This document shows, one piece after another, positions 1 to 33,646 of a stretch of DNA of 33,646 bases. The position numbers and the translations under genes were made by a program. The stretch is taken from positions 1-33,646 of IMG/VR virus record IMGVR_UViG_3300020044_007582. The stretch is one strand, 5' to 3'. The DNA comes from a virus (Duplodnaviria; Caudoviricetes). The first letter of the stretch is position 1; every line of letters starts with the position of its first letter. The notes beneath the pieces are model-generated. The model did not search any database. It saw nothing but the letters and a program-made list of their open reading frames with translations, and was not told where the DNA came from.

Positions 1-63
1 AGTTTCATACGCTGCATCTCGTCGTAAGAAATTCCTAGCCATTGCGTGACCGTGATCGCCTAG

Positions 64-91
64 GCAACCATTGTAGCAACCATTGTAGCAA
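64..91. repeat. 12-bp tandem repeat GCAACCATTGTA x2 plus partial third copy
   Basis: Copies read directly at 64-75 and 76-87, with GCAA at 88-91. Confidence 0.85.
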
Positions 92-107
92 GACATATAG
101 ACAAGTC

Positions 108-198
108 ATTTACTTTGTATCTCCCTTTACAGGGAGATAAGACAAAGTAAATAATGGCCAAGCCATTATAGCCTTTACGCCTGTAGGGGCGTAGGCTA
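108..198. repeat. Three abutting inverted repeats (hairpins) in AT-rich intergenic DNA
   Basis: ATTTACTTTGT-ATCTCCCT / AGGGAGAT-(AAG)-ACAAAGTAAAT (108-152); ATAATGGC/GCCATTAT (151-169); TAGCC-TACGCC / GGCGTA-GGCTA (169-198). Confidence 0.85.
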
Positions 199-210
199 AA
201 TGTCTGGCCA

Positions 211-579
211 ATGAGCCAACCCTTCCGCCCCTTCCGCCGGCGAGCCAACGCGCCGATCACCCGCCGTCCCGAGTCGCCTTGGGCGAGGGCGTGGCGTCTG
301 TCGCCGGAGCGGATGAGGGACCACGTCGAGATGCTCAACGCCGCCCGGACGGCCAAGAGCGAGGAAGCCGCCCAGCTCGTCCAGGCGGTGTTGAACTTGG
401 TGCCGGCCGACCGAGGCTACCGCGCCCATGAGCTGCGCGATCTGTTCGCCGCCGAGTGGGGACGGTGCTACGGCGAGACCCTGACGAAGAAGGAAGCCTG
501 GAACAAGGTCCGCAAGGCCATGCGTCACGGGATGCTCGGCCGGGATGACAAAGGTTTGATTTATCCACGGCACGGCTAG
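211..579 (+). CDS. Hypothetical basic protein, possibly winged-helix DNA-binding
   Basis: 122-aa ATG ORF with codon usage typical of this phage; basic helical C-terminus. Confidence 0.6.
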   Translation: MSQPFRPFRRRANAPITRRPESPWARAWRLSPERMRDHVEMLNAARTAKSEEAAQLVQAVLNLVPADRGYRAHELRDLFAAEWGRCYGETLTKKEAWNKVRKAMRHGMLGRDDKGLIYPRHG

Positions 580-584
580 GCGGG

Positions 585-872
585 TTGACTTGTTCACACC
601 GCAGGCACATTGATGGCTGTGTGGTACGCAATAACGATCGAATCCCGTCGCAGGAAGAACTGCGAGAAGCCTTCCAGCAACTGGTCGCCGACTCGGTCGA
701 ACTGCGTCGCATCGCCGGCCTGAACATCCTTCGGGCGTCGAACATCGCCGACCAGAACGGCGACAAGCAGGTCGTGCAACTGCTCATCTCCGAGGCCAGC
801 GTGATGCTCTCGGTCGCCACGCAGATCGAATGGCTGTTCGTGCAACCAGAGGACACCGATGACAATCTATGA
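585..872 (+). CDS. Hypothetical protein (start uncertain; GTG at 621 plausible)
   Basis: Fills the gap between neighbours and overlaps the next start; helical sequence. Confidence 0.55.
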   Translation: MTCSHRRHIDGCVVRNNDRIPSQEELREAFQQLVADSVELRRIAGLNILRASNIADQNGDKQVVQLLISEASVMLSVATQIEWLFVQPEDTDDNL

Positions 873-1404
873 CGAATACCAAAGGTTCTGGAAGCGGCTC
901 TCGAAAGCGGAGCGCGAAGCCCTCACGTCGACAGGCTTCGACCCTCGTCGCCCTGACGATTCCGGGGTTCCCTATGCTCATCGTTACTTCGGAGGCGAGC
1001 CTGTCCAAGACGAAGACGGCTCCGGGCCGAAGCAAGAAGGGTACGACATTAATCGGCTGGCAGCGGTTAGATGGGAACAGCGAGAAAGGACTTGGTCGGA
1101 GATGAGCGAAAAGTTCTTCAGTCAGGACGACGTGCTGGATATCCTCCGCAAGGTGATCGCCGTCATCGACCTTTCGCCGAGTGCGGAAGTCAGGCTGCAC
1201 GGGACGTGCATCAAGCTCGCCCTCGGGATGCCTGGCCTGCCGACCATGACGGCTCTGGCCAATCAGCACAAACTCACCCGCGCTGCAATCTCCGCCCGAG
1301 TGAAGACCATCCAGCGTAACTTGAAGTTGCCTCCGTCGCTGTACATGAAGTCCGACTCCGCCTGTGCCAAGCTCTCCGTCGCCCGGAGGAAGAAACTGCG
1401 ATGA
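859..1404 (+). CDS. Putative DNA-binding regulator with C-terminal HTH (sigma region-4-like); candidate late activator
   Basis: MTALANQHKLTRAAISARVKTI resembles an HTH; lies directly upstream of terS with an ATGA overlap. Confidence 0.55.
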   Translation: MTIYDEYQRFWKRLSKAEREALTSTGFDPRRPDDSGVPYAHRYFGGEPVQDEDGSGPKQEGYDINRLAAVRWEQRERTWSEMSEKFFSQDDVLDILRKVIAVIDLSPSAEVRLHGTCIKLALGMPGLPTMTALANQHKLTRAAISARVKTIQRNLKLPPSLYMKSDSACAKLSVARRKKLR

Positions 1405-2036
1405 GCGATAAGGTTCGACCAATCGACCTCGCCGGCCGCTTCGGCGTCACCAAACAGGCCATCAACAAGTTTATCACGCAGGGGATGCCCATCGACTCCA
1501 TCGAGTCCGCCGAGGCGTGGTACATGGCACGGGGTGCCGGCCGCATGGGTTCCGCCGTGCGTCCCGACAAGGACTTCAACGAGACCGTCGAACGTCAGCG
1601 CGAACTCAAGGCTCTGGCCTATCAGCAGTACCTCGACGACCTTGCGTCGAACTCGCCCGACGCCAGCAAGTCCTACGCCACCTACGACAAGTTGGTGAAG
1701 ACGCTCGTCACGCTGGAGAAGGAACTCCAGGCACGGCAGATCGCCAGCCGGGAGTACATCCGCACCCAGACCGCCATCGAAAGGTTCGGCCGAGTGTTCG
1801 CGCAAGTCCGTGAAGAGGTCACGCAGCTCGGTACGAAACTGGCGTCGAGAGTAAACCCCGACAACCCGGGACGGGCGATGAAGGCCATCGACGACGAGGT
1901 GAAGAAGATGCTTGAGCGTCTGTCGTCCGCCGCCGGCTACGCCGAACAGGCTGTGGTCAAGGAGACGGACACCGAAGACCCCATCGAGGTTGACTCTGGC
2001 GATGAGGAAGGCGTAGATGAAGTTGAATCGACATGA
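1401..2036 (+). CDS. terS: Terminase small subunit (Nu1-like)
   Basis: N-terminal wHTH (DLAGRFGVTKQAINKFITQGMP), coiled coil and acidic tail; upstream of gpA-type TerL. Confidence 0.75.
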   Translation: MSDKVRPIDLAGRFGVTKQAINKFITQGMPIDSIESAEAWYMARGAGRMGSAVRPDKDFNETVERQRELKALAYQQYLDDLASNSPDASKSYATYDKLVKTLVTLEKELQARQIASREYIRTQTAIERFGRVFAQVREEVTQLGTKLASRVNPDNPGRAMKAIDDEVKKMLERLSSAAGYAEQAVVKETDTEDPIEVDSGDEEGVDEVEST

Positions 2037-2899
2037 GCTTCTTTGAACCGCCACCTCCCACGAAGTATAACGTCCTTAACCTTGGTGCAGGAGTACAGTC
2101 TTCGGCCTTGGCCCTGATGGCCGCTAAAGGCGAGATCGGACCGATGCCTGACTTTGCCGTGTTCGCCGATACCCAGGCGGAACCTGCTGGCGTCTACAAG
2201 TGGCTAGACTGGCTGGAGACCCAACTTCCGTTCCCGGTGATCCGTGTGACGAAGGGTAGCCTGACGGAAGAAACATTGAAGGTGCGCGTGAAGGAAAAGT
2301 CCAAGTACGGAAACGGCATCACTTATCTACGAACCAACATCCCCGTCTACGGGCTGATGCCCAACGGAGAAGTCAGGAACGCAGTCGGACGCTCTTGCAC
2401 CGCAGACTTCAAGGTCGCGCCGATCTTGAAAGAGATCCGCAAGCGTTGCGGCATCAAGCACGGCCAGAAAGAGATCACGGTCACGCAATGGCTAGGAATT
2501 TCTTACGACGAGATGCAGCGTATGAAACTTCCGTCGAACGCTTGGACGCAACACCGATGGCCATTGATTGAAAAGCGAATGACTCGATCCCATTGCAAGG
2601 ACTGGATGGAGAAGAACGGATACCCAGAGCCGCCAAGGTCGGCTTGCTACTACTGCCCGTTCCATGACGATGAGGAATGGCGTCGACTGAAGACCGAAGA
2701 CCCCGAGCATTTCCAGAAGGCCGTCGAGTTTGATAGTACTTTCAGACGACTTCAAAATGAGAACCCGGGAGGACTTCGGATCGAAGTATTTCTCCATGGT
2801 TCCTGCAAGCCTCTGGACGAGGTAGACTTTACTGACAAAGACCAACATCAACTCGGCTTTGATTTCAGCTCCGAGTGCGAGGGGATGTGCGGACTATGA
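2033..2899 (+). CDS. PAPS-reductase-like / adenine nucleotide alpha-hydrolase protein with Cys motifs
   Basis: Variant PP-loop LGAGVQS, FADTQAE, CTADFK, GISYDE, WPLIE, SACYYCPF and C-terminal CEGMCG. Confidence 0.75.
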   Translation: MSFFEPPPPTKYNVLNLGAGVQSSALALMAAKGEIGPMPDFAVFADTQAEPAGVYKWLDWLETQLPFPVIRVTKGSLTEETLKVRVKEKSKYGNGITYLRTNIPVYGLMPNGEVRNAVGRSCTADFKVAPILKEIRKRCGIKHGQKEITVTQWLGISYDEMQRMKLPSNAWTQHRWPLIEKRMTRSHCKDWMEKNGYPEPPRSACYYCPFHDDEEWRRLKTEDPEHFQKAVEFDSTFRRLQNENPGGLRIEVFLHGSCKPLDEVDFTDKDQHQLGFDFSSECEGMCGL

Positions 2900-3078
2900 G
2901 CAAAGAATTCATACTACTGGCGGCAAAACTCGCCCAAGCCGTCGTCGAAGAAAGACGCATGGCACGGATGATGTGCGAATGCCCTCCAGACGACATAGAC
3001 AAAGCTCTGGATGAGTTTGTTGAACTTTATTCAGAGATCCGTAAACAAAACAGCAAGGAACTGCCAGAGATCAAGTGA
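2896..3078 (+). CDS. Small hypothetical protein (60 aa)
   Basis: ATGA overlap with the upstream gene and GTGA overlap with terL. Confidence 0.6.
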   Translation: MSKEFILLAAKLAQAVVEERRMARMMCECPPDDIDKALDEFVELYSEIRKQNSKELPEIK

Positions 3079-4937
3079 TCATCGACCCGCACACAGTCGA
3101 TACTTTCGAGGCTCACATCCGTGCGATGATGACGCCCGACCCCGAAGGCGATATCGTGCAATGGCTGGAAGCGAACGTGCGCGAAGTCCCAGGCTCGCCG
3201 CAGCCGGGGCCGTTCCGAGTCGAGTCTACGCCGTTCCTCGCACCCATCCTCCGGGCGTTGACCGACCCCGAGATCACCACCGTCGTCGTCATGGGCGCGG
3301 TGCAGATGGGCAAGTCCTCCCTGCTGGAACTGTGGTCAACCTTCATCCCCGCACGGTCGCCTGGGCCGACGTTGCTCTTGCAGGACGTCGACGACAACGC
3401 GCAGGACTGGCAGAAGGACCGACTGCGTCCGATGTGGGATGCCACGCCGGCCACGCTGTCCAAACTGACCGACGCCGAACGCAACCAATGGAAGAAGACC
3501 CGTTTCGAGCGCAACACCGTCTGGGTGCTGGGTGCGAACAACAAGAAGAACCTCCAGCGTCGCTCAATCCGCTTCCTCGGAGGTGACGAAGTCTGGCTCT
3601 GGCCGAAGGGTCACCTGAACGAAGCACTCGCCCGTCGCACGGCGTTCATCTGGCAGGGCAAGTCGCTGCTCGTCTCGCAGGGCGGCGTCGAGGGCGACGA
3701 TATCACCGACCTGTGGAACCAGTCCGACCGCCGGGAGTGGACGTTCAAGTGTACGCAATGCGGTACGCGCCAAGCGTGGGAGTGGGAGCAGTTGATCTAC
3801 CCCGAGGACGCCAAGGAGCCGAACGGCTGGAACTTGGACAAGGTCAAGGCCGGTTGCACCTACGAGTGCAAGTCCTGCAAGCACCGCTACCGTGACTCGT
3901 TTGAAGTCCGCGCCGAGCTGAACCTGACCGGCGAGTACATCCCGATGAACCAGAACGCTCCCAAGGGCGTCGTCGGCTTCCATTGGAACTCGCTCTGTGC
4001 CCAATGGGGCTTGGACTGGGGCAAACTGGCGGAGATGGCCATCCGTGCGAAGCAGGCTTTCGAGGAACACGGTGACGAGGTCAGCCGCCGGGAGTTCAAG
4101 CAGAAGCGTCTCGCCCTCAGTTGGGCGGACGACCCGGACGACGGCGGCGGCGAAGTCATGCCGCAGGGCTACAAGATGCTCGATGAGTGGGACCAAGAGG
4201 GCTACATGGTCGACGGCAAGCTCGCCGATCCGCCCTTCAGGGACGAGTACAAGAAGGCCAAGCAGTTCGCCAAACTTCGCTTCATGGCGGTCGACGTGCA
4301 GCGTAAGGGATACTACTGGATCGTCCGGGCATGGGCGGTCGACGGCAAGTCACGCATGGTTCAATGGGGCTACGCCGACACGGAAGAACAAGTGCGCGAA
4401 GCCCAGAAGAAACTGGAGGTGCTGGACTCCTTCGTCTTCGTGGACTCGGGTGACGGCCCGAACACGGACACCGTCTACCGTATGTGCGCGAAGTTCGCCT
4501 GGAACGCCACCAAGGGGTCCGCCCAGAACGAGTTCCCTTGGCGTATCCAGACGCCCTACGGCATCAAGGTGGCCTACCGCCCCTACGCCCGTGCCAAGGT
4601 GATCCAAGTCGGCCAGACGTCCTGCAAGTTGTACCTGTTCTCCAATCTGGTCTTCAAGGACTCCATGACCCGCCTTCGCCGTGCCGGCCACCACACCTAC
4701 CCCGAGGACGCCGGCGAGGAGTACCGCAAGCAGATGCAGTCCGAGCATCGTACCCGCCAAGCCAACGGCCAAGCCATCTGGCTGCCCATTGGTGACCGTG
4801 CGAACCACTTGTGGGACGCCGAGGTCATCGGGATGCTCCCAGCCCTCATGGCCAAGCTCATCGGCCGGGGCAAGAACCGCAACGGCAAGCCCGAGGACCG
4901 AAAGCCCGACGAGAAGGCCGAGGAAGAAACCGCTTGA
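3075..4937 (+). CDS. terL: Terminase large subunit, lambda gpA family
   Basis: Walker A AVQMGKS, Walker B GGDE, CxxC...CxxC zinc ribbon, GFHWNSL, nuclease motifs AVDVQ and NHLWDAE. Confidence 0.95.
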   Translation: MIIDPHTVDTFEAHIRAMMTPDPEGDIVQWLEANVREVPGSPQPGPFRVESTPFLAPILRALTDPEITTVVVMGAVQMGKSSLLELWSTFIPARSPGPTLLLQDVDDNAQDWQKDRLRPMWDATPATLSKLTDAERNQWKKTRFERNTVWVLGANNKKNLQRRSIRFLGGDEVWLWPKGHLNEALARRTAFIWQGKSLLVSQGGVEGDDITDLWNQSDRREWTFKCTQCGTRQAWEWEQLIYPEDAKEPNGWNLDKVKAGCTYECKSCKHRYRDSFEVRAELNLTGEYIPMNQNAPKGVVGFHWNSLCAQWGLDWGKLAEMAIRAKQAFEEHGDEVSRREFKQKRLALSWADDPDDGGGEVMPQGYKMLDEWDQEGYMVDGKLADPPFRDEYKKAKQFAKLRFMAVDVQRKGYYWIVRAWAVDGKSRMVQWGYADTEEQVREAQKKLEVLDSFVFVDSGDGPNTDTVYRMCAKFAWNATKGSAQNEFPWRIQTPYGIKVAYRPYARAKVIQVGQTSCKLYLFSNLVFKDSMTRLRRAGHHTYPEDAGEEYRKQMQSEHRTRQANGQAIWLPIGDRANHLWDAEVIGMLPALMAKLIGRGKNRNGKPEDRKPDEKAEEETA

Positions 4938-4961
4938 CGACCTTCGCCTGGGTGGCACAGT
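4934..4961 (+). promoter_or_regulatory. Possible sigma70-type promoter TTGACG-N16-CACAGT with TG extension
   Basis: -35 overlaps the terL stop codon; -10 is a weak match; sits right before the structured element. Confidence 0.35.
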
Positions 4962-5043
4962 CCATGCAAGTCGTCCTGCCCTTCAGGAAAAACCACGGGT
5001 GGCTCTTGTGGATCGTTGCATGGGGGGGCAGGACGGCCCTTTT
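4962..5043 (+). ncRNA. Candidate structured small RNA between terL and the gpW-like gene
   Basis: 12-bp stem 4970-4981/5026-5037 followed by TTTT; inner hairpin 4993-5011; alternative 8-bp pairing 4962-4969/5016-5023. Confidence 0.55.
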
Positions 5044-5056
5044 ACACAGGGCTAAA
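5041..5056 (+). promoter_or_regulatory. Late motif copy 1: TTTACA-CAG-GGCTAAA
   Basis: Matches the five-copy consensus; 5 nt before ATG 5062. Confidence 0.7.
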
Positions 5057-5061
5057 CGCAA

Positions 5062-5328
5062 ATGGCGCGTCCCCAAGGTATCTTCCTTATTTTCGACATT
5101 TGCGATATCCTTGAGATCGTCGCCAAAGCGAAAGAACTCCTCAAGCAGGGGAAGACCATGATGGAGTACTCCGACTCCGGCACCAGCGTCGTCAAGGCGT
5201 TCCCCATGGACATCTCGACCGTCCTTGTGGAGGCCCGTTACGCCCTGATGGTCAAAGACCCCCAGACCTACGGTGCCGTCGACCGTGTCCGGGTGATCAA
5301 TATGCTTAACAACTTCCGAGGACTCTGA
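5062..5328 (+). CDS. Head completion protein, gpW-like
   Basis: 88 aa between terL and portal as in lambda; helix-hairpin-helix pattern. Confidence 0.6.
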   Translation: MARPQGIFLIFDICDILEIVAKAKELLKQGKTMMEYSDSGTSVVKAFPMDISTVLVEARYALMVKDPQTYGAVDRVRVINMLNNFRGL

Positions 5329-6926
5329 TGCGACCCAAAAAGCCGAATAAGCCTGCCATTCCGCAGGTGAAGAAACCCAAGACGCCGAAGGTGGCCGCTT
5401 CGCCGGCTCCGCAGAAGCAGGCGTCTGGTGGCGGCTCTGGTCCGGGCATCTTCTCCAATTTCGAGTCCGCCAAGTTCAGCAACAAGCGTTCTTGGATTTG
5501 GTCGTCTTGGCCGCAGGACTTCAAGAAGACCATGACGGTCTTCGACCGCATGGAGACCACGCGCAAGATGCGCTGGTTGGAACTCAATGCGGGTCTGATT
5601 CGTCAGGTGCTGTCGGACATGGCCTTGTACACGGTCGGCTCGGGTATCAAGCCCCAGGCACAGTCGGGCGACGAGATGTGGGACGACGCCGCCGAGGCGT
5701 ACTTCAAGCAATGGGGTTCCCGCGCCTGCGATATCACCGGCCGCTTCTCGTTCTTTGAACTCCAGCACATCTGCTGCCGCCTGATGGACCGTGACGGCGA
5801 GTGCTTCATCATCAAGACCCGTGGCCCCGGCGGCGAACCCCGCCTTCAGGTCATCGAAAGCCACCGGGTCGGTAACTCGTCGAATAACGAAGTCCCGCCG
5901 GGGATGGTTGACGGGATACTTTTTGGGCCGTATGGTCAGCCGATTTCATATAATGTCATTCGGTCGGATGGGTCTTCCCGTCTCGTCCCGGCCAATGCGG
6001 TCCTCCACTTGTACGAACCCGAACTGGCTTCGGGTGCCCGTGCCTACAGCCCCCTCCAGCACTCGATCAACAACTTGGTCGATATGCTGGAAATCCTGTC
6101 CCTCGAAAAGCTCGCCGTGAAGACGGCGTCGGATATCACGCGCACGATCACCCGTGAGAACCCGAACTTCGACGGAACCCAGTCCGATTTCGAGGCGTTC
6201 GGTATGCGTCCGCAGGACTACGGCGACGGCATGACCGACCCGAGCGAGGCTTCGACGTTCCTCGGCGGCAAGGTGCTGGCTTTGGCCCCAGGCGAACGCC
6301 TGGAGTCCTTTGAGTCGAACCGCCCGAACAAGACCTTCGACGGCTTCATCGAACACCTTGAGCGTGACTCGCTGGCGGGTATGCTCCCGTACGAATTCAG
6401 CGCGAACCCGACGAAGGCCGGCGGCGCTGTCATGCGTTTCGTGGTGGCCAAGGCCGACCGCAAGTTCTCCCATCGCCAGCAGGTGATGGTTCAGCGTTTC
6501 CTCACACCCGTCTGGGGCTATGTCATCGGCTGCGCGATCAAGGACGGCCTGCTCCGCTCGACCGAAGCCTGGACGAACGTCACTTGGACGACCCCCCGCA
6601 AGGTCACCGTCGACGCCGGCCGTGACGCCCAGCAGAACCGTCAGGATATCGAGTCTGGCCTCAAGACGCTCACCGAGAACTATCTGGAAGAAGGCCAAGA
6701 CCCGAAGGAACAGATGCGAGCCAACGCCGCCGAGAAGCGGTACCTGCTCGACCTGTCCAAGGAGTTCGACGTGCCGCTGTCCATGCTCTACAAGCCCCAG
6801 AACGTCGCCCCTGCGGATATCAACGCCTCGGTCGGCGAAGAGCAGAAAAAGACGTTCATGGACGACGGCGACAAGGTCGTGGTCGATGACGTCGACCCGG
6901 ACGACGAAGAAACTTCCAAAGAATAA
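5328..6926 (+). CDS. Portal protein, lambda family
   Basis: 532 aa; VGSGIKPQ, DGECFI, LQVIESHR, DGILFGPYGQP, LAPGE, WTTP..VD motifs; synteny. Confidence 0.92.
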   Translation: MRPKKPNKPAIPQVKKPKTPKVAASPAPQKQASGGGSGPGIFSNFESAKFSNKRSWIWSSWPQDFKKTMTVFDRMETTRKMRWLELNAGLIRQVLSDMALYTVGSGIKPQAQSGDEMWDDAAEAYFKQWGSRACDITGRFSFFELQHICCRLMDRDGECFIIKTRGPGGEPRLQVIESHRVGNSSNNEVPPGMVDGILFGPYGQPISYNVIRSDGSSRLVPANAVLHLYEPELASGARAYSPLQHSINNLVDMLEILSLEKLAVKTASDITRTITRENPNFDGTQSDFEAFGMRPQDYGDGMTDPSEASTFLGGKVLALAPGERLESFESNRPNKTFDGFIEHLERDSLAGMLPYEFSANPTKAGGAVMRFVVAKADRKFSHRQQVMVQRFLTPVWGYVIGCAIKDGLLRSTEAWTNVTWTTPRKVTVDAGRDAQQNRQDIESGLKTLTENYLEEGQDPKEQMRANAAEKRYLLDLSKEFDVPLSMLYKPQNVAPADINASVGEEQKKTFMDDGDKVVVDDVDPDDEETSKE

Positions 6927-6929
6927 CCA

Positions 6930-8000
6930 ATGTATTCCCTTTCCAACGCTTTCAAGACCTACGCGCCGATCCTCATCGAGCCGGCGAAGGCCAAGGCTTA
7001 CCTCGACAAGGTGGCCGAATTCTCCCCGACCGACCTGAAGGCGAACGGAGATATCGAGGAGATGATGACCATGCTCTTCGGCCCCCGCCCGATGCTGGTC
7101 AAGTCTGGCGACTTGGCGATCATCCCGGTGCGCGGGGTAATCGGTGCCGGCCTGACCGAGCTGGAAAAGATGATGGGTGCCACGGACGTCGAAGACGTCG
7201 AGGAGATGCTGGAAGAGGCCCATCGTGACCCCGAGGTCGAGGTGATCATCTTCGACTTCGACTCGCCTGGTGGCACCGTGACAGGCGTCCCCGAACTCGC
7301 CGCCCGTATCCGCGCCTGCGAGAAGCGTACCGTCGGCTGGACCTGCAAGCAGTCCTGCTCGGCTTCCATGTGGCTGATGAGCCAATGCGACGAGGTCTAT
7401 GTCAGCCCGTCCTCCGTGGTCGGCTCCATCGGCGTCTACATCCCGATCTACGACATGAAGGCGGCTTACGCCGAGGAAGGCATCAGCGTCGACCTCATCA
7501 AGGCCGGCTGGGCGAAGGGGGCTGGCTTTGCCGGCACGTCGATGACCCCCGAGCAGCGTAAACTTTTCCAAGACGACGTCGACGAGACCCACAAGTGGTT
7601 CATCGGTGACGTCAAGACCGTCCGCTCCTACGCCGACGAAGCCGATATGCAGGGTCAATGCTGGTCCGGCAAGAAAGCCGCCGAGAAGGGGCTAGTCTCC
7701 GGCCTCCTGAACACCTTTGACGACCTCCTGATGGCCATCTCCCCCGAGGAGTACGCCAAGTACGAACGTGCGGAGAAGCAGGTGCCGTCGACCGGCCCCG
7801 CCGGCTACGCCCAGGCGGCTGACGTCTCGCCCGAGCAGGGTGACGACGAAGACGGCGTCGCGCCGATCTCGGACGACAAGAAGAAGAAAAAGAAAAAGAA
7901 GAAGCCCGACGGTACGGACTCCGACGAGGACGAGGACGAAGCGGACATTCCCGATGAGGGATGCCCCCCCGTCGACACCGACTGCAAGCCCAAGGCTTGA
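6930..8000 (+). CDS. Prohead maturation protease, S49 (SppA / lambda gpC) family
   Basis: DSPGG, CSASMWLMSQCD (catalytic Ser), VGSIGV, AGWAK; low-complexity charged tail. Confidence 0.92.
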   Translation: MYSLSNAFKTYAPILIEPAKAKAYLDKVAEFSPTDLKANGDIEEMMTMLFGPRPMLVKSGDLAIIPVRGVIGAGLTELEKMMGATDVEDVEEMLEEAHRDPEVEVIIFDFDSPGGTVTGVPELAARIRACEKRTVGWTCKQSCSASMWLMSQCDEVYVSPSSVVGSIGVYIPIYDMKAAYAEEGISVDLIKAGWAKGAGFAGTSMTPEQRKLFQDDVDETHKWFIGDVKTVRSYADEADMQGQCWSGKKAAEKGLVSGLLNTFDDLLMAISPEEYAKYERAEKQVPSTGPAGYAQAADVSPEQGDDEDGVAPISDDKKKKKKKKKPDGTDSDEDEDEADIPDEGCPPVDTDCKPKA

Positions 8001-8012
8001 CACTTGGCTAAA
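7997..8012 (+). promoter_or_regulatory. Late motif copy 2: TTGACA-CTT-GGCTAAA
   Basis: Overlaps the protease TGA; 6 nt before ATG 8019. Confidence 0.75.
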
Positions 8013-8018
8013 ACCAAC

Positions 8019-8480
8019 ATGACGCTCGAAGAACGCCTGAACTCGCTGAAAGAAGCCTTCACCGGCAAGACCGCCGAGGTCGAAGCCAAGGCCAGCGAAG
8101 TCGCCTCCCTGTCCGCCAAGGTCGAAGAACTGACCGCTGCGATGTCCGCCAAGGACGCTTCGCTCGCCGAGTTTGCCGCCAAGGTCGAAGACCTTTCTGC
8201 CAAGCTCGCCGCCGCCGATGAAATCCGCGCCAAGGCCGAAGCCCAGGCGAAGGAAATCGCCGCCTCGCAGGAAACCGCTGGCAAGAAGGCCGCTGCTATC
8301 GCCGCCTCCGTCGGCGTCACGCCCGTCGAAGTCACCCCGGCCGAAGCCACCGTCGCCTCCAAGAGCGATGAAGAGATCACCCAAGAATGGGTGGCCCTCA
8401 AGCAGAAGGACGGCAAGGCCGCTTCCGACTTCTACAGCAAGAACCGTGTGGCGATCCTTCGCTCCGCTGGCCTTCGCTAA
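8019..8480 (+). CDS. Capsid scaffolding protein (Nu3-like)
   Basis: Ala/Glu/Lys-rich coiled coil between protease and capsid; highly biased codon usage. Confidence 0.75.
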   Translation: MTLEERLNSLKEAFTGKTAEVEAKASEVASLSAKVEELTAAMSAKDASLAEFAAKVEDLSAKLAAADEIRAKAEAQAKEIAASQETAGKKAAAIAASVGVTPVEVTPAEATVASKSDEEITQEWVALKQKDGKAASDFYSKNRVAILRSAGLR

Positions 8481-8512
8481 TCCCTTTTCACCCCCCACCC
8501 TAACACACCACT

Positions 8513-9427
8513 ATGTCTAACAGCATTGGCGGCTTGACCCTCCAGCTCGTCGCTGAAGAGTCCCTCCGCACCCTCGTCCCCGAACTCGTTCCCCTGACGG
8601 AAATCGCCGTCACCGACTTCGGCAACTACGTCGCCGAGCGCGGCACCACGGTTCACACCCGTTACGCCGGCTCCTTCACGGCCACCACCTTCAACGCCGC
8701 CAACGGCTTCGTCCCCTCGGACGCTGTCTCGACCGACGTCCCGGTGACCATCGCCGACCTCAAGTATGTCGACGTCGCCTTCACCGACTACGAAGCGTCC
8801 ACCCTTAGCCTGGAACGCCTCCGTCGCCTCTTCTTCGCCCCGATCGCCAACGCCGTCCAGAAGTCCCTGTTCGACGAAGTGCTGTCCAAGGTGACCGCCG
8901 CCAACTTCGCCAACGAAGCCTACTCCGGCGCGACCAGCGGCTTCACCCGCATCGCCGTGGCCAACGCCGCCAAGAACCTCACCAAGGCTAACCTGCCTCA
9001 CATCGGCCGCAAGCTGCTCATCAGCCCGGACGCCATGGGCCAGCTCGTTCAAGACCCCTCCGTTGCCCAGACGTTCTCCTACGGCAACAGCGACGTCATC
9101 CAGAACAACTCGATCAGCAAGCAGCTCCACGGCTTCTCTGTCTCCGAGTACAACGGCTTCCCGACCTCCGGCACGGCCTTCACCGAAGGTCTCAACGGCG
9201 TGGCCTCCTGCAAGGAAGGTCTGGTCATCGTGACCCGTGTTCCTGCTACCCCGACCACCGGCGGTGGCGAACAGATGGTCGTTCAGGATCCGGACAGCAA
9301 GTTCTCCTTCGCTCTCCGCTACTGGTACAACTGGCAGGCCGGTAAGCACAATATGTCGGCTCTCTGGCTCGTCGGTTCGGCTGTCGGTAACCCGAACGCC
9401 CTCCAGCGCATCGCCTTCACTTCCTAA
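8513..9427 (+). CDS. Major capsid protein (HK97 fold, P22-coat-like)
   Basis: 304 aa with strong codon bias; motifs RGTTVH, RKLLISP, LHGFSVSE; followed by a terminator. Confidence 0.85.
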   Translation: MSNSIGGLTLQLVAEESLRTLVPELVPLTEIAVTDFGNYVAERGTTVHTRYAGSFTATTFNAANGFVPSDAVSTDVPVTIADLKYVDVAFTDYEASTLSLERLRRLFFAPIANAVQKSLFDEVLSKVTAANFANEAYSGATSGFTRIAVANAAKNLTKANLPHIGRKLLISPDAMGQLVQDPSVAQTFSYGNSDVIQNNSISKQLHGFSVSEYNGFPTSGTAFTEGLNGVASCKEGLVIVTRVPATPTTGGGEQMVVQDPDSKFSFALRYWYNWQAGKHNMSALWLVGSAVGNPNALQRIAFTS

Positions 9428-9475
9428 TCGGAAGTAAGTTTCGGGGGAGTTTAAAATCCCCCAAAGCGACAATGC

Positions 9476-9517
9476 GAGACCCTCTCCCCACGCCATGGGG
9501 GGAGGGTTTCTTATTTT
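9476..9517 (+). terminator. Rho-independent terminator after the capsid gene
   Basis: GAGACCCTCTCCCCA/TGGGGGGAGGGTTTC stem then TTATTTT; a smaller GGGGA/TCCCC hairpin at 9444-9461. Confidence 0.85.
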
Positions 9518-9531
9518 GACAATGGGCTAAA
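9516..9531 (+). promoter_or_regulatory. Late motif copy 3: TTGACA-ATG-GGCTAAA
   Basis: Directly after the terminator; 3 nt before ATG 9535. Confidence 0.75.
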
Positions 9532-9534
9532 CCC

Positions 9535-9873
9535 ATGTCGGGAATCACGGACGAATGGGCGGCAGACGCCTCGGAAATCCTTTCCGAGATTCCCAAGGCC
9601 GTGACCGTGAAGAACGTCCCAGGCGGCACCCCAGTACCCCTGAACGCCCTGATGACGCAGCCGGCGATCATGCAGGACTTGGAGACGGGCGGCTTCCTGA
9701 ACCAGACCTCCTTCGACATGAAGTTCCTCCGCGCCGACGCCGTGGCCAACCCCGGCCTCATCGCCTTCGGGAATGTCGTGGCCTATGGCGGACAGGAGTT
9801 CCGCATTATGACCGTGACGGACCGCACCCCTTCGGCCTGGGTGATCGTCAAGGTTCAGACCAAGGTACAGTAA
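9535..9873 (+). CDS. Head-tail joining / head closure protein (gpFII-like)
   Basis: 112 aa, beta-rich (VAYGGQEFRIMTV); position after capsid. Confidence 0.6.
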   Translation: MSGITDEWAADASEILSEIPKAVTVKNVPGGTPVPLNALMTQPAIMQDLETGGFLNQTSFDMKFLRADAVANPGLIAFGNVVAYGGQEFRIMTVTDRTPSAWVIVKVQTKVQ

Positions 9874-10832
9874 TGGCCCTCGTCGTAGAGGTCGCCAAGG
9901 GCGTGAAGGTGGACTACACCCAGTTCGCCCAGCATCTGGCTATCTACAAGATGGTCATGCGTAAGTCTTCCGAGGAGATTGTGAAGCAGCAGTCGCATCG
10001 TTTCGCAAAGGATATGTGCGACTTCACGCCGCCTTTTTCTGGTTCTGTTCCTGCCATTTCCAAAGGCGGAGAAGGTGGATACGGAAACAAGGCCAAGAAG
10101 AAAGGGCAGGACGCCGTAAGCCGTGACGTCCGTAAGATTTTCGCCCCGCTCGCCCAAGCTCCCGCCGCCGGCGTCGCAGGCTACGGAAACCTAGGTGTGT
10201 TCTCCGCATGGGTGAACGAGAAAATCAAACTCCCCCCTCCCCATTACCCTGACTTTGTTTTCAAGAATTTCGACCGTGGTCGCATCATGGGTCAGGGAGA
10301 GTTTGAATATTTCAAGCAAGTTGAATCCAAGAAAGGAACACCTAAGACCCGTTTCCTCATGGGTACGACCGAGGGTGCCATCAAAAAGGAACATGAAGAT
10401 CGCCGTGGAAAAAAGTCTTACAAGGTCTACAAAACACCTAAGTCGGAAGTCATTTACGTTGATAATTGGAAGCCTGTTGATAGGTACATCAAGCGGGTCC
10501 AGCAGCGCGTCGGCAAACTGAAGTCAGGCTGGTACTACGCCGGATTAAAGTTGGGGAAGATGCCTACATCGGCCTGGATTATGAACCAAGGTAACTCGAC
10601 TTCGGTTTATGTCCCAAAACTTGGCACGGCCGACCCAACAATCAAGCTCGGCTCCACCGTCGGCCGTAACTACTCCCAAGGCTACCACTTCATGCGGATG
10701 GCCATGAACCACCGTGCCTTCGCAATGCGAGTGGCCGTCCTGAAGCACCTCCAAGCACCGCGCAACCACGGCAAACTCATCGACGTCATCCGCCGGCTCC
10801 AAGGCGGATTCACCCTTACCAATACACCCTAA
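9873..10832 (+). CDS. Basic neck / tail completion protein (319 aa; start MALVVEV)
   Basis: TAATG coupling at both ends; basic; DFTPP and VGKLKSGW segments; synteny. Confidence 0.55.
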   Translation: MALVVEVAKGVKVDYTQFAQHLAIYKMVMRKSSEEIVKQQSHRFAKDMCDFTPPFSGSVPAISKGGEGGYGNKAKKKGQDAVSRDVRKIFAPLAQAPAAGVAGYGNLGVFSAWVNEKIKLPPPHYPDFVFKNFDRGRIMGQGEFEYFKQVESKKGTPKTRFLMGTTEGAIKKEHEDRRGKKSYKVYKTPKSEVIYVDNWKPVDRYIKRVQQRVGKLKSGWYYAGLKLGKMPTSAWIMNQGNSTSVYVPKLGTADPTIKLGSTVGRNYSQGYHFMRMAMNHRAFAMRVAVLKHLQAPRNHGKLIDVIRRLQGGFTLTNTP

Positions 10833-11275
10833 TGCCCACTCCTCCCTTCTTCAGTTTCCGAACCACCATCGAGAACAGGGTGGCCCAGTACCTCGCCCCG
10901 CTGTTCCCAGGCGTCGCCGTACACAAGGGCGTCACCGACGAGATTCGGGTCATCCCGATCATCATCGTCCACGCCGAGTCCAGCAGCAACATCGACGACC
11001 TCGGCTCCCAGACCCTCGGCAACTACAAGGCCACGGTCAAAATCTTCGTCTACTCCTCGGCCGACGACGAGACCCTTGAGACGCACCGCGCCCGGGTCGT
11101 GGAGGTCATCGGAGCCATGCGCGACGTCGCCGCCCTCGCCGCCCTGTGGAACCCGTCTACGGACGGCCAGCTCTACGACCTGTGGATTGAGAACGACGAG
11201 GAAGGCATGAGCCAACGCCGGTACGGCAACGCCATCGAGTACACCTTCTGGGGAGTCATGCCCCCCGCTCCTTGA
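10832..11275 (+). CDS. Tail terminator-like protein
   Basis: 147-aa acidic alpha/beta protein immediately before the tail tube candidate. Confidence 0.55.
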   Translation: MPTPPFFSFRTTIENRVAQYLAPLFPGVAVHKGVTDEIRVIPIIIVHAESSSNIDDLGSQTLGNYKATVKIFVYSSADDETLETHRARVVEVIGAMRDVAALAALWNPSTDGQLYDLWIENDEEGMSQRRYGNAIEYTFWGVMPPAP

Positions 11276-11287
11276 CACTTGGCTAAA
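11272..11287 (+). promoter_or_regulatory. Late motif copy 4: TTGACA-CTT-GGCTAAA
   Basis: Overlaps the upstream TGA; 11 nt before ATG 11299. Confidence 0.75.
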
Positions 11288-11298
11288 CCCATACGACT

Positions 11299-11628
11299 AT
11301 GGCAATCGATTACGGCGTAGCCCACTTTTACGGTCTCTATGGTACGGTCACCTATGCGACCCTCCAGTCCGACTCGCTCTCGCAGAGCTTCAAGATCGAC
11401 GTCGAAGTCATGGACGAAGAAGGCCGTGTCATCACCGACCGCCTGGACGACCTCTATCAGGAAATCACCCTCGACGGCGTCCTGAAGACCGGCGAAACCC
11501 CGGAAATCGGAACCCAGTTCACCTACCTCGGAATCCAATGGATTCTGAAGTCCCTTGAGGACAAGGGTACGAACAAGGACTTCCGCAAGGTCACCGTCAA
11601 GGGCGTCAAGTACTCGCAGATCGCCTAA
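11299..11628 (+). CDS. Putative minimal major tail tube protein
   Basis: 109 aa, beta-strand rich, has its own motif copy and biased codons; precedes chaperone and tape measure. Confidence 0.55.
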   Translation: MAIDYGVAHFYGLYGTVTYATLQSDSLSQSFKIDVEVMDEEGRVITDRLDDLYQEITLDGVLKTGETPEIGTQFTYLGIQWILKSLEDKGTNKDFRKVTVKGVKYSQIA

Positions 11629-11644
11629 TAGGGAGGCATCCCAA

Positions 11645-12238
11645 ATGGATGCTCGCTACCTACAGGCCACGACCGTCCTGCCCCGCCAAGATAAGGTGTG
11701 CGGCAGGACGCTTCGTCCTTTCTGCCTTCGGCACAGGGTGGCCCTTGAGGCCATCAGCTCGCCCTTCCTAGACCCGGCGAACAAGCAGTTCGACCCCATC
11801 CAAGTCGTGATGGCGGCGCGTATCCTGTCGACCTACGACAAGCAGGAGATGGCCCGTCCCTTGTCATTGGTCGAGAAGTGCTTCGTCGCCTACATGGCGA
11901 TCAACAAGAAGTACTACTCGCGCTGCGTCGGGACCATCCTAGGCTGCATCAAGGTGTCCCTTTCCTACCCCAAGTTCTGGCAGAAGGAAGACAAGAAGGA
12001 CCAGAAGAAGTACGAGGAGATTCCGTTCGTGCTAGGCTGCGTATCCAACCTTTGCCGCAACGGAGTCAGCCTGGAGGAGGCTTGGACGATGCCGGAAGGC
12101 GAGGCCGTCTGGATGTCTGTCGCCAGCGCGATTTACAACGGCTCCAAGATTACCATCCTCTCGACCGAGGAGGAGAAAGATTTAGAGAATTTCGACGCCC
12201 GTATTGAAGCCTACAAAAAGGCGAACAACCTACCCTAA
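11645..12238 (+). CDS. Putative tail assembly chaperone
   Basis: Between tube and tape measure; C-terminal SLEEAWTMP resembles gpT-like segments. Confidence 0.5.
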   Translation: MDARYLQATTVLPRQDKVCGRTLRPFCLRHRVALEAISSPFLDPANKQFDPIQVVMAARILSTYDKQEMARPLSLVEKCFVAYMAINKKYYSRCVGTILGCIKVSLSYPKFWQKEDKKDQKKYEEIPFVLGCVSNLCRNGVSLEEAWTMPEGEAVWMSVASAIYNGSKITILSTEEEKDLENFDARIEAYKKANNLP

Positions 12239-12241
12239 GAC

Positions 12242-13435
12242 ATGGCCGACCTATCAGTAACAATTGGACTAGACCAGAAGGAGCTGGAAAAGGGTCTCGC
12301 CGACGCCGGCAAGTCCATCGGCAACCTTGGTAAGGGCGGAGCCGGAGGAATGAAAAACCCGTTTCAGGCGGTCGCCAGTCAGTTCGGAACGGCACAGGGA
12401 ATTGGGGGTTTTCTTGCTGGACCCATCGGAGGAATGCTAGGTGCGCTTGTCGACGCTTTTGGCGGTGCCATCGGGGCGATGATTGACAAGATCAAGGAAC
12501 TGGCCGACTACGCCCAGACTCTTCGTCTTACTTCTCTCACGACTGGCCTTACCATTGATCAAGTCCGTCAGCTTGAGTCCATCGGCCAGGCTTTTGGTGT
12601 AAGCCTACAGACGATGACCAAGGCGACCGTAGAGTTCACGCGCCGTATGGGCGAGGCTCGCATCAAGGGCGGCGAAGTCACCAACATCCTCGCCAAGATG
12701 GGCGTTGGCATGGACGAGATTGCAGACGGCACGTTCAACGCTAACAAGGCGATGAAGGCGTTGGCCGACGCCTACGCCGCCGGCACGGACGAGGCCACGC
12801 TGCTTTACTACGGCACGAAGATGTTCGGCGACTCGTTCAAGGAACTCCTGCCAATCATCAAGGCAGGCTCCAAGGCCATCGATGACGCCGCATCTACTTA
12901 CGTCGAAGGCGAGGCCAAGACTACTGCCGCAGCCGGACGCCTGAAGAACGACCTAGACAACATTGGACGTTCAATCACGAATTTCCTACTTAATCTTCTT
13001 GGAGCTGCCGTATTGCTTGGTGAAGGTCTTCAAGAGGCTTATAATAGGATGAAGCCTATTAACATTCTTCGGGCGTTGAATCCTTTCGAGTCTTTAGAGG
13101 ACAAGGTGAAGCGCGAGATTGAAATGGCTCCGAAGCATATGACGGACGATGAAATCAGGGAGTTCGTCCTTTCTCGCAATCCACACCTAGACCCCGAATC
13201 CCTTAAAAAGGAAATCGATAAAGCCCTCAAGGGCAACGGCAAGATTCTCTCCCCCTTCGGTATGTCCGAAGCCGGCGCGGCTTCCCAGATGCAGCAGATG
13301 GGCGGCGGCGATATCTTCGGAGCTGTGGCCTTCTCCCCCCTTGAACGGATCGCCACGGCGACCGAAGCGACCGCCGAACATACCAAGCCTGGAGCCACGC
13401 CAGCCCCGCGCACCCCTGACGAACTTTCACGATAA
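12242..13435 (+). CDS. Short tape measure protein
   Basis: MADLSVTIGLD N-terminus; Ala/Gly-rich helical body; C-terminal LERIATAT. Confidence 0.7.
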   Translation: MADLSVTIGLDQKELEKGLADAGKSIGNLGKGGAGGMKNPFQAVASQFGTAQGIGGFLAGPIGGMLGALVDAFGGAIGAMIDKIKELADYAQTLRLTSLTTGLTIDQVRQLESIGQAFGVSLQTMTKATVEFTRRMGEARIKGGEVTNILAKMGVGMDEIADGTFNANKAMKALADAYAAGTDEATLLYYGTKMFGDSFKELLPIIKAGSKAIDDAASTYVEGEAKTTAAAGRLKNDLDNIGRSITNFLLNLLGAAVLLGEGLQEAYNRMKPINILRALNPFESLEDKVKREIEMAPKHMTDDEIREFVLSRNPHLDPESLKKEIDKALKGNGKILSPFGMSEAGAASQMQQMGGGDIFGAVAFSPLERIATATEATAEHTKPGATPAPRTPDELSR

Positions 13436-14370
13436 TGGGATCACTAACTACCATCAATTACGGCGACAGCCTAATCCCCCCCATTCCCCAGCCGGGATGG
13501 CAGGTCGAGGCCGACGGCTTCGGCCTTCTCCAGGCTCAGATCAAGTTCAAGTGGACAAATAGTGAGATGAATAATTTCACGACCGTCTTCGCCAAAGGAA
13601 CCACGCTCGGAAGCCTTGTTTCCAGCGCACCTAGCAATTTCCAGAACATGAAAATCTGGAAGGCGAACATGGTCTATGAAAAAGCCAACGTCCTGACGGT
13701 CACCGCCGACTTCTGCGGCATCGACCCCAACGTCAACAGCGGCACGAAGACGATCTCGCAGGTGGTCATGTCCGGGTCGACGGCTTCGGAGCCTATCGAA
13801 CACCACCCAAACTTCCTCGTCGTCAACAGCCCGACTGGGGCACCTCCTTTGAGTTCGGTCTTGGCAGGATTTCCAAGCGGGACTGGATGGGTGGAGGATG
13901 TTACTCAAAACCCGAACCGTGTCCTCTGGCGTCCGGCTGTTTCCGCTGGCGGTGCAGTACAGGCGTTCCAGTTCGTCGGCTTCCTTCCGAATCAGAAGGC
14001 AAGCGAGTACCCGAACCACATCAACATCAAGGCCGGCATCAAGAACTACTACAAGCCGTCCAACACCCTGCGCTGCCTTTTCTATGTCAGCGACGAGGCT
14101 ACTGCTATCGCTTACGCTTCCTACGTCGGCTGGAACACCAACGGAACCCTTTACGGGCTTCCCGAAAATTACAAAGGACTGGCTACTGGTGCTTACGGCG
14201 GTTCGTTCATCTATACTCCCGAGTATCTTTCCAGAATCGACCGTGGCTTCTTGGTCACCAGTTGCTCGGTCGAGCAATTCGGCGGCATCTGGAAGGTCAC
14301 GGCCGACCTGATGCTCTCGGGCATCTCCGGCTGGGACAAGGATATCTATCCACGAATCGCAGGCTTCTGA
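13435..14370 (+). CDS. Tail tip / baseplate hub protein
   Basis: Follows the tape measure; EPIEHHPNF motif and terminal GWDKDIY; beta-rich. Confidence 0.55.
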   Translation: MGSLTTINYGDSLIPPIPQPGWQVEADGFGLLQAQIKFKWTNSEMNNFTTVFAKGTTLGSLVSSAPSNFQNMKIWKANMVYEKANVLTVTADFCGIDPNVNSGTKTISQVVMSGSTASEPIEHHPNFLVVNSPTGAPPLSSVLAGFPSGTGWVEDVTQNPNRVLWRPAVSAGGAVQAFQFVGFLPNQKASEYPNHINIKAGIKNYYKPSNTLRCLFYVSDEATAIAYASYVGWNTNGTLYGLPENYKGLATGAYGGSFIYTPEYLSRIDRGFLVTSCSVEQFGGIWKVTADLMLSGISGWDKDIYPRIAGF

Positions 14371-15926
14371 TGCGTTCCATCTCTGGATTCAACAGCGGAT
14401 CACTCGACGGCTCTTTCGCCGCCGGCCAGCCCGTCTCGGCCTCCGCGCTGAACAGGTTGGCAGGCTCGGCCGACAAGTCTCGTCCGATGATGTCGAACGA
14501 TATCCAGTTCATGTCAGGAATGGGAGGGGTCGCCATGGGCACCCCGCAGGAACTTGTCGAAACGGAAGGCACCGATTCAGGGTCGACCATCTACCAGCAG
14601 TACCAGTTGGAAGTCGCCAGCATCGAGATCAGCCCAGGCGTCTTCGCCCAGAAACTCAAGCTCGCCAAGGGGACTGTCAACTTCACCCAGAGCAATATGC
14701 CCCGGGTACGCCTGGGCGGTCACAGCGACCAGCGTCAGGCTTGGCTGTTCAAGACCGCCGTCCTCGGCACCGGCGTCTCGGCGACGCAGGGGTCGGACTC
14801 TTCGTCCATCTGGATGGAAACCAACGGGTATTACAATATCAGCAGCGCGGGGACTTACTACGTCACGATCAGCAAGTTCGATATCAACCAGTCCAACGAC
14901 GACACGGAGTCCGAGCTGCTCAACGCCGAGACGCCTTGGATTTCCATCTTCCCCGCAGGCGACGCCATCGAGACGGCGATCTTCTCGGAGACCGGCCCTT
15001 CGGAGTACGTCAACAAGACGAACATCCATAAGATGACTGGCTACGACGCCACGTCGACCGGCCTGTCTGGGGACTGGGGCAACTGCCACACGACTTGGTT
15101 TAACCCCGTCAAGTGGGGCTACTCGGTCAAACTCATCGGCATCGTCACGGCCACGGCGGTCGGCGAGGCTTTGACCCTGACCATCGACCAGCATATCCTT
15201 GGCCCTATCGACCTTCAGATTCCGTGCCTCTTCATCGGCACGACCCTTTGCAATCAGGACGACCTGAACGAGGTCAACGACCCGTACAACCTGAACAAGA
15301 ACTCCACGCCTGACGCCTGGTCTTACATCGTCAACGCCGACACGCTTACTGCTTTGAACGAGATCACCCCCGTGACGACCGCCTGGTTCCAAGAGTTCAT
15401 CGGGCCGGCGGATTGGACTTCGACCAACTACATCGGCCTTACCGCCGGAAGTTGCGCGGCTCAGGACGACGACGCCTGCCTCTTCCCGTTCCAGTTCCAT
15501 CCGTTCATCGTGCCAAGCGAAGCCGGCGACCTTTACCGCGCCAACGTCTGCGGAGGTATGGTCAACAATCTCATTCCTTACGACGAACCGGCGTCGGGAA
15601 CCAAACTTCCGGCAACCTTGGACTTCCTCGTCAGCGGAGATTACAACGTATACCTTCGCATGGGCGTCGAAGACTACGCTACGCCCAATCCGATCTTCCC
15701 TGTCACGGACGATACCAACGCCTACTACCCGACGCTCATTCGGTATCTCACGACCGACCCGCAGCCCGTCGACTCGGACGAGTGGTGCTACATCCTGCTC
15801 GCCGTCGTCCGCAACGTCGGCACACCGTCGACCTACACCGTCGACCAGATGGTCAGCGGATCGCTGTGGGTTGACCGCATCAAGACCGGCAGCATGACCG
15901 CCCGTTACTACTGGGCCAGAGTCTGA
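14370..15926 (+). CDS. Tail tip / receptor-binding structural protein (518 aa; start MRSISG)
   Basis: TGATG coupling at 14370; acidic, Thr/Trp-rich, beta-structured. Confidence 0.6.
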   Translation: MRSISGFNSGSLDGSFAAGQPVSASALNRLAGSADKSRPMMSNDIQFMSGMGGVAMGTPQELVETEGTDSGSTIYQQYQLEVASIEISPGVFAQKLKLAKGTVNFTQSNMPRVRLGGHSDQRQAWLFKTAVLGTGVSATQGSDSSSIWMETNGYYNISSAGTYYVTISKFDINQSNDDTESELLNAETPWISIFPAGDAIETAIFSETGPSEYVNKTNIHKMTGYDATSTGLSGDWGNCHTTWFNPVKWGYSVKLIGIVTATAVGEALTLTIDQHILGPIDLQIPCLFIGTTLCNQDDLNEVNDPYNLNKNSTPDAWSYIVNADTLTALNEITPVTTAWFQEFIGPADWTSTNYIGLTAGSCAAQDDDACLFPFQFHPFIVPSEAGDLYRANVCGGMVNNLIPYDEPASGTKLPATLDFLVSGDYNVYLRMGVEDYATPNPIFPVTDDTNAYYPTLIRYLTTDPQPVDSDEWCYILLAVVRNVGTPSTYTVDQMVSGSLWVDRIKTGSMTARYYWARV

Positions 15927-16411
15927 TGGGTGAGATCATGGGAGACAACGAGACGTTCTGCACATGGGGAGCCATGCGTAGTCCGTTCTACAATGCCAAG
16001 TGGTCGGACAACTCAGCTCCCCCGAACTTCTTCAACGGAAAGACCATCCATAGCCGCACCTACGTCAACGACGCCGACGGCGTGGATTACCCCCCGACCT
16101 TCTTTCTCGATAATTCAAAAAGCCTATTCAGGACAGCCCCGGTCGGTTTCAATGTGGTCGGATGTGGCCTAGGGTGGCCGCAGACAGGAAGTATGCCGTC
16201 TTTCTGGGATGGATATATGGTCTGGTCTGGTCTGGACAATCAGGACTTCGAGCAGTTCCTCGGCACGTTGCTGCAAAGCCCCACGGATCAGGTCTACCTC
16301 ACCGCCGACGCCAACACGGCGGCAGGCCAGTATGTGGAGTACACCCCTCCTCTGACCATCGACCTTTACCCAGGCTTCAGCACGATTGACGGTATGACCG
16401 CTGTCACTTGA
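15926..16411 (+). CDS. Hypothetical tail-region protein
   Basis: TGATG coupling; 161 aa. Confidence 0.55.
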   Translation: MGEIMGDNETFCTWGAMRSPFYNAKWSDNSAPPNFFNGKTIHSRTYVNDADGVDYPPTFFLDNSKSLFRTAPVGFNVVGCGLGWPQTGSMPSFWDGYMVWSGLDNQDFEQFLGTLLQSPTDQVYLTADANTAAGQYVEYTPPLTIDLYPGFSTIDGMTAVT

Positions 16412-16428
16412 CCCCCCCTAGGGGGCTG

Positions 16429-16444
16429 TTGACATAAGGCTAAA
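16429..16444 (+). promoter_or_regulatory. Late motif copy 5: TTGACA-TAA-GGCTAAA
   Basis: 15 nt before ATG 16460; preceded by the palindrome CCCCCTAGGGGG. Confidence 0.75.
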
Positions 16445-16459
16445 CCCAAACGGCGAACC

Positions 16460-16789
16460 ATGTCCTGTACCCAGCATCAGTTCAAACGGGGGGTCACCTT
16501 CAACGGTGCCGGTACCTATACCCCCGAGGACGGGTGGCCTGCCTCCCTCACCGGGGTGACCATCGTCACCGCGCTGCGCGACGCCCGGAACCAGCTCCAC
16601 TACTTCGACGTGGCGATCACCAGCCCGACGACCTTCACCGTGTCTTCCAACCAGACCCAAGAATGGCACCCAGGCACGGCCTACTGGGATATCCAGTTCT
16701 TCCAGAACACGACCGAGGTCTTCTATTCGGCCACCGTCCGCATTGAAATCCTGCCGAACGTCACCCCTAACAAAGTTTCCAACTCCTGA
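16460..16789 (+). CDS. Tail fibre adaptor (BppU N-terminal-like Ig fold)
   Basis: FKRGVTF...YWDIQF...SATVRIEILPNVT pattern; directly before the fibre. Confidence 0.6.
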   Translation: MSCTQHQFKRGVTFNGAGTYTPEDGWPASLTGVTIVTALRDARNQLHYFDVAITSPTTFTVSSNQTQEWHPGTAYWDIQFFQNTTEVFYSATVRIEILPNVTPNKVSNS

Positions 16790-18303
16790 TGGCCTTTACG
16801 ATCAGCATCAACGACCAAGCCGCCTTTGAAGTCCTGTTCGCCGGCCCCGCCGGCCCGACTGGACCCCAAGGTCCGCAGGGAATTCAGGGCGTCCCAGGGC
16901 AGGGCGTCCCCGTGGGCGGCACGACTGGTCAGGTGCTGGCGAAGGTAGACGGGGTCGATTACAACACCGAGTGGATTACCCCGCAGGACGAATACGCTGT
17001 CTGGGGTGGCATTACTGGAACCCTCTCGGCCCAGCTCGACCTCCAGGCGGCTCTGGACGGCAAGTACTCGACGACCAACCCCGACGGCTTCATCACGGCG
17101 TCCGCGCTGACCCCGTACCTGACGAAGGCCGGCAACCTGACTGGCCTTACCGACCTTGCCTTGGCGCGGGATAACCTTCAGCTCGGCACCCTCTACTCCC
17201 CGACCTTTGCCGGCCTTACCATTCAGGGTGCTGGTGCTAATGTCGCCCAACTCACGTCGACCGCCCTGTCGCTCAACCATACGGGCTACGGACAGTTCAC
17301 GATTCAGCCCTCCTCGGGAATCACGTTCCCCGACGCTACCGTCCAGACGACCGCCTACACCGGGACGGCTTCTGTTTCTTGGGGCGACATCCTAGGTACT
17401 CTCTCCAGCCAGACCGATCTCCAATCCGCGCTTGACGACAAGTACGACGCCAGCAACCCGGCTGGGTTCATCGACTCGTCCGCCCTGACTGGCTACGCTA
17501 CGGAGTCTTGGGTTCAGTCCCAAGGATACATCGCAAGCCTCCAAAACCTAACCACCGATATCAGTTGGGACATTAGTAGCCAAGCGGGACGGCTCTTGAT
17601 TGACGGTTACGGCGGTCCTGATGCCTCTGCTCGTCTTAACTTCGGAGTAACATCTCCGACCGTTCATGCATACGGAGATTTCTGGTACGATGGTCAGAAT
17701 TTCCTTTATGAGTCCGGATCGTATGGAACGGAAACCATCGCAAGCCAAGCCTGGGTAAATGCTGGCGTAACCTTTTCTGGAAAGACCAACTTCACTTCCG
17801 TCGACGGCGCGGCCGGACTCAACATCGGCATCGGTGGCAGTTCCGCCAACGCAACCGTCAATGGCGACATTTGGATTCCGACCGCTGGAACGAATCTCAA
17901 TTTCCGAGACGGCAACGGCATCGCTAGGGTCTGTGCTTCTACTACTTCGGGCAACACCTTCAACCAGCCCCAGAACATCGATACGAGCAACATCCTCCCG
18001 GCCTTGCGCGTTACGCAGCGCGGAACCGGCAACGCCCTGCTGGTTGAGGATCAGACCACCCCTGACACTTCTGCTCTCGTCGTAGACGCAGCCGGCAACG
18101 TCGGCGTCGGCGTCGCAACTGGTTACACTTCCACTTCCAAATTTGAAGTCGTCGGAAACGTCAAGGGTACGACCCTCTCGACTGCTTCCGGCCCGGTGTT
18201 CTCGTTCAACAGCGTCACCAGCCATACTGGAGGCTCTGACACCAATGACCTAATCGTCACCATCGGTGGCGTAAACTACCGCATCGGCCTTCGCCCCGCT
18301 TAA
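16789..18303 (+). CDS. Tail fibre protein with collagen-like segment and internal repeats
   Basis: GPAGPTGPQGPQGIQGVPG; GGTTGQVLAK; two WG-I-GTLS-Q-DLQ-ALD-KY repeats; DAAGNVGVG. Confidence 0.8.
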   Translation: MAFTISINDQAAFEVLFAGPAGPTGPQGPQGIQGVPGQGVPVGGTTGQVLAKVDGVDYNTEWITPQDEYAVWGGITGTLSAQLDLQAALDGKYSTTNPDGFITASALTPYLTKAGNLTGLTDLALARDNLQLGTLYSPTFAGLTIQGAGANVAQLTSTALSLNHTGYGQFTIQPSSGITFPDATVQTTAYTGTASVSWGDILGTLSSQTDLQSALDDKYDASNPAGFIDSSALTGYATESWVQSQGYIASLQNLTTDISWDISSQAGRLLIDGYGGPDASARLNFGVTSPTVHAYGDFWYDGQNFLYESGSYGTETIASQAWVNAGVTFSGKTNFTSVDGAAGLNIGIGGSSANATVNGDIWIPTAGTNLNFRDGNGIARVCASTTSGNTFNQPQNIDTSNILPALRVTQRGTGNALLVEDQTTPDTSALVVDAAGNVGVGVATGYTSTSKFEVVGNVKGTTLSTASGPVFSFNSVTSHTGGSDTNDLIVTIGGVNYRIGLRPA

Positions 18304-18306
18304 TCA

Positions 18307-18441
18307 ATGATCACCGCTATCCTATCCTTTCTCGCTGGCGTGGTCGTCGGCATCCTCGTCTTCCGTAAGAACCGCGCCAAGCTCGACGGCGTCGAAGCCA
18401 AGGGCAAGGAACTCCTGATCGCTCTCAAGGGAGACAAGTGA
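18307..18441 (+). CDS. 44-aa single-TM membrane protein (not in ORF track)
   Basis: MITAILSFLAGVVVGILVFRKNRAKLDGVEAKGKELLIALKGDK; fills the gap exactly. Confidence 0.7.
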   Translation: MITAILSFLAGVVVGILVFRKNRAKLDGVEAKGKELLIALKGDK

Positions 18442-18444
18442 ACC

Positions 18445-19176
18445 GTGCGGCTTCTCTTGGTCATTGCTCTGGCCTTGACGGGCTGCTCGACCAAGAAGGA
18501 CGCTCTCCCCGTCCAGCCCGAGGCACCCGTCGACGGCGGTGCCATGAAGCAGGTCAGCGAAGCCGTCGATAAGCGAGCTGGCAAAGTCGCCGCCGCCGTC
18601 ACCGTCGTCCGTGAGAACGCCGACAAGCCGGAAGTCGTCCGCGCCGAAGCAGGCGTAGCCCTCTCACACCTGCCAAAGCCCGACGAAGGCGATCTCGCCA
18701 TCGCTAAGGCCAGAGCCGCCAAGGCTGACCAGAAGGACTACGCTGCTGCCGAAGCGGCCGGGAAGAAGACCATGTCCGCCCTTAACGACGCCCTAGCGAA
18801 GTCCTTGGCCGACCAGGCGGAAGCCAAGCGGGTCTCCGATCTCAAGGACTCCCGAATCAAGGAACTCGTCGACGAGATTGAACGGGTCAAGAAAGACCAC
18901 GCCGAGCAGACATGGACATGGGTCGGTGCGGGACTCGCCGTGATCGGTGCGGTGACGACCGCCTTCATGGGGCCGAAGGTCGGAATACCCCTGCTCCTCT
19001 GCGGAGCCTTCTGCGGAGCCGTGCCATTCATCATCGACAGTCCGTATTTCGAGTACATCGCTGGCGGTACCCTCCTCGTCGTCTCCGGCCTCGGCCTCTG
19101 GTGGCTGGCCGACAAGGTGCGCGACTCGGTCAACAAGCCCAACGACCCCGATGACCAAGAGACGCCAAAAGAGTAA
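18445..19176 (+). CDS. Lipoprotein with coiled coil and C-terminal TM helices (spanin candidate)
   Basis: Lipobox LTGC at residue 14; helical Ala/Lys-rich middle; about three hydrophobic segments near the C-terminus. Confidence 0.65.
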   Translation: MRLLLVIALALTGCSTKKDALPVQPEAPVDGGAMKQVSEAVDKRAGKVAAAVTVVRENADKPEVVRAEAGVALSHLPKPDEGDLAIAKARAAKADQKDYAAAEAAGKKTMSALNDALAKSLADQAEAKRVSDLKDSRIKELVDEIERVKKDHAEQTWTWVGAGLAVIGAVTTAFMGPKVGIPLLLCGAFCGAVPFIIDSPYFEYIAGGTLLVVSGLGLWWLADKVRDSVNKPNDPDDQETPKE

Positions 19177-19435
19177 GGTGGTCTACGTTAAACTTGGCCG
19201 GCAGCGAGCCTGGGGCCAAGCGACCATCGGCGAAGGGCTGATCGAGATTGACCCCCGCCTAGGTGCCAAGCGTCAGTTGGAAGTCCTTTGCCATGAGCAG
19301 GTCCACCTGACCTTCCCTGAAATGTCCGAAGCCCAAGTCGACCGCGCAGGCAAAGACCTTGCCGCCGTCCTCTGGGCACAAGACTACCGCCGGGTACTCC
19401 TTACCCCTAACGCCAAGCCCCCCCGCATTTCGTGA
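19151..19435 (+). CDS. Small HExxH zincin-like metallopeptidase
   Basis: IEIDPRL...LCHEQVH...SE motif. Confidence 0.65.
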   Translation: MTKRRQKSKVVYVKLGRQRAWGQATIGEGLIEIDPRLGAKRQLEVLCHEQVHLTFPEMSEAQVDRAGKDLAAVLWAQDYRRVLLTPNAKPPRIS

Positions 19436-19734
19436 GTGCCGCCCTCCCCCCTACCCCCGACGACATTCCCGTCCAGATTCGTGACGTGGGCATCGGCATC
19501 GCCATAGGCTCGGTCTCATGGCTGGTCCGCTACTTCTGCTCGACCGAGAAGCAGTCCCTAGGGTACATCGCCCGTCGCACCGCCACGGCCGGTCTGACCG
19601 CCCTCTTGACGGGGATGGCCATTCAGGGATACTTCTCCTCGGAGTCCCTAGCCTACGCCGCCGCCGGCATGGCGGGGTACGCAAGCCCCGAACTGGTCGA
19701 CTACGCCCTTTCTAGGCTCCGCAAGGGTAAGTAG
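19432..19734 (+). CDS. Holin (LydA-like)
   Basis: 100 aa with 2-3 TM segments, AAGMAGYASPEL and a basic C-terminus. Confidence 0.7.
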   Translation: MSAALPPTPDDIPVQIRDVGIGIAIGSVSWLVRYFCSTEKQSLGYIARRTATAGLTALLTGMAIQGYFSSESLAYAAAGMAGYASPELVDYALSRLRKGK

Positions 19735-19744
19735 TCGTCCCAGA

Positions 19745-19842
19745 CCCTGAAAGCCCCGCCACGGGTCACGCAGGGGGCTTTACAGGGGGCTAGGGTTATA
19801 ACGGCTCTCCCCTCTACCGAAAGGCACGGGGGAGTCTTCTTT
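19745..19842. terminator. Two hairpins at the convergence of the two arms (probable terminator)
   Basis: CCCTGAAAGCCCC/GGGGCTTTACAGGG, then GGCTCTCCCC/GGGGGAGTC followed by TTCTTTT. Confidence 0.6.
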
Positions 19843-21830
19843 TACGCCTCGTACTTCGTCCCCTGATAGTACAGGGCCGCGCCGACCTTCCGAGGCTCCA
19901 TGATGCCGTTGGTCACCATGGCCTTGATGAGGGACTCCGCCTGGTCTCGGTTCAACTTGTGGTCGGAGATCAGTTCCTCAATCAAAGCCCCCCGGCTGAC
20001 CTTGGGCTTGGACTCAAAGTGCCGGAATTGCTGACCGACCTTGAGCAGCTCGAAACCGCCGGCCAAGGGGGCGACCTCCCAGAACACCCGATCATCGGCG
20101 TGTTTCAGTTTCAGGGTCAGCGTCGGCTTGCCGTCCGGGGTACGCATCCCCGCTTCCTTGCCACGCTTCGACAGCATGAAGGAGAACACCGGCTGGTCCT
20201 TGGACTCCCGGCGGATGTTCAGCACGGCGCGGACATAGTTCACAAGTTCCGCTCCCCCCGTACCGCTATACATGATATCCGAGAAGGTCTGGCCGTCCGT
20301 GACCTCCTTGGCCTTCGGCTTGCCTTCGTGGTGAATCAGGATGGCGATGCACCCCGTCTCCTTTAGCATCGGCTCCAGCAGCCCACGGCAGAAGTTCGTG
20401 ACGTCGACGTTGTCATTGATGTTCCCGCCGATGTACGCCATCAACGGGTCCAGCACGATGACGTCGAGTTTATGCCGGACGATGATCTTACGGGCGAGCT
20501 GGATGATATCGTTCCCGCGCTTGGACGATTCGTTGAAGAAGTGCAGGTTCTGCCTGACCATGGCCTTCTCGTCGTTGTTCAGCCTCATGCCCGACATGAC
20601 GCCTTGGAAGGACTGGGCCATGTCGCCGACGTCGCCCTCCGCCTGGAGGACGCCCATCTTCAGCGGGTGCTTCGCCGGGATGCCGAACAACTCCCGTCCG
20701 CAAGCCCACGACATGGCCATCTGCATGGCGAAGGAAGACTTGCCGATGCCGGACTGCGCGGTGATGAGCAGCGAGCCGCCCTTCTGCAACCAGCGCCCGT
20801 GGCCGATCACCGTGTTAGGGTCGTTCAGGACGTCGTAGTTCTCAAGGACGTCGGTCGTGACCTCTTCGGGGAAGTCCTGACCTTCCCGCCATACCATGAA
20901 CTCGTCCCAGTCGGAAGCCCCTACCTTAAAGGCGACAATCTTTTGCTCGTTCTCTCCGCGCATGACTCCCCCCAACCGGCTCCAGCGGGAAGGGTTCTTG
21001 TTCTGGGGGTCAGGCTCATGGTCGGCCAGATAGTCATACACCGTATTACGGCGTTCTTCCCATTGCTCCTTTGTCTCGGCGTCGACCCGAACCCAGGCGT
21101 GAACGGACTTGCCGCCCGAGTCGACCAGCAGGCTGATGGGCAGGTTCGATTGCTGGAAGATGGCCACCTGCTCGTCCTTCGGCTTCTTGTCGAACTCGAC
21201 CAGCACATGGCGGTAGGCTGACACCGCACCGTCCGTACCCGTGAAGTCGTCAGGGGTGAAGGGGTTGATACGAATCCAAGCCCCAGACTCCGAGGCGGCG
21301 AACTTGCCGGCACCGACGGCACCGGGGCCGAAGAACTTGGTGATCCACTCGGCGCGGGTCAGGAACAGACCCTTGGACGCCGGGAACCACTTGCCGTCTT
21401 CGGTCTGGCCGGCCTCGTTCGTGATGCAGATCACGTCCTCGTCCTTGAAGCAGTTCAGCAGCACGTCGGCCGTCGTGAAGGGGGTCTGGGCGTCGGCCAG
21501 CTCGGCTACCCGGGTAGGGTCAAAGACGAAGCGACCGTTCGCGCCGACCCGACGCTCCCTGCCGGCGACGAGCCAGCCCTTCTGACGTTCGTGTGGCTTG
21601 ACGTAGGCGTCGTTCAATTTGTGACGCAGGTCTTTCTCGCTCCACGGGGGCGAGCAGCGGACGTTGAACTCCTGAAGCAAAGCCCAGGCGTCCGACCACG
21701 GCAGGTCGAACCCGTTGGCGAGGATGCTGGCTGCGCGGTAGGTGGCGGGGTGTCCGCCTTGGCCGGCGACGGCGGGTGGCAATTTGGCGAGATAGGCTCT
21801 CGCCCCGGAAATACGATCTTCGGTGGTCAT
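19842..21830 (-). CDS. Primase-helicase (PriCT-like + AEP/RepB-like primase + AAA_25 RepA-type helicase)
   Basis: CSPPWSEKDL; HVLVEFD; DSGGKSVHAW; Walker A AQSGIGKS; VLDPL; LIHHEGK. Confidence 0.88.
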   Translation of the reverse strand: MTTEDRISGARAYLAKLPPAVAGQGGHPATYRAASILANGFDLPWSDAWALLQEFNVRCSPPWSEKDLRHKLNDAYVKPHERQKGWLVAGRERRVGANGRFVFDPTRVAELADAQTPFTTADVLLNCFKDEDVICITNEAGQTEDGKWFPASKGLFLTRAEWITKFFGPGAVGAGKFAASESGAWIRINPFTPDDFTGTDGAVSAYRHVLVEFDKKPKDEQVAIFQQSNLPISLLVDSGGKSVHAWVRVDAETKEQWEERRNTVYDYLADHEPDPQNKNPSRWSRLGGVMRGENEQKIVAFKVGASDWDEFMVWREGQDFPEEVTTDVLENYDVLNDPNTVIGHGRWLQKGGSLLITAQSGIGKSSFAMQMAMSWACGRELFGIPAKHPLKMGVLQAEGDVGDMAQSFQGVMSGMRLNNDEKAMVRQNLHFFNESSKRGNDIIQLARKIIVRHKLDVIVLDPLMAYIGGNINDNVDVTNFCRGLLEPMLKETGCIAILIHHEGKPKAKEVTDGQTFSDIMYSGTGGAELVNYVRAVLNIRRESKDQPVFSFMLSKRGKEAGMRTPDGKPTLTLKLKHADDRVFWEVAPLAGGFELLKVGQQFRHFESKPKVSRGALIEELISDHKLNRDQAESLIKAMVTNGIMEPRKVGAALYYQGTKYEA

Positions 21831-21854
21831 GGTGGCTCTTGGACTGTTGGACTC

Positions 21855-22145
21855 TTATTTCCGCTTACGCAATCTTTTAAGGAAGCTCGGGACGTACTCT
21901 TTCCATTCGTATTTTTGGGCGTAACTGACCTTGAACGTCGGTGCGTTGTCGCAGGTCAGGCCGACGACGTTGAAGTTGATCCACTCCGCGCTGTCCTCTT
22001 CAGACTCGTTCATGTACCGCATATGCACCTGGATAAGGCGGTAGTAAGAATAAATCAGGAAGCCGTCCTTCGACGTCCCGATGATTGCGTCATCGAACCA
22101 TTCGGCCGGCTCGATGCGGATTGCGTCAGCGTGATACTTTGCCAT
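21855..22145 (-). CDS. Hypothetical phage protein
   Basis: FDDAIIG...YSY...EWINFNVVG pattern; overlaps the MTase end. Confidence 0.65.
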   Translation of the reverse strand: MAKYHADAIRIEPAEWFDDAIIGTSKDGFLIYSYYRLIQVHMRYMNESEEDSAEWINFNVVGLTCDNAPTFKVSYAQKYEWKEYVPSFLKRLRKRK

Positions 22146-23202
22146 GGATGAAATTGATGCGTTCGCCGATCCAGCGCATGACAGGTACGGCCATGGAATT
22201 GCCGCAGGCGTGGTAGCGTGGGGAGTCGGAACACTCTTCCTCCGGCTTGCCCTTGTAAGGGATGCGAGACCAGTTGTCAGGAAAGCCCATCAGACGCTCG
22301 ACCTCGACGACGCTCAAGCGACGTACGACCGACGGAGGGATGGCCACATGGGCGTTCTGATCTCCGCTGTCCGTTGAAACCGTCGGGAAGAATTCGTAGG
22401 AGGGATTGGCACCGCCCTGCCGGCGGAGGTTACCAGGCTGGAAGGCAATGGCGTGGGTCGAACGGATATCGCCGGTGAGATCAAACGTGTTCAGGCAATT
22501 GGCGAAGTCGGCCTTCACCCATGTCTCGTAGTCTTCCTTGCTTTGTGCGCGGCGTGACTTGCGGTACGGGATCATCCCTTGTTCGCCGCATTCGTCAGAG
22601 CGATCAGCAGGGGCTTCGGCAGCATCTTCCCCCTCCTCGTCGACCTTTCGAGGATTCCCTTGCAGCATTCCGCGCTCAAACAATACCGCAGCAGGTGGTC
22701 GCCAGTCTCCAAGATATCCGACAAGGAAGACTCTCTTACGACGCTGGGGAAGTCCGAAGCCGTTGCAGTCGAGCTGCCTCCATGCACAACTATACCCGAG
22801 GTCAGCCAGCGACCTTTGGAAGGCGGCAAAATCGAGTCCCCCGCCGCTGGATAGAACGCCCGGGACGTTTTCCCAGACAATCCAGCGCGGTCGAAGGCGT
22901 CCAGCCAGTCCTGCAAATGCAAGGGCGAGTTGACCACGGAGGTCATCCATTCCTCCTCGCTTGCCTCCGATTGAGAAAGACTGGCAGGGGGTTCCGCCGA
23001 CCAGAAGGTCAACTGATCCGGGTTCGATGGGCCATTCGGCGTGTCGGGTGAGGTCTCCATAATTGGGTACGTTGGGGAATCGGTGTTTGAGGATGGCTGA
23101 TGGGAAAGGTTCGATCTCGGAAAAGCCTACCGGCGTCCAGCCGAGCGGCTCCCAGGCGACGCTGGCGGCTTCCATGCCGGAACAGACGGAAAGGTATTTC
23201 AT
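22126..23202 (-). CDS. dcm: DNA (cytosine-5) methyltransferase
   Basis: Motif I SVCSGME, IV GGTPCQSFS, VI WENVPG, VIII PQRRKRVF, IX ERLMGFPD, X GNSMAV. Confidence 0.93.
   Translation of the reverse strand: MKYLSVCSGMEAASVAWEPLGWTPVGFSEIEPFPSAILKHRFPNVPNYGDLTRHAEWPIEPGSVDLLVGGTPCQSFSIGGKRGGMDDLRGQLALAFAGLAGRLRPRWIVWENVPGVLSSGGGLDFAAFQRSLADLGYSCAWRQLDCNGFGLPQRRKRVFLVGYLGDWRPPAAVLFERGMLQGNPRKVDEEGEDAAEAPADRSDECGEQGMIPYRKSRRAQSKEDYETWVKADFANCLNTFDLTGDIRSTHAIAFQPGNLRRQGGANPSYEFFPTVSTDSGDQNAHVAIPPSVVRRLSVVEVERLMGFPDNWSRIPYKGKPEEECSDSPRYHACGNSMAVPVMRWIGERINFIHGKVSR
22572..23060 (-). CDS. Nested +1-frame ORF in the MTase (beta-subunit-like)
   Basis: 162-aa ATG ORF with a C/A-rich leader; C-terminus SSLSDILE..YCLS..CKGILERS.RRGK.LP..L..AL. 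Confidence 0.6.
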   Translation of the reverse strand: METSPDTPNGPSNPDQLTFWSAEPPASLSQSEASEEEWMTSVVNSPLHLQDWLDAFDRAGLSGKTSRAFYPAAGDSILPPSKGRWLTSGIVVHGGSSTATASDFPSVVRESSLSDILETGDHLLRYCLSAECCKGILERSTRRGKMLPKPLLIALTNAANKG

Positions 23203-23822
23203 AGAATTCCCCATTGGTTGGCCATGGCGTCGGCGACGCCTTGGAATGTTTTCGACCTGTACTTCATGCGTTCAAGCGGCTTCATCCTCATGGACTCGAC
23301 GTGCCAGATAGGATCCTTACGTCCGTCCTTGTAAGTATAGAATTGCGGCTCGACAATTTTTGTCGGGGTAAGTTCTGGCAAATTCTTCAACCAAAGTCCG
23401 GTCTTCTTGCTATGCGGATCACCGAACTGCCAAGGCTGAATATACTGCGTCGGCTTACGGTATACGCTGGAAAGAATGCCGACAGGATTTTCCAGGCAGA
23501 TGCGCGGAATGTTGCATTCAAACATCGCCTTGAAAAAAGCGATGGCGTCTTCGCGCTGCTGATGACGGTCAGGAAACCTGTCCTTGAATTCAGGCTTGAA
23601 CCACTTGTTGCCAGTAACAGTCAGGTAGGTGCATGGCGGATGACCGATCATTAGATCCCATCCGTTGCTGTTGCGAGCGTCGATGACGTCGAACACGCTT
23701 CCTTGGTAGTGCGGGCCTGGCACGTCCGTCGGAAGCAGGTCGCACGAAATAGCTTCATGGCCTGCCTTGATGAAGGCATCTCGCACCGTACCAGAATATT
23801 CGCAGGCAATTAGGATTTTCAT
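23199..23822 (-). CDS. Short C5-methyltransferase-like protein
   Basis: ILIACEYSG, SCDLLP, HPPCTYL (catalytic PC), LENPVG, QPWQFG, RSKTFQG.ADAMA.QWG. Confidence 0.8.
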   Translation of the reverse strand: MKILIACEYSGTVRDAFIKAGHEAISCDLLPTDVPGPHYQGSVFDVIDARNSNGWDLMIGHPPCTYLTVTGNKWFKPEFKDRFPDRHQQREDAIAFFKAMFECNIPRICLENPVGILSSVYRKPTQYIQPWQFGDPHSKKTGLWLKNLPELTPTKIVEPQFYTYKDGRKDPIWHVESMRMKPLERMKYRSKTFQGVADAMANQWGIL

Positions 23823-23860
23823 AGGTGGCGGGTCTTTTATCCCCCCGTACCCCCTATGCG

Positions 23861-24088
23861 TCAACCGTAAAAGTACTTCATCTGGATACGCCGCCCGTCG
23901 AAGAAACGCAGACGCACCTTCTTCATCTTGCCGGCCTTATCCATCTCCATCAGCCAGACACGCGCCGTCGAAAGATGTACGCCCCACTCCTTGCCCCAAT
24001 CTTCCATCGACTTGTAACCCTTCGGCACAGGGTCGGCATGACGGGACTTTATCGCCCAGAGTTTCTTCAGGACGTCGTTGGCCTTCAT
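23861..24088 (-). CDS. Small winged-helix-like protein
   Basis: MEDWGKEWGVHLSTARVWL followed by a beta hairpin. Confidence 0.55.
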   Translation of the reverse strand: MKANDVLKKLWAIKSRHADPVPKGYKSMEDWGKEWGVHLSTARVWLMEMDKAGKMKKVRLRFFDGRRIQMKYFYG

Positions 24089-24089
24089 G

Positions 24090-24812
24090 TCAGATGGGCA
24101 GAATCCAGTCGTCCTGATCGTGGGGCTGCTCATGCACCCACGGTATGAGTTTCTCGTCGGTATAGTAGCCGAAGACCATGCCTTGCGACCAGGCGAATGT
24201 GGCCCTGCGCGTATTGGCGTAATCCATGGCCCCCCGGCGGGTCAGGGTGCCGACGCTGATGCCCGTCGGAGTATCGTCCCGTCGACCCGTCATGCGGCCG
24301 ACCTTATGGGTATGGGCGAAGATCACGTTGCCGTACATCTCGGCCATGTCCCGGGGTGCGTTCTCCCCGTAGACGGTGCCGTGCGTGAACTTGTAGTTGG
24401 CCAACTGGAACGCCTGCCAGATGCCCGTGTACTCGACGAAGAGGGCTTTCCGTTTCCGGCAATGTTCGGTAATATCGTTGATGAGGCGAAGGGCGTAGCC
24501 GGAATAGACCTCGTCGTCCGAGGCCGCTTCCCGCCATAGCCTGACCTCATGGTTGCCGGCCAGCACGACGTTCGGGCGGAGCTGGTCGAGGAACTTAAGC
24601 CCCCCGCCGATATCCGGCTCGACGGCGTCGCCCTTGCCCCGCGCCGACGACATGAACGGGGTCATGTCCACGAAGTCCCCTAGGTGGACGGTCATGTGGG
24701 GCTTGAAGCGATCCTTGAACTTGAGGACGCCCTCGATGGCCTTCGGGTCGGCATACATCCCGTGGGAGCAGCCGACCGCCATGAACCTTTTCCAGCCCTT
24801 ATTGATGTTCAT
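24090..24812 (-). CDS. Calcineurin-like metallophosphoesterase
   Basis: GCSHG, HLGDFVD, GNHE, FTHG, AHTH motifs. Confidence 0.88.
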   Translation of the reverse strand: MNINKGWKRFMAVGCSHGMYADPKAIEGVLKFKDRFKPHMTVHLGDFVDMTPFMSSARGKGDAVEPDIGGGLKFLDQLRPNVVLAGNHEVRLWREAASDDEVYSGYALRLINDITEHCRKRKALFVEYTGIWQAFQLANYKFTHGTVYGENAPRDMAEMYGNVIFAHTHKVGRMTGRRDDTPTGISVGTLTRRGAMDYANTRRATFAWSQGMVFGYYTDEKLIPWVHEQPHDQDDWILPI

Positions 24813-25020
24813 TACTGTTAGGCAGGTGTTTAGGGGGTCGACCCGTGCCGGCGTAGATGAAGGACATCTTCATGCGGTTGGCGGCTTCTTGGATGGCGCG
24901 GAGGGAATAGCCGTATTCGTAGGCCGCTTCCTTCGTCGTAAGCCCCCGCCCGATGGCCTGGGGGATGATCGTCCGGGCCGGCGGCTTGCCGTACCTGTTG
25001 ACCCGTTTCAAGTTGTTCAT
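24799..25020 (-). CDS. Small HTH protein
   Basis: GLTTKEAAYEYGYSLRAIQEAA. Confidence 0.65.
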   Translation of the reverse strand: MNNLKRVNRYGKPPARTIIPQAIGRGLTTKEAAYEYGYSLRAIQEAANRMKMSFIYAGTGRPPKHLPNSNEHQ

Positions 25021-25265
25021 CGGTTCAGCAGGTTGACGCAGGAGTGCTGGCCGTTGTGCAGCTCCCAGAACTCGACGTTCGACCGTTTAAGCGTCGGCAG
25101 CACCGTGCGCTTCCACTTGGCCATGGCGTCGGCGAACTCGTCCCGGCTGTAGGCCACGAACTCGGGATGCTCGACCTTGCCGCCGTCTAGGATCACCAGC
25201 AGGGCGTGGCAGCGGCGGGGCATCTTATGGGTGTACTCGGTCAGGTTGATAGGGGGTTTTCTCAT
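25017..25265 (-). CDS. Hypothetical protein
   Basis: ATGA-coupled to both neighbours. Confidence 0.6.
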   Translation of the reverse strand: MRKPPINLTEYTHKMPRRCHALLVILDGGKVEHPEFVAYSRDEFADAMAKWKRTVLPTLKRSNVEFWELHNGQHSCVNLLNR

Positions 25266-25438
25266 TTGCGGTGTTTGGATGGTTTAAGGTTAAGCCCGAG
25301 GTGTCGGGCGGCTTCGTAAAGACTGGCGCGGCGGTAGCCGTACTTGGCCTCGATATCGGCGTAGGTCAGGCCGGCGGCGTGTGCTTCGATGACCGCTTGC
25401 TTGATTTTGCCGTAGTTGTTGGGACGGTTGGTTGCCAT
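25262..25438 (-). CDS. Small HTH protein (paralog of 24799-25020)
   Basis: GLTYADIEAKYGYRRASLYEAA; ATG at 25438. Confidence 0.65.
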   Translation of the reverse strand: MATNRPNNYGKIKQAVIEAHAAGLTYADIEAKYGYRRASLYEAARHLGLNLKPSKHRK

Positions 25439-25587
25439 TTGTTCCAAGGTTTGGCCATGAGTTCTGCCCAGCGATCACGGTCGGCTTTGTTGGCTTTCTC
25501 GGTTCGCTGGACTTCTTCCCAAGTCAGGCCGCGCTTGACGAAGACGGTGTTCTTCTTGGACGGGCCGAGCTGCCTGGGGTGCTTCAT
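25366..25587 (-). CDS. Hypothetical protein
   Basis: ATGA-coupled to the upstream gene; 3' end overlaps the HTH gene. Confidence 0.45.
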   Translation of the reverse strand: MKHPRQLGPSKKNTVFVKRGLTWEEVQRTEKANKADRDRWAELMAKPWNKWQPTVPTTTAKSSKRSSKHTPPA

Positions 25588-25754
25588 TCGGTCGGCTTGG
25601 CGTCGGGTATAGAAGCCCCGCGCATGATTGCGTCGTTCAGCCGCTCGACCTCGGCCTTGAGCCGGTTATTCTCCGCCTTGAGCAGACGGTTCTCGGCCAT
25701 AGCCTTGACCATCTCCGCCCACTTCTCGGGTTCGACTGGAATGAATCGGCTCAT
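25584..25754 (-). CDS. Small coiled-coil protein
   Basis: AENRLLKAENNRLKAEVERL repeat; ATGA coupling. Confidence 0.6.
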   Translation of the reverse strand: MSRFIPVEPEKWAEMVKAMAENRLLKAENNRLKAEVERLNDAIMRGASIPDAKPTE

Positions 25755-25987
25755 TGCTTGACGATCCTTTCGTGGCACTTGAATCCTTCGCCTGGGATGT
25801 AGGCGCGGACGACATACTGCGTATGCTTCTCGTAGAACGTGACGGTCATCTCCGCCCCGTGCTTCTCATAGGTAATCTGGTTCACGCCTTCGGACGGCAA
25901 CCAGCCGAGTTCGTTTGCAATCATGTTGTCAGCCCAAGCCTCAAAGCCTAGGCGGTTGACCTGATCCATGTCGATTTGTTCGCTCAT
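25751..25987 (-). CDS. Hypothetical protein
   Basis: ATGA coupling at both ends. Confidence 0.6.
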   Translation of the reverse strand: MSEQIDMDQVNRLGFEAWADNMIANELGWLPSEGVNQITYEKHGAEMTVTFYEKHTQYVVRAYIPGEGFKCHERIVKQ

Positions 25988-26574
25988 CGGTAGATGTGGT
26001 AGATTTCGGACGCTACGGCACGGACGCCGGCGGGGTCAACCGCCAATCGGGTATGCAGTATCTGCATCGACGCCATCATGTCAGCCAAGCTGCCAGCCTC
26101 CTCTTCGTTCGCCGGCCCGAAGCCTGGACGCTGAATCTCGACCGTCACGATCTGCGCGTCGAGGTGCCGGGTCAGGAACAGGTACTCATTCAGGTACCGC
26201 CAGTCGGACACCAAGGCAATCGGCCTGACGTCGAGCGGGGCGTAGTCCATGAACAGGGCCACTTGGGCGTTCAGGTGCCGAGCGAAGATATCCTTGTCGA
26301 CCCCCCGGAGGGTGCGTCCCAGTTCGACCAGCAGCCCCCGATGTTTGACCTTGAAGTCTTCCGCATGGAAGTCGACGACCCCCTGCTTGTAGACCCCCAT
26401 GGCCCGGAGGACGTCGTTCGCCCGTTCCTTCAGCACGTCGGCGAACTTGAAGACCTCGCAACGGTTGCCGTTGCCGTTGAACTTTTCCATCATACAAGCG
26501 GCGAAGGTATCCTTCCCCGCGCGAGCGACGCCGGTGATCATAAAGACCAGCGGCTTGGTGTTTTTATTCTCCAT
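25984..26574 (-). CDS. Deoxynucleoside monophosphate kinase-like P-loop protein
   Basis: ITGVARAGKDT, FADVLK, LVELG, SDWRYLNE. Confidence 0.82.
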   Translation of the reverse strand: MENKNTKPLVFMITGVARAGKDTFAACMMEKFNGNGNRCEVFKFADVLKERANDVLRAMGVYKQGVVDFHAEDFKVKHRGLLVELGRTLRGVDKDIFARHLNAQVALFMDYAPLDVRPIALVSDWRYLNEYLFLTRHLDAQIVTVEIQRPGFGPANEEEAGSLADMMASMQILHTRLAVDPAGVRAVASEIYHIYR

Positions 26575-28051
26575 AGTTATCGAAAATGCGGCCGTAAATC
26601 TTTTGCAGGGGTGACTTGGGCTTGGACGCCTTTTGCATCCGCCAATCGGAGCCGATGGCCTTCGACGCCGAATCCTTGGACAGACGCTCGGCACCGCGCA
26701 CCCCGAACTGCTGGAGCTTGCGGACCTGCTTGACGGTGGCCAGATTAAGGGCTTCCCGTGCCTTCAGACGGGCGATCATCCATTCGGCTTGGTCAGAGGT
26801 CAGGCCACGGGCGTGGACGCCGTAGGAGGCCAGCGCGGTGGTCTGGTAGACGAACATGGGGGAGTCCGAGGTAGCAGCCGGGACGACGAACCCGAAGACG
26901 GCACAGGCGACGGACAGGTCGACCAGCCCCAGTTCCTTGGCCTCCTTGGTGGCCGACCGCTGCTCTTCGGCGGCAATCCGGCGAAGCATGGTTTCTTCGG
27001 CGTGGCGGTCGCAGGCGTCGGCGGCGTCGAGCGGGTCATGCGACCCTTCGATGACGGGAGCCTTGGCTTGGGGGTGGACGGTGAAGGCGTCGGCCGGCGT
27101 GAAGGAATTCTCCCCGCTGATCCACATGGGGTCGAGGATGAGGCAATCGGTCTTGCCCGGAGCCGTGCGGAGGCCACGGCCGATCATCTGGCACCAGAGG
27201 GCACGGGACTGGGTCGGGCGAAGGAGAATGACGCAATCGGTTTCCGGGGCGTCGAAGCCTTCGGTGAAGAGGTTGACGTTGCACAGGACGCGCAGCTCGC
27301 CCCGCTTGAACGCTTCGACGGTGCCGGCACGGAACTTGCCCGTGCTGCCGTCGGCGTGGCCGGCTTCTACGCCGCGCTGGCGGAGCAGGGCGACCAGGCG
27401 GACGGACGTGTCGACCTCCGGCAGGAAGGCAATGGCCTTCTTGCGGTCCCAGCGGTTCAGTTCGGTGACGATGCTGTCGGCCACGGCTTCAAGGGCGTCC
27501 TCGTAACCGCGCATACGGATCAGGCTCATCTCGACCGGCATCTTCTGGGCCATGGGGCGGACGAGGTGACCCTGCTCGATAAGGGTGCGGATGGCGATCT
27601 CGTAGGCCGGCACGAAGCCGACCGTCTCAAGTTTCTGGCGGTCAAGTCGGTCAGGCGTGGCGGTAACGGCGACCTTCGGGCCGGTGAACACGGCGTTGAA
27701 CTTGGCCCACGAAGAGGCGACGGCATGGTGGGCTTCGTCAAAGACGACGAGAGCGGACGCCTTGTCTTCGGCGGAGATATGGTCGAAGTCGGCGGAGAAG
27801 ACGGAGAGGGCTTCGCCGACCACGCCGGCGCGGATCATCGTCGCAGCCGCCTGGTCGATGAGTTCCTTGCGGTGGGCGACGAAGAAACACTTGCGGGTCG
27901 AGCCAGCCTGCCAGCGGGTCATAATCGCCGAAGCGATCACGGTCTTGCCGGCACCCGTCGGAGCGATGACGAGCGGGTTGACGTTCTTGGAAAGGTGGGC
28001 CAGCGCGGAGGTCACGGCGGCTTCTTGATAGTCTCGGAGTTTGAGTTCCAT
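26564..28051 (-). CDS. Superfamily 2 DExH helicase
   Basis: LRDYQ, PTGAGKT, DEAHH, TATPDR, EGFDAP, QMIGRGLR. Confidence 0.93.
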   Translation of the reverse strand: MELKLRDYQEAAVTSALAHLSKNVNPLVIAPTGAGKTVIASAIMTRWQAGSTRKCFFVAHRKELIDQAAATMIRAGVVGEALSVFSADFDHISAEDKASALVVFDEAHHAVASSWAKFNAVFTGPKVAVTATPDRLDRQKLETVGFVPAYEIAIRTLIEQGHLVRPMAQKMPVEMSLIRMRGYEDALEAVADSIVTELNRWDRKKAIAFLPEVDTSVRLVALLRQRGVEAGHADGSTGKFRAGTVEAFKRGELRVLCNVNLFTEGFDAPETDCVILLRPTQSRALWCQMIGRGLRTAPGKTDCLILDPMWISGENSFTPADAFTVHPQAKAPVIEGSHDPLDAADACDRHAEETMLRRIAAEEQRSATKEAKELGLVDLSVACAVFGFVVPAATSDSPMFVYQTTALASYGVHARGLTSDQAEWMIARLKAREALNLATVKQVRKLQQFGVRGAERLSKDSASKAIGSDWRMQKASKPKSPLQKIYGRIFDNYGE

Positions 28052-28101
28052 GTGCGGGTGGCGTCTCCTGTTATTGACAGTCCCGTGAGTAACACAAGCA
28101 C

Positions 28102-28130
28102 AAAAAAGGAGGAACTTTCGTTCCCCCTTC
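28102..28130 (-). terminator. Rho-independent terminator after the SSB-like gene
   Basis: Minus strand reads GGGGGAAC-GAAA-GTTCCTCC-TTTTTT. Confidence 0.75.
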
Positions 28131-28150
28131 GGTACCGTCTAGACCCCCCT

Positions 28151-28600
28151 TTAGAAGGGGCCGATCACCGGGCCGTTGGGCAGGCGGGTGAAGAAGGACG
28201 CCTGGTAGGCCACCCCCTCCGTCCCGTCCTTCTTGGTGTACTTACGCTCGGTCACGCGCACCTTCAGGTTGCGACCCCTAGCACGGGCGAGGATACGCTC
28301 AAGGAAGGACTCGTCGACCTCCAGCTCGCCGCCGGCGACGTACTCCTTGATCTCCTCATCGGTGGCCGTGGCAGCAAGGAACTGCTCCAGGCGTTCGTGA
28401 CCGCCGTTCTTGTCCGGCTTGGCGAACAGGTCGCCGAAGACGGTCTCGCCCTCGTTCGTCACGAAGGTGATCCGGGCGTACAGGTCGGCGCGGGGCGGGA
28501 GGTAGTCCTGCTTCGACGCCTGCACGGTGGCGAGGTAGGTGCCGGCCTTGGAGACGTACTTACGGTCCTCGGCGGCGTTGGGATTGAACTTGAACGACAT
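28151..28600 (-). CDS. ssDNA-binding protein-like (DUF669-type OB fold)
   Basis: GTYLATV, KVRVTERKY..KDG and C-terminal PF; next to RecE/RecT. Confidence 0.6.
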   Translation of the reverse strand: MSFKFNPNAAEDRKYVSKAGTYLATVQASKQDYLPPRADLYARITFVTNEGETVFGDLFAKPDKNGGHERLEQFLAATATDEEIKEYVAGGELEVDESFLERILARARGRNLKVRVTERKYTKKDGTEGVAYQASFFTRLPNGPVIGPF

Positions 28601-28638
28601 GATGTTGTTGCTGGGTTGGGTTATGGGTTGATGGGAAA

Positions 28639-29424
28639 TTACTGCACCCACTTCGGGAGCGAGACGGTCTGCACTTCCTTCGGGTAGCCCGGGAACTGCT
28701 TGAACGTGTTGCAGGAGCGGAACAGGTCGATGGCGGAGTTCATCAGGGCGAGTCCCTTCTGTTTAGCCTCGGCGTCGAGGGCGTAGCAAGCCCATTCGTT
28801 CGGCGCGTCCTTCTCGACGGCGAGGATCACGAACTCATCGGCGTGGGCCAGCGTAGTGTACCACGCTGCCTGGAGGAAGTACTGGTAGTTGGCGATATCA
28901 CGGATGAACGGGGTGCCGGCGTCCATGGTCGTCTTCACGTCGACGACGATGCGTCGGCCGTCCTTCGTAGTGATGATGGCGTCGAGCCTGCCCTTGATAT
29001 CCGTGCCGTTAACACGGCCGACCATGGGGACTTCGGTGACCATGGATTCGCCGTCGTAGTCCTTCATCAGTTTATCGAGGCCGGCACGGGCGGCGATGGA
29101 CACGGCGGTGACCAGCTCGCCTTCCTTGGCGGTGATCGCTTCCTGACCAGGCTGAAGGCTGGACTGGAACGAGGCCCAGATTTCCTTGCCCTCCTTCGTG
29201 CGCTTGTCGCACTCCGGGGCCACGACGATGGTGGCGTCGAAGACCTTCGGCTGGAGCGAAGCGAGGTGGATCAGGGTGCCGAGCCGCTGGGCCGGCGTCT
29301 GCTCGCTGCGGTCACGGTTCAGGTACTCCTGAAAGTGCCGAGGGGACCGAAGCAGTTCCTTCGCGCCGCTCTGCGAGAGGCCGGGATGGTTGTTATATTC
29401 GTCGTCGGGGATGAGGTTGCTCAT
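28639..29424 (-). CDS. RecE / exonuclease VIII-like PD-(D/E)XK nuclease
   Basis: LSQSGAKEL..SP, GTLIH, KGRLD, DVKTT, YFLQAAWY, AVEK. Confidence 0.9.
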   Translation of the reverse strand: MSNLIPDDEYNNHPGLSQSGAKELLRSPRHFQEYLNRDRSEQTPAQRLGTLIHLASLQPKVFDATIVVAPECDKRTKEGKEIWASFQSSLQPGQEAITAKEGELVTAVSIAARAGLDKLMKDYDGESMVTEVPMVGRVNGTDIKGRLDAIITTKDGRRIVVDVKTTMDAGTPFIRDIANYQYFLQAAWYTTLAHADEFVILAVEKDAPNEWACYALDAEAKQKGLALMNSAIDLFRSCNTFKQFPGYPKEVQTVSLPKWVQ

Positions 29425-29431
29425 GGGATTA

Positions 29432-29515
29432 TTATTTGGATTTGAGGTCGATCATAACCATGACGAGGGTCGTCAGGGCGATGTTCAGGCAGATGAGGAG
29501 CTTGGTTTCGTCCAT
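29432..29515 (-). CDS. Possible 27-aa hydrophobic peptide
   Basis: MDETKLLICLNIALTTLVMVMIDLKSK fills the gap between genes. Confidence 0.4.
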   Translation of the reverse strand: MDETKLLICLNIALTTLVMVMIDLKSK

Positions 29516-29516
29516 G

Positions 29517-29759
29517 TTAGTTCTTCATCAGGTTTTTGTATTCGGCGACGGCGGCGCGGTCGGCGACGCCCCGGAGGTAGAGCAGTTCCTTCATCAGTTC
29601 GACGTTCTGCTCCCGCAGGTCGTTCAGCTCCAGGCGAACCTCGAAACAGTTCTGGCTCATCTGGTGGACGATCTGGGTCAACGCCTTGACCTGCTCTTCC
29701 GGGGTGCGGTCGGGCAGGGGGCGGAATTCGTGGACGGTTTCTTCGTGGGGGTGGCTCAT
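29517..29759 (-). CDS. Small coiled-coil protein (80 aa; start MSHPHE)
   Basis: ATGA overlap with the recombinase stop; heptad pattern. Confidence 0.6.
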   Translation of the reverse strand: MSHPHEETVHEFRPLPDRTPEEQVKALTQIVHQMSQNCFEVRLELNDLREQNVELMKELLYLRGVADRAAVAEYKNLMKN

Positions 29760-30529
29760 AGGGAAAAGTATTTTGCTTTGACGGCTTCCCAGAAGGGGCC
29801 GGGTTTCTTCGCCAGCGTCTCGGCAAGGTCTGGCGTGATGTCTGCCCAGTCCTGCTCGGGAGTCAAGTGGCCGGTTTCGCGCAGCACGGCGACGGCCGCA
29901 GGGCGGTACTCGATGTTGATCAGTTCGTCGAGCGTAGGGCCGGAGGCCGGCTTCGACGGGCGGGAGGGCGTGGCGTCGAGTTCTTCGACGGTGTAGGTGC
30001 CGAAGCAGCACTCCGGGGCGATGAGGCGGACGCCTTCGCTGATCGCACGGGCGGTCAGCATCCGACGGGGCCACTTCTTCCAGTTCTCCTTGAAGCAAGG
30101 CTGGAGGGTCTTCTTATCCGTGGTCATGGCGGTGCCGTTGCCGACATACTCCTTCATGTCGGCCACGATGGCGGCGGACGACGTCCCCTTGCGGAAGGTG
30201 GCCGTCACCCGTTCGTCGGTGCGTTCGCCCCATTCGACGGTGCCGCCGGCCTGATGGAACTTGGCCAGCAGGGCGTCCGAGCGGATGGCGAGCTGACCTT
30301 GGATGAAGTGATACGTCCTCGCCAGTTCCAGCGGGGACTTCTTTTCGACCATGCATTGCATGGCCAGAATCTCTCCCTGCTCCGGCTTATCCAGGCCGAA
30401 GATGCCGGACTTGAAGATGGACAGGCCAAGGGTCTTGATCGCCGACATGGGGTCGGAGATGCGGTCGTACACGCCGGCGGCGGCGAGTTCGTTGGAGGTG
30501 ACGACGGGCGTCAGTTCGTTGGATTCCAT
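29756..30529 (-). CDS. RecT / Red-beta-like single-strand annealing protein
   Basis: HFIQGQLAIRSD and NWKKWPRRMLTARA..GVRLIAP; paired with the RecE-like gene. Confidence 0.78.
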   Translation of the reverse strand: MESNELTPVVTSNELAAAGVYDRISDPMSAIKTLGLSIFKSGIFGLDKPEQGEILAMQCMVEKKSPLELARTYHFIQGQLAIRSDALLAKFHQAGGTVEWGERTDERVTATFRKGTSSAAIVADMKEYVGNGTAMTTDKKTLQPCFKENWKKWPRRMLTARAISEGVRLIAPECCFGTYTVEELDATPSRPSKPASGPTLDELINIEYRPAAVAVLRETGHLTPEQDWADITPDLAETLAKKPGPFWEAVKAKYFSL

Positions 30530-30530
30530 G

Positions 30531-30731
30531 TTAGGAGGCGAGGTAGGCGAGATAAAGGAAAACTCCGCCGACGATCCAAGCAAAGAATGCGGCGGCGAGA
30601 CCAATGGCCATGTCGTCGTCAGTCTTGCCCTTGTCCTTCCGGGCCTTGACGATGCCTAGGAAGGCCAGCGTAGCGACGCCAAGGATAGCGACGGCGGTAA
30701 GCAGCAGAAAAACAAAAAGCACGGTCTTCAT
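30531..30731 (-). CDS. Small two-TM membrane protein
   Basis: Two hydrophobic stretches separated by a charged loop. Confidence 0.6.
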   Translation of the reverse strand: MKTVLFVFLLLTAVAILGVATLAFLGIVKARKDKGKTDDDMAIGLAAAFFAWIVGGVFLYLAYLAS

Positions 30732-30732
30732 G

Positions 30733-30942
30733 TCAGGCGGCGAGCTTGGCGGCTTCGATGAGGCGACGGCCGGACACGCGCCGCAGGACGCCGTCGATCT
30801 TCATGTTGTAGTACGGATGGTCATTGACCACCACGGGCTTCAGCCGACGGGCGACCGTGCCGTCCGAAAGGACGACGTAGGATGAATCGCCGACGGATGC
30901 GAGCGTCCGGGCGGCGGGGACTTTGATGAGTTTCTTGATCAT
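30733..30942 (-). CDS. Hypothetical basic beta-rich protein
   Basis: 69-aa ORF in operon context. Confidence 0.6.
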   Translation of the reverse strand: MIKKLIKVPAARTLASVGDSSYVVLSDGTVARRLKPVVVNDHPYYNMKIDGVLRRVSGRRLIEAAKLAA

Positions 30943-30950
30943 GGGAGGAA

Positions 30951-31145
30951 TTAGGAAATGATGGCCTTCCAGTTGACGAGCGAGTCCATGAAGGCTTCGA
31001 CGTCCATCTCTACCTTCAGCTCGCCTTTCGGCACCAGGCTGAAGCGGTGTTTGCCAGCGGCACGTTCCTCACGGACGATTTGCTCGGCTTGGGGGAGGTC
31101 GGCCAGTTCGGTGGCTTCGACTCGATTGTGGTATTTGATAATCAT
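30951..31145 (-). CDS. Hypothetical protein
   Basis: 64-aa ORF in operon context. Confidence 0.55.
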   Translation of the reverse strand: MIIKYHNRVEATELADLPQAEQIVREERAAGKHRFSLVPKGELKVEMDVEAFMDSLVNWKAIIS

Positions 31146-31161
31146 AACGGGTGGCTAGATT

Positions 31162-31593
31162 TCAGAGGTTGAATTGCTGCGCGTGGGAGAGCAAGCAAAA
31201 AGCATCAGCAGTTTTGAGGGTAATCTTTTCGACCAAAGGAAAGCGACGCTGGGCTTCCCGCTTCAGGGTGTTCTTCCAATCGGTCGTGGTACGCTTTCCC
31301 TTCGTGCCGACGCCCATGGTCTTCTGCCACTCCTGCGGGGTCACCAGCACCACCTTGAATCCGCGCCCCTGCCACAGGCCGACGATCCAGCCGTAAGAGT
31401 AGCCGAGTTTGAACGAAGCCGACGCCGGGATAGGGCCGACGAAGGCCGGCACCTTCTCGATGACCACCGTCGTGTTCACGGGCGGACACAGGTCGACCAG
31501 GCCGTCGTTGTCGCCCATGATTATCAAACCTTCTCCGTACTGAAGCACCCAGCCGCCGTTGGCACCCGGGTCGATGCAGAGGTAGGGCTTCAC
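31162..31593 (-). CDS. RuvC-like Holliday junction resolvase
   Basis: CIDPGANGG, VVIEKV, VTPQEWQK, ADAF; GTG start overlapping the upstream TGA. Confidence 0.82.
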   Translation of the reverse strand: MKPYLCIDPGANGGWVLQYGEGLIIMGDNDGLVDLCPPVNTTVVIEKVPAFVGPIPASASFKLGYSYGWIVGLWQGRGFKVVLVTPQEWQKTMGVGTKGKRTTTDWKNTLKREAQRRFPLVEKITLKTADAFCLLSHAQQFNL

Positions 31594-32060
31594 TTGATCA
31601 GTTCCCGGTAGATGTTGCCCACTCGCTCCGCAGCCTCGGCCTTCGCCTTCGGTGCCGTGACGAGGGAATGGCCCACGGCCTTCGCGCCGCTGAAGCCCAT
31701 GCTGTACGCAAGGTACACCTGCTCGGGCGACGGGTCGACGATGCCGTCCCCGACGAGACGCTCCTTGCACCAGCTCACATAGGCCACGGCGATGGCCCTC
31801 TGGTTGTCAGGCACCCGCCACTCCTTGCGCGGCACCTTCGGCAAGCCCTGCTTCTCCCGCCATTGGTTCGCCGTCACCCAGGCCGGCACATGGACCTGCC
31901 ATGCCCCCACGGCTTTGCCCCCGTCCCCGACGGCGGCGTAGTTCATCCCGCTCTCGACCGCGCCGATGGCGTTCGTAAGGATCACGACGTGGGCATTCTC
32001 TCGGGCCTCCGGCGTCATGGCGGCGAGCGTGGCCGCAAGGGTCATAAGCGTATTCGTCAT
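31590..32060 (-). CDS. Lysozyme-like / lytic transglycosylase protein
   Basis: AIGAVES (catalytic Glu), AVGDGGKAVGAWQVH, YLAYSMG. Confidence 0.75.
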   Translation of the reverse strand: MTNTLMTLAATLAAMTPEARENAHVVILTNAIGAVESGMNYAAVGDGGKAVGAWQVHVPAWVTANQWREKQGLPKVPRKEWRVPDNQRAIAVAYVSWCKERLVGDGIVDPSPEQVYLAYSMGFSGAKAVGHSLVTAPKAKAEAAERVGNIYRELIK

Positions 32061-32474
32061 AGCCCCCCTAGGGGTACCGCCTGAAAAAACAATAGCAATG
32101 AAATATTTATACCCCAGGGGGGGGAAATCCTTCCGAAAAATAAAAGGGGCGCAAATATTTTAGGGGGTCGACGTTTTCGACGGCGTTAATACGGGCTGCC
32201 CTTCGGCCTGGTTATTAACCCCAAATCAGCCCCGCTTTAATTGGCCAATATCTTGTTAAAGCAAATCGACGGGTGATCGGCGACGTGTCGACGGGCGGAG
32301 ATTAGGTCGACATATTCTCCGCAAATTTGCGGGGAAAAGTTTACAAAAAATCCTAGGGCGCGGCCGTTTGTAGAAAAATTTTACCAGACGGGCGAAAAAA
32401 AGCTCGTCCCCCCCCGGGGGGTCAGTATGAGTCGGACCTGGTGACCCCCTAGCTTTTTGAAAATTTGAATCCTG

Positions 32475-32501
32475 TAATCATGAGTAAAGTTATCATGATT
32501 A
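32475..32501. promoter_or_regulatory. Inverted repeat TAATCATGA-N9-TCATGATTA (operator- or recombination-site-like)
   Basis: Perfect 9-bp arms, just downstream of a possible minus-strand promoter TTGCTT-N18-CATGAT (32536-32507). Confidence 0.55.
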
Positions 32502-32744
32502 GGGCAATCATGGGTCTCCGACCTTGGATTAAGCAAGGGCATAATTTCAGAGCTGGGGGCCGGATTTTTGCCCCATGTCGGCCGTAGACGATCCGCCGCG
32601 CTTAATGTCGGCGGGGCAGGGCGGCCGCCGAAGCAAAGGCCCAGGCGTAAGGGAACGGCGGCCCATGGGCGGCTTAAAAGATCAGCGGCAAGCCAGGGCA
32701 AGACGTGCTTAAATTCCGGAATATTGCCCTTAGTGGAACTAGGG

Positions 32745-32772
32745 AAAAGAAAAGCCCCGCGCTTAGCGGGGC
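32745..32772 (-). terminator. Rho-independent terminator
   Basis: Minus strand reads GCCCCGC-TAAGC-GCGGGGC-TTTTCTTTT. Confidence 0.8.
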
Positions 32773-32798
32773 CGATTAGGTCGTGACGTTTGCCGATC

Positions 32799-33305
32799 CT
32801 ATGCAACGGGCGGCGGGGGCGGCGGAATTGTTTTCAAACCTTCCGCCCTGTCTAGTAACTGGGCAAGACGGGATAAGGTTTCATTATCCAAGCGGCGGAA
32901 CAAACGCCGCACAAGCCAACCCGTTTCACCTGGATCGGTATTTCCAATTAGTTCAGTTCGGCAATCCCTTGCCAGGTCGTGCAAGTTCGCCGGAATTCCT
33001 TTTGAAACGTACAGGTCGGCGGCAATCAATTTCCGCGCTAACTTTGCTAGGCGGGGTTTATGAGCTGTCCATGGGATCAGGTCGGCGTTTATCCCGTTAG
33101 GGGTAAACTCTAACAAACGGGAAAACGGAAGTCGGTTCATGTAACCCGAGACCGTACGCCGCTTTCCGCCGCTGTAGATCTGAACCGAAGCGGGGCAGGT
33201 ATGCCCTGCGTAACCCGTACAAACGGCCGACCTAGTTACGCCGTCACGGCAAACGACCTTTAAGCGGCGGCCTGGGAAAAAAATGAAACCGTAGGGGTTA
33301 CTCAT
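32799..33305 (-). CDS. Hypothetical early protein
   Basis: ATG 33305 overlaps the upstream gene end; followed by a terminator. Confidence 0.6.
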   Translation of the reverse strand: MSNPYGFIFFPGRRLKVVCRDGVTRSAVCTGYAGHTCPASVQIYSGGKRRTVSGYMNRLPFSRLLEFTPNGINADLIPWTAHKPRLAKLARKLIAADLYVSKGIPANLHDLARDCRTELIGNTDPGETGWLVRRLFRRLDNETLSRLAQLLDRAEGLKTIPPPPPPVA

Positions 33306-33627
33306 TCCCACTTTCCTCCGTTACTTGGATGTCCACGGTTTCCATTTCACCGCCGTCAGGATCGGAAGCGGCAAGTTTTACCGCTTCGTCTTCATTCCGC
33401 GCTTCAACTTGGATTGTCGAAAGGTAACGGATATAGACGGTATAGGTTTTGACCGGATTTTCCGTTGTTTTGAAACGGCGTTCCGCTTCGGCGGCTTCGA
33501 TCTCCGCCGCTTCGGCAAGCACGGCGGCTTCGGCCGCTTCATCCGCAAGTGCGGCGGCACGTTCCCGCGCTTCACGGGCTAAATATGCCGCACGGGCGGA
33601 GGCGTTTTTCAGTTCGTCTTTATTCAT
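33298..33627 (-). CDS. Hypothetical early protein
   Basis: Ala/Glu-rich helix plus the common phage motif KTYTVYI....IQVEA.NEDEA. Confidence 0.65.
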   Translation of the reverse strand: MNKDELKNASARAAYLAREARERAAALADEAAEAAVLAEAAEIEAAEAERRFKTTENPVKTYTVYIRYLSTIQVEARNEDEAVKLAASDPDGGEMETVDIQVTEESGNE

Positions 33628-33646
33628 ATAATTAAACGGCGGAGGG

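Follow-up and report, generated by a model that had tools for sequence, protein, structure and literature searches.

Background

The 33.6-kb phage record examined here (IMG/VR record IMGVR_UViG_3300020044_007582; "the window" denotes this whole stretch of 33,646 nucleotides) raises the question of what the short gap behind its terminase large subunit gene encodes, and whether the product acts on the early genes of the same phage. An initial annotation of the window had proposed that the gap (4962-5043) produces a small RNA, made together with the late genes, the loop of which is antisense to the start regions of five early or replication genes on the opposite strand. Most known phage antisense RNAs either govern a single operon or act on host genes by way of Hfq. 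The arrangement of the window is as follows.

Head module, lambda-like, plus strand: gpA-type terminase (3075-4937), lambda-family portal and S49 protease
3075-4937, plus strand: terminase large subunit (terL, gpA type), the neighbour 5' of the RNA element
5062-5328, plus strand: 88-aa gene that precedes the lambda-family portal and is kept in relatives
Replication arm, minus strand: primase-helicase, methylases, SF2 helicase, exonuclease, RecT-like protein and resolvase

The 88-aa gene (5062-5328) gave no match in a family search, and "gpW" is used for it as a positional label only. Gene starts throughout are those of the simple codon-scoring caller of this analysis, and some of them are misplaced.

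Judged from sequence, the phage belongs to an uncultured freshwater family that keeps a folded element behind the terminase gene. Among the cultured-phage matches listed, the best E-value was that of Verrucomicrobia phage P8625 (25%). A related phage contig, with a terminase 70% identical to that of the query clade, was found in an Opitutia genome bin; thus, the host is likely to be a member of the Opitutia. Neither a tyrosine integrase (PF00589) nor an HTH_3 repressor (PF01381) was found in any of five complete relatives, in a test that covered these two families only and leaves other types possible. The group is apparently lytic.

Two other features of the window were recorded. A PAPS-reductase-like gene (2033-2899, plus strand) lies between terS and terL; it occurs in G001 and is absent from G002 and G004. 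At the head of the early arm, about 1.2 kb (32100-33300) has no called gene and contains AT-rich and G/C-run patches; it is possibly an origin or control region.

In the present study, we found that the terL-gpW gap carries a conserved and covarying predicted stem-loop, the loop of which is complementary to a tag, GCCACC, at the starts of early genes. We then considered how an RNA from this gap might act.

Results and discussion

Fold and conservation of the element

The predicted fold of 4962-5043 has an energy of -38.5 kcal/mol (z -2.95), and 2 of 200 shuffled sequences were equally stable. Its parts are listed below.

4970-4984 / 5023-5037 (span 4970-5037), plus strand: closing stem; of 13 pairs counted in 41 sequences, 12 vary on both sides
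4993-5011, plus strand: inner hairpin, with the seed GGUGGCUCUU at 4998-5007 and the loop UGGCU
4968-5040, plus strand: predicted small RNA of about 73 nt, both ends being predicted

The 12-bp closing stem described earlier (4970-4981/5026-5037) is present but is only the outer part of this longer stem, and the inner hairpin was recovered by the fold exactly as annotated. The weak top and loop of the hairpin had been read together as the seed. Hairpin and seed hold, but only UGGCU is predicted to be unpaired; the flanking G's are in weak top pairs, the opening of which costs about 5 kcal/mol.

Terminase searches gave 132 loci with a downstream gene, many of which are repeat listings of one contig, and these represent 58 distinct versions. 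The element is present in the 58 versions, in relatives down to about 62% terminase identity. In the closing stem, in addition to the two-sided changes listed above, 96.6% of cells are paired (41 of the 58 versions). None of 500 shuffles reached the overall alignment score, and pairing in slid controls was 38-53%; since the structure comes from the window itself and the sequences share ancestry, these control fractions are not probabilities. Conservation of the structure in relatives, which a functional RNA at this locus would lead one to expect, is thus observed. The stem sequence varies freely, and GGUGGC stays in the loop of 52 of the 58 versions. Loops are wholly changed in three clades (L052, L059, and L090).

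An Rfam search over the window returned no hit at the gathering score and, within 4800-5200, only a chance hit to a snoRNA (E 3.6); the element matches no known family there. A covariance model built from our alignment gave one strong hit per phage record, including clades outside its training set. The same model found no match in phage P8625 and nothing at E below 0.8 in five loci with 38-41% terminase identity. Over 41 genomes, searched for hosts and distant homologues, its hits were limited to the phage contig and a plain hairpin that is repeated. The latter consists, in L394 (G051), of two GC-rich plain hairpins 112 nt apart (1389-1443 and 1501-1555), which match the closing stem of the model only. 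At another locus, L179 from an Akkermansiaceae genome bin, the terminase is a distant homologue, and a 150-aa ORF starts 47 nt past its stop at 2634; the first half of this ORF looks almost identical to eukaryotic ubiquitin.

Among 24 runs listed, 8 RNA runs were compared, all as assembled contigs, and 3 of the 8 cover the element within longer pieces; such contigs lack ends and strand information. In three RNA runs, contig edges fall at window positions 5073-5078, just inside the gene after the late motif described below, which is a weak hint of a late transcript start.

Ends of the predicted RNA

The sequences around the stem suggest how the ends of the RNA may be formed.

4934-4939, plus strand: TTGACG, the predicted -35 hexamer of a promoter for the RNA itself, overlapping the terL stop codon
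4956-4961, plus strand: predicted weak -10 hexamer (CACAGT), with the NANNNT spacing seen in the versions
5041-5056, plus strand: late-gene motif TTKAC-N4-GGCWA, before gpW and separate from the RNA

TTGAC lies 34-38 nt from the stem start in all 58 versions, as determined by a script that required the presence of TTGAC and not its distance. It is on the terL stop codon in one clade and within terL codons in another; as the distance is fixed despite the differing context, the promoter appears to be tied to the RNA. NANNNT occurs with a 16-nt spacer in 45 of the 58 versions and a 17-nt spacer in 7, and in 4 or fewer at any other spacer from 12 to 22. A generic scanner called neither a promoter nor a terminator for the RNA. 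The RNA is predicted to have its own sigma-70-type promoter, from which it would start near 4968. This promoter shares its build with the predicted early promoters, so the proposal that the RNA is made with the late genes is unsupported. A second GGGTGGC copy (4950-4956), located in the spacer of the RNA's own promoter, is lost in close relatives and is probably due to chance.

The TTTT noted after the stem is present at 5040-5043. It begins 2 nt past the stem and forms the start of the repeated late motif, and its reading as part of a terminator was abandoned. A classical terminator was rejected because the 8 nt after the stem contain only 2-5 U in all 58 versions and none was called. Since a classical terminator is missing and the T's belong to the late motif, the 3' end of the RNA is likely to be set by trimming to the stem.

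The late motif TTKAC-N4-GGCWA occurs on the plus strand of the window at 5041, 7997, 9516, 11272, and 16429, with a variant at 19779. In the records tested, there are 99 plus-strand copies against 1 minus-strand copy, and they stand 5-17 nt before late-gene starts. The motif is likely a non-sigma-70 late promoter or an activator site. A 181-aa gene just 5' of terS (859-1404, plus strand) has sigma-70 region 4 / GerE as its nearest named Atlas clusters (score 0.76), and it is a candidate for the late activator that recognizes the motif, as a lead only.

Predicted target sites in the window

All five matches to the seed proposed earlier were found at the annotated places, in minus-strand genes. 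Two of them coincide with predicted early promoters, designated P1 and P3.

21831-21841, minus strand: primase-helicase tag, an 11-nt match abutting the ATG
23823-23864, minus strand: P1, a predicted early promoter whose -35 is at 23864-23859; its tag falls at about +1 and precedes the ATG of the short methylase (23822)
23824-23829, minus strand: short methylase match, 6 nt plus a G-U pair
28055-28097, minus strand: P3, likewise a predicted early promoter (-35 at 28097-28092); its tag falls at about +1 and precedes the ATG of the SF2 helicase (28051)
28055-28062, minus strand: SF2 helicase match, 8 nt
29749-29757, minus strand: 9-nt target over codons 1-4 of an 80-aa gene starting at 29759
31147-31156, minus strand: 10-nt target before a 64-aa gene at 31145, just past the resolvase stop

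The match at 29749-29757 could come partly from protein constraint, and by eye a promoter for the 31145 gene is possible inside the 3' end of the resolvase gene. P1 and its tag form a fixed module, and the gene that comes next differs among relatives: it may be a methylase of either of two kinds, a gene of 70-96 aa, or even the primase. The module retains the tag in each case.

Enrichment and placement of the tag

In the early (minus-strand) arm of the window, 5 of 14 GCCACC sites are within -20 to +15 of a called start, a zone that holds 6.7% of positions (p=0.0016); the count of 5 in 14 made earlier by eye is therefore correct. GCCACC ranks first among 4096 hexamers in the 22 start regions of the window alone (5 seen, 0.36 expected). 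In 19 records, L190 being left out, proximity to a start was found for 34 of 130 sites in the early arm, where 6.5% would be expected, and for 2 of 160 in the late arm. Among 220 de-duplicated early leaders, again without L190, GCCACC is likewise the top hexamer of 4096 under background models of order 0 to 3; it occurs in 19 of these leaders, with 2.1, 2.1, 2.9, and 8.3 expected under the respective models. None of 208 late leaders contains it. As the first rank survives models trained on the same early leaders, the objection that the enrichment might vanish once C-rich leader composition is modelled is answered.

Of the 61 sites near starts, 33 have a -35-like TTG 34-38 nt upstream, and in 21 of the 61 the spacing is exactly 35 nt; elsewhere such a TTG precedes 12 of 135 sites. 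At P3, 19 of 20 distinct copies have GCCACC 35 or 38 nt from the -35. Hits to the P1 pattern carry the tag at the promoter in 35 of 44 cases, and 5 of the 9 misses are by eye not P1. The distance from tag to ATG varies at both promoters, from about -6 to -27. Distinct primase leaders contain GCCACC in 45 of 73 cases, in 29 of the 45 directly before the ATG (-6). These primase tags are mostly not linked to a promoter (TTGAC upstream in 9 of 45, none in 36 of 45), and the tag is present at 36 of 47 translationally uncoupled primase starts versus 8 of 25 coupled ones (p=3e-4). The tag is thus locked to the promoter at P1 and P3 and to the ATG at the primase, and the common denominator is the start region of the mRNA. 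Beyond the earlier reading, many target sites are fixed to a predicted transcription start, not to the start codon. The copy in the RNA loop is itself not a minus-strand promoter start, with TTG at 34-38 nt in 1 of 53.

We also considered GCCACC as a general signal of the host, and this was rejected. In 21 genomes searched, TTGAC-N29-33-GCCACC gave 154 matches, which is at the level of the controls (152 reversed, 195 off-distance); GCCACC occurs in 3 of 127 host leaders (rank 816), and the 16S tail is canonical. The tag appears to be phage-specific and is not enriched in the likely Opitutia host.

Co-variation of seed and tag

If the loop reads the tag, changes in one should be accompanied by changes in the other. 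With G before the seed in the RNA, the base after the tag in the target is C in 28 cases, T in 5, A in 3, and G in 1; with A (G004), T in 2 and A in 1; and with U, A in 4, G in 1, C in 2, and T in 1 (ATG-abutting sites excluded, sites not de-duplicated). In the de-duplicated tests the base follows the RNA type at 18 of 42 sites (permutation p=0.005) and at 34 of 61 (p=0.001), and the control on late genes gave p=0.93; these p-values overstate independence, because the types fall on three deep clades and single tips of the terminase tree, from which G066 and G012 are missing, and only about five lineage switches are seen, counting G066.

G066 itself has the changed seed AGUGGCUGUU, and all 18 of its called early starts lack GCCACC. 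Its methylase leader pairs at -14.5 kcal/mol with its own seed versus -8.6 with the window seed; its primase site does not discriminate (-11.1 with its own seed versus -10.6 and -12.8 with others). In G068, the seed is GUGGUGG and the leaders are rich in CCACCA; in this clade, the tag's G is lost at P1 and P3 while the RNA keeps the partner C. G025 is a counter-example, in which GGUGGC is kept and no tag is found at 7 called early starts, P1 included; 56 of 60 shuffled seeds pair there as well as its own. In a whole-genome seed swap, which left out records with fewer than 6 early starts, the cognate seed was usually not the best of nine, and it clearly beat shuffled seeds (3 or fewer of 60) in only 17 of 26 records. 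Seed flanks and tags thus co-vary modestly in sequence. The expected seed-target co-variation is seen in the flanking base and in G066, and not in G025 or the swap, and few lineage switches underlie it.

For the clades with wholly changed loops, L052, L059, and L090, the loop complements have the cores GCCATC, AACCAC, and ACCGCC, respectively, and pattern scans and walks gave no linkable early arm. In L190, of the L059 clade, 7 kb of partial arm contains no GCCACC, and by eye the complement of its own loop is absent at the starts listed. In the early arrays of G067, G068, and G026, 5' of a transglycosylase-like gene, small genes stand in tandem and their CCACC-rich leaders recur, as CCACCCA in G026 and as CCACCA(C) in both G067 and G068; these forms agree with the RNA flanks.

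Predicted pairing and the proposed mode of action

Nested co-folding gave about zero binding, but it cannot represent loop pairing inside a closing stem, and we therefore computed pairing energies net of opening costs. On this measure, the first four places among the 48 window starts go to four of the five targets (-13.8 to -9.4), a ranking that is partly by construction; the methylase target ranks 9 of 48, and a late holin start is 5th. The proposal of a seed with several targets is in keeping with this ranking. Hfq was not found in 26 incomplete genomes of relatives of the host, the host assignment being itself predicted, and loop pairing free of a chaperone would fit with this.

Based on these results, we consider that the gap probably encodes a separately transcribed antisense RNA of about 73 nt, which would pair with the tags, independently of Hfq and at multiple targets, and block translation of early and replication genes. 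Repression of translation is preferred because a duplex that abuts or covers the ATG most simply blocks ribosome loading. Transcription of the RNA by host RNA polymerase would begin near 4968, directed by the predicted sigma-70-type promoter, and the paired ends would keep the RNA stable. The UGGCU loop may nucleate on the tag, and opening of the weak top pairs would then extend the helix to 7-11 bp. Since the tag lies at the start of short leaders, directly precedes the ATG, or overlaps the first codons, such a duplex would occupy the ribosome footprint, and translationally coupled downstream genes would also be reduced. As the RNA accumulates, possibly aided by late read-through from terL, synthesis of primase, helicase, and methylase would be damped. 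The RNA may serve to time the early-to-late transition, to control dosage, or to exclude a related phage that infects the same cell.

A wider form of this proposal would treat the tag, placed where transcription from early promoters is predicted to begin and next to the primase start codon, as an address in RNA. One chaperone-free RNA would then be a master off-switch in place of a protein repressor, and the loop variants would be separate regulatory or exclusion types. We regard this extension as tentative, with a little less than an even chance of being right.

Alternative explanations

The pairing might be positive, with the RNA protecting early messages from decay as a cap at their 5' ends, or licensing de novo initiation. 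Locking of the P1 and P3 tags to the predicted transcription start, at an ATG distance of about -6 to -27, would suit such a role, as would the marking of uncoupled starts and the resemblance of the RNA promoter to an early promoter; the accessible part of one study describes a precedent, lambda LPR1/PreS, which activates dnaN translation (bioRxiv 10.1101/2024.10.31.621285). We nevertheless consider activation unlikely, since a duplex that abuts the primase ATG and covers codons 1-4 at 29759 is, from general knowledge, hard to reconcile with ribosome loading.

Improbable, in our view, is action on transcription, either by capture of nascent early 5' ends leading to premature termination, as with P4 CI, or as a promoter mimic like 6S RNA. 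The tight spacing between tag and -35 (exactly 35 nt in 21 of 61) and the P4 CI precedent (PMC4825925, accessible part) speak for it. Against it, the primase tags are intercistronic, Rfam gives no CI, C4, or 6S match, and the seed is in a 5-nt terminal loop and not, as a 6S-like mimic would have it, in a central bubble.

It is also quite improbable that the complementarity is incidental, with GCCACC recognized by a phage protein or enhancing translation and the stem an element for mRNA processing or stabilization. G025, tagless despite an intact seed, the energy swap that does not discriminate, and the repetition of CCACC-rich leaders in tandem early arrays are all compatible with coincidence. 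The top leader hexamer of 4096 is, however, the exact complement of the only near-invariant part of an RNA that otherwise covaries freely, G066 changes both seed and tag, the loop copy is no minus-strand promoter start (1 of 53), and the host has no such tag.

Finally, a reversed relation is very improbable, in which the structure would be a cis leader or attenuator of gpW-portal on which early 5' ends or abortive GCCACC transcripts act: the tag at about +1 of early promoters, the promoter directly 5' and the gene directly 3' of the structure, and the action of T7 phi10 abortive transcripts on terminator T-phi (PMC2952870, accessible part) would agree with it, but the complement is in the inner loop and not in the closing stem, a proper U tract is missing, gpW has its own copy of the late motif, and the ATG-locked primase tags without a -35 (36 of 45) are unexplained.

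Among these readings, we retain translational repression by a multi-target antisense RNA.

Comparison with known systems

C4 RNA forms a cloverleaf and is processed by RNase P, and 6S RNA is a long hairpin with a central bubble. The candidate RNA differs from 6S RNA in that it has no Rfam match and carries its seed in a 5-nt terminal loop.

According to the accessible text of PMC4825925, P4 CI is processed from the transcript that it controls, pairs with the flanking seqA and seqC, and terminates transcription in the lysogenic state. Like P4 CI, the candidate is a small structured phage RNA that would pair with more than one site to restrain the phage's own replication genes (PMC4825925); unlike it, as far as that text goes, the candidate comes from a distant locus on the opposite strand, has its own predicted promoter, and would address several separate leaders. 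P1/P7 C4 is likewise a trans-acting phage antisense RNA against genes of its own phage, a temperate one in which it regulates the ant antirepressor operon (PMC8201110, accessible part). The candidate shares with P4 CI and P1 C4 a loop-exposed seed pairing with more than one phage site, which here is computed only. It differs from both in that they are processed from the target transcript whereas its targets are on the opposite strand, 17-26 kb away, in that they belong to temperate phages whereas PF00589 and PF01381 are missing from the 5 complete relatives, and in the lack of an Rfam model match. The candidate RNA appears to work like P4 CI or P1 C4 and is not a member of either group.

Lambda LPR1/PreS and VP882 VpdS are, in the part of the source that is accessible (bioRxiv 10.1101/2024.10.31.621285), multi-target phage sRNAs with a seed complementary to a motif common to the targets, as predicted here. 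LPR1/PreS depends on Hfq and has mainly host mRNAs as targets (same source), whereas the motif of the candidate RNA is specific to phage early genes and Hfq was missing from the 26 incomplete host-relative genomes. With P22 sar, lambda OOP, and aQ, pairing lowers phage gene expression, and sar blocks translation initiation; each has one main target (PMC12197685, accessible part), in contrast to a 6-11-nt seed that would read a common tag. The T7 phi10/T-phi pair is similar in that a promoter-start sequence is complementary to a distant hairpin; there, pairing is at the terminator stem (PMC2952870, accessible part), whereas here it would be in the inner loop and there is no proper U tract. With respect to the usual properties of trans-encoded sRNAs, we found a conserved seed complementary to a motif common to the targets, and no intrinsic terminator with a U tract.

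In a literature search with sparse coverage of subscription papers, no description of the candidate RNA, or of a regulator of early genes through a common tag, was found. The seed was not found in three of the six text supplements of an IMG/VR survey of structured RNAs (PMC10690425), which could list the bare structure.

Conclusions

If the proposed reading is true, one RNA reading a common tag in an apparently lytic phage would be a master regulator at the level of RNA, and the system would offer a direct test of early-gene shut-down in small phages without a recognizable repressor. The natural loop variants would serve as ready-made compensatory pairs for such a test.

Follow-up and report, generated by a model that had tools for sequence, protein, structure and literature searches.

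The window analysed here, a stretch of 33,646 nucleotides taken at its full length, is the 33.6 kb record of a tailed phage that is 93% complete and has a G+C content of about 59%. The plus strand carries genes for the terminase, a lambda-type portal, a protease and the capsid, and the minus strand carries genes for a helicase, an exonuclease, a metallophosphoesterase, a methyltransferase and a primase/helicase. Two long antisense open reading frames, 26633-28687 (plus strand, 684 aa) and 5946-7658 (minus strand, 570 aa), lie opposite the helicase and the portal/protease genes, and are probably shadows in G+C-rich DNA. The features of interest lie in the methyltransferase gene and are listed below.

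22126..23214, minus strand: C5 cytosine methyltransferase, alpha chain, 362 aa, with motifs I-VIII, a variable region, and motifs IX and X
23061..23082, minus strand: leader preceding the nested ATG, poor in G and rich in C and A, with no Shine-Dalgarno sequence; also encodes FPNVPN of alpha
22572..23060, minus strand: nested beta-like gene, 162 aa, ATG start, in the +1 frame inside the alpha gene
22972..22998, minus strand: alpha motif IV with the catalytic Pro76-Cys77, invariant in 67 alpha rows
22864..22872, minus strand: alpha motif VI, ENV 115-117; the +1 reading is the GKTS stretch of beta
22732..22746, minus strand: alpha motif VIII, Q157-x-R159-x-R161, from the alpha alignment
22674..22727, minus strand: beta core, residues 112-129, SLSDILE...YCLS; L113, L117 and L128 invariant in 69 rows
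22578..22673, minus strand: beta C-terminal helix pair, residues 130-161, modelled as helices 130-143 and 149-161
22330..22572, minus strand: alpha variable region between motifs VIII and IX, residues ~215-295, candidate target-recognition domain
22270..22326, minus strand: alpha motif IX, residues 297-315, in the main frame, from alignment with M.HhaI
22156..22227, minus strand: alpha motif X, residues 330-353, from alignment with M.HhaI

The longer chain, here called alpha, matches PF00145 (E 8e-49) over residues 5-353 and also matches TIGR00675. Its predicted model has the same fold as M.HhaI (Z 29.8); residues 195-214 and 238-281 are modelled with low confidence. Motifs I, IV (PC), VI (ENV), VIII (QxRxR), IX and X are all intact. 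The part containing IX and X aligns to M.HhaI 271-318 and, together with the Pfam span, bears out the preliminary description of this DNA, which had tentatively placed both motifs in the main frame. In C5 methyltransferases the region between motifs VIII and IX is responsible for target recognition. Among relatives of alpha this region shows low conservation and is highly variable in length. No restriction-enzyme partner was recognised among the neighbours of the alpha gene that were scanned with Pfam and PHROG. A second methyltransferase-like gene (23199-23822, minus strand) lies immediately upstream and shares 16 nt with the start of alpha; it contains an HPPC motif and matches PHROG 757 (E 2e-66), with no Pfam or NCBIfam match.

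The nested open reading frame is located where the preliminary description put it, on the minus strand inside the C5 methyltransferase, with an ATG start and 162 codons. It begins 154 nt into the alpha reading frame and overlaps alpha residues 52-214, in a +1 frame that runs for 184 codons from stop to stop. Motifs IV-VIII, given earlier as its span, are indeed covered, but the true extent is somewhat wider, from YGD just past motif II to about 55 residues beyond motif VIII. The C/A-rich leader is also present as quoted and, like the leaders of several other genes of the phage, has no Shine-Dalgarno sequence; it is nevertheless weak evidence, because the same bases encode the conserved alpha residues FPNVPN. 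Many of the leaders at the 22 starts examined are G-poor, C/A-rich and without a Shine-Dalgarno sequence, which suggests a host that initiates without one.

The best conserved residues of the nested product, here called beta, are L113, S114, L117, E118, L128 and S129, and the C-terminal pattern SSLSDILE..YCLS of the preliminary description reads as quoted. An AlphaFold model of beta alone has a mean pLDDT of 60 and a pTM of 0.29, and is confident only over about residues 121-160 (pLDDT ~94 over residues 131-160). No PDB entry matched the model in Foldseek at E 0.001, solved structures searched by sequence returned chance rows only, Pfam and NCBIfam gave no match, and the ESM Atlas gave unnamed clusters only. 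Beta does match the PHROG family phrog_16143 (E 2.6e-5), and of the 102 members of the beta alignment 86 match PHROG 16143, with a best E of 8e-41.

The open frame of a single window proves little, because the 162 codons stay open in 16% of 20,000 trials of synonymous resampling under the codon usage of the window (P 0.16), and because the terminase gene of the same phage contains a longer open +1 stretch, of 217 codons. Relatives were considered as a set, namely the best 80 of 594 viral loci, picked with alpha alone. In this set chance falls far short of explaining the open frame. In all 80 of these the +1 frame is open for 143-276 codons around motif VI, and frequent stops among homologs are thus not seen; the +2 frame is open for at least 100 codons in 3 of the same 80. 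De-replication at 90% nucleotide identity leaves 35 non-redundant loci, and in all 35 no +1 stop occurs over the span that starts 40 codons ahead of motif VI and ends 30 codons past motif VIII; the codon usage of the individual loci predicts 0.55 such cases, the loci being related by descent and so not 35 independent trials. Over the same +1 region, 25 out of 25 ordinary methyltransferases, drawn from a sample of 401 genomes, carry 2-11 stops. Larger sets give 358/359 and 86/90 for the +1 frame, both counts being biased because queries containing beta fetched many of the loci and the 90 had been prefiltered for a long open frame.

Synonymous variation is suppressed in the overlap, the test that the preliminary description had proposed. 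Along the overlap, identity at fourfold-degenerate sites rises through 0.41, 0.68 and 0.76, as against 0.27 on either side, where these sites are saturated. At codons +70 to +85 from motif VI, which encode part of the C-terminal helix pair of beta, amino-acid identity is 0.79 in the +1 frame, 0.32 in the main frame and 0.31 in the +2 frame, and identity at main-frame codon positions 1, 2 and 3 is 0.40, 0.69 and 0.84. This is the pattern of a protein read in +1, and in this stretch the nested protein is therefore the conserved one, with alpha passing through as a linker. Upstream of motif VI the +1 identity (0.34-0.37) is near the background of 0.30, so that the N-terminal part of beta is weakly constrained; moreover, the N-terminal two thirds of beta largely mirrors conserved alpha motifs, and its conservation is in part borrowed from them. 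The nested open reading frame is a conserved gene under purifying selection. RNA runs contain at most 0.15 of the sequence words, and cannot reveal the translated frame.

The location of the beta core relative to single-chain enzymes was analysed by three routes. A profile of the core scores at least 5 bits in the main frame just past motif VIII in 6 of 27 other methyltransferases (best 22.5 bits, in L382) and below 5 bits in the remaining 21; 2 of 1,080 shuffles reached at least 5 bits, as did 1 of the 90 alphas from the window's own family. The L382 segment aligns with about residues 190-209 of M.HhaI, in a numbering counted from the alignment. Comparison of the core with the single-chain segment by hhalign gives 61% over 20 columns, a short, weak link. 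Finally, when PF00145 is applied to the two-chain locus L406, alpha corresponds to profile positions 2-169 and beta to those from 173 on (E 0.081). All three routes agree on a position after motif VIII, though the signal is short and modest. The best reading of these comparisons is that the beta core is homologous to the segment that follows motif VIII in ordinary C5 methyltransferases, around M.HhaI 190-209, and they suggest that this hinge segment is absent, in frame, from the alpha of the window's family. In M.HhaI, residues 190-209 link the large and small domains and pack near motif IX.

We propose, with a probability of roughly 0.7, that the nested product is a separately translated small subunit, made by internal initiation, which binds alpha, supplies the hinge and is needed for activity. 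One mRNA would give both alpha and beta. Alpha would provide catalysis (motifs I-VIII and X) together with motif IX and the variable region for target recognition, and would cross the stretch encoding the beta tail as a loosely constrained linker. The LSDIL helix and Y-x-L-S strand of beta would lie against the small domain and motif IX, in the manner of M.HhaI 190-209. Deprived of beta, the enzyme would have little or no activity, as is the case for the alpha chain of M.EcoHK31I. On the other side, alpha might be active without beta, because all ten motifs are present and it folds like M.HhaI by itself. Orphan methyltransferases of phages protect DNA from host restriction, and the phage would most likely use the enzyme in this way, shielding its own DNA. 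The probable origin of the arrangement is a single-chain ancestor whose frame slipped past motif VIII, and later slips would have shifted IX and X between the chains.

Several other explanations have to be weighed. Beta could be a real protein that acts as a regulator (an inhibitor, timer or stabiliser) of a self-sufficient alpha, given that alpha keeps all its motifs and a candidate recognition region and models well alone, and that separate initiation would permit separate control. We consider this unlikely: the beta core resembles a structural segment of single-chain enzymes that is missing in alpha, one lineage has beta joined to alpha and others have it joined to IX-X, and the homologous beta of EcoHK31I is required for activity, according to passages of PMC2836561.

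The +1 frame might also be used by programmed frameshifting, with ribosomes either leaving alpha for the core once past motif VIII, or starting in beta and returning to the alpha frame beyond the core. The core does sit at the point where a single-chain enzyme continues, and beta core, IX and X are joined in one frame in 28 of 42 long matches. Against this, the frame is open for ~100 codons upstream of the core. In addition, a start codon occurs at one of five positions in the zone from -63 to -50 codons relative to motif VI in 35 of 36 representatives, all except L078 (32 ATG, 2 GTG and 1 TTG). In 25 of the 36 the +1 frame closes at -57 to -60, just upstream of the start. All ten representatives that are open at -63 use TAT there, which creates the ATG, as compared with 45 TAT and 121 TAC downstream, and AGGAG is found upstream of several of the -50 and -51 starts. 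Homopolymer runs of at least 6 are absent between ENV+25 and +60 in all 36 representatives, and -1 slippery heptamers occur at 5/36 and 12/90 loci and are of mixed kinds, so that scans of the 36 and 90 loci for two common site types found no conserved shift site. A shift from alpha into beta would, moreover, yield a product without IX and X. Frameshifting is accordingly improbable, and the start zone together with the lack of a conserved shift site favours internal initiation, by which, we infer, both chains would be made from a single mRNA.

Target recognition by beta, a role suggested in the preliminary description, appears just as improbable. The basic C-terminal helix of beta (ERSTRRGK) could touch the DNA backbone, and the sister loci L398 and L404 have long, variable betas that end in IX. 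However, the conserved part of the window's beta maps to the hinge, upstream of the recognition region, and it is the VIII-IX region of alpha that varies instead. The beta stop is constant, at +97 to +116 codons from motif VI, and beta keeps its length and sequence across widely differing alpha variable regions, whereas the distance from VI to IX in alpha ranges from 95 to 389 codons; target recognition is therefore better placed in the alpha variable region.

A shadow of the main frame, or a conserved RNA or DNA element from which no protein is made, would fit the single-window P of 0.16 and the fact that the beta profile also matches the +1 shadow of ordinary methyltransferases (E 1e-7 to 1e-16), but is very improbable in view of the 2-11 stops that those shadows carry, the codon-position pattern at +70 to +85, and a fused copy that keeps the core outside any overlap.

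The layout of the window, with a nested +1 gene over motifs IV-VIII and with IX and X in alpha, is found at 77 of the best 80 of the 594 loci. Of the other three, two are cut by the end of the locus and one has IX-X in a third reading frame. Mycobacteriophage Omega (gp127-gp128, L081:1691-2995) apparently has three pieces: motifs I-VIII lie on alpha, a nested beta of 157 aa is unannotated, and IX and X belong to a gene of their own. Some of the long matches in which core, IX and X are joined may be assembly slips or pseudogenes; 14 of the 15 members of the P0112 cluster share the length of the joined form, and L176 and L250 show it in the DNA. In P0105 and P0334, which represent one lineage, a non-overlapping beta is fused in frame to the C-terminus of a complete alpha; among the matches listed in a metagenome scan for the DNA of P0105 there was one locus, an unrelated one. 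A permuted arrangement, in which motif I follows IX and X, was observed in L173, L187 and protein P0104; L173 has three reading frames, containing IV-VIII, the beta core and IX-X-I. The sister methyltransferases L398, L404 and L380 also have an open +1 frame, with a beta that ends in a motif IX-like segment and an alpha that keeps I-VIII and X; in L398 and L404 the long, variable betas have WPTP repeats in place of the LSDIL core. These are possibly PHROG 1008. A tree of motifs I-VIII places the IX-bearing L379 among core-only members with support of 88-92, this being a quick-mode tree whose support is insufficient to order the moves of IX and X.

A full profile search for the beta family gave 6,435 clusters at E 0.001, the weak end of which may include shadows and sister families, and 1,156 at 1e-30. 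By tblastn, up to 188 phage records and 541 plasmid records contain relatives beneath a gene annotated as a methyltransferase. Of the plasmid records 449 are from Escherichia, mostly under a Dam-family annotation like that of dmt of phage P1. In P1 dmt itself there is an unannotated +1 reading frame of 162 aa with the beta core (L372:11714-12202, NC_005856 about 66713-67201). The nested gene is also unannotated in Omega, DMCA, Javan8 and Vibrio phage 1.033.O. Of P1 Dmt, RefSeq notes no more than that it 'perhaps' methylates C5 cytosine. Our literature search, which did not extend to the primary papers, found no paper on the breadth of the layout or on the nested gene in P1 dmt.

It may be that a beta confined to the hinge is shared as a core by a very large family of two-chain phage methyltransferases, thousands of whose genes, P1 dmt included, pass in annotation for single proteins, and in which the hinge is obligatory and IX is not, IX and X hop between frames, M.EcoHK31I is one derived case, and the C5 domain of P1 Dmt needs its nested partner of 162 aa. 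We regard this wider reading as an even bet. If the subunit reading proposed above holds, a layout held to be exceptional among C5 methyltransferases is in fact widespread in phages and prophages, where annotation misses it, and the role of the small chain would be revised from motif IX to the hinge. With beta as a needed hinge chain, many methyltransferases annotated as single would be two-chain enzymes, and gene synthesis with optimised codons, which destroys beta, could give falsely inactive enzymes. The region would also offer a long natural example of dual coding, and enzyme engineering could make use of its natural split point. In a laboratory phage, the nested gene makes the question of C5 methylation by P1 Dmt directly testable.

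The layout itself is already known: it is annotated in Streptococcus phage MM1 and is proven, with another split, in M.EcoHK31I. In M.HhaI and other single-chain C5 methyltransferases the segment after motif VIII is in frame and the +1 frame is closed, unlike in the window. A natural split after VIII occurs in the two-chain C5 methyltransferase M.AquI, as described in passages of PMC3404938. L176, L250 and the P0112 cluster, rare relatives in the family, resemble M.AquI in that their second chain carries core, IX and X; unlike in M.AquI, the window has IX and X on alpha and a second gene that is fully nested.

The M.EcoHK31I enzyme of E. coli (YGGCCR) has its beta encoded wholly inside the alpha gene in a different frame, with motifs I-VIII and X on alpha and IX on beta (passages of PMC2836561 and PMC3404938). 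EcoHK31I alpha from which the beta starts had been removed gave no methylation, and co-expression brought activity back (passages of PMC2836561). The window resembles M.EcoHK31I in that its second chain also lies wholly within the alpha gene in an alternative frame; it differs in that IX is on alpha, and beta ends after the core and the helix pair. None of 36 and 90 betas scored above 8 bits with a motif IX profile, compared with 32.2 bits for the L406 beta as positive control. The kinship to M.EcoHK31I-type beta chains expected in the preliminary description is borne out by hhalign, which aligns the window's beta family with the beta of locus L379 at 99.3% (E 1e-20, 119 columns), a locus of the EcoHK31I type and not the named enzyme. 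L379/L406 has the same split of motifs as EcoHK31I, with an alpha lacking IX and a beta ending in IX. We take L379 to be close in sequence to M.EcoHK31I; the names M.EcoHK31I and M.EaeI are absent among the matches listed in the plasmid and phage tblastn and the protein searches. The EcoHK31I-type locus L406:5580-7397 also contains a convergent gene of 302 aa with no Pfam family, which is a candidate restriction endonuclease. That the two chains of the window would work together as those of M.EcoHK31I do is proposed by analogy.

In phage MM1 (NC_003050), RefSeq annotates ORF14 within ORF13 (NP_150145, NP_150146), in the +1 frame as here. A passage in a review (PMC8637289) describes the MM1 methyltransferase as putative, and no functional test of it turned up in the passages searched. 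ORF14 is homologous to the window's beta (98.9%) and matches the PHROG 16143 profile with E 5e-82. ORF13 keeps IX and X, as does the window's alpha, and ORF14 stops after the core, without the last helix pair that the window's beta has. Judged by these alignments, the nested chain of the window is of the MM1 ORF14 kind, and lacks the motif IX that marks a beta of the EcoHK31I type.
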